Source: Candidatus Latescibacterota bacterium
GTDB lineage: Bacteria > Latescibacterota > UBA2968 > UBA8231
Length of the DNA stretch: 64,000 nt
Assembly (NCBI GenBank): GCA_964291625.2
Contig: OZ220089.1
Location: 4,480,001-4,544,000, forward strand
Direction: 5' to 3'
The first letter of the stretch is position 1, and each line of letters begins with the position of its first letter. Shown piece after piece: positions 1 through 64,000 of the stretch. The position numbers were made by a program, and so were the translations under genes. The notes below the pieces were generated by a model that had not been told where the DNA came from, did not search any database, and saw nothing but the letters and a program-made list of their open reading frames with translations.

Positions 1-1
1 C

Positions 2-130
2 GGCGAAGCCGGGTACAACGCGCTCTCCTGGGAGGCGCCGGCCGGCCTGGCCAACGGCGCCTATCTCTTCAGCGCCCGGGTGGACGGCGGCGAGACCCGG
101 CGGAGGGGCGTCCTCGTCGTCGCCCGCTAG
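2..130 (+). CDS. 3' end of a secreted protein with FlgD-Ig/T9SS-like C-terminal domain (partial)
   Basis: Frame 2 reads GEAGYNALSWEAPAGLANGAYLFSARVDGGETRRRGVLVVAR*, matching the 'W.G...LA.GVY.YR...K..L.R' tail of other proteins in this window. Confidence 0.6.
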   Translation, partial: GEAGYNALSWEAPAGLANGAYLFSARVDGGETRRRGVLVVAR

Positions 131-145
131 GCGGACTCCCGCCCT

Positions 146-2117
146 TCAGTAGACCGGGATCCGGTTGCCCACGGTCCCGGTGAAGCCGTCGATCACCAGC
201 CACAGACCGCCGACGACGAACTGGCCGAGGACGATGCCCAGGAAGAAGGGGCGCGTCGAACGGTAGAGGCCGGGCCCGCCGTACTTGAGGACCACCACCT
301 TGATCAGCCAGGCGAGGAAGATGGAGAACCAGATGTTGTTGAGGGCCCAGCCCGGGCTCACCGCGAAGCCGAGGGGATGGAGGGGCCACCAGGGGAAGCG
401 GTGGCGCGCCATCATGAGCAGGGCCATGACGCCGCCGCCGCCGCCGGTCCAGAGCCACCCGACCAGGTTCGGGCCGGTGGGGGTGGCCAGCTTCTTGGCG
501 GCGAAGCTGGAGGGGTACTGGGCGAAGCCGCCGAAGTACTGCCGGTGCAGGTTGAGGGCGCCGTCGCGGTAGGCGAGGTGCAGCAGCATCCACGCCGACA
601 GGACCAGGCCGACGGCCATGGCCACGGCGATGGCGATGGCCAGCCAGCGGCGCCTCGCCGTGGCCTCGGAGCCGAGGCGCATGGCGTTGGCCAGGGGCGC
701 GGTCATGAAGACCAGCAGGTCTCCCATCCAGGCCAGGGTGTAGCCGGTGGCCACCATGCCCTGCATGCCGAGGGCGGGGACCCCCACCCCCGAGACCACG
801 AACCCCGCGGGCACCATCTCCGGCGTCACCGTGGGCAGGCCCGCCTCGGCGATGACCCGCGCCAGGCCGATGAGGATCACCAGGGCCGAGAGGATGAAGA
901 GGGGCACGATGTGCGGCGGGATGCCGCTCTTCCACAGCCAGTAGCCCATGAACAGGACGCCGACGATCAGGCCGCCGAGGGCGCCCCGGTAGGAGAGGAT
1001 CTCGCCGCTGTCGTCGACCTCGGGGGCGCGGCCCAGGGCCTTGCGCGCCACCTGCTTCAGGTGGCCGCGGGCGGTCCACAGGCTGAAGAACACGAGCACG
1101 AAGAGGGCGCCCATCATCTGGTGCCCCATGATCGCCCCCACCGGCCCGGAGCCGGTCCACGGCCCGAGCTCCTCGGCGTTGTGGATCCCGACGACGCGGA
1201 AGAGGCCCTCCTGCAGGGTGTTGAGGAGGTAGAAGAACCACAGGCTGAAGGCGATCCCCGAGTTGATGAAGTAGGCGAAGCCGAACATCAGGTAGTTGAT
1301 GCGCAGCCGCAGGATCACCGAGTCCCGGAAGAGGGGCACGGAGGCGGCGGGGTTGATGGGCGAGATGAAGTGGAAGTAGTGGCTCAGGGCGTTGACGCTG
1401 CCCAGGACCAGGGGGATGGCCATCCCGCACCACATGACCGGCGACTTGAAGAAGGGCTTGAGGATCTCGCCGCGGTCGCCGCGGCGGTCCTCGATCATGG
1501 CCAGGGAGAGCTGGGCCAGGGGGAAGACGAGGCGCTCGTGCTCGACCCACGGGCGCCGCAGGATGACCATGGCGCAGACGAGGACGAGCCAGAACCCCGC
1601 GAAGAAGGAGAACCAGCGCAGCAGGGGAGGCGCCCAGACGTCCAGGGGGATCCCGGAGCCGCTGGTGGTGCCCTCGTAGAACTCCTTCACCGCCGTCGGG
1701 TGGTAGACGACCATCCAGTCCGAGAGCAGGGGGTGGATCAGGGTCGCCCAGTCGTTCTCCGGCGTGGCGTAGTAGAAGGTCCCCGTGATCATGGGCAGCA
1801 GCATGCCCGTGACCCCGCGGGTGGGGATGGCGGTGGCCACGGCCATCATGATGAAGACGGTGACCAGCTCGGCCGCGGCTCAGGGCCCAGGTGCGGCGCA
1901 CGGCCCCGAGCGCGACCTGCACCGTGAGGAGCAGGACGAAGAGCAGGAAGAAGGCCGCCGGCGTGCACGAGCTGAGGCCCAGGCGCGTGCCCTGGATCAC
2001 CATGGCGCCGTAGGGGACGCCCACGGCGATGACCGCGCACATGACGGCGCCCACGGCCAGGCCCCGGAGGGTTACGGGGTGGCTCGCGGTCTCGGCGCGG
2101 GACGGGGTCGACGGCAT
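146..2117 (-). CDS. Polytopic membrane protein, DUF6785/DUF6784-like (putative transporter); frameshift at ~1876
   Basis: Hydrophobic N-terminus in ORF 69..2117 continues as ORF 146..1849. Motifs 'RRPWVEHERLVFPL', 'WWPLHPLGF', 'KYGG..LY' are shared with the paralog at 12258..14420. Confidence 0.75.
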
Positions 2118-2138
2118 GGCGCTGGCTCGGGGGCGGCT

Positions 2139-3167
2139 TCAGCCCGGCGGGGTCTCCAGAAGGCTCTCCCCGTAGGTGAAGACCAGGGGTGTGCCGCCGG
2201 TGTGCACGAAGACGATGTCGGCGTCCTCGGCCCAGCGGCCCTCGCGGATCCCGGCCAGCAGGCCGGTGAAGGCCTTGCCCGTGTACGTGGGATCGACCAG
2301 GACCCCCTCGGTGCGGGCCAGCAGGCCGATCGCCTCGCGGGTGGGCCCGTCGAGGATCCCGAAGGCGGGGCCGACCCAGCGGTCGTCCACACGGATGCCG
2401 TCCGCCGTCGGCATCGGATCGCAGGCCAGACCCAGGCGGTCGATCGTCTCGGACGCCCTCGCAACGACCGAACCGGCGGCGGAGCCGGCGTCGGCCAGGT
2501 GGCCCTGGGGCGTGCCGGTGAAGGGGGTCGGGCGGCCCAGCAGCCGGAAGCCCGCCACCAGGCCGGCGAGGCTGTTGCCGCCGGAGCCGACGAAGACCTC
2601 GGCCGGCTCGAGGCCGGCGCCGTCGCACTGGGCGGCCAGCTCCAGGGCGCACTGCACGTAGGCGACCCGGGACAGAACCGCCGAGACCCCCGTGAAGGGG
2701 GACCGGCCCCGCCGCCGGAGGCGCTCCATCTCCTCCTCGATCAGCGCTCCGACCCCCTCCGGCGGCGCCAGGCGGACCCGGGCGCCGAAGAGGTGGTGCA
2801 GGAGGAGGTTGCCGGTCACCGGGTCGGTGAGGCCCATGGGGGTGTCGCTCCGGCGCAACACGACCACCGCCTCCAGGCCCAGGCGGGCGGCGGCGGCGGC
2901 GAACTGCCGGCAGTGGTTGGAGTGCACCACGGCGCTGAGCACCACGGCGTCGGCGCCCTGCTCGATCGCCTCGGCGAGGGTGAACTCGAGGTAGCGCGAC
3001 TTGTTGCCGCCGAAGGCCAGCCCCGTCAGGTCGTCGCGCTTCACCCAGACCCGGGGGCCGCCGACGACCTCCCGGAGGCGGTCCAGCGGCTGCAGGGGGG
3101 TGGGCAGGTGCAGCAGCCGCCGGCGGGGGCAGCGGTCGATGGCGGCCTGGATCTCGTCGGGTCGCAT
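2139..3167 (-). CDS. PLP-dependent D-cysteine desulfhydrase / ACC deaminase family
   Basis: 'LPTPL','VKRDDLTGLAFGGNKSR','SNHCR','DPTYTGKA','HTGG' motifs; ATG at 3167. Confidence 0.9.
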   Translation of the reverse strand: MRPDEIQAAIDRCPRRRLLHLPTPLQPLDRLREVVGGPRVWVKRDDLTGLAFGGNKSRYLEFTLAEAIEQGADAVVLSAVVHSNHCRQFAAAAARLGLEAVVVLRRSDTPMGLTDPVTGNLLLHHLFGARVRLAPPEGVGALIEEEMERLRRRGRSPFTGVSAVLSRVAYVQCALELAAQCDGAGLEPAEVFVGSGGNSLAGLVAGFRLLGRPTPFTGTPQGHLADAGSAAGSVVARASETIDRLGLACDPMPTADGIRVDDRWVGPAFGILDGPTREAIGLLARTEGVLVDPTYTGKAFTGLLAGIREGRWAEDADIVFVHTGGTPLVFTYGESLLETPPG

Positions 3168-3298
3168 GTGGCGGTTTCCTCTGGGTGAATGCCTTTGCAG
3201 GGCGCCTGCCGCGGGCGGCGGCGGCACAATTACGGTCTTTGCCCGCCCCCCGTCACGGAGGGATGAACTCGCCCCGGGGGGCGGCCGGCGGCGGGCGG

Positions 3299-4459
3299 CT
3301 ACTCCCGCCGCCAGGCGGCGGGCAGGGTCTCCCGCCAGTCGGGGAAGGAGCGGCCGTGCAGGTCCCACACCACCTCGCCGGCGCGCAGGGTCATGTGGCA
3401 CTGCAGGCGGTGCCGTCCCGGCATGGTGCTGCGGGTGCTGTCGACGAACCGGAAGTCGCCGGGGACCCGCTCGAGGACGGCGATGTCGGCCTCGGCGCCC
3501 ACTCCCAGGTGGCCCAGCTCCGGGCGGCCGATGACCTGCGCCGGGCGCCAGGTGGAGCGGAGCACGACCTCCTGCAGGGGCATCCCCAGGGCCAGCATCT
3601 TCGACATGACCGCGTCCATGGTGGCGTTGGAGAGCAGGCGGCTGCGGCGGTGCAGGTCGGTGCTGATCGTGTCGGGCGGGAAACCCTGCTCCATGGCCGG
3701 CACCGCCAGGTGCCAGTAGAAGCTCATGTTGCCGTGGCCCACGTCGAAGACGACGCCGCGCTCGCGGGCGGCCCACACGTAGTCGGCGACCGTTCGCGTC
3801 TCCTTGTCGACCAGGGGCGTGCGCGTCGAGTAGAGGTGGGTGTGGATGTCGCCGGCGTCGAAGCGCTCGAGGAGCTCGGCGTAGGTGCGGGTGGGCCGCG
3901 GCGAGAAGTCGACCATGGCGATCGTGCCGCTCCGGCGGGCGGCCTCGATGGCGCCTCCGGCAGACTCCCACCCCGGCCCCCCGAAGTGGGCGGACTTGGT
4001 GCCCACGATGCGGTCCCGGTGGCGTCCCACCGTCTCGGCGCAGGGCCGCGGGTCCATGTCGGTCGTGTCCTGCTCCGGAGGCCCGGTCATGCCGGCGCCG
4101 ACGATGTTGAGGAAGGCGAGGACCCGGGTCGTCGACGGCTCCATGATCGTCTCCCGGAAGCGCTCGAAGTCCTTGAAGCCGCTGCTGCCGGTGTCGACGG
4201 CGGTGGTGACCCCGCAGCTCAGGCAGTACGGGTCGGGGAACAACCAGGCGTCGAAGCCGCCGAAGGCGTGGAGGTGGATGTCGATCAGCCCCGGCGTGAC
4301 GTAGAGGCCGGCCACGTCGACGCGGCGGGCGGCGCCGGCGCCCAGGCCGGGGCCCACGGCGGCGATGCGGCCGTCGCGGAGGGCCACGTCCATGGGGCCG
4401 TCGAGGCCGTTGCGCGGGTCGATGACGTGGCCGCCCGTGAGGACGAGGTCGAAGGCCAT
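3299..4459 (-). CDS. Amidohydrolase/deacetylase family metallohydrolase (dihydroorotase-like)
   Basis: 'GGHVIDP','PGLIDIHLH','GVTTAVDTGSSG','FDVGHG','DTISTDLH'. Confidence 0.88.
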   Translation of the reverse strand: MAFDLVLTGGHVIDPRNGLDGPMDVALRDGRIAAVGPGLGAGAARRVDVAGLYVTPGLIDIHLHAFGGFDAWLFPDPYCLSCGVTTAVDTGSSGFKDFERFRETIMEPSTTRVLAFLNIVGAGMTGPPEQDTTDMDPRPCAETVGRHRDRIVGTKSAHFGGPGWESAGGAIEAARRSGTIAMVDFSPRPTRTYAELLERFDAGDIHTHLYSTRTPLVDKETRTVADYVWAARERGVVFDVGHGNMSFYWHLAVPAMEQGFPPDTISTDLHRRSRLLSNATMDAVMSKMLALGMPLQEVVLRSTWRPAQVIGRPELGHLGVGAEADIAVLERVPGDFRFVDSTRSTMPGRHRLQCHMTLRAGEVVWDLHGRSFPDWRETLPAAWRRE

Positions 4460-5358
4460 CAGGATCCTCCGTCGATGGATGCTGCAAGTTGGCGGATGTT
4501 GGACAGGGTGCGGCGCAGGGCATCGTCCGGCCCCCGGGGAGAAGAGCCGGCGCTCTTGATGGAGAGCCAGCCCTCCCAGCCGCCCTCCCGCAGGAGGCGC
4601 AGGCAGGCGCCGTGGTCGACCTCGCCCTCGCCGAAGACGGCCGCCTCCCAGGGGTTCAGCCGTCCGTGGCCGGCGAACTCGGCGGCCACGAGGTCCCGCT
4701 CCCGGGGGCGCCAGTCCCCGAGGCGCACGGCGGCGGCCCGTCCGCGCAGCCGCCGGGTGGCGGCCACCGGGTCCTCGCCCTCGTAGTAGAGGTAGTTGCC
4801 CGGGTCGAGGCAGGCGCCGGCGTTGGCGGCGTCCACCAGCCGCACCACCCACTCCTGGTGCCAGCTGGTGCAGGCGAAGGAGCCGTGGTTGAGGAGGGCC
4901 ACCTGCACCTCCCGCTCGCCGGCGTACGCGGCCAGTTCCCGCATCTGCCGGACCAGGGGTCCCGCGGCGCCGGCGAAGGGCAGGCCGCCCTCGGTCGGGT
5001 CCCGGCCGGCGGGCAGGGGCTGGGAGTCGATGGCGGCGAAGGTCACCACGCGGGCGCCCACGGCGGCTGCCGCGTCGACCTGCCGCCGGAGCGTCGCCAT
5101 GGCCGCCGCCGCGCGCCCGTCGTGGTATCCGAGCTTCGCCGCCGACCCGATGGCGAAGAGCCGCACCCCGGAGGCGGCGGCCGTCTCGGCGAGGGCGGGG
5201 GCCGCCTCCAGGTCTCCCGGGGACCCGCCCCAGTCGGACTCGTAGAACTCGACCCCCTCCAGGCCGAGGCGGGCGGCCTCGCGCACGATCCGCTCCGGGG
5301 TCCGCTCGCCGTCGATCGATCGCCCCAGGGCGATGCTCATGGCGCCGATGGGGAACAC
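4459..5358 (-). CDS. Sugar phosphate isomerase/epimerase (xylose-isomerase-like TIM barrel)
   Basis: 'GLEGVE', 'LNHG', 'ACLDPGNY', 'GEGEVD', 'GWEGWLSIK'; likely GTG start at 5358. Confidence 0.8.
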   Translation of the reverse strand: MFPIGAMSIALGRSIDGERTPERIVREAARLGLEGVEFYESDWGGSPGDLEAAPALAETAAASGVRLFAIGSAAKLGYHDGRAAAAMATLRRQVDAAAAVGARVVTFAAIDSQPLPAGRDPTEGGLPFAGAAGPLVRQMRELAAYAGEREVQVALLNHGSFACTSWHQEWVVRLVDAANAGACLDPGNYLYYEGEDPVAATRRLRGRAAAVRLGDWRPRERDLVAAEFAGHGRLNPWEAAVFGEGEVDHGACLRLLREGGWEGWLSIKSAGSSPRGPDDALRRTLSNIRQLAASIDGGS

Positions 5359-5360
5359 GA

Positions 5361-6371
5361 TCAGCCTTCCGGGCCCGAGGGTCCGGGGTCGACGGCGACG
5401 ACGCGGCCGCTGCGGCCCGACTCCCCGGCGGCGCAGGTCAGCGCCACCGTGTGGCGGACTTCGGCGCCGGCCGCCTGGGCCAGGGGGCGGCCGTCGCGGA
5501 TGGCGGTGAAGAACTCGCGGTGGATGTCCTCCTCGCCGGGCAGGGCCACCGACTCTTCCGGCTCGAGGGTTTCGCCGTCGACGACCAGGGCTCCGCTGGT
5601 GGAGGCGAGCTGGATCACCCCGCCGGTGCCGGCCACGGTCCACTCGTAGCCCGCCCGGTGATGGAAGGAGAGGGCCACGTTGAGGACCGCCCCCCGCCGG
5701 GTGACGGCCACCATGGAGACCTCGTCCTCGATGTCGACGGCGGGGTGGGGGTCGATGGCCCGCACCACGGCGTAGGCCGTGGCCGCCCGGTCCCCGAGCC
5801 ACCAGAGGAGGATGTCGAAGGAGTGGGACCCGATCCCCGGCAGGATCCCGCCGGACTCGGCCTGGCGGGCGAACCAGCTGGCCTCGTCGCCGCCGCGGCC
5901 GGGGCTCATGCGCCGGTGGAGGACGTGGCGCACCTCGCCGATGCGGCCGCTGTCGAGGAGCGCCTTCACCTGCCGCAGGCGGGGCTCGAAGCGCAGGGTC
6001 TGTCCCGACATGAGCAGTCGCCCGCCGGCCTCGGCGGCGGCCACCATCTCATCCGCGTCGGCCACGGTCAGGGCCAGGGGTTTCTCGACGAAGACGTGCC
6101 GGCCGGAGCGCAGGCCGGCGAGGGCGTAACGGGCGTGCAGGTGGTTCGGCGTGCAGACGAAGACGGCCTCCGCCGGCTCCGCCTCGAGGGCCGAGTCCAG
6201 GTCGTCGTAGAGCCGCTCGATGCCGTGGTCCCGCCGCAGGCGCTCGTGGTGCGCCTCGTGGGGCTCGACGGCGGCGGTCACCGCGGCCAGCTCCGGGATG
6301 CGGGCGATCCCCTGCAGGTGGGCGGTCCCCATTCGGCCGCCGCCGACGAGGAGGGTGGGGACCGGGCTCAT
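5361..6371 (-). CDS. Gfo/Idh/MocA oxidoreductase
   Basis: 'VGGGRMG','CTPNHLH','HVFVEKPLA','GGIL...GSHSFD'. Confidence 0.9.
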   Translation of the reverse strand: MSPVPTLLVGGGRMGTAHLQGIARIPELAAVTAAVEPHEAHHERLRRDHGIERLYDDLDSALEAEPAEAVFVCTPNHLHARYALAGLRSGRHVFVEKPLALTVADADEMVAAAEAGGRLLMSGQTLRFEPRLRQVKALLDSGRIGEVRHVLHRRMSPGRGGDEASWFARQAESGGILPGIGSHSFDILLWWLGDRAATAYAVVRAIDPHPAVDIEDEVSMVAVTRRGAVLNVALSFHHRAGYEWTVAGTGGVIQLASTSGALVVDGETLEPEESVALPGEEDIHREFFTAIRDGRPLAQAAGAEVRHTVALTCAAGESGRSGRVVAVDPGPSGPEG

Positions 6372-7291
6372 GACGGCGACTCCCCTTGGCCTGCCAGGAC
6401 CAGCTCGTAGGCGAACAGCTCCCGGTGGACCTCGAAGCCCAGGCGATGGTAGAGGCCCACCGCCGCCTCGAAGCGGCGCGAGGTGTTCAGCCAGGCCTCG
6501 GAGTAGCCCCGCTCCGCCAGCTGCCGCAGGGCGCGCGCGTTCAGGGCCTTGGCCAGGCCGGCGCCGCGGTGCCGCGGATGCACCCCGACCCAGTGGATGA
6601 GGCCTCCCGGGGCGGCTCCGTAGTCGGCCTCCCAGGCGATGGTCGTGCCGGCGAGCCGCCCTTCCCGCGTGGCCACCAGGATCCTGTCCAGGTCGTACAC
6701 GGGGCTGTCGGCCAGCTCGCGCCCGTAGCGCTGCGGCGGCCAGGGGTCGTCGGGGAAGCAGGCGTTCCTCAGGTCGACCCAGGCCTCCTCCTCCCCGGGC
6801 CGGAGGCACCGCAACTGGTAACCGGGAGGAACGGGGTGGTCGGGCAGCTCGACCTTCAGCCGCCGGCGCATGCGCAGGGACCCGAGGGAGCGGCCCTCGA
6901 AGCCCAGGGATTCGAGGAGGGAGCGCCACGGCCTCTCGCGGCTCGACACCGGTTCGGCCTGGACCTCGGCCTGCCCTCGCTCGCGCAGGGAGGAGACCGC
7001 CGCCGTCAACAGGGCCCTGCCGAGGCCGCGGCGCCGGTCACCCTCCCGGACGATGAGCATCTCGAGGCGCGAAGCGGAGCCCTCCGTGGCGCACACCACG
7101 AGGCCGGCGGGGTCCTCCCGGCGGCCGGCGAAGAGACTGGCCTGCGGATCGAAGCGGCCCTCCTCGAGGACTGTCCGGCAGCTGTCGAGGCGGGACTTGA
7201 GATCCTCCGGGGGGTGCGGCAGGAGCCTCTCGAGCCAGGCGGTGGCGGACCGGCCCGAGGGCCGCGCGCCGAGCCGCCGCAGGGTCTCCAT
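6368..7291 (-). CDS. Tandem GNAT acetyltransferase
   Basis: Two acetyl-CoA motif A sequences ('RRRGLGRALL', 'HRGAGLAKAL'), 'LY.RLGF'. Confidence 0.8.
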   Translation of the reverse strand: METLRRLGARPSGRSATAWLERLLPHPPEDLKSRLDSCRTVLEEGRFDPQASLFAGRREDPAGLVVCATEGSASRLEMLIVREGDRRRGLGRALLTAAVSSLRERGQAEVQAEPVSSRERPWRSLLESLGFEGRSLGSLRMRRRLKVELPDHPVPPGYQLRCLRPGEEEAWVDLRNACFPDDPWPPQRYGRELADSPVYDLDRILVATREGRLAGTTIAWEADYGAAPGGLIHWVGVHPRHRGAGLAKALNARALRQLAERGYSEAWLNTSRRFEAAVGLYHRLGFEVHRELFAYELVLAGQGESPS

Positions 7292-8317
7292 CAGAAGTCG
7301 AGGGTCACCGGCACCGGACGGCCGGCTTCGATCGATTCGGCCATGGCGCAGCAGACGGCCAGGGAGCGCGCCCCCTCGACGGCGTCGATCGCCGGGGTCG
7401 CGCCCGACTCGACGCAGTCGAGGAAGTGGTCCAGCTCCTCGGCGCAGGTGTGGTCCTCGGCCCGGATCGGCACGGGCAGCCGCATGAACTCCTCCACGTG
7501 GGGGATGCCGTCGAGGAAGAGGCGGTCGTTGACCACCGAGCCCCGGGTGCCGTAGTAGGAGAGGTTCATGGCGTAGGGGACCTTGGCGCCGCACGAGACC
7601 AGGCACTTGCCCAGGGCGCCGCTGGCGAAGCGGAGGTTGGCGATCACCGTGTCGTGCCAGGGCGCCTCGGGGATGTTGCGGCGGGCGCCGAAGGCGCTGA
7701 CCTCGACGATCTCGCCGGCGATCCAGCGCATCAGGTCCACGGGGTGGCAGGCGCCGCCGAGGATCGGCAACGGGCCCTCCTTGGCCGCGTCCATCCACCA
7801 GTCGTGGCCCGGCAGGCCGAGGAAGGGGCCCAGATCGTGGACGTAGTCGCCCTCGACGAAGCAGGCCTCGCCGAGCCGGCCGCTGCGCACCAGCTCGTGG
7901 ATGGCGATGAAGATGCGGCTGAAGCGGGCCCCGTGGCCGACCATGACCCGGGTGCCGGCGGCGCCGGCGGCGGCCACGATGCGGCGGGCCTCGCGCCACG
8001 GTGACGGCCAGGGGCTTCTCGACGAAGAGGTGCTTGCCCGCCTCCAGGGCGGCCACCGCCTGGGCTTCGTGCAGCGAGTTCGGGGTGCACAGGTAGACGA
8101 CGTCCACCCGGTGGTCGCTCAGGACATCCTCGTAGACGGTGGTGGTGCGACCCGCCCCGTGGGTGGCGGCGAGCTCCTCGGCGAGGCCGCGGCTGCGCTC
8201 GGTGGAGCAGATCGCCTCCAGGCGGGCCCGGGGGCTGGCGGCGACGGCCCCCATGTGCTCGCCGCCGATGTAGCCGGTGCCGACGACGGCGATGCCGTGG
8301 CAGGTGACTGGGCTCAT
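7291..8317 (-). CDS. Gfo/Idh/MocA oxidoreductase; frameshift at ~7995
   Basis: N-part 'VVGTGYIG..TPNSLH..EKPLAVT' in ORF 6368..8353; C-part in ORF 7291..7977 ('GGACHPVDL'). Confidence 0.8.
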
Positions 8318-8442
8318 GGCGCAGAAGCTCTGCAGAGCCGCACCGGGGAGCAAGCGGTGACGAAGTGCCTCGCCGGGCCTAAGATTCTCGGAACCTCACA
8401 CACCCGGCCGCGAGAGCGGCATGACGGCGAGGGAGGCCACAG

Positions 8443-9798
8443 ATGGCACAGGGTGACGTTCTGCGTTCGGAGAAACGGGAGTACCGGGAGCCGGCGACGG
8501 GCGTGAGGGTGGTGCAGCTCACCGACGCGCCGTGCCACAACGTGCACCCGTACTACAACCAGGAGGGGTTCGTCGGCGGGTCCGAGCGCTACGTGTTCGC
8601 TTCCAACCGGTCGGGCATCGGCCAGATCTACGCGATGGAGATCGCCTCCGGCGCGATGGTACAGCTCACCGACTCCGACGAGCCGCCGGTACTGGCCGGC
8701 ATCGACAAGCGACCCGGCGGGGGAGCAGGGTCGGGCGGCCTCACCTGCGACCCGGAGCGCGGACGCATCTACTACAGTCGGGGCAAGCGGGTCTGCTGCC
8801 TGGACATCGAGAGCCTGCGCGAGGAGGTCGTGGCCGAGTCGCCGCCGGGATGCGGCTCGTTGGGCGGCCCCGACCTGTCGAGCTGCGGGCGCTACATGGT
8901 GCTGAGCTGCCGGCCGGAGGGCGTGTCGGACTGGCCGTGGCGGGACGAGAACCGCTACCGGCACGGCAGCGAGACGCTGGTGGTGCTGTGCGACCTGCAG
9001 GAAGGGCGGCAGGCGGTCGTCTACCACGGCCCGAGCGCGGAGAACCGTGCGGCGGCGGACAGTCACCTGTTCATCTGCCGGGGCGACCCGTCCTACCTGT
9101 TCTTCGGCAGCTATACCCGCACCCAGCCCACCGGGCTGAAGACGATGTGGTTCATGCGGGTCGACCTGGAGCGGATGGTGCCGCTTGCGGACCCGATGCC
9201 GATCTTCGCTCAGCAGCCGTTCGAGATGGTCAACCACTACTATCCGGCGCCGGACAACCACGTCGAGTCGCTGCTGTTCACCCTTCCCCAGCACGACCGC
9301 GACGGCGTCCCGGTGAGCCCGGTGCGGCGCGCGGAGATGATCGACGTCGACCTGGTCAACCGCGTGGACCGCCGCTGGGTCTTTCCCGGCCGCGAGCCCA
9401 TCCACTTCAAGTGCAACTCGAAGGCCGACCTCTGGGTGGGGGACGCCGCCGACCCCGGCCCGTTCTGGTTCGAGGGACGCGGCGACCTGGAGCGGTACGT
9501 GCGGGAAGGGGAAGGCGAGGCCGCCGAGGGCCCCGTGTCGTCGGCGCGCCGCGATCCCCAGGCGATCGGACCTGAAGGCTACCGCTGGCCGGAGGCGCAC
9601 CGCTGGATCGGCGTGTTCCGCAAGCGGGGACCGTTCCTGGAGGTGCGGCCGCTGGTGCGCCACGACACGGTGTGGCGCTGCATCCATCCGCACCCGGCGT
9701 TCTCTCCCGACGACCGCTGGACGGTCTATGGAGCGGGCGGCGCCCGGCAGTCGCAGCTCTTCCTGGCCGAGGCGGTCTGGCCGCGGTGGATGACCTGA
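8443..9798 (+). CDS. Oligogalacturonate lyase-like beta-propeller protein
   Basis: 'E..EYREPATGVRVVQLTD..HPYY', C-terminal 'HPHPAFSPD'. Confidence 0.75.
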   Translation: MAQGDVLRSEKREYREPATGVRVVQLTDAPCHNVHPYYNQEGFVGGSERYVFASNRSGIGQIYAMEIASGAMVQLTDSDEPPVLAGIDKRPGGGAGSGGLTCDPERGRIYYSRGKRVCCLDIESLREEVVAESPPGCGSLGGPDLSSCGRYMVLSCRPEGVSDWPWRDENRYRHGSETLVVLCDLQEGRQAVVYHGPSAENRAAADSHLFICRGDPSYLFFGSYTRTQPTGLKTMWFMRVDLERMVPLADPMPIFAQQPFEMVNHYYPAPDNHVESLLFTLPQHDRDGVPVSPVRRAEMIDVDLVNRVDRRWVFPGREPIHFKCNSKADLWVGDAADPGPFWFEGRGDLERYVREGEGEAAEGPVSSARRDPQAIGPEGYRWPEAHRWIGVFRKRGPFLEVRPLVRHDTVWRCIHPHPAFSPDDRWTVYGAGGARQSQLFLAEAVWPRWMT

Positions 9799-9834
9799 GT
9801 CCGGCGGGCGCCGCCGCGGGCGACGTACGGCTGC

Positions 9835-9964
9835 CCAGGCTCTCCCTCCTCCCGCGCCGGCCCCTCCGCGCCCTCGTCCGGCGCGAACCAGTAGCCCTCC
9901 CGCTCGACCCGCTCCCGTGGCCGCCGATGTAGCCGGTGCCGACGATGGCGATGCCGTGGCTCAT
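9835..9964 (-). pseudogene. Chimeric remnant: first 16 codons of a Gfo/Idh/MocA gene fused to the 3' end of an enolase-family gene
   Basis: MSHGIAIVGTGYIGGH matches the start of 7291..8317; RERVEREGYWFAP matches the end of 11026..12261. Confidence 0.7.
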
Positions 9965-9985
9965 CCCAGGGAACGCCGGAACGGG

Positions 9986-10996
9986 TCAGCCGCAGGAATC
10001 GCGCACGATCAGCCGGTGGGTCAGGGTCACCTGTCGAGGAGGGGCGTCGCCCCGAAGCTGTTCCAGCATCAGGTCCATCGCCGCCTCGGCGATCTGGTCG
10101 TAGGGGATGGCCAGCGTGGTCAGGGCCGGAGTGGAATAGGCGGACACGTCCAGATCGCCGCAACCGACGACGGCCACATCCTCGGGGACGCGAAGCCCCG
10201 ACTCCTGGAGGCCGCGGCAGAGGCCGATGGCCACGTGGTCGCTTCGGCAGACAAAGGCCGTGAACCGGTCCGCCACCGACTTGCCCAGCTCATAGGCAGC
10301 TTGCATGGGGGGAGGCGATGGCAGGTGCTCCGGTGCCAGGCCGCGCTTCTCCATGGCACGAAGGTACCCGCGGGCCTTGGCAGCCCCGGGGCCATCGTGG
10401 GTCCAATGGGTTCCGATGAACCCGATCCGCTCGTGCCCCCGGCGTATCAGATGCGAGGTGGCCTCGAAGATGCCCTCCCCCTCGTCCAGGGCGACGCCGC
10501 ACAAGTCCGGGCTCGAGGGGTGGAAGAAGGTCACCACCGGCACCCTCCCCTTCACCGTCTGGAGAATGAGCTCGGACTCTCCCTCGGTCCCTCGCGCATG
10601 GATGAGCAGTCCGTCCACACCTCGGGACATCATCTGGTGGATCTGGCGGTCCTGGTCCTCCGGCGCGTCCGAGGGGCTGGCGGCCAGGGTCACCAGGATC
10701 TGGTAGTCCTGCCGGTCCGCGGCCCGGAGAATCATGTCGGCCTGACGGCCGAAGGGCTCGCAGTTGATCCCGCAGGTCAGCAGGCCGAGGGTGTTCGTCC
10801 TTCCCGTGACGAACCCCCTGGCCATCAGGTTGGGCGTGTAGCCGAGGTCGGCAGCCAGCTTCCTGATCCGGTCCCGAGTCTTCCGGGTAACCAGGGCCGC
10901 GGTCTTGGGGTCCGGCGACAGGGCCCGCGAGACCGTCATGTGAGAGACGCCCAGTTCCCGGGCGATGTCCTTGATGGTGACCTGTTTCGTTCTCAT
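9986..10996 (-). CDS. LacI-family transcriptional regulator
   Basis: 'VTIKDIARELGVSHMTVSRAL','YTPN..ARG','VPEDVAVVG.D','PALTT'. Confidence 0.93.
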   Translation of the reverse strand: MRTKQVTIKDIARELGVSHMTVSRALSPDPKTAALVTRKTRDRIRKLAADLGYTPNLMARGFVTGRTNTLGLLTCGINCEPFGRQADMILRAADRQDYQILVTLAASPSDAPEDQDRQIHQMMSRGVDGLLIHARGTEGESELILQTVKGRVPVVTFFHPSSPDLCGVALDEGEGIFEATSHLIRRGHERIGFIGTHWTHDGPGAAKARGYLRAMEKRGLAPEHLPSPPPMQAAYELGKSVADRFTAFVCRSDHVAIGLCRGLQESGLRVPEDVAVVGCGDLDVSAYSTPALTTLAIPYDQIAEAAMDLMLEQLRGDAPPRQVTLTHRLIVRDSCG

Positions 10997-11025
10997 GCCT
11001 TCCGTTCCGAAGTAGGGGAGCCAAA

Positions 11026-12261
11026 CTAGACCAGGGGCCCGGCCGGCGCGAACCAATAGCCTCCCTGGGAGACCCGCTCCCGGACGCGGCGGAACTCCTC
11101 CGAGCCGTCGTCCTCCCAGACCTCGAAGTCGACGCCGCGGAGGGTACCCTCCTCGAAGCCGAGGAGCTGGCTCACGTCGGGGATCGAGGGCGTGTAGAGG
11201 ACGCGGCCGCCGGCCAGGCGCAGGACCCCCACGTGCTCGGGGAGCCGCGGCGCCGGCCGGGACGCCAACTCGCCCAGGGCCTCCTCGTCCACCTCGATCC
11301 CCAGTCCCGGCCCTTCGGGCACGGGAGAGCTGCCGCCGTCGATGGGGATGACCTGGCGGGTCACGTCGTCCTCGTACTGGTCCACGAGGTTGATCGTGTG
11401 CCCCTTGGGCAGGGTGCAGGCGAAGTGCAGGGCGAAGGCCTTGGTGAGCATGCCGCCGGTGAGCTGCACCACGTTGAGCAGGCCGGCGCGGGCGTAGGCG
11501 TGACCGCGGATCAGGGCGTCGCCGAAGCCGCCGCAGTACTCGCCGATGATGTAGCCGTCGGCGCAGCCCATGAGCATCTCCTGGATGCCGTTCAGGGGCG
11601 GCACGTGCATCAGCACCGGCACGGGCAGACGCTCCCGCAGGCGCCGCCAGCCCTCGAGGTCGCTCAGGACGACGGGGTCCTCGACGCAGGCGACGCGCGC
11701 CATGGGCAGCTGCTCGAGAATGGGCAGCACCCCCGCCAGGGTGCGGTTGTGGTTGAAGTCGTAGTGCATGCGGAAGTCGGGGGGCGCCGCGTCGTCGATG
11801 GCGCGGTGCTGCTCCAGCAGGTCGTGGTGCTGGCAGGTGTGGACCTTGAAGAGCAGGTAGCCCTCGGCGGCGGCGCGCTCGATCTCCGCCGCCATCACCG
11901 CCGGCGAGCCCGGGCGCGTCCAGGCGCAGACCGGCACGCGCTGCCGCTGCCGCGTGCCCATGAGCTGCCAGGCGGGGATCCCCAGGTGCTTGCCGGCGGC
12001 GTCGTGGCAGGCGGCGCCCAGGCCCAGGGGCAGGCTCTCGTCGCGCAGAAAGGCGAAGGGGCTGCGGCCGAGCATGGCGTCGGCCACCGACTGCGGCGGC
12101 GGCGCGCAGCGGTAGTCGCCGTAGCCGACGACGCCGTTGTCGCAGGTGACGCGGAAGACCGTGCGCTGATCGATGGAGCGCATGCGGATCTCGTGGCCCT
12201 CGTAGCGGCGGGCGAAGCGCGGGCGGATGGGGATGATGTCGACCTGGTCGATGCGCATCAT
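11026..12261 (-). CDS. Mandelate racemase/muconate-lactonizing enzyme (enolase superfamily)
   Basis: 'MRIDQVDIIPI','D..GKHLGIP','FKVH','YDFN','VEDP','PEGPGLGIEVDE'. Confidence 0.85.
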   Translation of the reverse strand: MMRIDQVDIIPIRPRFARRYEGHEIRMRSIDQRTVFRVTCDNGVVGYGDYRCAPPPQSVADAMLGRSPFAFLRDESLPLGLGAACHDAAGKHLGIPAWQLMGTRQRQRVPVCAWTRPGSPAVMAAEIERAAAEGYLLFKVHTCQHHDLLEQHRAIDDAAPPDFRMHYDFNHNRTLAGVLPILEQLPMARVACVEDPVVLSDLEGWRRLRERLPVPVLMHVPPLNGIQEMLMGCADGYIIGEYCGGFGDALIRGHAYARAGLLNVVQLTGGMLTKAFALHFACTLPKGHTINLVDQYEDDVTRQVIPIDGGSSPVPEGPGLGIEVDEEALGELASRPAPRLPEHVGVLRLAGGRVLYTPSIPDVSQLLGFEEGTLRGVDFEVWEDDGSEEFRRVRERVSQGGYWFAPAGPLV

Positions 12262-14420
12262 ATCCAGAATATGGAATTCCCGACCATTCCGGTCAGGTAG
12301 TCCACCACGAGCCAGCCGCCGCTGATGAGCATGCGGCCCACGATCATGCCGAGAAAGAAGTCGCGGCTGCGGGTGTAGAGGGCGGCGCCGCCGTACTTGA
12401 GGACCGTCACCTTCACGAGCCAGGCGAAGAACACGCTGAACCACATCCAGTCGATGACCCAGCTCGTCATGATGGGGAACCCGATCGGGTGCAGGGGCCA
12501 CCACAGGAAGCGCTGGCGCAGCCAGGTGAGGACCACCATGCCCGCCGCGCCGATGCCGGCGAAGCCGAGTCCGGCCCAGTAGACGCCGAGGGTCTCCATG
12601 CCCTTCAGGGCCGTGTTGCCCATGCGCAGGGGCAGGCTCTTGAAGAACCAGCCGCTGAAGTTGATGCCGCCGTCGCGGTAGGAGAGCTCCAGCACCGTGT
12701 AGAGAGAGCCGATGACGCCGCAGAACAGGGCGATGAGGATCGCCTGCATCACCACCCGGCGGCTCTGCTTGCTCATGCCCTCGATCAGCTTGAGGCCGTT
12801 GGCGACGACGCCCATGAGGAAGATGCGCAGGTCGGCGAGGAAGATGTAGCCGAGGGAGAAGTTGGCGATCGCCTTGACGCCCACCAGCTTCGAGCCGAGG
12901 CCGAACATCATGAAGTCGGGAGCGTTCATGGGAGTGATGATGGCCGCCACCCCCGACTCGGCCACGACCCGCGTGAGGGCCGTGAAGATGGCCATGACGA
13001 GCACGATGAAGAGCAGGCTGGCCCACAGGGGCGTGCCGATGAAGGCGAACCACGCCACCATCACCGCCGTGCCGAGGAGGGTGGCCAGCACGGCGGTGCG
13101 GTAGGACATGATCTCATCGTCGTCGCTCAGCGGCGTGTCGAGGCCGAGGCAGCACCGGCCCACCTGCTTCAGGTGCTCGCGGCCGACCCACAGGCCGAGG
13201 GCGACGAAGAGGAGCAGGGCGCCGAGGCCCTGGTAGTTCATCAGCTCCGTGACGTGCACGCCCCACACGTCCTGCTGCTTGGTCACGCCATTGGCGACGA
13301 AGACCATCTTCTCCAGCTTCGACAGCAGGGCGAAGCCCCAGATGCCCGCGGCGATGTCCGGTCCGATGAGGTAGGAGAACCCGACGACGGCGAAGCTGAG
13401 GGTCATGTTGAGGGACTGGCCGAAGCCGATGGGGATCGTCCAGGCCGTGGGAATGATCGGAAAGGCCCCGAGGTACTTGTTGAGGCCGGTGAGCAGGCCC
13501 ACGAGCATGGGCACGGAGGCGCCGGCCCACATGACGCGGCTCCGGAAGAAGGGGTTGACCAGCCGGCCGGGCTCCTCGCCGCGGATCATGACCTGGGCCG
13601 CCTGCACCAGCGGGTAGGAGAGCCGCTCGCGGTCCATCCACTGGCGCCGCAGGATGACGGCGATGCCGACCATGGCCAGGTAGAGGGCGACGAGGAAGAT
13701 GCCCCACAGGGCCACCGGCCGCAGCCACAGCTCCCAGGGCACGCTGTAGGCGTCGGCGCCGAGGCCCTCGAAGAACGCTTCGTTGCCGTTGCCGTCGTCG
13801 ACGGTGAGGGCCCCCGGCAGGTGGGGGAAGAGGAGCTCCTGCCACTTGTTCTCGGGGTTGGCGTAGTAGAAGAAGCCGCTGATCGACGGCAGGATCGCCT
13901 CGCACACGCCCATGGTGGAGACCGAGGCGACGACGATGAGCATGATGTAGACGACGATCAGCTCCGAGCGGTTGAGGGCCAGGCTGCGGCCGCCGGCGGC
14001 GAGAACGGTGTTGACCGCCATCGCCGTCAGCAGGAACCCGCAGAGGAGCACGGCGGGGGAGTACAGGGGCAGTTGGTCGAAGGGGGCGAAGCGGTAGCCG
14101 CAGGCCAGGGCCAGGGCGCCCGTGACCAGGGCCGAGACCCACCAGGCGCGGGCCGTCGCCTTGAACAGGGTGTTGAGGACCCCCACGAGGAAGAGGAACA
14201 GGAAGATCGCCCCCGGCGTGCTCATGTCGAGGGTCATGTAGCTGCCCTTGATCACGATGTCGCCGTAGTTGGAGCCGACGCCGAGGAAGAAGGAGAGGAA
14301 GGTGCCCACCGCCAGGGCCCGGGCGCTCAGGGGCTGGTGGTCGGCCTCGCTCTCCCGCGTCACCGAGGCGCCCCGCAGGGACAGGTAGCGGCGGAAGTCC
14401 TGGGGGATTCCGATTCTCAT
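12258..14420 (-). CDS. Polytopic membrane protein, DUF6785/DUF6784-like (putative transporter)
   Basis: 720 aa with many TM segments; 'RRQWMDRERLSYPL','WWPLHPIGF','KYGG.ALY'. Confidence 0.8.
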   Translation of the reverse strand: MRIGIPQDFRRYLSLRGASVTRESEADHQPLSARALAVGTFLSFFLGVGSNYGDIVIKGSYMTLDMSTPGAIFLFLFLVGVLNTLFKATARAWWVSALVTGALALACGYRFAPFDQLPLYSPAVLLCGFLLTAMAVNTVLAAGGRSLALNRSELIVVYIMLIVVASVSTMGVCEAILPSISGFFYYANPENKWQELLFPHLPGALTVDDGNGNEAFFEGLGADAYSVPWELWLRPVALWGIFLVALYLAMVGIAVILRRQWMDRERLSYPLVQAAQVMIRGEEPGRLVNPFFRSRVMWAGASVPMLVGLLTGLNKYLGAFPIIPTAWTIPIGFGQSLNMTLSFAVVGFSYLIGPDIAAGIWGFALLSKLEKMVFVANGVTKQQDVWGVHVTELMNYQGLGALLLFVALGLWVGREHLKQVGRCCLGLDTPLSDDDEIMSYRTAVLATLLGTAVMVAWFAFIGTPLWASLLFIVLVMAIFTALTRVVAESGVAAIITPMNAPDFMMFGLGSKLVGVKAIANFSLGYIFLADLRIFLMGVVANGLKLIEGMSKQSRRVVMQAILIALFCGVIGSLYTVLELSYRDGGINFSGWFFKSLPLRMGNTALKGMETLGVYWAGLGFAGIGAAGMVVLTWLRQRFLWWPLHPIGFPIMTSWVIDWMWFSVFFAWLVKVTVLKYGGAALYTRSRDFFLGMIVGRMLISGGWLVVDYLTGMVGNSIFWI

Positions 14421-14559
14421 GGCTGCACAACGGTAGACCCCGCGGCGGGGGGCGCCAAACCAGGGGGCTCGCGCTCCCGGGAAGGGGCCCTATCTTCCTG
14501 CGACCCGGCCTCCCCGGGGGCCGTCGACAGCGCAGACAACCGAAGGACGAGGAGAGATC

Positions 14560-15579
14560 ATGCCCTACCACGTGTACGTGTCGAACGCCGGCAGCGACTT
14601 CCTGTCCCACTTCCTGATGGACGAGGAGAGCGGCCTCCTGGAGGCGCGGGCCGACATCGCCCTGGGGGGCTCGCCGGGAGCCCTGGCCACCAACCGCGAC
14701 GGCAGCCGCCTCTTCGCCTGCCTGCGCTCCCGGGGGGAGTACGTCAGCTACGACCTCGACCGCGGCAGCGGCGCCTTGTCGAGGATCGACGCCACGAGCG
14801 TCTCCGAGGGGGCCCCCTACCTCGCCACGGACAACACCGACCGATTCCTGCTGGCCACCTACTACGGGGCGGGAGGCGTCTCCGTCCACGGCATCGGGGC
14901 CGACGGCAGCCTGTCGCCGGAGCCGCTGCAGTGGATCGAGACCGATGCCCACGCCCACAGTATCCAGACCGACCGCTCCAACCGCTTCGCGTACGTGCCG
15001 CACACCGTGCCGGGCAACGCCATCTTCCAGTTCCGCTTCGACGAGGCCACGGGGGCCCTGACGGCCATCGACCCGCCGAAGATCCAGCCCGACACCGCCG
15101 AAGGCCCCCGCCACTTCGTCTTCCACCCGTCCCTGCACGTCCTCTACTCCATCAACGAGGACGGCTGCACCGTCTCCGCCCACCACTTCGACGCGGAGAC
15201 CGGCCGCCTCTCCTCCTTCCAGATGCTGCCCACCCTGCCGCACGGCGCCCCCGTCGAGGGCGACTCCACGGCGGAGATCGCCATCACACCCGACGGCCGG
15301 CACCTGTACGGCTCCAACCGCGGCCACGACAGCCTCGCCCTCTTCGAGGTCGCCGGCGACGGCCGGCTCACTCCCAAGGGGCACACGCCCACCGAGGCCA
15401 CGCCCCGGTTCTTCGACCTGGACCCGACGGGGAGGTATCTCTATTCGGCGGGGCAGAATTCGGGGAAGGTGGCGGTCTTCCGCATCGACGCCGGCAGCGG
15501 CGCCCTGGAGCGGATCCAGACCTGCGAGGTCGGCCAGAGCCCCCTGTGGATCCAGTTCGTCGAGCAGGACCGCTCCTGA
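14560..15579 (+). CDS. pgl: Lactonase / 6-phosphogluconolactonase (cycloisomerase-2 family beta-propeller)
   Basis: 'HAHSI','GPRHFVFHP','INE','YGSNRGHDS','PRFF.LDP.G'. Confidence 0.85.
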   Translation: MPYHVYVSNAGSDFLSHFLMDEESGLLEARADIALGGSPGALATNRDGSRLFACLRSRGEYVSYDLDRGSGALSRIDATSVSEGAPYLATDNTDRFLLATYYGAGGVSVHGIGADGSLSPEPLQWIETDAHAHSIQTDRSNRFAYVPHTVPGNAIFQFRFDEATGALTAIDPPKIQPDTAEGPRHFVFHPSLHVLYSINEDGCTVSAHHFDAETGRLSSFQMLPTLPHGAPVEGDSTAEIAITPDGRHLYGSNRGHDSLALFEVAGDGRLTPKGHTPTEATPRFFDLDPTGRYLYSAGQNSGKVAVFRIDAGSGALERIQTCEVGQSPLWIQFVEQDRS

Positions 15580-15699
15580 GGGCTCAGTCCACGGGCCGCC
15601 GGCGGAGGACCCGGAAGCGGGTCGTGCCGACGTCGGCGTAGCACGCCCCGGTAAGGCTCGGGAAGGACCCGCCGTCGGGGGAGAGGGTGGCCGGGCAGG

Positions 15700-16962
15700 T
15701 CACGCCTCCGTCTCCCAGATCGGCCAGTCCTGCTGCTGCAGGCGGTTCCAGGTGCGGTCGAACTCCTCGCTGCCGTCGTCCTCGCGCTCGTCGAGGCGGA
15801 CGCCCGGGGCGAAGGCCTCGTCCACCCCCTGCTTCATCAGCCGCTCGGCCTGCTGCAGGTTGCGGTAGTAGTGCCTCAAGCCCCCCGGCAGGGTGACCAC
15901 CGAGAAGTGGCGCGGCCAGTCGGGGGCCGGCGTCTCCCGGAAGCGGGCCACCGCGTCCTCGTCCAGCTCGACCCCGAGGCCGGGGCCCTCGGGGACCTTC
16001 ATGAAGCCCCGCTGCATCACGTGGGCCTCGGCGATCAGGTCGTCGCGCGTGTGATGGGCGGTCACCCCCGGCAGGGTGGCCGTGTGCATGACCGCCCCCA
16101 GGTGGCAGGCGAAGGCGGCGGTGATCCCGGTGCCCACGTACTGCAGCAGGATCGGCGTGTTGGCGGCGGCGAAGGCCCACGAGGCGGCCATGGCGTTGCG
16201 CACGTTCTCGTGGCTGCACAGGGCGCCGTCGAAGTCGCCGGCCCGCAGCCCCAGCCAGGGGCCGGACGGCTGCCGGGAGGGCCCGTCGAAGATGGTGCTC
16301 ACGCCGTGCAGGTAGAAGGGGATGCGGACCTCCTGGTGCAGGCGCCGCCAGCCCTCCACGTCGTAGGCGAAGATCGGCTCCTCCACGCCCTTGACCACGG
16401 GGATCTCCTCCAGTTGCCGCAGGATCGGCAGGGCCCGCTCGACGTCGACCAGGGAGCCGTTGAAGTCGAACTCCACCCGAAAGTCGGGCGGCGCCGCCTC
16501 CTGCATCGCCCGGGACTGCTCGACCACGTCGTAGAAGGCGCGGGCCTTGCACTTGAGACCGCGGTAGCCGCGTTCGGCGGCGACCCGGACCTCCTCGGCC
16601 GAGTCCTCGGGAGACATGCACGGCATCCACCAGCCCATGCTCACCCACTGGCGCACCTGCTGCCCCATCACCTTCCACATGGGCACGCCGAGGTGCTTGC
16701 CCATCAGGTCGTAGCAGGCCATGTCCAGGTTGAAGGGGCCGGTGCCCATGACGTGGTCGAAGGGGTCGGTGCCGGCGTAGGCGTCGACCACGGCGGCCGC
16801 CATCGGCGGACCGGGGTTCTCGCCGAGGCCGACGAGGCCGGAGTCGGTGTGGAACTTGTAGACCGTCACCTCCTCCCCCATCTGGAAGTGGTGGTAGCGC
16901 CGGCGCAGACGGTCCTCGTAGGGGACGCGCAGGGGGATGACCTCGATCTCGGTGATGCGCAT
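15700..16962 (-). CDS. Mandelate racemase/muconate-lactonizing enzyme (enolase superfamily)
   Basis: 'DMACYDLMGK','KCK','FDFN','VEEP','PEGPGLGVELDE'. Confidence 0.85.
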   Translation of the reverse strand: MRITEIEVIPLRVPYEDRLRRRYHHFQMGEEVTVYKFHTDSGLVGLGENPGPPMAAAVVDAYAGTDPFDHVMGTGPFNLDMACYDLMGKHLGVPMWKVMGQQVRQWVSMGWWMPCMSPEDSAEEVRVAAERGYRGLKCKARAFYDVVEQSRAMQEAAPPDFRVEFDFNGSLVDVERALPILRQLEEIPVVKGVEEPIFAYDVEGWRRLHQEVRIPFYLHGVSTIFDGPSRQPSGPWLGLRAGDFDGALCSHENVRNAMAASWAFAAANTPILLQYVGTGITAAFACHLGAVMHTATLPGVTAHHTRDDLIAEAHVMQRGFMKVPEGPGLGVELDEDAVARFRETPAPDWPRHFSVVTLPGGLRHYYRNLQQAERLMKQGVDEAFAPGVRLDEREDDGSEEFDRTWNRLQQQDWPIWETEA

Positions 16963-17997
16963 TCAGCTTTCTCCGGTGTCGGGCGGTTTCGGCGCAGGGG
17001 CGGCGCGCGCCGTCTGCGGTCCGAAGAGGAAGGAGAGCAGCGAGAGCCGGCGGCCCCGGGTCACGGGCACGACCTCGTGGAGCAGGGCGCAGGAGAACAC
17101 CAGGGCCTCGCCGGCGGCGGGACGGTAGAGCGAGCCCCCGTACTCGGGGAAGCGCAGCTCGCCGCCGTCGTAGTCGTCGTTGAGATTGAGGGAGAGGGCG
17201 AACCGCCGATGGGCGGTGGCCGGGCTGAGGTTGTCGCGGTGGGGGGCGAAGAAGCCGCCCGAGGAGGCCTCGTAGCAGGCGACCTTGAAGCCCTCGAAGC
17301 GGTCGGCGCCGAAGGCGAAGACACGCCGCACCTCGGGCAGGAGGCGGCGGCCGAGGGTCCGGGTCAGCAGCCGCTGGAGTTCCGCCTCTTCGACCACGTG
17401 GTCCCGCCGGCGCTTGGACTCCGCCGCCAGGACCTCCCGCCGGCGGCCGCCGGCGGAGCGCTCGACGCCGGTGTCGGCGTGCGATCCGGACCAGAGCTGC
17501 CGCAGGTGCCCGCAGAGGTCGGCCTCGAGGACGCGGGGGACGAAGAGCACCGGCGCCTGGGCGGTGACGGTGGCGGCCGGGGCCTCGGCCGAGGCCTGGC
17601 TCAGCAGGCCCGCCAGACGGCCGGCGGCGGGCTCGCCGTCGAGGGCGAAGCCGTCGAGGACGCGCAGGTTGCGGTCGAGGACCACGGCGCGGGCGGACCC
17701 GTCCTCCGGCAGGCGGAAGGCGGCCCTCAGCTTGCCGTCGTCGCGGAACAGGTCGACGCCGGGAAGGGGTTCCGCTTCGGCGTCGTCCGGCACGACCAGG
17801 TGGCGGCTGGCGGCGTCCCCCACGGCGTCGAGGGAGGCCCTCGCCGCCGCACACACTCCCGCAGCGAAGACCAGGACGGCGGGCCTTCCCCCGGCCCGTC
17901 CGTAGAAGCGGGCGGGACCGGTACCCTCGAGGGGGGCCACGAAATCGGGCGCCCTCTCGCCGCGGGACAATCCGCTGGCCTGGTCTTCGTTCATCAC
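16963..17997 (-). CDS. 2OG-Fe(II) oxygenase with N-terminal redoxin-like domain
   Basis: N-term 'GERAPDF'; C-term 'PHRDN..RRFALSLNLN..DYDGGEL.F..LLHEV.PVTRGRR'. Confidence 0.85.
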   Translation of the reverse strand: MMNEDQASGLSRGERAPDFVAPLEGTGPARFYGRAGGRPAVLVFAAGVCAAARASLDAVGDAASRHLVVPDDAEAEPLPGVDLFRDDGKLRAAFRLPEDGSARAVVLDRNLRVLDGFALDGEPAAGRLAGLLSQASAEAPAATVTAQAPVLFVPRVLEADLCGHLRQLWSGSHADTGVERSAGGRRREVLAAESKRRRDHVVEEAELQRLLTRTLGRRLLPEVRRVFAFGADRFEGFKVACYEASSGGFFAPHRDNLSPATAHRRFALSLNLNDDYDGGELRFPEYGGSLYRPAAGEALVFSCALLHEVVPVTRGRRLSLLSFLFGPQTARAAPAPKPPDTGES

Positions 17998-18256
17998 CGC
18001 AGTCCTCCCCGAGCCGGAAGGAAGGGCAACGCCGGGAGAGGCTCAAGTAGGGGGGGAAGCCGGGGGGTGCCCGGCAGGCTCCCTTCCGGGGAGCCAGGTT
18101 GCACATTCTGGGAAGAGCCGTAGGTTTGCTGATGGCTCGACCCGGGCCAACCCACCATTTGTCCGGCACCATCCGAAAACGGCAAAGATTCCGGTCCACG
18201 TAAAACGTCAGGACGGGAACCGGACTCGGCGGGGACCGTCAACAAGAGGAGGAAGC

Positions 18257-20155
18257 ATGTCCATCCGAACCGCGCTGCTCCCGCTGCTCTGCCTCGGCCT
18301 GTGGGCCTGTGGAGACGACGATGGGCCAACGGCCCCGGTAGTCGACCCGAGAGAAGCGGCAGCCGACTCGATGATCGCGGCGGCGGATGCGATGGTGGCC
18401 GCCGCCGGTTCCATGGAGGCCGCGGCGGATTCCCTGGCGGCTGCCGAAGATGACGTCCTGCGGCCGAGCGGGGAGCTGCGGCCCTGGGACCTGTCGGCCA
18501 TCGTCTCCATCGACCAGGCTCGCTCCATGCCGCAGGGCATGCCCCTCTACATGCGGACCGAGTTCGCCAACGGCGAGCTCGCCGATCTCGAGATGAGGTT
18601 CGTGCAGGTGGTGGACGACTTCCTGCCGCCCATGCCGGTGATCATGGTGGAGGCCTCCGATCCGGTCCTGATCCAGCTCGGCGGCATCGCCCAGGGAATG
18701 AGCGGGTCCCCCGTGTTCTCGGAGGAGGGCACCTGGGGCGCCATCGCCTACGGGTTCACTGCCCAGGACAGCCCTCCCTACTACTTCTTCGCCACCCCCA
18801 TCGAGTGGGTCATCGGGCAACGCGGCACCCTGCCCGCGGGCAAGCCCGCGGCCGCCTGGGGCGGCGCCCGCATCACCCCCCTGGAGGTTCCCCTCGTGGT
18901 GACGGGGCTCAACCCCGGACAACCTCTGCCGGAGGGGAGGCCGTCCCCGTGGAGCGGGGCCGTCTCCGCCGCCCTGACCCAGGAGCCGCAGGAGAGCTTC
19001 GAGGCGGGCCGGCCCCTGGCCGTAGGCGTGCTGCTCGGCGAGATCACGGGAGGTTCCATAGGAACCATTTCGTACGTGGATGGCGATCGTGTGTACGGGT
19101 TCGGGCATCCGATGAATCAGGCGGGACCGGTGGCGCTGCCGATCATCGAGGCGAAGGTGCTCGGAGAGATCTCCAACCTCTCGGCGCCGTTCAAGTTCGC
19201 CGCCCTCAACCCGACGGTTCGCGGCACCCTCACCGAAGACCGGCTGCCCGCCGTGCGCGGTGTCCTCGGAGAGGGACCGGAGCTGGTGACGGTCACCGGC
19301 CGGTACACCTACCCGTCGGGAGGCGAGGAGGAGCTGGTGCACAGGATGCCCGCCCGCATCGATGCGAGCAACCTCCTGGCCATCGCCGTCTTCAGCCCCC
19401 TCTTCAACCGGCTCGAGAACGAGGGCAACCACAGCGTCCGGGTCACCACGGACATCTCCTTCTCGGGGACGGACTCGACCCTCTCCCGATCGCGCCTGTA
19501 CGCGGCTCCCAACGGGCGGCTCCTCGGTCTGATCTCAGCCGCTGATTTCGACCTCTTCGACGCCCTGGTACAGCTCATGTCGCGGAACGACTACGCCGTG
19601 CGGGTGCGGGAGGCGGAGGTACACGTCGAGATGATCCCCGAGCCCCGGTTCGCCCAGGTCGTGGAGGTCTCTGCCGACACCGTCGTCAGTCCGGGCGACG
19701 TGCTGACGGTCACGACCTCGCTGCGCGTGGGCCGGCGGAGGGACCGGGAGATCGAGGTGGACCTCAACCTGCCCGACACCCTTCCCCCCGGGGTCTACCA
19801 GTTGGAGGCCGGTTCGGCGGCGTCCCTGCCGGATGTCGGCGGGGAGGGCGACTCTTTCTTCGGGTTCTTCGACCCAGGCTTTGGAGGTGGCGACGGAGAG
19901 GAGACCCTGGAGGATGCCTTTGCGCGCCTGAACGTGGAGGACGGGAACGTCCAGCTGAAGGCGCGGATGACCTACGTCATGCCCCTTCCGGTAGAGGCGC
20001 CGGAAGGAGAGCCGCCGCCCGATTCAGGGGACCAGGGTTTCGGCGGCTTCTTCCCCCAGGATCCGGGCCCCCCGCCGACGGCTTCCACCCAGGAGCAGGT
20101 CGACCTCTATCTCGCGGGCACCTCGAGCCTGGAGGTCAAGGTCGTGGCGGAGTAG
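18257..20155 (+). CDS. Lipoprotein with SpoIVB-like peptidase S55 domain
   Basis: Lipobox 'LWAC'; 'GGIAQGMSGSPV' and 'VYGFGHP'; RBS GAGGAGG. Confidence 0.8.
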   Translation: MSIRTALLPLLCLGLWACGDDDGPTAPVVDPREAAADSMIAAADAMVAAAGSMEAAADSLAAAEDDVLRPSGELRPWDLSAIVSIDQARSMPQGMPLYMRTEFANGELADLEMRFVQVVDDFLPPMPVIMVEASDPVLIQLGGIAQGMSGSPVFSEEGTWGAIAYGFTAQDSPPYYFFATPIEWVIGQRGTLPAGKPAAAWGGARITPLEVPLVVTGLNPGQPLPEGRPSPWSGAVSAALTQEPQESFEAGRPLAVGVLLGEITGGSIGTISYVDGDRVYGFGHPMNQAGPVALPIIEAKVLGEISNLSAPFKFAALNPTVRGTLTEDRLPAVRGVLGEGPELVTVTGRYTYPSGGEEELVHRMPARIDASNLLAIAVFSPLFNRLENEGNHSVRVTTDISFSGTDSTLSRSRLYAAPNGRLLGLISAADFDLFDALVQLMSRNDYAVRVREAEVHVEMIPEPRFAQVVEVSADTVVSPGDVLTVTTSLRVGRRRDREIEVDLNLPDTLPPGVYQLEAGSAASLPDVGGEGDSFFGFFDPGFGGGDGEETLEDAFARLNVEDGNVQLKARMTYVMPLPVEAPEGEPPPDSGDQGFGGFFPQDPGPPPTASTQEQVDLYLAGTSSLEVKVVAE

Positions 20156-20165
20156 GCCAGGGCCC

Positions 20166-21167
20166 TCAGGCCAGCTCCACCCGCCGGCCGCCGCGAGCCG
20201 ACTCGAAGGCCGCCTCCACCACCCGGAGGGTGCCCTCGGCGCGGTCGGCCATGTACGCAGGGGTCTCCTCCCCGCGCATGCACCGCTGGAAGAACTCGAT
20301 CGCCGGCTGAAACGACGGGGTCCCCGTGCGGGTCGTCTCGGTGCGGCCCTCGCCGGAGGCCGGGACGACCTCGAAGCGGCTCTCGGGGCCGGGATGGTAG
20401 GGGCTGGGCACCACCAGCCGGCCCTGGTCCCCGGTGATCCGGGCATGGGCGCCGCCGCGGCCCTGGAAGCCGCAGTACAGGGTCGCCGTGAGACCGTCCG
20501 GGAACTCGAGGATCAGCGACACCGCCACGTCCACCCCGGACCGCTCGTCGAAGCGCATGTGGGCCATCACGCTCACGGGGTCGGCGCCGGCGATGAAGCG
20601 GGCGAAGGTGATCGGGTAGACCCCGCCGTCGTAGATGCTGCCGCCCCCCAGCGCCTTGATCATGCGGATGTTCGCGGGATCGTCGACGTAGAAGGTCATG
20701 CCCGCGTCGATGTGGCGCAGGGCGCCGATCTCGCCCGTCCGGAGGATCTCCAGGAGGCGCCGGCTCTGGGGGTGGTGCATGAAGACGAAGGCCTCGAAGA
20801 GTAGCACCCCGGCCTCACGGCAGGCGTCGACCATCCGCCGGCCCTCCTCGGCGGTGACGGCCAGGGGCTTCTCGCAGAAGACGTGCTTGCCGGCCCGGGC
20901 GGCGGCGACGGTCCACTCGGCGTGGAGGGAGTTGGGCAGCGAGATGTAGACGGCGTCGATCTCGGGGTGTTCGAGCAGGGCCTGGTACCCGGCCAGGGCC
21001 ACGGGGATGTCGTGCTCGCGGGCCCAGGCCTCGGCCTTCTCCCGGCTGCGGCTGGCCACGGCCAGGACCCGGGCGCCGGGGGTGGCCCGGGCCGAGGGGA
21101 CGAAGGCGGTGGCGCCGATGCGGGCGGTGCTCAGGATTCCCCAGTTGATCGGGTGCGGGTCGGTCAT
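20166..21167 (-). CDS. Gfo/Idh/MocA oxidoreductase (xylose dehydrogenase-like)
   Basis: 'WGILSTARI','YISLPNSLH','HVFCEKP','GGGSIYDGGVY'. Confidence 0.9.
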   Translation of the reverse strand: MTDPHPINWGILSTARIGATAFVPSARATPGARVLAVASRSREKAEAWAREHDIPVALAGYQALLEHPEIDAVYISLPNSLHAEWTVAAARAGKHVFCEKPLAVTAEEGRRMVDACREAGVLLFEAFVFMHHPQSRRLLEILRTGEIGALRHIDAGMTFYVDDPANIRMIKALGGGSIYDGGVYPITFARFIAGADPVSVMAHMRFDERSGVDVAVSLILEFPDGLTATLYCGFQGRGGAHARITGDQGRLVVPSPYHPGPESRFEVVPASGEGRTETTRTGTPSFQPAIEFFQRCMRGEETPAYMADRAEGTLRVVEAAFESARGGRRVELA

Positions 21168-21236
21168 CGAGTGTTCTCCGGAGTGGAGGGTGGGACGAGG
21201 GCAGGAGTGTACGCAACCTCAGGAGGGTTGAGCACC

Positions 21237-24200
21237 ATGGCGGCGAGCCGGACTGCATCGATGAAGGAGTTCCCGCGAGAGCGGGCGGCGCGCGGTCCCG
21301 GCCGGTTGGCCGCTGCGGCCTTCGCGGTGGGGCTGGCGGCGGGGCTCCTGGCCCCGGGGACTCCGCCCGCCGGGGCGGAGCCGCCGGCGCGGGTCGAGCC
21401 GCCCGTCGGCCGGACCGCCTTCGCCGTGCCCCTGTCGGGGATCACCGTCGACGGCCGGCTCGACGACTGGCCCGACGACATGGCGGTATTCACCCCCCGG
21501 GAGAACACCAACGTCTACGGCGCCACCGACCTGTCGGGGACCGACCTGGATACCAGCACCGACTTCAGCCCGAGCTTCCGCGTCGGCTACAGCGTCGAGA
21601 CGCAGAAGATCTACGTCGCCATGGAGCACCGCGACGACCGCGTGCATGCGGCCCGGCACAACGTGCGCGCCACCGACGCCGGCGAGATCAACCTGGCCGG
21701 GCTCCTGCACGTGCCGCCCTGGTGCTACAGCCTGGTGCCGCCCGGCGGAGGCTACTTCGAAGCCGGCAATCCCGCCGTCTACCACGAGCACCTGGACGAC
21801 GAGAAGTCGGCGGAGAGCGTCGGCACCCGGGCCGTCTTCGGCCGCCGCGGAGACGTCAGCATCTACGAGTGGGCCCTCACCGCCCTCGGCGAGTCGGCCG
21901 ACGAGCCGGTCGAGCTGAGGCCGGGGCGGATCCTCTCCTTCGACGTGGTCGCCGTGGACAACGACGGGCCCGGCGACACCTCGGCCTGGATCGCCTGGAC
22001 GCCCAACCGCGCCAAGCACCAGCCGCCCAACGTGGGCCGGCTCATCCTGGCGGACGGGCCGCTGGGCACGCTGCGGGTGGACGCCCGCGGCGGCGGGGGT
22101 CCACTGGAAGGGGCGCGGTACGAGGTCTGGCAGGGCGGCGGGCTGGTCCTGGCCGACGTCACCGACGCCCGCGGCCTCGCCCGCCAGCCGCTGCCCCCGG
22201 GGTCGTACACGGTGCGGCTGAACACCAACGGCTACCGGGCGCACGCCGAGGGCGTCGACATCGCCGCCGGCGAGACCTCGGCGGTGAGCGCCGCGCTGCG
22301 GGACCTGGGCACCCGCTTCCACGTCGACGACGACGCGGCCCCCGGCGGCGACGGCAGCGTCGAGCGTCCCTTCGCCACGATCCAGCAGTCCCTGGCGGCG
22401 ACCAGCTACGGCGACACCGTGCAGCTGGCCCCCGGTACCTACGCCGACCCCGTCGAGCTGATCAGCGGCGTCACCTTCGCCGGCGCCGGGTACGGCGAGA
22501 CCCTGGTCACCGGCGAGGCGGCCTGGGGCATGGCCCTGCGCCCCTTCATCGCCTACTTCAGCCGCCCCGGGGCGCCGCCGGGCGGCTGGTGGCGCATCGC
22601 CTTGCGCGACGTCTTCATGGAGGGGTTCCGCATCGACGCCGGCGAGCGCTATCCGCTGCGCGCCGCCAGTCAGGTGGCCGGCAGCCTGAACATGATGATG
22701 GCCGTCGACCGCGACGATCCCGAGGCCGTGGCCGCCCTGCTCGCGGAGGATGCGAGCCTGGCGTCGGCGAGGATCCACTCGCCCGACGCGCCGGTCCACG
22801 GCAGCACCTTCCTCCATCGCGTCGTCACGGTCTACACCAACGCCAGCGACGCCGAGTACGAGATCGCGCGGCTGCTGATCGACCACGGCGCCGACGTCAA
22901 CGCCAGGGGTGGCCAGGCCCGCGGCCAGGGCCGCACCGCCCTGGGCTACGCGGGGTTCTTCGGCAACCCGCGGCTGGTCGAGCTGTACCTCGCCCACGGC
23001 GGCGTGCCGGACGAGGAGGTCATGCACGGCATCGCCCGGGAGGGCTCCCAGGAGCGCAACAAGGAGAGCTACATCCCGGCCTTCGAGATGCTGATCGAGG
23101 CGGGCGGGCCCTACGACCTGGCCCATCTCGTCGCGCTCGGACACGTGGAGAGGCTGCTGGCCGAGGTCGACGAGGATCCCCGGCGCCTTCACGAGACGTC
23201 GCCGCTGATCCGGGACCGGGGAACGACGGGCGCGCCCCTGACCCACGCCGCCGCCGGCTGCGAGACCGAAGTCGCCGCGGCCCTCCTCGACCGCGGCGCC
23301 GACGTGAACGGGCGGGACAGCGAGGGCCGGACGCCGCTGCAGCGCGCCTTGGGCGGGGGCTGCGGTGAGGACCTCGTCGACCTGCTCCTCGACCGCGGCG
23401 CCGAGGTGGACTTCATCTCCGCGGTGATGACCGGCGATGTCGAGCGGGTGGGCGCGATCCTCTCCGAAGATCCGGCGCGGGTCCGGCAGCTGCGTTGGGA
23501 CGGGCGCTCCGCCCTCGATATCGCGGTGGACCGCGAGCACGCCGAGCTCGAGACCCTCCTGCGCGCGGCGGGGGGCACCTTCAGTCAGCGGGTGCAGTCG
23601 ATGCTGGCCGAGGCAGGCCCGTCAGACGGCGTGCACAGCGTGCTGTCGCAGGTCACGGTGACGCGCGGTGATCCGGGCTGGATGCACCTGGAGCCGGCGG
23701 CCTCCCTCGACATCCGCGACCGGATCACCATGGCGGCTTGGCTCTACCGGGTCGACGACAGCGGTGGCGCCGGTACCGTCATCGGCAAGTGGCGTCAGGC
23801 CGACCAGACCTGGTCGTACGTGCTGCACCTGCCCCGCGGCGGATTCATCCTGCGCTGGGAGGACGGGAGCCAGACCGGCCTGCGGGGCTACTGGCTGCCG
23901 TACCACGAGTGGGTCCACTACGCGGCCACGTACGACGGTGCCCACATGCGGGTCTTCGTCAACGGCGAGGTAGTGGCCGAGGAGCCTGTGGCCGGCAAGC
24001 GGATCAACTCGACGTCCAACCCGGTCTGGATCGGCGCCAGCGGCTACCTCGATCACACGGCGGCCCTGATCGACGACGTGCAGATCTGGAACGTGGCCCG
24101 CACACCGGAGCAGATCCGGGCGTCGATGCGCGACGGGCTGCGCGGCGACGAGCCGGGCCTGGTGGGCTGGTGGCCGATGGATGGCCAGGACCCGCTGGCC

Positions 24201-24341
24201 GACCGGTCGCCCCACGGCAACCACGGGCGCCTGGAGGGCTCGGCGGCGGTGCACGGCGCGGGCATCCCCGCCGACGGGCGCCACGCGCCGGCGCAGGTGC
24301 TCTGGCTGCTGCCGCTGGCGGAAGGGGCGGCCGGGCGCTGA
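21237..24341 (+). CDS. Secreted multidomain protein: CBM9-like + prealbumin-like fold + DUF1565-like + ankyrin repeats + LamG
   Basis: RBS AGGAGG; signal-like N-term; 'ITVDGRLDDW'; 'GDGS.ERPFATIQ..APGTY'; 'GADVN..GRTAL/GRTPL'; 'W.HYAATYDG..IDDVQIWN.AR'. Confidence 0.8.
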   Translation: MAASRTASMKEFPRERAARGPGRLAAAAFAVGLAAGLLAPGTPPAGAEPPARVEPPVGRTAFAVPLSGITVDGRLDDWPDDMAVFTPRENTNVYGATDLSGTDLDTSTDFSPSFRVGYSVETQKIYVAMEHRDDRVHAARHNVRATDAGEINLAGLLHVPPWCYSLVPPGGGYFEAGNPAVYHEHLDDEKSAESVGTRAVFGRRGDVSIYEWALTALGESADEPVELRPGRILSFDVVAVDNDGPGDTSAWIAWTPNRAKHQPPNVGRLILADGPLGTLRVDARGGGGPLEGARYEVWQGGGLVLADVTDARGLARQPLPPGSYTVRLNTNGYRAHAEGVDIAAGETSAVSAALRDLGTRFHVDDDAAPGGDGSVERPFATIQQSLAATSYGDTVQLAPGTYADPVELISGVTFAGAGYGETLVTGEAAWGMALRPFIAYFSRPGAPPGGWWRIALRDVFMEGFRIDAGERYPLRAASQVAGSLNMMMAVDRDDPEAVAALLAEDASLASARIHSPDAPVHGSTFLHRVVTVYTNASDAEYEIARLLIDHGADVNARGGQARGQGRTALGYAGFFGNPRLVELYLAHGGVPDEEVMHGIAREGSQERNKESYIPAFEMLIEAGGPYDLAHLVALGHVERLLAEVDEDPRRLHETSPLIRDRGTTGAPLTHAAAGCETEVAAALLDRGADVNGRDSEGRTPLQRALGGGCGEDLVDLLLDRGAEVDFISAVMTGDVERVGAILSEDPARVRQLRWDGRSALDIAVDREHAELETLLRAAGGTFSQRVQSMLAEAGPSDGVHSVLSQVTVTRGDPGWMHLEPAASLDIRDRITMAAWLYRVDDSGGAGTVIGKWRQADQTWSYVLHLPRGGFILRWEDGSQTGLRGYWLPYHEWVHYAATYDGAHMRVFVNGEVVAEEPVAGKRINSTSNPVWIGASGYLDHTAALIDDVQIWNVARTPEQIRASMRDGLRGDEPGLVGWWPMDGQDPLADRSPHGNHGRLEGSAAVHGAGIPADGRHAPAQVLWLLPLAEGAAGR

Positions 24342-24565
24342 TCGATCATCCCATCGGCTGCACTGGAGGCGGCCAGCGGCGCAATGTCGGGCCGCTGGCG
24401 AAGGTGCCGCTGCGCGCTGATCGGCCATCCCGTCGGCTGCACTGGAGGCGGCCGGCGGCGCAATGTCGTGCCGCCGGCGGAAGGTGCCGCTGCGCGCTGA
24501 TCGACCATCCCATCGGCCGCACTGGAGGCGCCAGCGGGCCGCTGTCGGGAGCGCCGCTGATCGGC
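24311..24565. repeat. ~79-80 bp tandem repeat, about 3 copies, between convergent genes
   Basis: Units start at 24311, 24391 and 24470; each contains GCGCTGATCG..CATCCC.TCGGC.GCACTGGAGGCG. Confidence 0.85.
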
Positions 24566-24608
24566 AGCCGGTCGCGCGATGCCGTGCTGCCGGGGCCGCG
24601 CGTCCGCT

Positions 24609-25688
24609 CTACGCCGCCGGCGCGATCGACCGCACCGCCTCCGACCAGTCCCGCCACAAGTCGCCGCTGGGGTCCCGCTTGACCACCTCGTCCGGCACCG
24701 ACTCGGTCGTCTTGGCGAAGGCGTAGATCGTCGCCTGGCGGATCACGTCGCGGCGCCGGTTCTGACCGGCCATGTGGAGCAGGTTCGCGTGCCAGAGCAC
24801 GACCGAGCCCGTGGGGCCGGCGGTCTCCACCGGCTCGGTGTCGGCCTTGATCTCCGGGAGCGGCGGCGCGGTGTACCCGTCCCACTCGGGTGACCCCTCC
24901 GGCACGGCGGGCGGCGGGCAGTCCCGGTGCAGGGCCTCCCGGTGGTCCCAGATGCGCCGGTGGCTCCCCGGGAACAGGGTCAGGCCGCCGGCCTTCTCCG
25001 GCAGGTCGTCGATGTAGGCGGCGATCTGGATCCGCCAGCGCGTCTCGTAGAGGGCCTCGGCGTGGGCGCCGCGGTAGTGGGCGGGGGGCTCCGGGCTGTT
25101 CGGGAGGGTGCAGTACAGGCCGCGGGTGCCCTGGGCCGTCATCCACGTCGGCCCGGTCTTCGGCAGGCGCACCTGCTCGGTCCGGCCCGTGGCCGGGCCG
25201 GTCCACCTTTCGGGCTCGCCGCCGAGGTGGGGATCGAAGCCCTGGAGGGTCCCTTCGGTCAGCAGGCACGGGCCGGTGGTCTCGCCGTTCTCGTCGGCGC
25301 CCGCGGGCCACACCACCTCGCCCTCGCCCAGCAGCTGCTCGGCGACGCCCCACAGGGCGCGGGGCGCCAGGTCCAGCAGCAGCTCCTCGACCCCGTTGCG
25401 GATGTAGTACCGGTGGTTGCTGCCGGAGAAGTACGGATCGCCCCCGGTGTCGGCGCGAGGGTAGGAGGCCTTCTCCTCCTCCGAGAACGGGACCCAGGTG
25501 GCCGGGTCGCCGCGGCGCATGGCGGGGCGGTACTCGTCGATGATCTCCCACATCTGGTCCCGCGCCCGGCGGCACAGGTCCGGGTCGAGCACGCCCGGCA
25601 GGATCAACATGCCGTCGCGCTTGAACAGAGCGATCTGCTTCTCGGTGAGGGGATCGACCTGGTGCAGGTCGGGCGAGGGCTTGGTCAT
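24609..25688 (-). CDS. Phytanoyl-CoA dioxygenase (PhyH)-like protein
   Basis: 'LT..QI..FKRDG.LILPGVL','GGLTLFPGSH','GSVVLWH..LLH.AG.N'. Confidence 0.8.
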   Translation of the reverse strand: MTKPSPDLHQVDPLTEKQIALFKRDGMLILPGVLDPDLCRRARDQMWEIIDEYRPAMRRGDPATWVPFSEEEKASYPRADTGGDPYFSGSNHRYYIRNGVEELLLDLAPRALWGVAEQLLGEGEVVWPAGADENGETTGPCLLTEGTLQGFDPHLGGEPERWTGPATGRTEQVRLPKTGPTWMTAQGTRGLYCTLPNSPEPPAHYRGAHAEALYETRWRIQIAAYIDDLPEKAGGLTLFPGSHRRIWDHREALHRDCPPPAVPEGSPEWDGYTAPPLPEIKADTEPVETAGPTGSVVLWHANLLHMAGQNRRRDVIRQATIYAFAKTTESVPDEVVKRDPSGDLWRDWSEAVRSIAPAA

Positions 25689-25800
25689 GGGACGGCTCCT
25701 GAGGGGTGGACGCATCGGCGGCGGGAGTGTCGTATTGTGTGCTGCCGGGAGGCCGGGCTCAAGTGGCCGCCCGGACCCGCCTCGGAAGGAGGGTTTCCCG

Positions 25801-27167
25801 ATGAGCGACCGAGGGACCGCCACCAGGGGACGCAGGCACGCCCTCCTCCTCTTCCTGCAGGCCCTGGGCCTGAGCGCCTGCGGGCCGAGTCTCGACGACC
25901 TGGTGGAGCGGCTCGAAGACCCGGAAGAGCGGGAATCGGCGCGCCAGGAGCTGCTGCTGGCCACCGACCGCGCCGTGCCGCCGCTGCTGGCGGCCCTCGA
26001 GGATCCCGCCCGGGCCGAGGCGCGCCCGCACCTGGTTGGGGCCCTGCTCAGCCTGATGACGCGGGTCGAGGACGGACGCATCCTCCCCCGTCTGGAGCAC
26101 CACCTCCTCACCGACGGCGCCCCCGAGGTCCGGGCCCGCATCGCCCGGGGGCTGGGCGTGCAGGAACGGGTCGAGGCCGCGGGCGCTCTCGTCCAGGCCC
26201 TGGAGACGGAGACGGAGGCGGCAGTTCTCCATGAGTGCCTCCTGGCCCTGAACCGTCTCGACGATCTCGAAGAGGATCTGGGAGAGCGCGCCCACGCCGT
26301 GGCGCGGAGGCTGGCGGGATCCACCCACACCGGGACACGCATGGAGGCGCGGATCCGACTCGCCGGGGCCGTGGACAGGCTTCTGGAGGAGGCCCGCAAG
26401 GCCGAGCTCGAGGCCGACCTGGCCCTGGCGCTGGATCTCTACCGTCAGGCCGTCGCCGCCTTTCCCGGCAGCCGGCGGGCCAACCACCGGCTGGCCAGGC
26501 ACCTCTTCGACAACGGCCGCGTCGACGAAGGCCTGGAGCGCCTGCGGCAGCACGGCATGCTTCTGGACCTTCCCCGCTTCCCGTCGGCGCCGCGGATCGA
26601 CGGCCGGCTCGACGAGCCCCTGTGGGCCGCGGCGGCGCGGGCCGACACCTTCTACCAGTTCAGCAACCAACACAACGCCGCCGTGGCTTCCGATCTCCGG
26701 ACCGAGCTCCTCCTCGGCTACACCTCCGAGGCCCTGTTCCTCGGGTTCCGGGGGTTCGACGATCAGCTCGACAGCCTCGTCGTCACGGACAGCGGTCACG
26801 ACGAGCACATCTTCAGGGAGGACATGGTGGAGGTCTTCATCGACGCGGACCTCGATCGTCGGGACTACGTGCACAGCGGGGTCAACACGAGGGGGTCGTA
26901 TCGGACAGGTTCATATCCGGGAGAGGCCGTTTCGACCATGAATGGGAGGCCGACGGCCAGGCGGCCGCCCACGTCGGGGACGATCTCTGGTCGGTGGAAT
27001 ACCGGCTGGAGTTCGGACAGCCGGAGCTGCCGCGGCCGAAACCCGGGGCGGTCTGGGGGTTCAACTTCGTACGGACCTTCCGCGGGCGGGAGTACACGCA
27101 GTGGGTCCGCACCTTCGGCATGAACGCTCACGACCCCGACGACTTCGGCGACCTCCTGTTCCGCTGA
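25801..27167 (+). CDS. Lipoprotein with HEAT/TPR-like repeats and CBM9-like domain; frameshift in G-run at ~26890
   Basis: Lipobox 'LSAC'; 'PRIDGRLDEPLW','DMVEVFID'; C-part 'WSVEYRL..P.PGAVWGFNF.R' in the next frame. Confidence 0.72.
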
Positions 27168-28332
27168 TGGACCCCGCGGAGAGGGTGAGGACCCGGGTGG
27201 AGGCCGCCTTCGAGCGGCGGGAGGGCCGCAAGCTGACCCCCCGGGAGAGGGAGTTCGTCACCGCCGCCGCCCACGAGGCGAGCGACGACAGCCACGCCGA
27301 GTGCGACGTTCCCCGGATGGAGGCCCTGCTGAAGCAGGACCCTTCCCTGGTGGCCACGGTCGGACCGCTGGCCCTGGTGCCGGCCGCCGTCTACCACGGG
27401 ACCCACGACGCGGTGCGGTTTCTGCTGGATCAGGGTGTCGACCAGCTCTACGACTGCCAGACGGGGATGGACCGCCGGCACGAGTACCACCCGGTCTTCC
27501 GGGCCTTCGCCAACGGCAACCTGCGGTCCCTGCGGACGCTCTTCGACGCGGGGGTCTCGAACGCCAACGTGGTCAACGCAAAGCCCCGGGGCATCCCCGG
27601 CAACGCCACCCTGCTCTACGGATGCATCGGCAGGCCGCGGGAGGTGGCGGAGTTCGTCCTCGAGCACGGGGGCGACCCGGAAGCCGAGCTCACCGGCAAC
27701 GGCGAACGGGGCCGCACGGTGCTCCAGGACGCCGTGGCCCCGCCCTTCGACGGCGCCTTCTCGCCCTGGCACAATCCCGGGCTGTGGGGGGAGCGGATGC
27801 GGTTCGCCGAGTTCCTCCTCGAGCGCGGGGCGTACTACGACCTCTACTCGGCCTGCGGCCGGGACGACCTGCCCCGCGTGCGGGAGCTGGTGTCGACTGG
27901 GGAGGACCGTCGGTCACGGATCTGGCTGCTGGCCGCCCACGGCGCCGCCACGAGGCCGGTCCTCGGCGCCGACACCTCGATGACGCCGCTCCACTGGGCG
28001 GTGCGGGGCGATGCCCGCCGCTGCGCGGCCTGGCTCCTGGCCGAGGGAGCCGAGGTCGATGCCGCGACCGGACCGACCGCACGCCCCTTCACCTGGCCGC
28101 GGAGTGGGGACGCACGGAGATGATCTGGCTGCTGGCCGCCCACGGCGCCGACCTGGACCAGCCCGACTCGAAGGGGCGCACGCCCCTGCACCGGTCGACC
28201 TACACCGGCGAGGTCGAGGCGGCGGAGATCCTGATCGTCCTCGGGGCCGACACCTCGGTCGAGACCCCCGCGGGCCGGACCGCCATCCAGCTGGCCCGGT
28301 TCGGATGCAGGTTCCTGAAGGAGTCGCCGTGA
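27167..28332 (+). CDS. Ankyrin-repeat protein; frameshift at ~28070
   Basis: 'TPLHWA','TPLHLAAE','GRTPLHR','GAD' ankyrin motifs across two frames; ATG overlaps the upstream TGA. Confidence 0.72.
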
Positions 28333-28350
28333 ACGCGGGGCGGGGCAACC

Positions 28351-29618
28351 CTACTTCTGCGTGGGCACCCGGCGCGACCAGTCCTGCCCGTCGACCCCAC
28401 GACTGCTGGTCGCGGGCCATCTGCTGGCCCTTCTCGTAGTGGGCACCCGGCGCGACCAGTTGGTCGATTCGCCGACAGGGGGTGGTTGGCGCGGATCGCC
28501 CCCTCGGGAAAGAGGTACCAGTCCTCGCGGTCGACGCGGTAGCCTCGAATGTGGGCGCGGGGGGCGTCGTCGGTGACGTAGTTGACCACGTAGAGGGCGC
28601 CGTCGGGCAGCTGCACCCAGCCCGAGTAGCCGCTGTCCGCCGACAAGGCGCGGTCGTTGTCGAGAAAGGCGAAGCGGGCCTCGGTCTCCCCCTGGTACTG
28701 CTCCGGGTCGGCGGGAGCGCCGCCGGGGGCGGGAGCGCCGCGCAGGGCCTCGGCGGCGGTTTCCACGTATAGGCCGAGTGAGGTAGACAGCCCGCAGGCG
28801 ACCCGGTAGGTGACGGCCACCTCCCCCGAGCGCAGGCGCCCCACCGAGGGGCGGCCGAGGCAGCTCGTCATCCGGGTCCGCACCGGCGTCGACCAGGACC
28901 GGCCGCCGTCCCGGGAGAAGCTCTTCCAGGCGCTCAGGCCCTCGCCGTCCTCGCGCAGGTAGCAGACCAGGGTGCCGTCGTCCATCTCGGCGAAGTCCCC
29001 CTCGTTCAGCCGCCAGGGGCGGCCGGTCCAGGGGGATCCCTCGGGGTCCGGGATCCTGAAGGGCCCGTCCCAGGTGCGGCCCTGGTCGCCCGAGAGGAAG
29101 CAGGTCGGCGCCTCCACGTAGTCCTCCACGCCCTTCGGACCCGGCCACTGCTCGGTGACGCCGATGATCAGGTCGCCGCCGGACAGCTCCTTGATCGAGG
29201 GGACGATGCCCTCGGTGAGACCGGTCTCCTCCGGTCCCTCCCAGGTGGCCCCGTGGTCGCGGCTGCGCAGCAGCAGGTTCATGCACGGGTGCGGCTCCAG
29301 GTACTCCTCGAAGGTCTCCCTCAGAAGCAGGTCGACGACGAGCAGCAGGGTGCCGTCGCGGCAGGCGGCGATGCGCGAGCAGTTGAGCCGGCCCAGCCCC
29401 CGGGCCGTCTCCTCCTCGGTGCGCTCGACCACCACCTGGCGCGGGCCCCAGGTCAGGCCGCGGTCGAAGCTGCGTCGCACGATGACCCGCGAGAAGGGGC
29501 GCGAGCTGTGGCCCATGCTCTCGCGGTACGTGCAGACCAGGGTGCCGTCGTCGGCCCGGGCCACGTCGGCGAAGGCCTCGTAGATCTCGTCGTTGCGGGA
29601 TACGGTGATCGTCTGCAT
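28351..29618 (-). CDS. BNR/Asp-box sialidase-like protein; 3' end disrupted by frameshifts/duplication
   Basis: Asp boxes 'SFDRGLTW','SRDHGATW','SGDQGRTW','SRDGGRSW'; 'DSGYS.WVQLPDG'. Confidence 0.75.
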
Positions 29619-29694
29619 GCGGCCAAGGTCGGCAGCGGCGCGGCCGGGGTCAACGTTTGGAGGACCTCCGGGCCGGGCGGTATCTTGAGCCGCC

Positions 29695-30573
29695 ATGAGC
29701 GACGGCAACGACAGCGGCGGCGGCTTCGAGCGGCCCTTCCCCGCCCTGACGCCGGCCCAGCGCTACCACTTGGACGTGTACGGCTACGTCGTCGTGCCGG
29801 GCACCTTGAGCGCCGACGAGACGGGGCGCCTGTTGGAGGCGATGCAGCGGCTCAAGGCCGATCTGATCGCCGCGGGCGACGGCGCCGTGGTGCGCGGCTG
29901 CCGGCTGAGCGCCGACCGGCCCCACCACCGTCACTTCGCGCACATCCTGGAGGCGGACCCGGCGATCTACGACTACCTCACGCACCCGAGGCTGGTGGGC
30001 ATGGCCGAGGAGCTGGTGGGCGGCGAGGTGCGGCTCGAGGAGTCGGAGGCGGTCATCAACGAGCGCGACCCGGGCAACCCGCCGCGGCCCGGCGACCGCT
30101 TCGGCTTCCACACCGGCACCCGGCCCGACCTGGGGACCTACACCGAGAACGGCCTCTTCCACTGCACCTTCGTCAAGACCCTGACCAACCTCACCGACCT
30201 CGGTCCCGACGACGGCGGCACGGTCTGCATCGCCGGCAGCCACAAGATCAAGGCGCCGCGCGACGAGATCATCGCCTGCGCGTACGAAGACCCGTCGCTG
30301 ATCCACCAGGTGGTGGCGCCGGCGGGCTCGACCCTGCTCTTCGGCGAGGCCCTGATCCACGCCACGGGACACATCCGCTCGGACCGCGAGCGGGTCATCG
30401 TCATCGGGGGATACACGCCGACCATGTTCCAGGCCTGGAACGGGCAGGAGCCGAGCCCCGAGTTCGTGGCCGCCGCGCCGGAGGAGCACCGGCCGCTGCT
30501 GTCGGGCAGCCGCCGCTGGAGCTGGGAGCAGAGGCACCGGACCCTGGCGGAGCCGCCCGCCGACGCCGGATGA
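29695..30573 (+). CDS. Phytanoyl-CoA dioxygenase (PhyH) family protein
   Basis: 'LDVYGYVVV','LTDLGPDDGGT..IAGSHK','AGS.LLF.EAL.H'. Confidence 0.85.
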   Translation: MSDGNDSGGGFERPFPALTPAQRYHLDVYGYVVVPGTLSADETGRLLEAMQRLKADLIAAGDGAVVRGCRLSADRPHHRHFAHILEADPAIYDYLTHPRLVGMAEELVGGEVRLEESEAVINERDPGNPPRPGDRFGFHTGTRPDLGTYTENGLFHCTFVKTLTNLTDLGPDDGGTVCIAGSHKIKAPRDEIIACAYEDPSLIHQVVAPAGSTLLFGEALIHATGHIRSDRERVIVIGGYTPTMFQAWNGQEPSPEFVAAAPEEHRPLLSGSRRWSWEQRHRTLAEPPADAG

Positions 30574-30581
30574 CCGCCGGC

Positions 30582-31589
30582 TCAGAACGCGGGCATCTCC
30601 ACCTTCTGCGGGCGGCCGCTGCCGATCGAGTCGATGATGCGCTCCACCAGCAGGGTGGAGCGGATGCCCTCGCGGGAGCTGATGGCGGGCCCCGTGCCGG
30701 CGCGGACGGCGGCCACCAGGTCGCCGATGCGCGGCACCCGTCCGGGCTTGACCGTCTCGCTCACCAGCTCGCCCGAATCGGGGTCGGGGGCGGTGAAGGT
30801 GGCGGTCCCGAAGTGCTCGTGGAGGACGGCGGTGCCGGCGCCGTCGAAGAACTCGAAGAACCACTTCGACAGCAGCTCGTTGCGGCCGGCGTCGGTCATC
30901 AGGAAGGTGGCCACCGAGCCGTTGCCGAAGCGCAGGGTGGCGGCCGCCGTGTCGACCATCTCGGCGCTGCCGAGCTGCCCGGGGTGGGTGACTTGGCCGC
31001 CGGTGGCGAAGACCTCCACCGGGTCGTCGTCGTGGAGCCAGCAGAGCAGGTCGAGGGCGTGGACGCCGACGTCGTAGAGGGGGCCGCCGCCGACCTCCGG
31101 GTGCCAGCGCCAGGTCGTCAGGTCGGCGGGCGCCTGGGTGCACTGGCCGTGGCTGACCAGGGGCCGGCCGAGGCGCTCGCGCACGGCGCGGGCGGCGCCG
31201 GAGAAGCGGATGGAGAAGTTCAGCATCAGGCGCCGGTCCGCGGCCTTGCGCGCCGCCTCGATGCGCAGGCAGTCGGCCACGGTCATGGCCATCGGCTTCT
31301 CGAGCCAGAGGTGCTTGCCGGCCTCGAGGGCGGCCACCGCCAGGTCGGCGTGGGAGTCGTGGGCCGTGGCGATGGAGAGGATGGCGATCCCGGGGTCGGA
31401 GAACAGCCGCTCCGGGTCGGTGGTGTGCACGGCGCCCTCGTGCTCCGCGGCGAGCCGCTCGGCGGACCGTGGGTCGACGTCGCAGAAGGCGCGCACGGCG
31501 ACTTCGGGGTGCTCCGCCGCGCCGCGGGCGTGGCCGCCGCCGGCGCCGCCGCAGCCGATGAGGCCCCAGCCAAGGGGCGTATCCGTCAT
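30582..31589 (-). CDS. Gfo/Idh/MocA oxidoreductase
   Basis: 'WGLIGCGG','KHLWLEKPMA','GGGPLYDVGVHALD'. Confidence 0.9.
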   Translation of the reverse strand: MTDTPLGWGLIGCGGAGGGHARGAAEHPEVAVRAFCDVDPRSAERLAAEHEGAVHTTDPERLFSDPGIAILSIATAHDSHADLAVAALEAGKHLWLEKPMAMTVADCLRIEAARKAADRRLMLNFSIRFSGAARAVRERLGRPLVSHGQCTQAPADLTTWRWHPEVGGGPLYDVGVHALDLLCWLHDDDPVEVFATGGQVTHPGQLGSAEMVDTAAATLRFGNGSVATFLMTDAGRNELLSKWFFEFFDGAGTAVLHEHFGTATFTAPDPDSGELVSETVKPGRVPRIGDLVAAVRAGTGPAISSREGIRSTLLVERIIDSIGSGRPQKVEMPAF

Positions 31590-31637
31590 GTCATGGGCTC
31601 CTTTTCGAGGGGGGCCGGAGAATAGGGGAGAGGGAGG

Positions 31638-32651
31638 ATGAGACTCAAGTTCGCGTTTCTCGGCGCCTGGCACAGCCACGCCTCCATGCACGTGGAGGAG
31701 GCCCACCGCCGCCCGGAGGAGTTCGAGCTGCTGGGCATGTACGACCCCGACGACGGGGTCATCGCCAACAGGCAGGAGCGCTGGGCCGGGTTCGGGGCGC
31801 CACCGGTCTTCCCCTCCGTGGAGGCCGTGCTCGAGAGCGAGGCGGAGGCCGTCGTCGTCGAGGGCCACGTCTACCAGAACCTCGACTACGCCGAGGCGGC
31901 CCTGCGGGCCGGCAAGCACGTCCTGCTCGAGAAGCCGGCGGGCGTCGATCTGGCCCAGTTCTCGCGCATCCAGGATCTGGCGGGTCAGGCCGGTCTGCAA
32001 CTGCACCTGGCCTACATGTGGCGCTACAACGCCGCCGTCCGCGAGCTGCTGCGCCTGGCCGCGGCCGGCGCCCTCGGGCAGATCTACCAGTTCCGGGGCC
32101 ACATCCCCAAGCCGATGGGCTGGCATCGGCAGCTGGCCGAGGAGTTCACCGTCTACCACGGCGGCGTCTACTTCGAGATGGCGGGCCACCTCCTCGACCT
32201 GATGGTCACCCTCATGGGGGAGCCCCTGCGCGTGCACCCGGCCCTGGCCTGCCACTACGGCGACCGGTCGGAGGTCGACAACGCGGTGGTCGTCCACGAG
32301 TGCCGGGACGGGCTCGGCACGGTGGACACCACGGCGATGCAGATCGGCATGGACCGCCGCCTGGAGGTCCACGGCACCGCCGGCACGACCCTCCACGAGC
32401 CCCTGGGCTCCGACGGCCTGCGCCTGTTCCTGAAAGACCCCGTGGACGGCTACCCCGCGGGGGAGTGGGTCACCGCCGACCGCGCCCGGGGCGAGGCCGA
32501 TCCCACCCTGCTGCGGGAGCTGGCCGCCTGCATCCGCGGCGGCAAGGATCCCGACTACGGGGCGGACCACGACCTGGCCGTGCAGCGCACCCTGCTGGCC
32601 GGCTGCGGGATCGCCGACGGCCACACCATGCGCAAGGAGCCGCCGTCCTGA
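31638..32651 (+). CDS. Gfo/Idh/MocA oxidoreductase
   Basis: 'KHVLLEKPAG','YMWRYN','GGVYFEMAGHLLD'. Confidence 0.88.
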   Translation: MRLKFAFLGAWHSHASMHVEEAHRRPEEFELLGMYDPDDGVIANRQERWAGFGAPPVFPSVEAVLESEAEAVVVEGHVYQNLDYAEAALRAGKHVLLEKPAGVDLAQFSRIQDLAGQAGLQLHLAYMWRYNAAVRELLRLAAAGALGQIYQFRGHIPKPMGWHRQLAEEFTVYHGGVYFEMAGHLLDLMVTLMGEPLRVHPALACHYGDRSEVDNAVVVHECRDGLGTVDTTAMQIGMDRRLEVHGTAGTTLHEPLGSDGLRLFLKDPVDGYPAGEWVTADRARGEADPTLLRELAACIRGGKDPDYGADHDLAVQRTLLAGCGIADGHTMRKEPPS

Positions 32652-32663
32652 GGCCGCCGGGCC

Positions 32664-35417
32664 ATGGGTGAGTGGATCACGCGCGGCTTCGAGGCGTTCT
32701 CCCGCGGGACCTGCGGCCACGCCGGGCAGAACCTCTACGTCTCCCGGGCCGGGGTCCTGCAGCGGATCTTCCACTTCGACCTGAACCTCGACGGTCACGC
32801 CGACCTCGTCTTCTGTGACAGCCAGGACCACTGGGAGAAGCCGCCCGCCTCGGTGTACGTCGATCCCCTGGGGGAGCGCCGACTGGTGGAGCTGCCCGCG
32901 GAGGGGGCGTGGTCGGGGGCGGTGGCCGACCTGACCGGCGATGGCCGCGACGATCTGGTGGTGGGCAACCACCACGACGGCATCCGCCGCGACCTGAACT
33001 CGACGATCTACTTCGGCTCGCCCGAGGGGTGGAGCGAGCGCTGCACCCAGCGCCTGCCGGCGCCCCTGACCACGGCCGTGGCCGCCGGCGACTTCGACGG
33101 GGACGGCCGCGTCGACCTGGCCTTCCTCTGCCGTCCCGACCCGGCCTCCGGGGCGCCGGCGGTGCGGCTCTTCCTCCAGACCGGTCTCGGCTTCGAGCCC
33201 AAGCGCTTCCGCGACCTGCCGCTGGCCGCTCCGGGGGGCCCGGCGGAGCAGCTCACTGCGGACGACCTCGACGGCGACGGCTGCGCCGACCTGCTGGTGC
33301 GCGGCGCCGACGGCTCGGCCCGGGTCTACTGGGGAGGCCCGGACGGCCTCGATCCCGGGTGCGCCGCCGACCTCGACGGGGCGGCCGGGTCCACTCCTCC
33401 TCCGCCTCCTTCACGCGACAGCGCCCGCGGGCACTCGTACGAGGAGTTCGTCGCCGACGCCCCGCCCCTGCCGGCGGTGGTCGACGACGGCGCCGGCGGA
33501 CGGTGGCTGTTCCTGCCGTCGCCCGAGGGGGCCTTCCTGGTGCCCGCCGGTCCGGACCGCTCCTTCGGTGAGCCTCGGGTCCTGCCCTGCGGGCGCCCCA
33601 TGGCCGCCGCCGCCGGGGACGTGGACGGCGACGGCCGCCCCGAGCTGGTGGTCGCCTGCCGGGAGGAGCGGCCGGAAGGGGACGCGGGCGGTCAGCGCTC
33701 GTGGCTGTACCGCCGCGCCGAGGGCCCCGGCTGGACGGAGGAGGGCCGCATCGCCCTGGCCACGGAGCGCGCCTGCGACGTGGCGGTGGCCGACCTCGAC
33801 GGCGACGGCCGCGCCGAGATCGCCTTCTGCCGGAACCACTCCGAGGAGGCGTACACCACCGAGTCGCTCCTCTACCGGGGCGGCCGGGAACCCGCGGAGG
33901 CGGCGCGGCTCACCACCCACGACGCCCGGCGGGTCCTGCCGGGCCGCGCCCGGGGCCCCGGAGGCCCGGTATGGCTGGCCTTCGTCAACCACTTCGCCGG
34001 ACCCCTTCCGGGCAGCCCGTCGGTGCGCGTCTACTGGGGAGGTCCGGAGGGCTTCGAGGCCGGCCGCCGCGCCGAGCCGCCGGCCTGGGGGGCGGTGGAG
34101 TCCCTGGCCGCCGACGTGGACGACGACGGCTGGCCGGACCTCGTCCTCGCCAACTGCTCGGAGAACTCGATCTGGCTCGATCCCGGCTCCTACGTCGTTC
34201 CATCCGGCCCCGGGGGGTTCGCCGGCACCCCGTCCCAGGTGCTGCCCACGACCCGCGCCCACGGGGTGGCCTGCGCCGACCTCGACCGCGACGGTTGGCT
34301 CGACCTCGTGTTCTGCGGCTTCGACAACCCCGAGCTGCTCATCTTCCGCGGAGGTCCGCGGGGGTTCGACACCGCCAACCCCGAGCGCCTGCGGCTGGAG
34401 TTCGACGGCGTCCTCTGCTCCGAGCCCCGCTGGGTCTACCTGGCCGACCTGAACCGGGACGGCTGGCTCGATCTCGTGGTGCCCGACATCGCCTCCGACC
34501 GCAGCGTCGTCCTGTGGGGCGGCCCCGGCGGCTTCGACATCGAACGCCGGCAGATGCTCTCCGTCTGGCACGCCGCCTGCGCCCGCGCCGCCGACCTCGA
34601 CGGCAACGGCTGGCTCGATCTCATCGTCGGCGGCCACCAGCCCTCGGCAGGCGAGCCCCACGACAGCTTCCTCTACATCTACTGGAACGGCCCCGAGGGC
34701 CTGTCCGAGAGCCGCCGCACCCTGCTGCCGGCGAGGGCCGTCAACGCCCTCGCCGTGGCCGACTTCGACGGCGACGGGCGCCTCGACATCTTCGCCTGCT
34801 CCTATCACGCCGGCCTGGAACGGGACGTCGACTCCTTTCTCTACTGGAACCGCGAGGGCCGGGGGTTCAGCGCCTCGGACCGGCAGCGACTGTTCACCCA
34901 TTCCGCCTCGGGATGCGTGGCCGCCGACTTCGACGGCGACGGACGCGTGGACCTGGCCATCGCCTATCACAAGGTCGAGGGACAACACGTGGGCGACTCG
35001 GCGGTCTGGTGGAACGGCGGGGAGGGGTTCGACGCGAAGCGGGTGACCCGCCTGCCCACGCGGGGGCCCCACGGCATGACGGCCATCGAGCCGGGGAACC
35101 AGGCCGACCGCGGTCCGGAGGAGCACTACGAGTCCGAGCCCTTCGAGCTGCCCCCGGGAACGCGGGCCCGGCGGATCGACTGGGAGGCCGAGGTGCCGGC
35201 CACCTGCCGGGTGCGGGCCCAGGTGCGCGCCGCGCCGACGCGGGAGGCCCTGGCCCGGGCGGCGTGGAGGGGGCGCGGCGGCGGCGGGGGCTGGCTCGAG
35301 TGCGGGGACGGGATCCAGGCGGGGCCCGGCGGCTGGCTGCAGTACCGGCTGGCCCTCGGCGCGCGCAACGGCTGCGGGACCCCGCGGGTCACGCAGGTCC
35401 GGGTGACCTGGCAGTAG
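32664..35417 (+). CDS. FG-GAP/VCBS repeat protein
   Basis: More than 10 'AD(L/F)DGDG.(L/P)DL' motifs alternating with 'YWGGP.GF'. Confidence 0.85.
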   Translation: MGEWITRGFEAFSRGTCGHAGQNLYVSRAGVLQRIFHFDLNLDGHADLVFCDSQDHWEKPPASVYVDPLGERRLVELPAEGAWSGAVADLTGDGRDDLVVGNHHDGIRRDLNSTIYFGSPEGWSERCTQRLPAPLTTAVAAGDFDGDGRVDLAFLCRPDPASGAPAVRLFLQTGLGFEPKRFRDLPLAAPGGPAEQLTADDLDGDGCADLLVRGADGSARVYWGGPDGLDPGCAADLDGAAGSTPPPPPSRDSARGHSYEEFVADAPPLPAVVDDGAGGRWLFLPSPEGAFLVPAGPDRSFGEPRVLPCGRPMAAAAGDVDGDGRPELVVACREERPEGDAGGQRSWLYRRAEGPGWTEEGRIALATERACDVAVADLDGDGRAEIAFCRNHSEEAYTTESLLYRGGREPAEAARLTTHDARRVLPGRARGPGGPVWLAFVNHFAGPLPGSPSVRVYWGGPEGFEAGRRAEPPAWGAVESLAADVDDDGWPDLVLANCSENSIWLDPGSYVVPSGPGGFAGTPSQVLPTTRAHGVACADLDRDGWLDLVFCGFDNPELLIFRGGPRGFDTANPERLRLEFDGVLCSEPRWVYLADLNRDGWLDLVVPDIASDRSVVLWGGPGGFDIERRQMLSVWHAACARAADLDGNGWLDLIVGGHQPSAGEPHDSFLYIYWNGPEGLSESRRTLLPARAVNALAVADFDGDGRLDIFACSYHAGLERDVDSFLYWNREGRGFSASDRQRLFTHSASGCVAADFDGDGRVDLAIAYHKVEGQHVGDSAVWWNGGEGFDAKRVTRLPTRGPHGMTAIEPGNQADRGPEEHYESEPFELPPGTRARRIDWEAEVPATCRVRAQVRAAPTREALARAAWRGRGGGGGWLECGDGIQAGPGGWLQYRLALGARNGCGTPRVTQVRVTWQ

Positions 35418-35499
35418 CCGGGCCGGTCGGTCCCGGGCCGCGTCTTGCCCTTCCGGGTCCCGGGCGCCCAACTTACCCGCACACCCGGGAGGAAGAGAG

Positions 35500-37068
35500 A
35501 TGCACAGACCGCGCCTGATCTACTACAACGACGCCCACCACTATCACGCCAAGCGCATCGAGCCGCCGGCGAGCCTGCACATGCTGCAGTGGCCGGTGGA
35601 CGAGCTGGCCGGCACCGGGGCCGACACCCTCGCCCTCGGCCTCGGCTACGGCGACGTGTTCTTCCACGACACCAGGGTGGGGCGCTCCGTGGGGCAGCGG
35701 AAGGAGACCTGGGAGTCGTACATCGACTGGCGCATCATGCGCATGGTCGAGGAGGGGCAGCGCCTGGGGACCGACCAGCTGCGGGCCTGCATCGAGCGCG
35801 GGAAGGAGCTGGGGGTGCGCGTCGTCCCGAGCCTGAAGCTGCAGGACTCGCACCAGCCCGGGGCGCAGCGCTGCGGCACCCTCAAGTGGGAGAAGGGCGC
35901 CGAGGTCAGCATCGGCGAGGAGGGCCGCCATCTCTTCGGGTACGACTACGCCCTCGCCGAGGTGCGCGACTACAAGCTCGCCCTGCTGCGGGAGATCCTC
36001 GAGGACTACGGCCCCCACGGCATCGAGCTCGACTTCCTCTTCGGCACCCAGTACTTCAAGAGCGGCGAGGAGCGCGCCGCCGAGATCATGAGCGGCTTCG
36101 TCGCCGACGTGCGCCGGCTCATGGACGAGACCACCCCGGACGGCGGGGAGCGGCTGCCCCTGATGGTGCGCGTCGATCTGAGCGAGGAAGCCAACCACGC
36201 GTCCAGGCTCGACGTGGCCGGCTGGCTCGAGGCCGGCAGCGTCGACCACGTCGTCGGCCAGGACGGCTGCATCCTCACCGACACCGAGCCGAAGCCCGGG
36301 TGGATGACGAAGGCGGCCAACGCCGCCGGCGCCGCCGCCTACTACCGGCCGCCGCGCCGGGTCTTCCACGAGGCCGTCCCCTTCATGCACATCGAGATGT
36401 GGCGGGCCCTGCAGCAGAGCCTGGTCCACGACGGCTGGGCCGGCCTCTACCACGGGTACATGCCCTGGCCCTTCGACGACGAGGAGTACTCCTTCCTGCG
36501 GGAGATGGCCTACCCGGAGACCACGGGGCGCCGCGACAAGCGCTACTTCCTGCAGCCGCGGGAGGGCGCCGCCGACGCCGAGACCACCACCCCCCACCGG
36601 GTGCTGCCCCTGACCCTGGAGGAGGGGGCGGTCCTGCGGGCGCCGGTCCACGTGGCCGACGACGTCGACGGGGCCCGCGCCGACGGCGAGATGCGCAAGC
36701 CGGTCCTCACCCTCCGCTTCCAGTTCTACTGCATCGAGGACGACGTGGAGATCCGCTTCAACGGCCAGGTCCTGGATCTCGACGACGCCGAGATCACCGA
36801 CGAACGCGCCCTGTTCTTCCCGGTGCGCTTCCACGGCGCCCAGGAGGTGCAGGTCCCCCTGGGCGGCTCCTTCCACTGGTTCCGCTTCCGGTTGCCGGCC
36901 GACAGCGTGCGCCGCGGCGAGAACCTGGTCGAGGTCGAGGTGAGGCGCCTGGAGCCGCGGGCCACCTTCACTCGCTCCCTGAGCGGCGTCGAGCTCTACA
37001 TGCGCTACCGCGACATGGAGCGGCCCCTCGGCCTGCAGCAGGACCGCATCGGACCCAAGTCGACGTGA
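35500..37068 (+). CDS. Glycoside-hydrolase-like TIM-barrel protein (GHL10-like)
   Basis: 'RLIYYND','DYA..EVRD..L....E..E.Y..GIELDF'. Confidence 0.6.
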   Translation: MHRPRLIYYNDAHHYHAKRIEPPASLHMLQWPVDELAGTGADTLALGLGYGDVFFHDTRVGRSVGQRKETWESYIDWRIMRMVEEGQRLGTDQLRACIERGKELGVRVVPSLKLQDSHQPGAQRCGTLKWEKGAEVSIGEEGRHLFGYDYALAEVRDYKLALLREILEDYGPHGIELDFLFGTQYFKSGEERAAEIMSGFVADVRRLMDETTPDGGERLPLMVRVDLSEEANHASRLDVAGWLEAGSVDHVVGQDGCILTDTEPKPGWMTKAANAAGAAAYYRPPRRVFHEAVPFMHIEMWRALQQSLVHDGWAGLYHGYMPWPFDDEEYSFLREMAYPETTGRRDKRYFLQPREGAADAETTTPHRVLPLTLEEGAVLRAPVHVADDVDGARADGEMRKPVLTLRFQFYCIEDDVEIRFNGQVLDLDDAEITDERALFFPVRFHGAQEVQVPLGGSFHWFRFRLPADSVRRGENLVEVEVRRLEPRATFTRSLSGVELYMRYRDMERPLGLQQDRIGPKST

Positions 37069-37973
37069 CCGCCCTCCCACAGCGGGAGATCGAGGCCCTG
37101 GGCGCCGCCTTCGACGGGCGCTTCGGCTTCTACGTGGAGGACCTCGCCTCCGGGGCCAGGGCCGCGGTCAACGCCGATCATCGCTTCCCCACGGCGAGCG
37201 TCTGCAAGGTGCCGGTCATGGTCGAGCTCTTCCGCCAGGCCGCGGCCGGGGAGCTGTCCCTCTGCGACCGCCGCCGGCTGGCCGGCCCCATCAGCACCCA
37301 CGGCTCCGGCGGCCTGGGCCTGGCCCATGACGAGCCCGAGCTGACCCTCCTCGACTACTGCCGCTTCATGATCTTCGTCAGTGACAACGTGGCCACCGAC
37401 ATGCTCATGGGGGTGGTGGGACTCGACAACGTGAACCGCACCATGGAAGGCCTCGGCTTCGGGGACCTGCGCACCAACAGCACCATGAGCCGCTACCACT
37501 ACGCCATGGTCGGCATGGCGGACCGGACCCCGAGTCCGGAGGCGGACGAGGAGATGGCGCGGCGAATGAAGGAGGAGGGCCTCGACTACGGCGCCTGGCC
37601 CTACCACGACGCGCCCGAGAACAACGTCGCCTCCCCGGCCCACATGGGCGCCCTGCTCAAGGCCCTCCACCAGGGCCGGGTGGTCGACGAGGCCGCCTCG
37701 GCACAGATGGTGGAGCTGCTGGAGAGCGGCCGCGACCGGCGCATGCTGCCCCGGCACGTCGACCCCGGCGTGGTGATCGCCCACAAGTACGGCTCCAGCG
37801 GACGGATCAAGGGAGACGTGGGCCTCCTGTTTCTGCCGTCGGGCCCGCTGGTGGCGGCCGGTTTCGCCACCGCCGCCAACGACGAGGCCGACGGCGCCGA
37901 GGTCATCGCCGAGGCCTGCCGACTGGCCGTGGAGAGCCTATCACCCGAAAGCGCAAAGGAGAGGGACGAGTGA
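37065..37973 (+). CDS. Class A beta-lactamase-like serine hydrolase
   Basis: 'FPTASVCK' (SxxK), 'SDNVAT', 'AHKYG'; GTG overlaps upstream stop. Confidence 0.85.
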   Translation: MTALPQREIEALGAAFDGRFGFYVEDLASGARAAVNADHRFPTASVCKVPVMVELFRQAAAGELSLCDRRRLAGPISTHGSGGLGLAHDEPELTLLDYCRFMIFVSDNVATDMLMGVVGLDNVNRTMEGLGFGDLRTNSTMSRYHYAMVGMADRTPSPEADEEMARRMKEEGLDYGAWPYHDAPENNVASPAHMGALLKALHQGRVVDEAASAQMVELLESGRDRRMLPRHVDPGVVIAHKYGSSGRIKGDVGLLFLPSGPLVAAGFATAANDEADGAEVIAEACRLAVESLSPESAKERDE

Positions 37974-38797
37974 TTCGACTGAGCATGATGGCGCGCGAGG
38001 GGGCGGGAGCCCCCATCGACGAGACCGTGGACCTGGCCGCCGAGTTGGGCCTCGACGGGATCGACATCCACCTCTCGGGCCTGGACCGCGACCCGGAGCG
38101 GCTCAAGGCGATCCGCTGGCACTGCGTGCGCCGGGGCCTGACCATCGGCTACGCCGGCTCCGGCTCCTACGCCGGCCCCCCGGAGGAGAAGGAGCAGCGC
38201 CTGGCCCAGGGCCGGCAGGACGTGGACACGGCGGTGTTGCTGGGCGCCCAGATGCTGCGCGTCTTCGCCCGCGCCAAGTGGCCGGACAGCGTCGAGGAGC
38301 AGGAACGGCTGTGGGCGCCCATGGTGGCCAGCTTCGAGGAGCTGTCCGACTACGCCGCCGAGCGCGGCCTGATGCTGGCCCTGCAGAACCACGACGAGAG
38401 CAGCTTCTGCATGACCGCCAAACAGGCCCTGCGCATCCTGGGCGACGTGGACCGCCCCAACTTCCGGTTCCTCATGGACACGGGGCAGTGGAAGGGGGCG
38501 ATCGGTTCCCATGTCCGCGGGGAGTTCGACCCGGACGTCGACCTCTACGAGGACTACCTGCGGCCCACGGCGCCCCACGCGGTCTACGTGCGCGCCAAGA
38601 TCTACAAGATCGACGCCGGCCACGAGGAGTGGATCGACTACCCGCGGGTCGTCCGCCTGTTGCAGGAGGTCGGGTTCAACAGCAGCCTGGGCCTCGTCTT
38701 CGAGATCGGCGACCGCAACAGCTGCGGTTGGGAGGAGTGCGTCCGCCTCGCCGTGCGGCACCTGCGCCAGGTGCTCGACGAGGCCCAGGGAGGATGA
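37970..38797 (+). CDS. Sugar phosphate isomerase/epimerase (TIM barrel)
   Basis: 'ELGLDGID','LRVF','LQNH','MDTGQW','IDY.RV...L..VGF'. Confidence 0.82.
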   Translation: MIRLSMMAREGAGAPIDETVDLAAELGLDGIDIHLSGLDRDPERLKAIRWHCVRRGLTIGYAGSGSYAGPPEEKEQRLAQGRQDVDTAVLLGAQMLRVFARAKWPDSVEEQERLWAPMVASFEELSDYAAERGLMLALQNHDESSFCMTAKQALRILGDVDRPNFRFLMDTGQWKGAIGSHVRGEFDPDVDLYEDYLRPTAPHAVYVRAKIYKIDAGHEEWIDYPRVVRLLQEVGFNSSLGLVFEIGDRNSCGWEECVRLAVRHLRQVLDEAQGG

Positions 38798-39360
38798 CCG
38801 GCGGCTTCACCAGGAGCGGGGCGAGGGCGGTGGTCCCGCTCCTGGCCGCCGCGGTCGCGGCCCTGCTCGCCGGCTGCGGCTCCGATTCCGACAAGGGGGT
38901 TTCCGTCGACGAGCGGGCGCCGGCTTTCACCCTGCCCGCGGCGGACGGGACTTCCGTCTCCCTGGGCGACCTCCTCGAAGGCCGGGCGGCCGCGGTACTC
39001 GTGTTCTACCGCGGGTTCTTCTGAGGCTTCTGCAAGGCCCAGCTAGGTGAGCTGGCAGAGTCCCATCCCGCCTTCGTGGAGCGCGGCGTATCGCTCGCGG
39101 CGGTCAGCACCGACGACCTGGAGGACGCCCGCAACATGGCGGAGCTCAGCGGCGCCGGGTTCCCCATCCTCTCCGACGAGGACGGCGCGGTGGCCCGGGA
39201 CTACGGGGTCCACAACCTCCTGAACGACGGCGTCGCCGCGCCGTCGGCCTTCATCATCACGCCCGATCGCCGCATCGTCTGGAGGTTCGTGGGGGAGAGC
39301 ATCTCCGACCGCCCGGCGGTCGAGGAGATCCTGGCCCAGGTGGATGAGGTGGTGCGGTAG
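38794..39360 (+). CDS. Peroxiredoxin-like (AhpC/TSA redoxin) lipoprotein; probable selenoprotein (UGA at 39022-39024 read as Sec in U-G-F-C)
   Basis: Lipobox LAGC; 'APAFTLP..DG..VSL.D..LVFYRGFF*GFCKAQL.EL..FPILSD..VARDYGV..PSAFII' is continuous in one frame across the TGA. Confidence 0.85.
39025..39060 (+). promoter_or_regulatory. Putative bacterial SECIS hairpin
   Basis: Stem CCAGCT(39039-44)/AGCTGG(39050-55), loop AGGTG, lower pairing TCTG/CAGA; loop starts 20 nt after the UGA. Confidence 0.65.
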
Positions 39361-39410
39361 TCGGCGCCGCACCCGACGGGTACTCTATGGGGCAATAGGA
39401 GGGATACGTC

Positions 39411-40598
39411 ATGCAATTCATCAAGCGTCTTCGCATGAGCGGACTGCTGTCGTTCCCTCCAGACATGGAGTCCTTCGAACTGCAGCCCCTGAACGTCCTC
39501 ATCGGTCCGAATGCCTCGGGGAAGACGAACCTCATCGAGGTATTGGAACTGCTGAGAGCGGCGCCAGGGGACTTTGCTGCCGCCATCCGGGACGGAGGCG
39601 GTGCCCTGGAGTGGCTGTGGAAGGGCAGTGGCTGGAAGTCTCCGCTTGCTCCAACCCTGGAAGTCGAGACAGGTTCGTATCGTGGGGTCAAAGGGCCTCT
39701 GAAGTATCGTCTCTCCTTCAGAGTCATGGGCCTCGAGGCTAGTATCCAGGAGGAGGTAATCGAGGAAGCAGGTCCGCAGGGAGAAGGGCAGCATTCCTAC
39801 TACAAGTTTCGTCAAGGGCGGCCGGTGATCAACATCCGCGTGCGGACGCATGGTGAAGAAACCGAGGAGAGAACGCTGCCATTGAACGAAAACTCCTTGG
39901 ATCAACCGGTTCTGGCGCAGCGTAGGGATCCGGATCTCTATCCCGAACTGTCGTGGCTCGCTTGGCAGTTTGGATCCATTCAGAGTTTCCGCGAATGGAG
40001 TTTCGGCCGGTACAGTGCTATACGACAGCCGCAACGCGCCGATCTTCAGGGACAGTGGCTGCTCCCCGACTCCAGCAATCTCGCCCTTGTGCTCAACCAG
40101 ATCGAGCACATGTCCGGTCCAGTGTTCAACGAACACCTGAAACGCTTCTTTCCCCGGTTCGAGCGCATGTCCACGGCGATATCGGGGGGCACGGTACAGT
40201 TCTACCTGCACGAGTCCGGCTTTCATCTACCCATTCCCTCGACCCGGCTTTCCGACGGTACCCTCCGCTTCATCGCCCTGCTGGCGACGCTGCTGTCCCC
40301 CCATCCGCCGCCGCTGGTCTGCATTGAGGAGCCGGAACTAGGGTTGCATCCCGATGCCGTGGCCATGCTCGCCGATCTACTAGTCGATGCTTCCAAGCGG
40401 ATGCAGCTTGTAGTCACGACCCACTCCGATGCCCTCGTGTCGGCCTTGACCGATCAGCCGGCATCCATCGTTGCCTGCGAGCGGCCAGGAGCCGGCACCG
40501 AGTTGCGACGGCTCGATCCCGAAAAGCTCGCCGGTTGGCTGAGTGAATACCGACTCGGCGACCTGTGGCGGATGGGGGAGCTTGGCGCCAATCCGTGA
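39411..40598 (+). CDS. ABC-type AAA_21 ATPase (OLD/AbiEii-like, predicted defence ATPase)
   Basis: Walker A 'GPNASGKTN', signature 'LSDGTLR', Walker B 'IEEPELGLHP', H-loop 'TTHS'. Confidence 0.9.
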   Translation: MQFIKRLRMSGLLSFPPDMESFELQPLNVLIGPNASGKTNLIEVLELLRAAPGDFAAAIRDGGGALEWLWKGSGWKSPLAPTLEVETGSYRGVKGPLKYRLSFRVMGLEASIQEEVIEEAGPQGEGQHSYYKFRQGRPVINIRVRTHGEETEERTLPLNENSLDQPVLAQRRDPDLYPELSWLAWQFGSIQSFREWSFGRYSAIRQPQRADLQGQWLLPDSSNLALVLNQIEHMSGPVFNEHLKRFFPRFERMSTAISGGTVQFYLHESGFHLPIPSTRLSDGTLRFIALLATLLSPHPPPLVCIEEPELGLHPDAVAMLADLLVDASKRMQLVVTTHSDALVSALTDQPASIVACERPGAGTELRRLDPEKLAGWLSEYRLGDLWRMGELGANP

Positions 40599-41209
40599 GC
40601 GGCATCGCCATCTACATGGAAGGCGGGGGTACGGGCAAGGAGAACCGTGCAGCCCTGCGCCAGGGGATGGACGCCTTTCTACAGTCCCTCAAGGAAGCCG
40701 CCAGGAGCAAGGCTCTGCGTTGGAAGCTGGTCTGCTGCGGACCTCGCGATGAGGCATTCCGAGGATTCAGGAGTGCCGTCAACAACGGGGACAATGCGGT
40801 GAGTGTCCTGCTGGTGGATGCCGAGGGTTCGGTCAACCAGTTGCCCCGGGACCACCTGCAGAGCCGGGACAAATGGGATCTGAGTTTTTCCGAGGCGGAC
40901 TCCGTTCACCTCATGGTGCAGGCGATGGAGGCCTGGATCGTCGCCGACCCGGAGGCTCTCGCAGGATACTACGGGCAAGGCTTCGTGGAGCGGCAACTAC
41001 CCCGATCCGCGAACCTTGAGATCGTACAGAAAGCGGACTTGATGCGTGGGCTGGACAGAGCAACGAGAGGCACGTCCAAAGGGCGTTACCACAAGGGCAG
41101 ACATGCAAGCGATCTTCTGAAACGCGTTGATGCTGGCAAGGCGAGGGAGCGGTGCGCTCACTGCGAGCGGCTGTTTGAGATGCTCGGGGGAATGATCTCC
41201 ACGGTCTAA
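40595..41209 (+). CDS. DUF4276 family (TOPRIM-like) protein
   Basis: 'IYMEGGG','LLVDAEG','HLMVQAMEAWIVAD','YHKGRHA'; GTGA overlap with the ATPase. Confidence 0.82.
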   Translation: MSGIAIYMEGGGTGKENRAALRQGMDAFLQSLKEAARSKALRWKLVCCGPRDEAFRGFRSAVNNGDNAVSVLLVDAEGSVNQLPRDHLQSRDKWDLSFSEADSVHLMVQAMEAWIVADPEALAGYYGQGFVERQLPRSANLEIVQKADLMRGLDRATRGTSKGRYHKGRHASDLLKRVDAGKARERCAHCERLFEMLGGMISTV

Positions 41210-41499
41210 GCCATCCGCCCCGGTAGTCCATCCGGATTCGTCCAGGTCGGAAGGTCCGTCCCCGTGGCTTCCGCATACAGGGTTTCGGGTGCAATGTCGA
41301 TCTCGTCGCCCCACGTCAAGACCCCAAGCTCCTTGTTGACGGTGAAGCTCCGAAAGAACTCGACATCCCGGAATCGCTCGAACACACCCCGCCTCTCCAG
41401 GTACCTTTCGAAGTCAACGACTCCGCGCTGGCCGTCGTCGAACTCCAACTCGATCAGATAGCCACCCCGATATACGGCCGAAACAACGTCGTGCAGCAT
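41206..41499 (-). CDS. DUF2442 domain protein (putative antitoxin)
   Basis: 'Y.IELEFDDG..GVVD','GVF','LTW.DEIDIAPETLY'. Confidence 0.82.
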   Translation of the reverse strand: MLHDVVSAVYRGGYLIELEFDDGQRGVVDFERYLERRGVFERFRDVEFFRSFTVNKELGVLTWGDEIDIAPETLYAEATGTDLPTWTNPDGLPGRMA

Positions 41500-41530
41500 T
41501 CTGCGATCGTTGGCCACGATACGTCAGACC

Positions 41531-42547
41531 TTAGGCACCTTCCCTACTCGATTCCTGAATTGACTCACCCCTGGCGGCTCCCATCGCCAGTTGGAGAGTC
41601 CAACGGACATTCTCCAGCATGAACCGGGCGAGGGGCAGGGTGAGGCCGAGATCCGCGTCTTGCAGCGAACCGAAGTAGCGGTCGCGGTCTTCGCTCTTGA
41701 TCACGATGGGCGGCAGGTCTTTCCGAAGCAGAGCGTAGTTGGCGAGCAGCCGCGCGGTGCGTCCGTTGCCGTCGTCGAAAGGATGGATGCGCAGAAAGCC
41801 CCAATGCGATTCCGCCAGAAGCAGGGGCAGGGGACAGGCCGTTCGCTCCAGGTCGCGACGGAAGTGGCGAGTCCACTCCTCCATCAGCGAGGGCGTTTCC
41901 TCCGGCTCGGCGAATCGATGGAGCTCTCCCGTCGCCGTTCGCACATGGTTCGGCTGTCTCTTGTACTGACCCGGGACGATGCGCTTGCGGGTCGGCTGGC
42001 CGTCCGGCGTCTCCGCGCTCTGCCAGAACGGCTCCTTGAGCAGGATCTGGTTCAGGTCCCGTATATCGCCTTCCCCGATGACTTGCTCCGCGCCTGCGAG
42101 GGAGCGGGTATGATCTATCGCGACATCGTGCGCCTTCATCTCCTCGTAGTCCCGCATGGGGTGGCCGCCAGCCGTGCGGCCATGGATGAGCAGCAGCTCG
42201 GTCTCGTGGTAGGTGAGAGTATTGCCCTCGATGTGGTTGCTGTTGTAGTTCCACTCCAGCCGGAGTTTCCTCCAAAGGCGCTCCTGGTCAGCCTCCTTCA
42301 TGCCTGGGCGTAGTTCGTGCCATTGGGAGATCCCCTCCTCGAGGTCCGCAAGTCGCTGAAAGAGGTGAACGTGCTCGACGGTCAGGTTCGGCAGTTCGAG
42401 ATCCAGCAATCGGGACTCGCCGATCCAGCGGGCGATTCGCTGTCTGGCCCCGGCATCGGCTTCGAGGAGAGAGGACGCGGTGGTGTCGAGCACGTAGAGG
42501 CCAAGCTTCGGATGCTCCACCGTCAGTCGGTCCGCAACCTCACTCAC
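41531..42547 (-). CDS. Fic-domain protein (class II, N-terminal inhibitory helix)
   Basis: 'HPFDDGNGRTAR' Fic motif; 'YNSNHIEGNTL' inhibitory motif. Confidence 0.92.
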   Translation of the reverse strand: MSEVADRLTVEHPKLGLYVLDTTASSLLEADAGARQRIARWIGESRLLDLELPNLTVEHVHLFQRLADLEEGISQWHELRPGMKEADQERLWRKLRLEWNYNSNHIEGNTLTYHETELLLIHGRTAGGHPMRDYEEMKAHDVAIDHTRSLAGAEQVIGEGDIRDLNQILLKEPFWQSAETPDGQPTRKRIVPGQYKRQPNHVRTATGELHRFAEPEETPSLMEEWTRHFRRDLERTACPLPLLLAESHWGFLRIHPFDDGNGRTARLLANYALLRKDLPPIVIKSEDRDRYFGSLQDADLGLTLPLARFMLENVRWTLQLAMGAARGESIQESSREGA

Positions 42548-42623
42548 CCGGGCCGGCTCTCCGGTGACAGGGCACTCTCGCTACACAGGCACAGCTCCTT
42601 CAGGCGGCATCAACCGACGGAAT

Positions 42624-42845
42624 CTACGGCGACCGAGCGGGCGGGTCCCGAGGCTCGACGCCGTCTTCTTCACAGGACTTGAGATACTCGTGGATGGAGT
42701 GGTGGAACTCTCGCCGGATTCCCTCGACGTCCGTTGCTTCAAAAGTAGCGATCGGATAGGCGCCGCTGTTGACGACCCGTCCGTGGAGCCGCCCCACGGA
42801 GTCGTCGAACTCGACCTGGGCGGTGTATCCCTTGTATTCCATCAT
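42624..42845 (-). CDS. hicB: HicB-family antitoxin (short, no HicA partner)
   Basis: MMEYKGYTAQVEFDD..LHGRV....ATFEA..VEG.RREF..SI.EYL..C..DG.EP; ATG overlaps the upstream TGA. Confidence 0.8.
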   Translation of the reverse strand: MMEYKGYTAQVEFDDSVGRLHGRVVNSGAYPIATFEATDVEGIRREFHHSIHEYLKSCEEDGVEPRDPPARSP

Positions 42846-43861
42846 GGCTTGACTCCCCAGTCGAAGACCACCCCCAGGTACTCCTCCCGCCGGTGGGCGA
42901 GTCCGTCGTACATCCGCTGACACTCGGCCGGCGGGACCAGGTGCGTGAGCAGGGGCTCCACCCGCAGCCGGCCGCCGGCGATCCAGTCGGCCAGCTGGCG
43001 GTAGTTGCTGTCGAGGTCGCGGGTGCGCTCGGTGGGGTGCTGCGGCCAGCGCCACTCGAGGGCGCCGATCATGCGGATCGCCTCCAGGTGGATGCGCAGG
43101 AGCATGGGGGTGGCGTCGAAGGTGGCCGGGGCCCGTGGGCTGCCGAGGAGGATCACCTCGCCGTGGCGGGCGGTGCAGTCCACCGCCTGGGCGATGACCT
43201 CGCTCACCCCGATGGCCTCCACGGTGATGCGGGCGCCCTCGCCGCTGGTCCACTCCCTCACCACTTCCACCAGGTTCTCGCCCGGCGGGTGGATGACGCG
43301 CTCGATGCCGCACTGGCGGGCGCGCTGCAGGCGCAGGCCGGATAGATCGGCCACGGCCACGTCGGCGCCGGCCATCCGGAAGAGCTGGGCGGCGAGGTTG
43401 CCCACCAGGCCCATGCCGATGACGAGGACCGCGTCCCCCGGCTGCACCGAGGAGGAGCGCAGGGCCGAGATCGACACCCCGGCCATGCGCGCGAAGACGA
43501 GGTGCTCCCCCGGCGGTCCGGAGGGCACGGGCAGGGCGAAGCGTCCGGCGTCGGCTTTCGCATGGGAGGCGTGGCGGGCGAAGGTGAGGACCCGGTCGCC
43601 GACGGTGCAGCCGAGGTCGGGGGAGCCGGCGGCGAGGACGCGGCCGAGGTTGCCGTAGCCGGTGCCGCGGGGGTAGCGGCCGGCGTCGCCGAAGGGCATC
43701 TGTCTCACCAGGCCGGTGAACCCGGCGCCCTCGGTGCCGGCGGAGACGATGGAGTGCTCCGTCTCCACCAGGATCTCGTGGGGGGCCAGTCCCTCGTCGA
43801 GATCGGCCTCCTGCAGCTCGATCCGCCCCGGCTCGACGACGACCAGCTCCCGCGTCTTCAC
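42842..43861 (-). CDS. Zinc-binding/MDR alcohol dehydrogenase family
   Basis: 'SIVSAGTE','GY..LGRV','VIGMGLVG','VEAIG'; GTG start overlaps the upstream stop. Confidence 0.85.
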   Translation of the reverse strand: MKTRELVVVEPGRIELQEADLDEGLAPHEILVETEHSIVSAGTEGAGFTGLVRQMPFGDAGRYPRGTGYGNLGRVLAAGSPDLGCTVGDRVLTFARHASHAKADAGRFALPVPSGPPGEHLVFARMAGVSISALRSSSVQPGDAVLVIGMGLVGNLAAQLFRMAGADVAVADLSGLRLQRARQCGIERVIHPPGENLVEVVREWTSGEGARITVEAIGVSEVIAQAVDCTARHGEVILLGSPRAPATFDATPMLLRIHLEAIRMIGALEWRWPQHPTERTRDLDSNYRQLADWIAGGRLRVEPLLTHLVPPAECQRMYDGLAHRREEYLGVVFDWGVKP

Positions 43862-44190
43862 CGGTGCATGCCCTCCACGTCGAAGAGGCCGAAGACGAAG
43901 GCTTCCTCGAGGGGCTCGAAGAACAGCTCCCCGTCGTCGCCGTCGTCGAGGTACTCCCGCATGTACTTCGTCCACTCCTCCAGGACCGGGTACTCCCGGC
44001 TGGCCTCCCAGTCGGCCTCGGTAGGGGCGCAGGCGAAGAGGAAGAGCAGGTCGCCGTGGCGGTAGATGCCCATGCTGACGCCGTGGTCGGCCATGGAGCG
44101 GTTGATCTCGGGCCAGAGTTCGTCGTGGGCCTTCTTGTAGCCGGCGTAGCCGCCGGGGCGCAGGCGCATGACGAGGGCGGTGGAGTACAT
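43858..44190 (-). CDS. rhaM: L-rhamnose mutarotase family
   Basis: 'MRLRPG...YKKAHDELWPE....G.S.GIY..LF.F..W..YM..LEEAF'. Confidence 0.8.
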   Translation of the reverse strand: MYSTALVMRLRPGGYAGYKKAHDELWPEINRSMADHGVSMGIYRHGDLLFLFACAPTEADWEASREYPVLEEWTKYMREYLDDGDDGELFFEPLEEAFVFGLFDVEGMHR

Positions 44191-44269
44191 GTCCGGTCTC
44201 CTGATCGGGTGGGGGCGAAGGGCTATACTTGCACTCGGCGGTTCAAATCGTAGTCACAGGAGAGAGTCG

Positions 44270-44959
44270 ATGCGACCGGGCAACGTCCATTTCGGGGAGC
44301 TGACGCGGAAGGAGTTCAACGACGCCGTGGCCGACGGCACGATCGAGGCCGGCATCGTGCCCACGGGCGCCACCGAGCAGCACCAGGACCACCTGGCCAT
44401 GATCCACGACACGGCGTCGGTCACCGAGATCGTCCGCCGCGCGGCCCTGCGGTTCTGGCCGCGGGTGATCGTGGCCCCCACCATCCCCATGACCGTCTCC
44501 GAGCACCACATGGCCCGGGGCGGGGCCCTCACGGTACGGGCCGATGTCCACATGGAGACCGTCCACGACGTCTGCGACAGCCTCATGCGCCTCGGCGTAG
44601 GCAAGGTGATGGTGGTCAACGGCCACGGCGGCAACAAGAGGAAGAACATGGAGACCAAGGCCCCCGAAGGCCTGGCCCGGCTCGACGCCATGGGCGTGCG
44701 CTACGTGACCTACTGGGAGACGGTGAGCCAGGAGTGGTACGAGGCCAACCTCGAGCTGGAGCGCTCGGCGGGCCACGCCGGCGAGTTCGAGACCTCCTTC
44801 GCCCTGGCGCGATTCCCGCAGCGGGTCCGTGTCGGCGGCGTGAACTACGAGAACGCGAAGAAGGCCAGCCTCGACAAGGGCAAGGCGATCATGAAGGCCG
44901 TGGTGGACGGCGTGGCCGGGGAGGTGCAGGCCATGCTCGACGGAGAGAAAGGCGTCTAG
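44270..44959 (+). CDS. Creatininase family amidohydrolase
   Basis: 'VPTGATEQH.DHL..HD','SEHHM','VNGHGGN','GHAGEFETS'. Confidence 0.9.
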   Translation: MRPGNVHFGELTRKEFNDAVADGTIEAGIVPTGATEQHQDHLAMIHDTASVTEIVRRAALRFWPRVIVAPTIPMTVSEHHMARGGALTVRADVHMETVHDVCDSLMRLGVGKVMVVNGHGGNKRKNMETKAPEGLARLDAMGVRYVTYWETVSQEWYEANLELERSAGHAGEFETSFALARFPQRVRVGGVNYENAKKASLDKGKAIMKAVVDGVAGEVQAMLDGEKGV

Positions 44960-45056
44960 TCCAGGAGATGCATCTCAACCCTCACCTGGCGGAAAGGGCA
45001 GGCAACCCAGTCAAGCTCCATGACGGTTCCAGGCAGCCCGCAGCAAGCAACCCTCA

Positions 45057-48000
45057 CTACCGCAGCAGGGTGAGCTTCCGCGTCTGCATGGCTTGGGGCG
45101 TCACCAACCGGTACACGTAGACCCCGCTGGCCAGCGGCCGGCCCTGATCGTCTCGCGCGTCCCAGCGGAGGCGGTGGAGGCCCGCCTTCTTCGGCCCCTG
45201 GTGCAGCACCGCCACCCGCTGGCCGGTCAGGGCGAACACCTCCAGGCGCGCCAGCCCCGGCTGCAGCTGGAACCAGGAGATGAGGGTGCCGCTGTTGAAG
45301 GGGTTGGGCGCGTTCTGCCGCAGTTGCGGGCCGTCCGGCAGGCCGATCATCTCCCGCGCCATGGCCACCAGCCTGGCCCGCGCCGGCTGGCCGAAGCTCT
45401 CGGCGAAGAGGAAGAAGTCGGTGAAGTCCACCGTGCCACTGCCGTCCAGGTCGAAGCGGGGGTCGTCGCCGCCGAAGGCCTCGGCGAAGAGGAAGAAGTC
45501 CGAGAAACCGGTCACGCCGTCGCCATCGAAGTCGGAGGTGGCCTTGGCCGTGGCGGTGAAGGTCACCGGCGTCAGCCCGGCCACGGTGGCCTCCACCCTG
45601 TAGGTCCCCAGCTCCTCCCCCAGGGTCAGGGTGGTGCTTGCAAGGCCCTCGGCGTCGGTGGTGTCAGCCGCGGCCGAGAGGGTCCCGCCATCGCCGAGGA
45701 CGGCAAAGGTGATCACGGCCCCGGGAAGGGCCGCCCCGTTCTGGTCCCGCACCGAAACCACCAAGGGCTCGGTGAGTTGCGCGCCAGCCGCGGCCTGCTG
45801 CTCGTCCCCGGTATGCTTGGCGAGCGACCGGGGGACCGCAAGCCCGGCAGCACCAAAAGTCACCGGCTCCACGCCGGCCACGGTGGCCCGGACAGTGTTC
45901 GTCCCCGGGGTGCGGCCCAGGGTCAAGGTGGTCGAGGCGCGGCCGTCGGAGCCCGTAGTGGCGGTCGTTACGGACAGCCTCCCGCCGCCGGCGGTGGCGG
46001 CGAAGGTGACCGTGGCCCCCGCGAGGGGGTTGCCGTTCTGGTCCCGGACCTCCACGACGAGGGGCTCGCCCAAGGAGGCCCCGGCGGCGCCTTCCTGCTC
46101 ATCGCCAGAAAGCTTGTTCAGCGTCTGCGCAATGGCCACTCCGACGGCGGTGAAGGTCACGGGCTCCAGTCCAGCAACGGATGCCTCTGCGGTGTTGGTC
46201 CCCGGCTGCGGGCCCAGGGTCAAAGTCGTTGCGGCGCGGCCGTCGGCATCGGTGGTGGCCGTCGTAGCCGAGAGGGTCCCGCCGCCGGCGGTGACGGCGA
46301 AGGTGACCGTGGCTCCGGGCAAAGGGTCTCCGTGATCGCGCACCAGGACCTCGAAGGGCCGAGCCAGGGCGGTGCCGGCCGCTCCCTGCTGGTTGCGCCC
46401 CGGGACCCTGCTCAGCGTCCGAGGATGGGGCTCCAGATTCCACAGCAACATGGTGCCGTCCGAGGCCCCGGAGGCCAGGGTGGCGCCGTCGCCTGTGAAT
46501 GCCAAAGAGTGGACCGAACCCGTGTGGCCTTGCAGGTGGGCAGTTCTTCTGTTCGTCGTCAGGTCCCAGAGCGTGACCGTTCCCCATGACCCTGAGGCGA
46601 GGCTCTTGCCGTCGGGCGAAAAGGCAAGGGAAAGGACGTTCCCACGCCCCAGCGGCCGAGTGCCGATAGAGGTTTGTGTCGCTACGTCCCACAGCCGGAC
46701 CCCGTCTGAACCCGAGGCGAGGGTTTTCCCGTCCGGGGAAAAGACCGTGTTGACCTCGTACTCATGCCCTTCCAGGGTGCCGATCAACTCTCGATTCCCC
46801 ACGTCCCACAGCTTCACCGTCTTGTCCTCCCAGCCGCCGCCGGAGGCCAGGAGGGCGCCGTCGGGTGGAGAGAACGCCAACGATTCGACCGAGTTCGCAT
46901 GTCCCTCGAGGATGCCGGCCGGCTCGCGAGTCGCCACGTCCCACAGTCTGACCGTGGCATCATTCCATCCCCCGGCCGAAGCGACGGTGGCGCCGTCCGG
47001 CGAGAACGACACCGCAGTGACTCCACCCCTGTGCCCTTCCAGGGTCCCCAGAAGTCCTCGGGTCCCCACGTGCCACAGCTTGACCGTGCGATCCCACGAC
47101 CCGGAAGCCAGCAGCGCCCCGTCGGAGGAGAACGACACGGAACCGACCCCGGAAGTGTGCCCCTCGAGGGTGGCGATCGGTGTCCGGGTTGCCGCGTCCC
47201 ACAGCCGGAGGGTGCCGTCCTGGTACCCCGCAGCCAGAAGGACGCCGTCCCGCGAGAGCGCCATCGAGGACAAGGACGCATGGCCGGAAAGACCGGCGGC
47301 ATTGCCCGTCTCCACCTCCCGCAGGAGCACCGTGCCGTCGGCCGCGGCGGAGACGAGGGTGGCCTCGTCTGGAGAGAAGGCCACCGAACGGATCTCGTCC
47401 CCATGCTCCTCCAGGTTGGCCACCGCCTCGTGGGCCGCCACGTCCCACAGCCGGACCGTGCCGTCCGACGAGCCGGAAGCGAGGGTGGCCCCGTCGGGGG
47501 CAGAAAACGACACGGAACGGACCTCGCCGGTATGTCCTCTCAACGTGGCGGTCTCCGTTTGTGTGGCCGCGTCCCAAAGCCGAACCGTTCGATCGTTCCA
47601 CCCCGCCCCCGAAGCCAACAGCCTTCCATCCGGCGAGAACGCCACCGACGTGACCCGGTCGGTGTGCCCTTCCAGCGTGCCTACCTCCGCCTGGGCCGCC
47701 ACGTCCCACAGCCGGACCGTGCCGTCCTGGAACCCCGAGACCAGCCTCGACCCGTCCGGCGAGAAGGCCACGGAGATGTCCCAGTACCTGTCGGTTCCCC
47801 GCGGCACCTCCCAAGTGCCGGCCAGTCGCCTGGTCTCCACGTCCCACACCTTGATGACCTGCTCCCGTGACCCGGAAGCCAGTCTCGTCCCGTCCGGAGA
47901 GAACATCGCCGTGATCCCGCCCCAATTCCCGTGCCTCAGCGTGCCGGTCCGCTCCCCGGTCTCCACCTCCCACAGCTCGACCCGTCCGTTGTCCAGACCC

Positions 48001-50054
48001 GCGGCCAGGGTGCCGTCGAGGGAGAACGCCACCGAATGGACCGCACTCTCCGTCGGCAGCAGCGCCTGCGCCCGGGACGTGGCCGCCTCGTACAGCCACA
48101 CGCCGATGGCGCTGGCCACGGCCAGACATCGCCCGTCGCCCGACAGAGCCACCGCCCGGTCGCCACTCCCCAGGGCGCCCTTGTCCAGCCGCGCGGTTGC
48201 CGCCGGGGGCAGATGCCAGGTGCGGTAGTCCCCCTCCAGCTCCGCCACGGCGGTGCCCACGCCCTCCGCTGTGAACCTCGCCAGCTCGTGTCCGCCGAGG
48301 GACACGCCCACGACGTTCGGCCCGGGTTGAGGACCCAGGACAAGGGGCAGCTCCGCCCGGCCGTCGGCATCCGTGGTGGCGTGCTCCAAAGTGAAGCGGC
48401 CGCTGAGCTGGCCATCGCCCGCGGTGACCGTGAAGACCACGGTGGCCTCGGGCAGGGGATGGCCGAACTGATCGCGCACTTCCACCACCAGGGGCTGGGT
48501 CAACTCCGCCCCTGGCTCCCCCTGCTGGCCATCGCCGGAGATGATCTCCAGCTCGGAAGGGGAACCGGGCGGCAGCCAAACGGGCAGGTCGGCTATGGAC
48601 GCCCGTGCGGCCTGCGACGTCGGAACGCCCCAGGCCTCGAAGAACGGGCCAAGGTTGCGTCCCACCTGCCGCGAGAACCGCACCAGCCATTGGTCGCGCT
48701 TCTCGTCGTCGCTCTTCGGTCGCTCAGCGTCCGGCAGGGCGCGGTACGTGGCGAACACCTGCCGGTAGGCGTCCCAGCCGAACGCCTCTTGTAGCTGCAC
48801 GTACATGTGAAGAGCCAAGCCATGCTCGCGCTTCCACAACTCGAAGTCCGGGTTATTGAAGTCGTACCGCTCTATCTTCGCCCGGGTGTGGTCCCCGGCC
48901 CATTTGTGATAGGCACTGGCCACCGGGACCCCGCACAGAAACTCGTAAGCGTAGAGCGTGAACAGGTTGACGGTGACCTCGACGGTCCCGTCGAACGTCC
49001 AGTCCCAGCTCTGGTGGTTGTGTCCCACCTCGTGGAAGATGCCCCAGTTGCCCTCCGTACGCAGGTGCTTCACGTCCACGACGTTGGCCTGTTGGTCCAG
49101 GTGCGCCGTGATGGGGTAACCGGAGAGCATGTAGCCGCGACTGATCTGCCGGTCCACGACGAATCGCTCCCGCCTCAAGCGCGAGGACGAGGGCCAGGCA
49201 GCCAGTTCCGCGTTCAGGTCCAGCACCCGGTCCCAGGTCTCCGCCACGGCGGCCGGGTCGTCGAGATCGCGCACCTCGTGCGCGTCCGTCGTGACGATCA
49301 TGTTCCGGCCGGCGATCTCGGCCCAAGGCGCGGGCGCATGGCGGATCTCGTTGCGCCAAGTGGCTGGGTCCGTCTCGCCCAACACGAAGAGGGGCGCCGC
49401 CACGGCACCTTCGATTGTGACGGCGATCTTCCCGAGGTCGGCTTTGGGCGGGACCTCGACATAGATCAGGCCGCCGAACGCGTTTGCGACCAGGGTCGTG
49501 GCCGCGGTGACAGGGAAGCGGCGGCTGATCACCGGCATGCGCGTCCATTCTTCGCGGACCGAGATGTCCTGGCTGTGGGCGCCCACACGCACGAAGAAGC
49601 CGCCCGCCTCGGCGACCGCGGCCGGCATGGTCACGGTGACCAACTCGCCCGGGGCGGCATAGAGGCCGGTGGAGTGCCAGCGATGGCTGTATGGCTGGGA
49701 AAGAGGGCTCGTAGCGTGGCCGACAGGTTGGGTGGCGTCGATCGTGAGGGTGCGTGTGAGACGCGGAGCATCGGCCGGGACCGATCCGGGGAAGTCGGCG
49801 GCCGCGGGATGTGCGCGCACGGACTCGGGAGGTGTGCGCAGATGCTCACGTACGAAATCCGCTGCGGCCTTGCGGGCGGCCACATCGGATTTGCCCACGG
49901 GGTGCTCAGCCGAGGGCCAGCCGCCCCCTTCGTCGCCACCGGCTATCGTCGCCGGCGTGGTGCCGGAGGCCCACAGGGGCACCGCGAGCCATGTGATGCG
50001 CAAGTGGCGCGCACTCAGGCCCCTCGAGGGACCAGGCTGCCGGAGTGACTTCAA
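45057..50054 (-). CDS. M60-like (enhancin/TCAF) metallopeptidase fused to Ig-like (Big) domains, a WD40 array, dockerin/EF-hand and FlgD-Ig C-terminal domain
   Basis: 'STGLYAAPG','APWAE','WGIFHEVGHN','EVTVN'; about 14 WD40 repeats; 'DFDGDG.TGFSDFFLF'; 'QN.PNPFN..WDARD..G..LASGVY.YRL'. Confidence 0.88.
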   Translation of the reverse strand: MKSLRQPGPSRGLSARHLRITWLAVPLWASGTTPATIAGGDEGGGWPSAEHPVGKSDVAARKAAADFVREHLRTPPESVRAHPAAADFPGSVPADAPRLTRTLTIDATQPVGHATSPLSQPYSHRWHSTGLYAAPGELVTVTMPAAVAEAGGFFVRVGAHSQDISVREEWTRMPVISRRFPVTAATTLVANAFGGLIYVEVPPKADLGKIAVTIEGAVAAPLFVLGETDPATWRNEIRHAPAPWAEIAGRNMIVTTDAHEVRDLDDPAAVAETWDRVLDLNAELAAWPSSSRLRRERFVVDRQISRGYMLSGYPITAHLDQQANVVDVKHLRTEGNWGIFHEVGHNHQSWDWTFDGTVEVTVNLFTLYAYEFLCGVPVASAYHKWAGDHTRAKIERYDFNNPDFELWKREHGLALHMYVQLQEAFGWDAYRQVFATYRALPDAERPKSDDEKRDQWLVRFSRQVGRNLGPFFEAWGVPTSQAARASIADLPVWLPPGSPSELEIISGDGQQGEPGAELTQPLVVEVRDQFGHPLPEATVVFTVTAGDGQLSGRFTLEHATTDADGRAELPLVLGPQPGPNVVGVSLGGHELARFTAEGVGTAVAELEGDYRTWHLPPAATARLDKGALGSGDRAVALSGDGRCLAVASAIGVWLYEAATSRAQALLPTESAVHSVAFSLDGTLAAGLDNGRVELWEVETGERTGTLRHGNWGGITAMFSPDGTRLASGSREQVIKVWDVETRRLAGTWEVPRGTDRYWDISVAFSPDGSRLVSGFQDGTVRLWDVAAQAEVGTLEGHTDRVTSVAFSPDGRLLASGAGWNDRTVRLWDAATQTETATLRGHTGEVRSVSFSAPDGATLASGSSDGTVRLWDVAAHEAVANLEEHGDEIRSVAFSPDEATLVSAAADGTVLLREVETGNAAGLSGHASLSSMALSRDGVLLAAGYQDGTLRLWDAATRTPIATLEGHTSGVGSVSFSSDGALLASGSWDRTVKLWHVGTRGLLGTLEGHRGGVTAVSFSPDGATVASAGGWNDATVRLWDVATREPAGILEGHANSVESLAFSPPDGALLASGGGWEDKTVKLWDVGNRELIGTLEGHEYEVNTVFSPDGKTLASGSDGVRLWDVATQTSIGTRPLGRGNVLSLAFSPDGKSLASGSWGTVTLWDLTTNRRTAHLQGHTGSVHSLAFTGDGATLASGASDGTMLLWNLEPHPRTLSRVPGRNQQGAAGTALARPFEVLVRDHGDPLPGATVTFAVTAGGGTLSATTATTDADGRAATTLTLGPQPGTNTAEASVAGLEPVTFTAVGVAIAQTLNKLSGDEQEGAAGASLGEPLVVEVRDQNGNPLAGATVTFAATAGGGRLSVTTATTGSDGRASTTLTLGRTPGTNTVRATVAGVEPVTFGAAGLAVPRSLAKHTGDEQQAAAGAQLTEPLVVSVRDQNGAALPGAVITFAVLGDGGTLSAAADTTDAEGLASTTLTLGEELGTYRVEATVAGLTPVTFTATAKATSDFDGDGVTGFSDFFLFAEAFGGDDPRFDLDGSGTVDFTDFFLFAESFGQPARARLVAMAREMIGLPDGPQLRQNAPNPFNSGTLISWFQLQPGLARLEVFALTGQRVAVLHQGPKKAGLHRLRWDARDDQGRPLASGVYVYRLVTPQAMQTRKLTLLR

Positions 50055-50245
50055 CTATCCCCCTTGAGGATGAGCATCCAACCCAGACGGGCCTCACCCA
50101 CTGGATCGACTGTACACCCAAGGAGGACAGTAGCTGTCCTATGCTCCCTGAGGAGCCACTTTTTCCGGGGCCTCCAGCAGCGGGCCCCGGCGACGGGCGT
50201 CGGCGCCGGCCAGCAGCGGCCCAGGGATCTGCAGGGGGGGACGGA

Positions 50246-51160
50246 CTAGGGCAGGCGGAGCCTCGCCAGGTAGATGCAGGCCTTGCCCTCGTGGGAGGAG
50301 TAGTAGCTCATCCACAGCAGCCCCTCGTGCCAGACCATGCCCGGGTAGGAGCAGTCGCCGCCGCTCGGCAGCCGCATGACGGGCTCGTAGGCCGCCGTCG
50401 TCATCCGCGCCAGGACGGTGGCGGCGCCGCCGTCGAGGTGGCGGCCCCGGGCGCAGGCCCACATTTCGCCGCCGGGCCGCACCAGGAAGTTCGGGCCCCC
50501 CAGGCGCTCCTCCAGCTCGGTCCACTCGAACTCCCGGTAGGGCGGCGGGCTGACGCCGATCCAGTTGGGCCGGACGAGGGCGACCATGCGCTCGTCGTCC
50601 AGGATCCGCAGCGTCGTCTCGCTCGCCGTCCAGGTCTCCCGGGGCAGGAGGAACTCGGTGAGCCACTCCCACTCCAGGCCGTCCCGCGTGCGATAGAGGA
50701 ACCCCCGGCGGGGGTGGTCGCCCTCGCCCAGCTTGGAGACGCCGTAGCCGACCTCCCCGTGCCAGGTGACCCGCCACAGCCAGTGGTCCTCGGCCAGGAA
50801 GCGGGCCGGCGCCGTCCAGCTCTCCCCGTCGTCGGAGAAACACACCCTCGGCGAGCGCGTCCGGTAGTCGTTGCCCTCGTCGTAGACGCAGGCGCAGGTG
50901 AGGAGCATCATGCGGCCGCCGGGGGTCACCGACAGCTTCGGGTCCCGCAGGTCGACGCCGGCCTCGGCGACCTCGGCAACGCGGGTCCAGCCGGCGCCGT
51001 CCTCGGAGGAGAGGACCCGCAGGGTACCCAGGCTGGGACCGTGATCGTCGGCCTCGCGGAAGGTGCACCACCAGCGGTCGCGGTGGCGCAGCAGGTCGGT
51101 GAAGGCGCTGTGGGGGGCCTCGTCCCAGACCCGGGTGAGAGAGAGCAGCTCCGGCCTCAT
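50246..51160 (-). CDS. Sialidase-like/BNR beta-propeller protein
   Basis: 'APHSAFTDL','DLRDPKL','SDDGESW','WLWRVTW','LPSGGDCSYPG','SYYSSHEG'. Confidence 0.75.
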   Translation of the reverse strand: MRPELLSLTRVWDEAPHSAFTDLLRHRDRWWCTFREADDHGPSLGTLRVLSSEDGAGWTRVAEVAEAGVDLRDPKLSVTPGGRMMLLTCACVYDEGNDYRTRSPRVCFSDDGESWTAPARFLAEDHWLWRVTWHGEVGYGVSKLGEGDHPRRGFLYRTRDGLEWEWLTEFLLPRETWTASETTLRILDDERMVALVRPNWIGVSPPPYREFEWTELEERLGGPNFLVRPGGEMWACARGRHLDGGAATVLARMTTAAYEPVMRLPSGGDCSYPGMVWHEGLLWMSYYSSHEGKACIYLARLRLP

Positions 51161-51167
51161 GGCATCC

Positions 51168-52751
51168 TCACTTGAGCAGGGTCACCCGTCCCGCTGCGAT
51201 GAACCTCTCGCCGCAGACGAGGCGGTACACGTAGGTGCCGCTGGCCGCCGGGCGCCCCGTGCCGTCGCGGCCGTCCCAGGCGACGGCGTAAGCGCCTCCG
51301 CTCACCATCTCGTCGAAGAGGCGGCTCACCCGCCGGCCCGTCAGGTCGTGGACGTCCAGCCGCGCCGCCTGGCGCACCCCCTCCGGCACGGTGAAGCGGA
51401 TCGTCGTAGAGGGGTTGAAGGGGTTGGGAAAGGCCCGGTCCAGGGAGAAGCCCTCGGGCCGGGAGACGGAGAGCTCGCTGACGGCGGTGAGGTCGGGGCC
51501 GGTGTAGCGGATCACGTAGATCGCCCCGGAGTTGCGGTCCTCGTAACCGAGCCCGCCGCGGTTGGAGATGTCGGAGACGTAGAGCCGGTCGCCCGAGGAG
51601 AGCAGCCCGTCCAGGTGGCCCACGGCGGGCTCCTCGTTGCTGATGAAGTGGAAGTACTCCCGCGTCTCCAGGTCGACGTAGACCAGGGGGTTCTCCTCGT
51701 TGGCGCGGCCCCCCCGGAAGAACTGGCCGTGGAAGCCGACGAAGAGGCCGTTGTTGAGTCCGGGCGGGAACCCGGGCGGGGCGAAGGCGATCTCGTTGGG
51801 GCCCTCGGCCTCGGAGCCGGTGGCCGGGTCGGGCAGGGGCAGGAAGGCGACCAGGGGCGGGATGGCGCCGCCGCCGACGAACTCGCCGGTGCGGTAGGCG
51901 ATGTAGTGGTCGGGGAAGCCGAAGTCCTCGATCTCGCCGCCGATCTGGTCGTTGGGAATCATGTTGATCTCGTCGGCGCTGTGGGCCTCGATGGCGTTCT
52001 GCAGCCCGTCGATGCCGTTGTCCTCGAAGTAGAGGTCTCCCGTCTCGGGATGGAAGGCGAGCCCCGAGGCCGAGCGCAGGCCGGTGGCGATCTGGATCAC
52101 CTCGGCGTCGCTGATCGTCTCGCCGTCGAAGCGGAAGGTGAGGCGGTGGATGGCGTCGCAACCCAGGTCGGCGGAGAGGCCGAAGTCGCTGACGAGGGGG
52201 CGGGTCTGGGTGGTCCTGGCGAAGTTGACCGCCGAGCCGAGGGGGAAGAACAGCTCGTATCTCTCCCCGACCTGCCGCGCCGCCAGGGCCGAGTTCGGGT
52301 GCAGGAGCGAGGCGTCGTTGAGGTCGATGCGGCCCACCTGGGTGATCTCGTAGTCGGGCGCCGGGCCCATGCGCAGGATGAGGATCGGCTGCCCCTGGCC
52401 GGTGACGAAGAGCAGGTCGCCGGCCCGGTCGAGGGCCGTGGGACCGCCCACGGCCAGCTCCTCCTCGAGCCGGATCCAGCGGTCGGCGATGGCGTCGCCG
52501 TCGTCGTCGACGAGGCGCAGGAGGCTCCCCGAGGCGCTGCCGAAGAGGGTGGGGCCGTTGGCCACGGCGGTGAGGATCGAGCCGTCGTCCAGCTCGGCCA
52601 TGCCCACGGGGAAGTTGAGGCCGCCGGCGTAGGTGGTGATGGTGAAGTCCTCCGGCTTCACCCGCGGGTCGCCGCCGATCTCGAACTGGGCGCCGGCGGG
52701 CCCCGCCAGAAAGACGGCGGCCGTCAGGAGGGAGAGGGAGAGAGGGTGCAT
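51168..52751 (-). CDS. Secreted glucose/sorbosone-dehydrogenase-like beta-propeller with FlgD-Ig C-terminal domain
   Basis: Signal peptide; 'GLNFPVGM','ATGLR...GLAFHP.TGDLY','DEIN','FGFP'; C-term 'FPNPFNP.T.I..WDGRD..G..ASGTY.YRL'. Confidence 0.75.
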   Translation of the reverse strand: MHPLSLSLLTAAVFLAGPAGAQFEIGGDPRVKPEDFTITTYAGGLNFPVGMAELDDGSILTAVANGPTLFGSASGSLLRLVDDDGDAIADRWIRLEEELAVGGPTALDRAGDLLFVTGQGQPILILRMGPAPDYEITQVGRIDLNDASLLHPNSALAARQVGERYELFFPLGSAVNFARTTQTRPLVSDFGLSADLGCDAIHRLTFRFDGETISDAEVIQIATGLRSASGLAFHPETGDLYFEDNGIDGLQNAIEAHSADEINMIPNDQIGGEIEDFGFPDHYIAYRTGEFVGGGAIPPLVAFLPLPDPATGSEAEGPNEIAFAPPGFPPGLNNGLFVGFHGQFFRGGRANEENPLVYVDLETREYFHFISNEEPAVGHLDGLLSSGDRLYVSDISNRGGLGYEDRNSGAIYVIRYTGPDLTAVSELSVSRPEGFSLDRAFPNPFNPSTTIRFTVPEGVRQAARLDVHDLTGRRVSRLFDEMVSGGAYAVAWDGRDGTGRPAASGTYVYRLVCGERFIAAGRVTLLK

Positions 52752-52795
52752 CGGCTTCCTTTCGCGGGGGCGCGGCCATCCGCTGCGGGCGCCCG

Positions 52796-54238
52796 TCATC
52801 GAAGCAGGGTCAGCTTGAAGGTGCGTGATTCGGCCGTCGTCCGCACGCGCGCCAGGTAGACGCCGCTGGCCGCCGGCGCGCCCCTGTCGTCGCGGCCGTC
52901 CCAGCGGGCCTGGTGCTCTCCCGCGGCGAGCCGGGAGGAGACCAGGGTGCGGACCCGCCGGCCGGCGGCATCGTGGACGGCGAGGTCGACCGGACCTCCC
53001 CGCGGCAGCGACCAGGTGATCGTGGTGGAGGCGTTGAAGGGGTTGGGATAGCCCCTGAGCAGGGTCGGGGCGTCGGGGGAGGGCGGGGGGCCGGAGACGG
53101 CCGTCGGCTCGCCGAGAGCGTCGATCCAGCGCGAGACGATCCGCACCCCTTCCTCGTCGACGAGCCCCGAGGCCAGGGGCGGCATGCGCCGGTCGTCGAG
53201 GGCCAGCATGCGCAGGACGAGGACGGAGCCGGCCCCGTCGCCGGGCCGGAGGATGCGCCGGTCGAAGCCGTCCACGCCGAGGTTCGGGGGCGCGTTGACG
53301 ATGCCGGCGGCCTCGAGCGCCGTCTCGTAGCGCAGGTCGATCTCGGTGCGCCGCAGGCCCCCCGGCCGGTGGCAGTTGGCGCAGTTGGCGGCCAGGTAGG
53401 ACCGCGCCCGCCCGGACAGCGAGGCCGAGTCGTCGGCGGGGTCCTCCCACCGCGGGAACTCGTCGAAGCCGCCGCCGATGTCCTCGGTGAACAGGCCGAG
53501 GCGGTTCCAGGTCTCCAGCTGGTGGGCGGAGACGCCTCCGTAGTCGTGGAAGCCGTTGAGCTGGGCCGTGCGCACGCCGAGCACCTGTCCCACCTGCGCG
53601 GTGTGGCAGCGGCCGCAGTCCTCGGTGGCGGGGAAGACGTAGTCCACGTGGGCGCGGCCACCGGGGGCGGCGGGATCGACGATCTCGTAGCGTGACGTGC
53701 CTCCCGGGATCAGCAGCTCGGCGTCGGTGCCGACCTCGTTCCAGCGGTAGCTGAAGCCCTCCCAGCGCTCGCTGTCGCCGGCCTTGATCAGCAGCCGCGT
53801 CTCCACGATCCGCCGCGACGAGGGGTCGCCCCGCACCATGTCGAGGTAGAAGCTCTTCACCAGGACCGTGTTGGGCGGGAACCGCCAGGGGCCGCCGCGG
53901 GAGAACTCGATCTGCGACAGGCCGGGAAGGGCGAGGTAGCGGACCTTGTGGGCCCCGTCCGACCACAGGGGCGAGTTGACCGAGAACGGGACCAGTCCCG
54001 GCGACGGGGTCCGGGACGGAATGTCGCTGTAGAGGCCCGTGGCGGAGATGGTGGAGGGGGGCGGCCCGGCGGCCAGGTCGACGAGGAGGCTGGTGTTGGC
54101 GGCGCGCTCCTCGTGGCCGGCCTGGGCCCGGGCCTCGGCGGTCGTCACCAGCGCCGCCGCCGTCCAGAGCAGGAGGGCCGGCGCCGACCGGGCCCGGGCG
54201 CCGCCGGCGGGTCTCCCCGCCGGCCGGCGAGTGCGTAT
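52796..54238 (-). CDS. SO2930-like diheme c-type cytochrome with FlgD-Ig C-terminal domain (start uncertain)
   Basis: 'NSPLWSDGA.K.R','FP..TVLVKSF','ETRLL', CGRCH and CANCH heme motifs, 'RMPPL'; 'YPNPFN..WDGRD..ASGVY'. Confidence 0.78.
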   Translation of the reverse strand: MRTRRPAGRPAGGARARSAPALLLWTAAALVTTAEARAQAGHEERAANTSLLVDLAAGPPPSTISATGLYSDIPSRTPSPGLVPFSVNSPLWSDGAHKVRYLALPGLSQIEFSRGGPWRFPPNTVLVKSFYLDMVRGDPSSRRIVETRLLIKAGDSERWEGFSYRWNEVGTDAELLIPGGTSRYEIVDPAAPGGRAHVDYVFPATEDCGRCHTAQVGQVLGVRTAQLNGFHDYGGVSAHQLETWNRLGLFTEDIGGGFDEFPRWEDPADDSASLSGRARSYLAANCANCHRPGGLRRTEIDLRYETALEAAGIVNAPPNLGVDGFDRRILRPGDGAGSVLVLRMLALDDRRMPPLASGLVDEEGVRIVSRWIDALGEPTAVSGPPPSPDAPTLLRGYPNPFNASTTITWSLPRGGPVDLAVHDAAGRRVRTLVSSRLAAGEHQARWDGRDDRGAPAASGVYLARVRTTAESRTFKLTLLR

Positions 54239-54303
54239 CTTCTCCGACCGGTGACGACGATGGCGGACACGACCGGCAGGCGGGTGCTTCGGGAGGGAAG
54301 GCG

Positions 54304-54846
54304 GTGAGCGTCGAGGCGTCGGACCGTTCGCGCACCGACGGCAAGGGGCGCACCCGCTGGGAGCTGAACGAGCGGATCGGCGAGCGGCTCTCACGCCTGG
54401 CCGACTACCTCGTCATCGGCGGCTACGAGGAGTCGCACGCCACGGTCTACAAGCGCCTGTCGTACACCGTCAGCCGCTGGCCCGAGTCGCTGGAGAGACT
54501 GAGGCACGAGGGTCGGCTGAAGGAGCTGCCGAGCGTGGGCCCCACGATCCAGGCGCTCCTAACCGAGCTGGTCGACACCGGGACCTGCGCCAAGTGGGAG
54601 GACTGGAAGCGGCGGGTGCCCGAGTCGGTCCTTGAGTTGCGCGACATCCCCGGTCTCGGCGCGAAGATGGTCCGCACCCTCTTCCTGGAGTTGGGCATCG
54701 ACGGGCTCGAGGCCCTGGAACGGCGGCTGGAGGCGGGCGGACTGGACGGGGTGAGGGGGTTGGGAGGCAAGCGTCTGACGAGCATCCGCCGGCACCTGGA
54801 GGCGCGTCGGCGGGGCGAGGTCCGGCATGCGCACGGCGCCGGGTGA
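54304..54846 (+). CDS. Stand-alone PolX N-terminal helix-hairpin-helix protein (no polymerase or PHP domain)
   Basis: 'N..I...L..LAD.L...G....Y','LPSVGP','ELVDTG','L..IPGLGAK....L..ELGI','VRGLG.K'; stops at 180 aa. Confidence 0.75.
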   Translation: MSVEASDRSRTDGKGRTRWELNERIGERLSRLADYLVIGGYEESHATVYKRLSYTVSRWPESLERLRHEGRLKELPSVGPTIQALLTELVDTGTCAKWEDWKRRVPESVLELRDIPGLGAKMVRTLFLELGIDGLEALERRLEAGGLDGVRGLGGKRLTSIRRHLEARRRGEVRHAHGAG

Positions 54847-54851
54847 CGCCG

Positions 54852-54983
54852 TCAGGTGCGGTTGCGCAGGATGTAGTAGATGACGCCGGCGATGGCGAAC
54901 AGGTAGAGGGCGTTGAATTCGAAGAAGTAGATGGCGGCGACCGCTCCGATGGCGGCCATGATCCGCTGTTCGCGAGGGTTCAA
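54852..54983 (-). CDS. 43-aa membrane microprotein (absent from the ORF track)
   Basis: RBS AAGGAGGT followed by TTG; MNPREQRIMAAIGAVAAIYFFEFNALYLFAIAGVIYYILRNRT*; genome-typical C/G-ending codons. Confidence 0.7.
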   Translation of the reverse strand: MNPREQRIMAAIGAVAAIYFFEFNALYLFAIAGVIYYILRNRT

Positions 54984-55068
54984 CGGCACCTCCTTCGAGC
55001 GAGAAGGCGAAGGTGAAAGAGGATGGAGCTAAGTATCCGACCCCGCCGGACCGGCGGCAAATGAGAGG

Positions 55069-55605
55069 GTGGCGGTGAGCGACCACGGCCGGCCGGAGCG
55101 CGGCGACTACTACATGGGCATCGCCATGGCCGTGAGGGCCCGCGCCGACTGCCTCGGCAACCGCATCGGGGCCGTCCTGGTGCTGCAGGACCGCATCATC
55201 TCCACCGGGTACAACGGTACCCCCGCCAACATGACCAACTGCACCGAGGGAGGCTGCGTCCGCTGCGCCGACCGCGAGCGCTTCGTCTCGGGCCGGGCCT
55301 ACGACATCTGCATCTGCGTCCACGCCGAGCAGAACGCCCTGCTCGCGGCGGCGCGCTTCGGCATCGCCACCGAGGGCGCCGTCCTCTACTCGACGATGCG
55401 CCCCTGCTTCGGGTGCACCAAGGAGCTGCTCCAGGCGCGCATCTCCTCCGTTCACTACCTGCACGACTGGGTCTATCCCGACGACGAGATGCAGGAAAGC
55501 TACCTCGACCTGCAGTCCTGGTTCCCCGACGGCGTGCACCGGGTGGAGATGGCCGACCCCGACGCGGTCTGGGCCGTCTCCCGCCGGCGGGAGGCCTCGG
55601 GGTGA
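55069..55605 (+). CDS. dCMP deaminase (ComEB-like)
   Basis: 'RADC...IGAVLV...IISTGYNGTP','HAEQNA','PC..C'. Confidence 0.9.
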   Translation: MAVSDHGRPERGDYYMGIAMAVRARADCLGNRIGAVLVLQDRIISTGYNGTPANMTNCTEGGCVRCADRERFVSGRAYDICICVHAEQNALLAAARFGIATEGAVLYSTMRPCFGCTKELLQARISSVHYLHDWVYPDDEMQESYLDLQSWFPDGVHRVEMADPDAVWAVSRRREASG

Positions 55606-57125
55606 ACCGGCTCGCCCTCCCCCTCCTCCTGGCCCTGGTGCCAGCGGCCCCGGCGGCGGCCGTGGAAGTGCCGCTGCCGTCGCGTCCCGTCACCCTCGAC
55701 GGCGACCTGCGAGAGTGGGGGGAGGCCGCCTGGATCCCGGTCGAGCCCGCCGCCGACGGGGTCGGGCTGCGGGGTGTCTTCGCCGACGCTCTCGACCACG
55801 AGGCGGTGGTCCTCGTGCAGTGGGACGCCCGCCACCTCTACGTGGCCGCGGCGGTCCACGACGACACCCTCGACGCCGGCCGGGTCCCGCCCGCCGAGCG
55901 CGAGTGGCACGGGCCCGCCGGCGAGCGTAAGGACCGCATGTTCTACTACGACCACATGAAGCTCTTCGTCCGCGAGCCCGGGGCCGACGCCGGCTACAAC
56001 CTGTGGCTCGCCCCTCCCGGCGGCGGCGAGGACGGCTCCCGCCCGTACTGGTGGGGCGGCCGCCAGCGCCGGGCGCCGGCGGAACGCCCGCCGGTGGAGG
56101 TGGCCTCCCGGGTGCGGGGCCGGGCGCGCAGCTTCGAGATGGCCATCCCCTGGACCTGGCTCGGCGCCTGGCCCCAGCCCGGCGACGAGTTCGACGCCCT
56201 CTTCCTCTTCGTCGACGCCGACCAGCCGGGACGGCCGGTGGGCGGCAAGATCGGCAGCGGCCGGGACCGCTGGATCTGGTGGCAGGGGAAGCTGGTGCTG
56301 CGCGGGAGTCCGGAGGGGCTGCGCCCGCGGCCGACCCCCGAGGACAAGGTCATGGAGAGACCGGTGGCGGTCGCCGCCGAAGAAGCCCTCGACCCGCGGG
56401 TGCGGCAGGCGATCGAGCGCTCGCGGCGGGTCGAAGCGGCGGCCGACACGGCGGCAGACGATCCGGCTCCCCGGGAGGCCTCCGCGCCGCCGGCCGCCCC
56501 CCGGACGACGGTGGCGGCCGCGGCGCCCGCCCCCGCGGCCGACGCGCCGTCGACGGGCGGCGGGACCGTCACGGCCGCCGGCGGCCAGGACGGCGGGCAG
56601 CTGTCGCTGCGGGCGCGCCTGAACCGCCAGCTCCTCGCCCGCCGGGCCGCCTCCCGGGCGCCGGACTGGATTCGCCGGCTGGAGCGCAGCCCCGGGCTCT
56701 CGGAGGCCCAGGTCGACTCCTACTACACCGTCCTGCGCCGGCACCTGCAGCGCATCGTCGTCGGCAAGCTCAGCGTCCGCGTCGACATCCTCGTCGTCGA
56801 CATGGCCGCCGCCGCCGGCGGCGGCCGCATCGAGGCGCGGCGGTTCCTGGTGGACCTGCTGAGGAACCTGGAAGGCCGGGAGGACGAGGAGGCCCTGGCC
56901 TGGTACGCCCGGGCCGCCGAGAGCCTCGATCTGCAGGCCGGAGCCGTGCGGGCCTTCGTGGAGGCCCTCGGCTCCCGCAGCCGCAGGATCTTCGAGGAGC
57001 GGCGGGCGTCGACCTCCGAAGAGCTGTTGCGCAAGGCCGCCGGCGAGGCCGACCTGTCCCCGCCCCAGGCGCGGCAGCTCCTGGGAGCCCTGGCGCGGAT
57101 CGAAGGCGGGATCGTCGGCTGGTGA
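55602..57125 (+). CDS. Secreted CBM9-like sugar-binding protein with Ala/Pro linker and helical C-domain
   Basis: Signal peptide; 'TLDGDL.EW','WD..HLYVAA.V.DD','FEMAIPW'. Confidence 0.65.
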   Translation: MNRLALPLLLALVPAAPAAAVEVPLPSRPVTLDGDLREWGEAAWIPVEPAADGVGLRGVFADALDHEAVVLVQWDARHLYVAAAVHDDTLDAGRVPPAEREWHGPAGERKDRMFYYDHMKLFVREPGADAGYNLWLAPPGGGEDGSRPYWWGGRQRRAPAERPPVEVASRVRGRARSFEMAIPWTWLGAWPQPGDEFDALFLFVDADQPGRPVGGKIGSGRDRWIWWQGKLVLRGSPEGLRPRPTPEDKVMERPVAVAAEEALDPRVRQAIERSRRVEAAADTAADDPAPREASAPPAAPRTTVAAAAPAPAADAPSTGGGTVTAAGGQDGGQLSLRARLNRQLLARRAASRAPDWIRRLERSPGLSEAQVDSYYTVLRRHLQRIVVGKLSVRVDILVVDMAAAAGGGRIEARRFLVDLLRNLEGREDEEALAWYARAAESLDLQAGAVRAFVEALGSRSRRIFEERRASTSEELLRKAAGEADLSPPQARQLLGALARIEGGIVGW

Positions 57126-57163
57126 GCGCCCGGGGCGGAGAAACCGCGCACTCGAGGAGAGGC

Positions 57164-58794
<1,631 letters not shown>

Positions 58795-58798
<4 letters not shown>

Positions 58799-59247
58799 TC
58801 GGAAGTCCCGCCGAAGGCCGGGTGGAGCAGATCCTCCTCTACCCCGAGCGCCGGGGGCCGGCCCGGGAGTGCGAGGAGGCGGTCGCCGTGGCCGGCGTGG
58901 GGCTGGCGGGGGATCACCGCCGCAACCCGTCCCGCGCCGTCACCCTGCTCTCCGTCGAGGCCTGGGAGGAGGCGATGGCGGCGGTGGGCGCCGACCTGCC
59001 GCCCCGGGCGAGGCGCGCCAACCTCGTGGTCCGCGGCCTCGACCTGGGTTCGCTCGTCGGCCGCAGGCTGCGCATCGGCGGGGCCGAGGTGGCCGTGCGG
59101 GGCGAGACGGTGCCCTGCGAGCGGATGGACCTGCAGCGCGCCGGCCTGCAGGAAGCGCTGAGGCCGGCCATGCGCGGCGGCGTCTTCGGCCCCGTGGAGC
59201 GCAGCGGACCCATCCGGCTCGGCGATGCGGTCTCCGTCGTGGAGTGA
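58795..59247 (+). CDS. MOSC domain protein
   Basis: 'GLAGD','RAVTL','RRANLVV.G','PC.RM','RGG.F..V...G.I..GD'. Confidence 0.85.
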
Positions 59248-59251
59248 GGGT

Positions 59252-59280
59252 TTGACATTCTCCGGCAAGGGCGGCATACT
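59252..59280 (+). promoter_or_regulatory. Sigma70-type promoter of the thrS leader
   Basis: TTGACA (59252-57), 17-bp spacer, CATACT (59275-80). Confidence 0.85.
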
Positions 59281-59317
59281 AGATCGCATCGCAGCCATGA
59301 CCGAAGGAGCCACCTGC

Positions 59318-59440
59318 ATGTCCCGGGAGAAGACGACGGCGGACGGAGCATCGCGCCGCGAGACCACCACCACCCCCGGGACGACCACGCCCGTCACGGG
59401 TACCCGTGACCGACATCCGACGGTGGACCCTCCGGGATAA
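59318..59440 (+). CDS. Threonine-rich leader peptide (40 aa, 12 Thr) of the thrS attenuator
   Basis: RBS AAGGAG (59304-09); MSREKTTADGASRRETTTTPGTTTPVTGTRDRHPTVDPPG*. Confidence 0.8.
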   Translation: MSREKTTADGASRRETTTTPGTTTPVTGTRDRHPTVDPPG

Positions 59441-59468
59441 GCGATTCCCGACCGAAGACTTCCGAGAG

Positions 59469-59506
59469 AGCCCGCTGTCGAATCCGACCGGCAGCGGGCT
59501 TTTCTC
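59469..59506 (+). terminator. Intrinsic terminator (attenuator) upstream of thrS
   Basis: Stem AGCCCGCTGTCG/CGGCAGCGGGCT, 8-nt loop, followed by TTTCTC. Confidence 0.82.
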
Positions 59507-59526
59507 ATGACCCACAGGAGCAGGGA

Positions 59527-61449
59527 GTGAAGATCCGGATCCGCGAACAGGAGGTGCTGGAGCACGAGGGGGGCGGCCACCTCAAGGAGATCCTCCTCGA
59601 GCACGACCGCAAGCTGCTGCGGGAGTTCGTCGCCGCCCGCCGGGGGGAGGAGTGGGTCGACTTCCACACGGAGCTCGAGGCCTCCGACGAGGTCGAGCTC
59701 GTCCCCTGGGAGGCCGACGAGGCGGCGTGGGTCTACCGCCACAGCCTGTCCCACGTCATGGCCCAGGCCGTGCGGCGGCTCTTCCCCGAGGCGCGGCTGG
59801 CCATCGGACCGGCCATCGACGACGGGTTCTACTACGACTTCGACGTGCCCGAGCCCTTCAGCGCCGAGGACCTGGGCCGCATCGAGAAGGAGATGAAGCG
59901 GGTGGTCCGCCAGAACCACCGCTTCGAGCGCGAGGAGGTCAGCCGCGACGAGGCCCGGGACCGCCTCCGGGACGAGCCCTACAAGCTGGAGATCCTCGAC
60001 GAGTTGGAGGACGACGAGTCCCTCACCTTCTACCGCGACGGCGACTTCGTCGACCTCTGCCGCGGCCCCCACGTGCTGAGCACGGGACAGGTCCGCCACT
60101 ACAAGCTGCTCAGCGTGGCCGGCGCCTACTGGCGCGGCGACGAGGGCAACAAGATGCTGCAGCGCATCTACGGCACCGCCTTCGCCAGCCGCGAGGCCCT
60201 CGACGGCCACCTGCGCATGCTGGAGGAGGCGAAGAAGCGGGACCACCGCCGCCTGGGGCGCGAGCTGGAGCTGTTCTTCTTCGACGACGAGGTCGGCCCC
60301 GGCCTGCCCCTGTGGCAGCCGAAGGGGACGGTCCTGATCGAGGAGCTGGAACGGCTGGCGAAGGAGACCGAGCGCGAGGCCGGGTACCTGCAGGTGCGCA
60401 CCCCCCACATCTGCAAGGACTCGATGTTCGTGCGCAGCGGCCACCTGCCCTACTACGCCGAGTCGATGTTCCCGCCCATGGAGATGGAGGGGGTGAAGTA
60501 CTACCTCAAGCCGATGAACTGCCCCCACCACCACAAGGTGTTCGCCTCGGCGCCGCGCAGCTACCGCGACCTGCCCCTGCGCCTGGCCGAGTACGGGACC
60601 TGCTACCGCTACGAGCAGTCGGGGGAGCTCTTCGGGCTGATGCGGGTGCGCTCGATGCAGATGAACGACGCCCACATCTACTGCACCCTCGACCAGTTCG
60701 AGGAGGAGTTCCTCGCCGTCTGCCGCATGTACCTCGGCTACTTCGAGCTCTTCGGCATCGACAAGTACGTCATGCGCCTCAGCACCCACGACCCGGCGGA
60801 TCTCGGGAAGAAGTACGTCGACGAGCCGCAGCTGTGGCTGGAGACCGAGGAGAGGGTGCGCCGCGCCCTGGCCAACGGCGGCATCAACCACGTCGAGGTG
60901 GCGGGGGAGGCGGCCTTCTACGGCCCCAAGATCGACGTCGAGGTCTGGAGCGCCATCGGCCGCGAGTTCTCGATCGCCACCAACCAGGTCGACTTCGCGG
61001 TGCCGGCCCGCTACGGCCTCGCCTACACCAGCGCCGAGGGCGCGGAGGAGACGCCGATCTGCATCCACCGGGCGCCGCTGGGTACCCACGAGCGCACCAT
61101 CGGCTTCCTGATCGAGCACTACGCCGGCGCCTTCCCCACGTGGCTGGCGCCGGTGCAGGCGGTGACGCTGCCCATCGCCGAGCGCCACGGGGAGTACGCC
61201 GAGACGGTCCGTCAGGCCCTGGCCGCCGCGGGTGTCCGTGTCGAGCTGCAGGCCGATCAGAGCCTGAACTACCGCATCCGGGCGGCGCAGAAGCAGAAGG
61301 TCCCGTACATGCTGGTCCTCGGCGACCGCGAGGTCGAGGACGGCAAGGCGGCCGTGCGTCTGCGCAGCGGCGAGAACCTCGATCCCATGGCGGTGGACGA
61401 GGCGGTGGCCCTCATCGCTGGCCGCATCGCCTCGCGGGCCCCGGAATAG
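59527..61449 (+). CDS. thrS: Threonine--tRNA ligase
   Basis: 'RHSLSHVMAQA','GPAIDDGFYYDF','DLCRGPH','RDHRRLG','KPMNCP','YRYE.SG.L.GL.RVR','AFYGPKID'. Confidence 0.98.
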   Translation: MKIRIREQEVLEHEGGGHLKEILLEHDRKLLREFVAARRGEEWVDFHTELEASDEVELVPWEADEAAWVYRHSLSHVMAQAVRRLFPEARLAIGPAIDDGFYYDFDVPEPFSAEDLGRIEKEMKRVVRQNHRFEREEVSRDEARDRLRDEPYKLEILDELEDDESLTFYRDGDFVDLCRGPHVLSTGQVRHYKLLSVAGAYWRGDEGNKMLQRIYGTAFASREALDGHLRMLEEAKKRDHRRLGRELELFFFDDEVGPGLPLWQPKGTVLIEELERLAKETEREAGYLQVRTPHICKDSMFVRSGHLPYYAESMFPPMEMEGVKYYLKPMNCPHHHKVFASAPRSYRDLPLRLAEYGTCYRYEQSGELFGLMRVRSMQMNDAHIYCTLDQFEEEFLAVCRMYLGYFELFGIDKYVMRLSTHDPADLGKKYVDEPQLWLETEERVRRALANGGINHVEVAGEAAFYGPKIDVEVWSAIGREFSIATNQVDFAVPARYGLAYTSAEGAEETPICIHRAPLGTHERTIGFLIEHYAGAFPTWLAPVQAVTLPIAERHGEYAETVRQALAAAGVRVELQADQSLNYRIRAAQKQKVPYMLVLGDREVEDGKAAVRLRSGENLDPMAVDEAVALIAGRIASRAPE

Positions 61450-61451
61450 CC

Positions 61452-62144
61452 GTGTGGAAGGGGCTGCACCGCCAGGCCCGGATCCTGTGGCGTTTCCGCT
61501 TTCACCTGCTCTGTGCCGCCGCCGCCCTGCTGTTGTGGGATACCTTCTGGATCAAGCCCTTCCGGGTCTTCGTGGTCATGGTCCACGAGATGTGCCACGC
61601 CGTCGCCGCCCTGGTCACGGGGGGAGAGGTCCTGGAGATGCGCACCGCCTGGGCCGAGCACGGCTACACCCTGTCCCGGGGCGGCTGGCCGGTGGTCATC
61701 GTGTCGGCCGGGTACCTGGGCTCGGCCCTGCTCGGCGCGGCGCTGATCTGGTCGGGGGTGCTGCCGCAACTGCAGCGGCTGGCCCTGCTCCTGATCGGGG
61801 CCGCGACCCTGGGCATGACCCTGGCCTTCACCCCCGCGGGCGGGATCGACTTCGCCTTCGGCATCGCCGGGGGCCTGGCGCTGATCTGCACGGCCATGTA
61901 CTCGGCGCGGTCCGGGTCGGCCGGGGCGGTGTGGCTGGGGGTGATGCTCTGCCTCTACAGCCTCCACGACTTCCGCACCGACCTGTGGCTCTTCGCCGAG
62001 CGCACCGACGCCGGCATCCTGGCGGCGCACCTCGGCCTGCCGTGGCTGGCCTATCCCATCGCCGCCGCCTGGGTGTGGCTGTCCTTGTGGGGGATGTACC
62101 GGGCCATGGGGTCGCTGGTGAAGCACGAGGCCTCCCAAACCTGA
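61452..62144 (+). CDS. M50B-family membrane metallopeptidase
   Basis: 'VHEMCHA..A..TGG','AGYLG','TDA..LA'; hydrophobic. Confidence 0.8.
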   Translation: MWKGLHRQARILWRFRFHLLCAAAALLLWDTFWIKPFRVFVVMVHEMCHAVAALVTGGEVLEMRTAWAEHGYTLSRGGWPVVIVSAGYLGSALLGAALIWSGVLPQLQRLALLLIGAATLGMTLAFTPAGGIDFAFGIAGGLALICTAMYSARSGSAGAVWLGVMLCLYSLHDFRTDLWLFAERTDAGILAAHLGLPWLAYPIAAAWVWLSLWGMYRAMGSLVKHEASQT

Positions 62145-62161
62145 AGGAGATCCGATAAGCC

Positions 62162-63946
62162 ATGCGCATGAGCCGTCTCTTCAGCCAGACCCTGCGGGAG
62201 GCCCCGGCCGACGCCCAGGTGGCCAGCCACGTCCTGCTGCTGCGGGCCGGGTACGTCCGCCAACTCGCCAGCGGCATCTTCAGCTACCTGCCCCTGGCGC
62301 ACAGGGCCCTGTCCAGGATCGAGCAGATCATCCGCGAGGAGATGGATGCCATCGGCGGCCAGGAGATCAAGATGCCCGTGGTCCACGCCGCCGACGTGTG
62401 GAAGGCCTCCGGCCGCTACGAGGAGTACGACGAGTCCCTCACCCGCTTCCACGACCGCCACGGCCGCGACATGGTCCTGGCCACCACCCACGAGGAGATC
62501 GTCGCCGACCTGGCCAGCCGCGAGATCCGCTCGTACCGGCAGCTGCCCGCCATGGTCTACCACTTCCAGACCAAGTGGCGCGACGAGGCGCGGCCCACCT
62601 CCGGACTGCTGCGGGTGCGCGAGTTCACCATGAAGGACTCGTACTCCCTCGACGCCTCGCAGGAGGGGCTGGAGGCCCAGTACCGGGCCCACTACCAGGC
62701 CTACTTCAACATCTTCCGCCGCTGCGGCCTGCCGGTACGGGCGGTGCGCTCCGACGTGGGCATGATGGGCGGCTCCGCGGCCCACGAGTTCATGTACCTC
62801 AAGGAGGTGGGGGAGAACACCCTGGCCCTGTGCGGCGCCTGCGGGTACGCGGCCAACACCGAGGTCGCCGCTTTCGCCAAGGCGGCGGCCGCCGAGGAGG
62901 AGCCCCTGCCCCTGGAGAAGGTGGCCACCCCCGGAGCGGCGACCATCGCCGAGCTGGCCGCCTTCCTCGACATCCCCGCGAGCCGCACGGCGAAGGCGGT
63001 CTTCCTGGTGGGCCGCTTCAAGGCCGCCGAGGACGGCCGGGAGTCCGGGGAGCGCCTCGTCCTGGCGGTGATCCGCGGCGACCTCGAGGTCAACGAGATC
63101 AAGCTCGCCAACGCCGCCGGCGCCCTGTCGCTGAGACCGGCCCACGACGAGGAGATCGCCGCCGCCGGGGCGGTGGCCGGCTACGCCTCGCCCTTGGGGC
63201 TGTCGGAGGACACCCTGGTGGTGGCCGACGACTCCGTGGTCTCGTCGCCGAACCTGGTCTCCGGCGCCAACGAGGCCGGGTACCACGTGCGCAACGTCAA
63301 CCACGGCCGCGACTGGCAGGCCGCCGTCGTCGACGACATCGCCCTCGCCGAGGCGGGCCACGCCTGCGCCGACTGCGGCGCCGCCCTGGGCATCGTCCGC
63401 GGCGTCGAGGTGGGCAACATCTTCCAGCTCGGCACCCGCTACACCGACGCCCTGGGCGCCTCCTTCCTCGACGAGCAGGGCCGGGAGCGGCCCGTCATCA
63501 TGGGTTCCTACGGCATCGGCGTGGGCCGGCTCCTCGCCTGCGCCGTCGAGGAGCACCACGACGACAACGGCCTCTCCCTGCCGGTGACCGTCGCTCCGTA
63601 CCAGGTGCACCTCGTCTCCCTGGCCAAGAGCGAGGGGCCGGCCCGGTCCGCCGCCGAGGCCCTCTACGATGAGCTGACCGCGGCCGGCGTCGAGGTCCTC
63701 TACGACGACCGCCCCGAGAACCCCGGCGTCAAGTTCAACGACGCCGACCTCATCGGCTGTCCGGTGCGGGTCACCGTCGGCGACCGCGGGTTGAAGAAGG
63801 GGACTCTCGAGGTCAAGCTGCGCGGCGCCGCCGGCCGGGGCGAGGAGGTGCCCGTGGCCGAGACCTCCGCCCGCGTCCAGGAAGAGCTGGCGGCGCTGCG
63901 GCGGCGGATCGAGGAGAGCGTCGGCCCGGTGGAGTACGCCGACTGA
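62162..63946 (+). CDS. proS: Proline--tRNA ligase (prokaryotic type with editing insertion)
   Basis: 'TLRE.PADA..SH.LLLRAG','THEE','K.RDE.RP..GL.R.REF.MKD.YS','EVGNIFQLG','MGSYGIGV.R'. Confidence 0.98.
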   Translation: MRMSRLFSQTLREAPADAQVASHVLLLRAGYVRQLASGIFSYLPLAHRALSRIEQIIREEMDAIGGQEIKMPVVHAADVWKASGRYEEYDESLTRFHDRHGRDMVLATTHEEIVADLASREIRSYRQLPAMVYHFQTKWRDEARPTSGLLRVREFTMKDSYSLDASQEGLEAQYRAHYQAYFNIFRRCGLPVRAVRSDVGMMGGSAAHEFMYLKEVGENTLALCGACGYAANTEVAAFAKAAAAEEEPLPLEKVATPGAATIAELAAFLDIPASRTAKAVFLVGRFKAAEDGRESGERLVLAVIRGDLEVNEIKLANAAGALSLRPAHDEEIAAAGAVAGYASPLGLSEDTLVVADDSVVSSPNLVSGANEAGYHVRNVNHGRDWQAAVVDDIALAEAGHACADCGAALGIVRGVEVGNIFQLGTRYTDALGASFLDEQGRERPVIMGSYGIGVGRLLACAVEEHHDDNGLSLPVTVAPYQVHLVSLAKSEGPARSAAEALYDELTAAGVEVLYDDRPENPGVKFNDADLIGCPVRVTVGDRGLKKGTLEVKLRGAAGRGEEVPVAETSARVQEELAALRRRIEESVGPVEYAD

Positions 63947-64000
63947 CGCCCGCGGGCTAATTCCGCTCCGCCTCCGGAACCTCGCTGCGCTGGGCGGGCT

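What the first reader, a model, noticed from the sequence alone, without database searches (positions are those of the whole stretch)
59252..59526. Complete Thr-leader-peptide transcription attenuator controlling thrS
Seen: a consensus sigma70 promoter, an RBS, a 40-codon ORF with 12 Thr codons (runs of 4 and 3), and a strong intrinsic terminator at 59469-59503. The leader's 3' end (ATCCGACGGTGGACCCTCC, 59415-59433) is complementary, with G-U pairs and a few mismatches, to the terminator's 5' arm and flank (~59461-59483), giving mutually exclusive 2:3 and 3:4 hairpins. A perfect palindrome GTCACGGGTACCCGTGAC (59393-59410) lies just upstream. Established: thrS is controlled by translational autorepression in E. 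coli and by T-boxes in Firmicutes, whereas leader-peptide attenuation is classic for thr biosynthesis (thrL) and pheST. Inference: stalling on the Thr codons frees segment 2 and allows read-through, so this lineage appears to sense Thr-tRNA charging at thrS with a thrL-like device.
Basis: partly seen in the sequence, partly recalled or inferred. Interest (0 to 1): 0.82.

Follow-up and report, generated by a model that had tools for sequence, protein, structure and literature searches.

The report
Threonine leader-peptide attenuator before thrS
A short threonine-rich test gene wired to a switchable transcription stop sits in front of the threonyl-tRNA synthetase gene of this uncultured bacterium, a known type of control that here belongs to a reused family of similar switches.

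Summary
Window 59252-59526 holds a promoter-like site, a Shine-Dalgarno-led 40-codon ORF (59318-59440) with 12 Thr codons, a perfect 18-nt palindrome, a 12-bp terminator hairpin with a U-tract, and thrS 26 nt downstream.

Before the terminator's 3' arm is made, the RNA folds so that 59418-26 pairs with the 5' arm (59472-80).

I examined 48 genomes of the same order, probably Candidatus Latescibacterota.
- 47 keep a terminator before thrS.
- 32 have a uORF with at least 3 consecutive Thr; runs reach 12.
- Run length varies in frame.

The terminator shows compensatory changes. One antiterminator pair covaries with the arm.

I read it as a ribosome-mediated, Thr-tRNA-sensing transcription attenuator of thrS (confidence 0.85). 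No experiment supports it, and the RNA-library contigs were inconclusive.

It is not a new principle. pheST is the classic synthetase case (recalled), and a Thr leader before thrS was reported in Streptomyces lividans (PMC8079986).

The new points are the phylum and a shared core. The same antiterminator/terminator core also precedes aspS, metG, hisI, a class-II-synthetase-like gene and ilvB-like genes in related genomes. In each case the leader codons match the downstream gene.

The parts
59252..59280 (+). Promoter-like site: TTGACA, 17-nt spacer, CATACT
   Evidence: 10 of 12 matches and the only site in 57000-64000 (shuffles give 0.2). It starts 5 nt after the stop codon of the upstream MOSC-domain gene.
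59306..59309 (+). Shine-Dalgarno GGAG of the leader ORF
   Evidence: Read from the sequence, 8 nt before the ATG at 59318. The same stretch is present in G004 and G006.
59318..59440 (+). Leader ORF: 40 codons plus TAA, with 12 Thr codons
   Evidence: It is the only uORF ending within 110 nt of the terminator. Thr-rich uORFs stand at the same place in relatives.
59363..59374 (+). Thr run 1 (4 x ACC), the proposed stall site
   Evidence: One ACC is missing in G004 and G006 and in an RNA-library contig (table 4), so the length changes in frame.
59381..59389 (+). Thr run 2 (ACG ACC ACG)
59393..59410 (+). Perfect 18-nt palindrome forming a hairpin inside the leader ORF. Possibly an RNA polymerase pause hairpin (inferred).
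   Evidence: Kept in the genus. The second pair reads U-A in G000, C.A in G001/G003 and C-G in G009; the change in G009 alters the peptide from D to G.
59418..59426 (+). Region 2, the 5' strand of the antiterminator (CGACGGUGG)
   Evidence: it pairs with 59472-80 in the nascent RNA. The motif CGAYGGYGG is kept next to the leader stop in relatives; 79.5% of cells are paired, and one pair covaries (C-G 15, U-A 7, U-G 7).
59469..59480 (+). Region 3, the 5' arm of the terminator, shared with the antiterminator
59489..59506 (+). Region 4, the 3' arm of the terminator (59489-59500), and the U-tract TTTTCTC (59500-06)
   Evidence: 91.8% of cells are paired, 6 of 12 pairs change on both sides, and slid controls give 35-54%.
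59516..59520 (+). Shine-Dalgarno AGGAG of thrS
   Evidence: Read from the sequence, 6 nt before the GTG at 59527.
59527..61449 (+). thrS, threonine--tRNA ligase, the regulated gene
   Evidence: TIGR00418 at 650.5 bits (cut-off 383.65). It is the only full-length thrS match in the genome.

Best explanation
This is a ribosome-mediated (leader-peptide) transcription attenuator that sets thrS expression by the supply of charged tRNA-Thr.

Proposed sequence of events:
- Transcription starts at the promoter at 59252-80, and a ribosome translates the 40-codon leader.
- When Thr-tRNA is plentiful, the ribosome runs to the TAA at 59438-40. There it covers region 2 (59418-26). The 5' arm (59469-80) then pairs with the 3' arm (59489-59500) and RNA polymerase stops at the U-tract, 26 nt before thrS.
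- When Thr-tRNA is scarce, the ribosome stalls on the Thr codons (59363-89). Region 2 stays free and pairs with the 5' arm as it emerges. The terminator cannot form and thrS is transcribed.

More ThrRS then restores charging, which closes a feedback loop.

Shown here: the parts, the alternative folds and their conservation. Inferred: translation of the leader, stalling, and regulated read-through. The palindrome at 59393-410 may pause RNA polymerase to couple it to the ribosome; that is also inferred.
For: Anatomy: all parts are in order and properly spaced. Only 26 nt separate the terminator from the thrS start, and no other promoter-like site is found.

Folding:
- With the ribosome stalled at run 2 and RNA made up to 59488, the minimum-energy fold has 59418-26 paired with 59472-80 (-25.8 kcal/mol).
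- With the ribosome at the stop codon, the fold is the terminator (-31.0 kcal/mol).

Relatives: I examined 48 genomes of the order. These were 16 from the relatives search, 26 picked by the terminator pattern and 6 fetched.
- 47 have a terminator hairpin within 200 nt upstream of thrS.
- 32 have a uORF with a Thr run of at least 3, and 36 have at least 4 Thr in 8 codons.
- Thr is the most enriched residue in 33 of 47.

Leader peptides differ between genera but share Thr runs:
- TSTPTTTPP in part of the window's genus
- TATTTTTTTTTTMCAG in genus g14
- MAFPTTTTTT in G021
- TTWTTTT in G020
- PLPTTTTPP in G014

In g14 the run varies from 3 to 12 Thr while the flanking peptide and the stop codon stay in frame.

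Structure counts:
- Terminator: 91.8% of cells paired and 6 of 12 pairs with compensatory change.
- Antiterminator: 79.5% of cells paired and one covarying pair.
- A stalled-ribosome model sequesters the 5' arm more than a ribosome-at-stop model in 44 of 47 genomes, and beats 95% of shuffles in 23 of 46.

Specificity: the same core RNA precedes aspS, metG, hisI and ilvB-like genes in relatives, with Asn/Asp, Met, His or Val/Leu leaders. This argues against a ThrRS-specific protein operator.

No T-box or Thr_leader match was found.
Against: There is no experimental or transcript evidence.
- RNA-library contigs cover 59189-59449 once, at depth 4, starting upstream of the promoter.
- No contig bridges the leader and thrS. 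Contigs cannot show RNA ends, and DNA may be present in such libraries.

In the window's own sequence, antiterminator complementarity is not better than chance for this G+C-rich composition: 31 of 100 shuffles do as well.

The terminator is far more stable than the antiterminator helix, which has 9 pairs, 2 of them G-U. The switch therefore has to be kinetic.

Several genomes do not fit.
- 15 of 47 genomes with a terminator lack a Thr run of at least 3; examples are G010, G011, G012, G016, G024, G044, G045 and G047.
- G007 has Thr-to-Ser changes and no evident in-frame start.
- G019 has the hairpin straight after a promoter, with no leader.
- G015 has no attenuator.

Without a ribosome, the nascent fold pairs the 5' arm with an upstream second copy of the motif (59334-42). 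That would not give the classical termination expected without translation.

28 of the 76 genomes of the order were not examined.
Confidence: 0.85

Rival explanations
1. The hairpin is a constitutive terminator or insulator that ends the upstream MOSC-gene transcript or a short non-coding RNA. The Thr-rich uORF is not a sensor, and thrS is expressed by basal read-through or from an unrecognised promoter.
For: G019 has the same hairpin directly after a promoter-like site, without a leader. 15 of 47 genomes lack a clear Thr run. The one RNA-library contig starts upstream of the promoter, at 59189.
Against: Only 26 nt lie between the U-tract and the thrS start, and no promoter-like site is there. 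Thr is the top residue in 33 of 47 leaders, and run lengths change in frame. Region 2 is kept next to the leader stop codon and covaries with the arm.
Confidence: 0.06
2. The conserved hairpin and region 2 are bound by a trans-acting factor that decides termination, and the uORF is secondary. Candidates are ThrRS itself as in E. coli, uncharged tRNA as in T-boxes, or another RNA-binding protein.
For: The stem sequence CCCRCUGUCG / CGRCRGYGGG is unusually conserved across a whole class. It occurs in 83 of 168 genomes of the phylum, always in related families. That is more than base pairing alone requires. Region 2 contains UGGN, which recalls the T-box bulge; that resemblance is recalled, not tested.
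Against: No T-box match in the region at E up to 10, or in the genome. The base after UGG varies between genomes, and the 'ACC' expected in a T-box is absent. The same core precedes genes for other amino acids, with matching leader codons, so a ThrRS-specific operator is unlikely. Hairpin loops are variable and carry no conserved Thr anticodon: the palindrome loop reads GGUACC in G000 and GGAAUU in G008.
Confidence: 0.05
3. The leader acts after transcription, or through Rho. Its translation might alter thrS mRNA stability, thrS translation initiation or Rho access, rather than the choice between two hairpins.
For: The antiterminator is weak in G000 compared with shuffles. A general role of leader genes in re-initiation has been proposed (PMC4833913, abstract and passages).
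Against: A 12-bp G+C-rich hairpin with a U-tract is a standard intrinsic terminator. The leader stop is 86 nt from the thrS start, too far for re-initiation. The terminator is conserved and shows covariation.
Confidence: 0.03
4. The uORF encodes a functional small Thr-rich peptide, and its position beside thrS is incidental.
For: Part of the peptide (TGTRD) is conserved within the genus.
Against: That stretch coincides with the RNA palindrome, and a pairing-restoring change alters the peptide in G009. Peptides are not conserved between genera apart from the Thr runs. Run lengths vary from 3 to 12.
Confidence: 0.01

Closest known systems
thrL leader upstream of thrS in Streptomyces lividans TK24 (Droste et al. 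2021, PMC8079986; passages read)
   Same: A short ORF with Thr codons directly upstream of the threonine--tRNA ligase gene, interpreted as Thr-dependent attenuation. The same paper lists leaders before leuS, trpS and alaS.
   Different: The Streptomyces leader has 18 residues and only 2 Thr. It is transcribed leaderless, and the authors found one hairpin but no U-rich stretch, so termination was called unclear. Here there are 12 Thr (up to 12 in a row in relatives), a Shine-Dalgarno site, a clear intrinsic terminator and an identifiable antiterminator. The phylum is different. No sequence comparison was made.
E. coli pheST attenuator (pheM leader); recalled, not read here
   Same: A leader-peptide transcription attenuator that controls an aminoacyl-tRNA synthetase operon through codons of the cognate amino acid. 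The feedback logic is the same.
   Different: It senses Phe rather than Thr, it is proteobacterial, and the sequence is unrelated.
E. coli thr operon attenuator (thrL; Rfam Thr_leader RF00506)
   Same: A Thr-codon-rich leader peptide with mutually exclusive terminator and antiterminator hairpins.
   Different: It controls the biosynthetic genes thrABC and also senses Ile (recalled). RF00506 has no match in the region or the genome.
T-box riboswitch of thrS in Bacillus (Rfam RF00230)
   Same: It senses tRNA-Thr charging and switches between a terminator and an antiterminator in front of thrS.
   Different: A T-box binds uncharged tRNA directly and needs no translation. There is no T-box match in the region (E up to 10) or in the genome.
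E. coli thrS translational operator (ThrRS autorepression); mentioned in PMC2965389, details recalled
   Same: A feedback loop on ThrRS level through the thrS leader RNA.
   Different: There the protein binds tRNA-like stem-loops and blocks ribosome binding. Here no conserved anticodon-like loop is seen, and the same RNA core serves genes for other amino acids.

Membership tests
Ribosome-mediated (leader-peptide) transcription attenuators | A short ORF with its own start signals between the promoter and the regulated gene | tested here: met
   ATG at 59318 with GGAG 8 nt upstream; 40 codons. The promoter-like site lies at 59252-80.
Ribosome-mediated (leader-peptide) transcription attenuators | Enrichment of codons for the amino acid related to the regulated gene | tested here: met
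   12 of 40 codons are Thr, in runs of 4 and 3. Thr is the top residue in 33 of 47 related leaders. 32 of 48 genomes have a run of at least 3.
Ribosome-mediated (leader-peptide) transcription attenuators | An intrinsic terminator between the leader ORF and the gene | tested here: met
   A 12-bp stem with a U-tract at 59469-59506, -27.3 kcal/mol. Across relatives 91.8% of cells are paired and 6 of 12 pairs show compensatory change.
Ribosome-mediated (leader-peptide) transcription attenuators | An alternative antiterminator that uses the terminator's 5' arm | tested here: inconclusive
   The antiterminator is the minimum-energy fold of the nascent RNA, it is conserved, and one pair covaries. In G000 alone, however, it is not better than 31 of 100 shuffles. 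The alignment register is also poor for genus g14.
Ribosome-mediated (leader-peptide) transcription attenuators | A leader stop codon placed so that a terminating ribosome masks the antiterminator strand, while a ribosome stalled at the regulatory codons leaves it free | tested here: met
   Region 2 ends 11 nt before the stop codon, and the last run codon lies 29 nt upstream of region 2. The modelled stall state sequesters the arm more than the stop state in 44 of 47 genomes. The ribosome footprint of about 13 nt is an assumption.
Ribosome-mediated (leader-peptide) transcription attenuators | Read-through that responds to charged-tRNA supply | not testable with these tools
   The RNA-library contigs were inconclusive.
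Rfam Thr_leader (RF00506) | A match to the covariance model | tested here: not met
   No match in 58800-59900 at E up to 10 or in the genome.
T-box riboswitch (RF00230) | A match to the covariance model (specifier loop and T-box sequence) | tested here: not met
   No match in the region or in the genome, which is 95% complete.

The most novel reading that the evidence does not exclude
The thrS attenuator is one copy of a homologous attenuator cassette peculiar to one class of (probably) Latescibacterota.

The fixed core consists of:
- an antiterminator strand CGRYGGYGG;
- a spacer of about 45 nt;
- a terminator CCCRCUGUCG...CGRCRGYGGG followed by a U-run.

This core has been copied in front of at least five other kinds of genes (aspS, metG, hisI, a class-II-synthetase-like gene and ilvB-like genes). 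It seems to have been re-aimed simply by rewriting the codon run of the leader: Thr, Asn/Asp, Met, His or Val/Leu.

Such a family would be a translation-based counterpart of the modular T-box family, in a lineage where no T-box was found. Because (ACC)n, (CAC)n and (CCA)n are the same repeat read in three frames, a His leader could become a Thr leader by a frameshift; that is speculation.
Probability: 0.6. Interest if true: 0.65.

Novelty: new member of a known kind. Interest (0 to 1): 0.48.

Why it matters
How bacteria outside the model phyla match aminoacyl-tRNA synthetase levels to demand is poorly known. This finding points to a clear, testable answer for an uncultured phylum that shows no T-box: thrS seems to be read out by a Thr-codon leader peptide.

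The variable length of the Thr run (3 to 12 codons) offers a natural series for asking how run length tunes an attenuator.

The reuse of one terminator/antiterminator core before genes for several amino acids would show attenuators spreading by duplication and codon rewriting. That process was suggested earlier for "hopping" attenuators (PMC2965389, passages).

In practice, these short ORFs should be annotated as leader peptides, not as hypothetical proteins.

Tried and rejected
- Rfam scan of 58800-59900 at E up to 10: only two chance-level hits, mir-9193 and DUF2693-FD on the terminator hairpin at 17.9 bits against a cut-off of 44.5. Rejected.
- T-box and Thr_leader searches of the whole genome: none.
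- The consensus terminator scan did not list the hairpin. I relied on folding and on my own scan.
- RNA evidence. One search for runs and one laying of four metatranscriptome runs kept as contigs. A single contig of run X19 covers 59189-59449 at depth 4, with one ACC missing. No contig covers 59450-59509 beyond a trace, and none joins the leader to thrS. Contigs cannot show RNA ends or strand, so this neither supports nor refutes termination.
- Shuffle test of the antiterminator in G000: not significant, 31 of 100.
- Reverse-complement control for Thr enrichment. It is dominated by Val (25 of 47), which is the mirror image of the same ACN repeats. It is therefore not an independent control.
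- Looked for the same exact core elsewhere in the own genome: only the thrS copy.
- Looked for leaders before other synthetase genes of G000.
  - Found only before an aspS-like gene.
  - A terminator without a Tyr-rich leader stands before a tyrS-like gene.
  - None detected before the class-I I/L/V/M-type genes, proS, the other class-II genes or the trpS-like gene.
  - Families for Glu/Gln, Phe, Ala, Arg and Cys synthetases were not searched.
- ThrRS is only mildly Thr-poor: 19 of 640 residues, the 8.6th percentile of 1263 long ORFs. Not used as evidence.
- Earlier notes of the scan near this place: none.
- Lopatovskaya et al. 2010 (Mol Biol 44:128) could not be read because it is not held. 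It may already list thrS attenuators in other phyla.
- Searches for print precedent: nothing on attenuation in Latescibacterota.
- A script error (index out of range) was fixed.

Full report
**The observation**

- A promoter-like TTGACA-17-CATACT lies at 59252-59280. It is the only such site in 57000-64000, where shuffles give 0.2.
- It sits 5 nt after the stop codon of a MOSC-domain gene (PF03473).
- GGAG at 59306-09 precedes an ATG at 59318.
- The ORF 59318-59440 encodes MSREKTTADGASRRETTTTPGTTTPVTGTRDRHPTVDPPG, with 12 Thr in 40 codons. The runs are 4 x ACC (59363-74) and ACG ACC ACG (59381-89).
- A perfect 18-nt palindrome follows at 59393-59410.
- The terminator has a 12-bp stem (59469-80 with 59489-59500), an 8-nt loop and TTTTCTC. 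It folds at -27.3 kcal/mol alone.
- thrS starts with GTG at 59527, behind AGGAG. Its product scores 650 bits against TIGR00418, cut-off 384.
- It is the only full-length thrS match in the genome.

**Alternative folds**

Three states were folded.
- RNA made only up to the terminator loop (59488), with a ribosome parked on the second Thr run. The minimum-energy fold pairs CGACGGUGG (59418-26) with CCGCUGUCG (59472-80), at -25.8 kcal/mol for the folded stretch.
- Ribosome at the stop codon. Region 2 is covered and the fold is the terminator (-31.0).
- Whole RNA. The terminator wins thermodynamically (-44.5), so the switch must be kinetic, as in classical attenuators.

Without any ribosome, the Thr codons (CCACC) pair with GGUGG of region 2, which is a 1:2 pairing. 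In that fold, however, the 5' arm is taken by a second upstream copy of the motif (59334-42). That does not fit the textbook scheme.

In G000 alone the complementarity is not exceptional for this composition: 31 of 100 shuffles do as well.

**Lineage**

The closest named records are titled Candidatus Latescibacterota (L039, 96% identical ThrRS; also L032, L033 and L038). One near-identical record is titled Gemmatimonadaceae.

**Relatives**

thrS was found in 41 of 41 related genomes. I examined the thrS upstream region in 48 genomes of the same order. These were 16 from that search, 26 brought in by a terminator pattern, and 6 fetched. The sample is therefore partly selected by the terminator, and 28 of the order's 76 genomes were not looked at.
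- 47 of 48 have a terminator hairpin within 200 nt of thrS.
- 32 have a uORF with at least 3 consecutive Thr.
- 36 have at least 4 Thr in 8 codons.
- Thr is the most enriched residue in 33 of 47.

The leader peptides are unrelated between genera except for the Thr runs:
- ...RRMTSTPTTTPPATGTRDG... in the other half of the window's genus;
- MISAMLTVASA..SGFPSGPTATTTTTTTTTTMCAG in genus g14;
- MAFPTTTTTTRTTAAILSGAMVDY in G021;
- ...TTWTTTTPPTGTPTG... in G020;
- ...PLPTTTTPP... in G014.

In g14 the run ranges from 3 to 12 Thr while the flanks and the stop stay in frame. G004 and G006 have one ACC fewer than the window, and so does an RNA-library contig.

**Exceptions**
- 15 of 47 leaders have no run of at least 3. 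Examples are G010, G011, G012, G016, G024, G044, G045 and G047.
- G007 has Thr-to-Ser changes and no evident in-frame start.
- G019 has the hairpin right after a promoter, with no leader.
- G015 has no attenuator.

**Structure support**

The counts below come from a 34-sequence alignment.
- Terminator: 91.8% of cells are paired, against 35-54% when the partner is slid. 6 of 12 pairs change on both sides, and 0 of 500 shuffles reach the covariation score.
- Antiterminator: 79.5% of cells are paired, against 26-69% when slid. One pair covaries with the purine of the 5' arm (C-G 15, U-A 7, U-G 7).

The g14 rows are not aligned in register there. In g14 the strand CGACGG lies directly after the stop codon.

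A stalled-ribosome model sequesters the 5' arm more than a ribosome-at-stop model in 44 of 47 genomes. It beats 95% of shuffles in 23 of 46.

The palindrome is kept within the genus. Its second pair goes from U-A through C.A to C-G, and the last change alters the peptide from D to G. That points to selection on the RNA.

**A shared core**

The terminator stem is strikingly conserved in sequence. A pattern for it hits 41 of 76 genomes of the order, once each, and 83 of 168 genomes of the phylum. By family the counts are f1 40/75, f2 22/31, f3 3/3, f4 16/22 and f7 1/1; the other nine families give 0 of 35. The reversed-pattern control gives none.

Outside the window's order the hits are not at thrS. 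With a region-2-like strand about 45 nt upstream, the core precedes the following genes.

| Downstream gene | Genome (locus) | Leader |
|---|---|---|
| aspS (PF00152 with GAD domain) | G011 (L119) | ...FSNSDSNNNP... |
| metG | G030 (L149) | MGMSMRD... |
| TPP-enzyme (ilvB-like) gene, in tandem pairs | G028, G026 (L150, L161) | Val/Leu-rich |
| hisI (PRA-CH) | G032, G025 (L167, L168) | ...THHTHH... |
| class-II-synthetase-like gene | G153 (L166) | ...MHHH... |
| methyltransferase | several genomes of f2 and f4 | His-rich |

The 3' part of one such leader (G028, L160...GGUGGACCCUCCGG...) is nearly identical to that of the window.

Region 2 is read in different frames in the ilv and thrS leaders, so the conservation is at the RNA level.

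This argues against a ThrRS-specific operator. It suggests a family of related attenuators re-aimed by their codon runs.

**The window's own genome**

The exact core occurs only at thrS. Other candidate leader-peptide attenuators with different terminators stand before a cysH-like gene (seven Cys), a trpE-like gene (WWW) and an aspS-like gene (Asn/Asp-rich). No T-box was found.

**Comparison with what is known**

The mechanism is the classical one. For synthetase genes, pheST of E. coli is the textbook case (recalled).

A Thr leader before thrS (MKRVRPFLETTPGFVPAR, 2 Thr, termination called unclear) was reported in Streptomyces lividans, together with leaders before leuS, trpS and alaS (PMC8079986, passages).

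A 2010 survey of attenuation at synthetase operons exists, but I could not read it.

My searches found nothing on attenuation in Latescibacterota.

**Verdict**

The element is a new member of a known kind, in a phylum where it had not been described. Its comparative support is unusually clear, and the shared-core family is an added point of interest. Regulation itself remains to be shown.

Noticed in passing
L119 (G011), minus strand, upstream of the gene at 2-1498: The same terminator/antiterminator core precedes an aspS gene (PF00152, GAD and OB domains). Its leader, MTSRHKHAAHAFSNSDSNNNPAIRARWRWP, is rich in Asn and Asp codons. This looks like an Asn/Asp-sensing attenuator of a possibly non-discriminating AspRS.
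   Followed up: partly
L149 (G030), minus strand, upstream of the gene at 3-1367: The same core precedes metG (PF09334). The leader I read by eye, MGMSMRDRVSAAVEYPLDYRT, has 3 Met in its first 5 codons.
   Followed up: partly
L150 (G028) 1501-1823 and L161 (G026) 214-578: Two tandem copies of the core, each behind a Val/Leu-rich leader (for example ...LLGVLTGVVCLVVVLVLRV...), precede a TPP-enzyme gene resembling acetolactate synthase (ilvB).
   Followed up: partly
L153-L159, L165-L170 (families f2 and f4): His-rich leaders (for example ...TATHHTHHTLFCPTCSAVEMS) with the same core precede several genes: hisI (PRA-CH; L167, L168), a class-II-synthetase-like gene (L166), a PhzF-family gene (L165) and a methyltransferase (L153, L169). 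In several genomes the hairpin matches the pattern on both strands.
   Followed up: partly
G000 contig C1, + strand, near 4,279,010 (outside the window): A uORF with seven consecutive Cys codons and a 13-bp terminator with 8 U stand 10 nt before a gene whose N-terminus looks like cysH (my reading, not tested). This is a candidate Cys attenuator.
   Followed up: no
G000 contig C1, minus strand, near 1,706,100 (outside the window): A uORF containing RRWWWRFW and a 13-bp terminator stand before a gene whose N-terminus looks like trpE (my reading, not tested). This is a candidate Trp attenuator.
   Followed up: no
G000 contig C1, + strand, about 3,779,000 (outside the window): The leader MTMTTRQNAFTQDNPTNSGDNNPPAPSRVF and a terminator stand before an aspS-like gene (PF00152 match). 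The genome has a second aspS-like gene without such a leader.
   Followed up: partly
window 59363-59374; L120-L141: The Thr-run length is polymorphic and always changes in frame. One ACC is missing in G004, G006 and a metatranscriptome contig. Genus g14 has 3 to 12 Thr. This may tune sensitivity.
   Followed up: partly
L004 (G007), L017/L116 (G019), L146 (G015), L033: Apparent decay or loss of the attenuator in four relatives. G007 has Thr-to-Ser changes and no in-frame start. G019 has the hairpin directly after a promoter, plus a partial duplication of its 3' arm. G015 has only a promoter. In L033 the thrS gene (82% identical) has an A+T-rich upstream region without any attenuator.
   Followed up: no
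window 59334-59342: A second copy of the region-2 motif (CGACGGCGG) lies near the start of the leader ORF. It can also pair with the terminator's 5' arm in the ribosome-free fold. It is present in G004 and G006 but not in the rest of the genus.
   Followed up: no
window 59363-59374 and g14 leaders: (ACC)n read in the other two frames gives (CAC)n, His, or (CCA)n, Pro. Alternative-frame uORFs rich in His, Tyr and Asp are visible in G004, G006 and g14. A frameshift could convert a His leader into a Thr leader; this is speculation.
   Followed up: no
window 59527-61449: ThrRS has 19 Thr in 640 residues (2.97%), the 8.6th percentile of 1263 long ORFs of the genome. It is only mildly Thr-poor.
   Followed up: yes
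window 57182-59247 and 61454-63946: Neighbouring genes are an acetolactate-synthase-like TPP enzyme (NF006187, 868 bits), a MOSC-domain protein and proS (NF006625, 700 bits). The ORF 61454-62158 between thrS and proS has no Pfam match in the frame tested, and an overlapping frame was not tested.
   Followed up: partly
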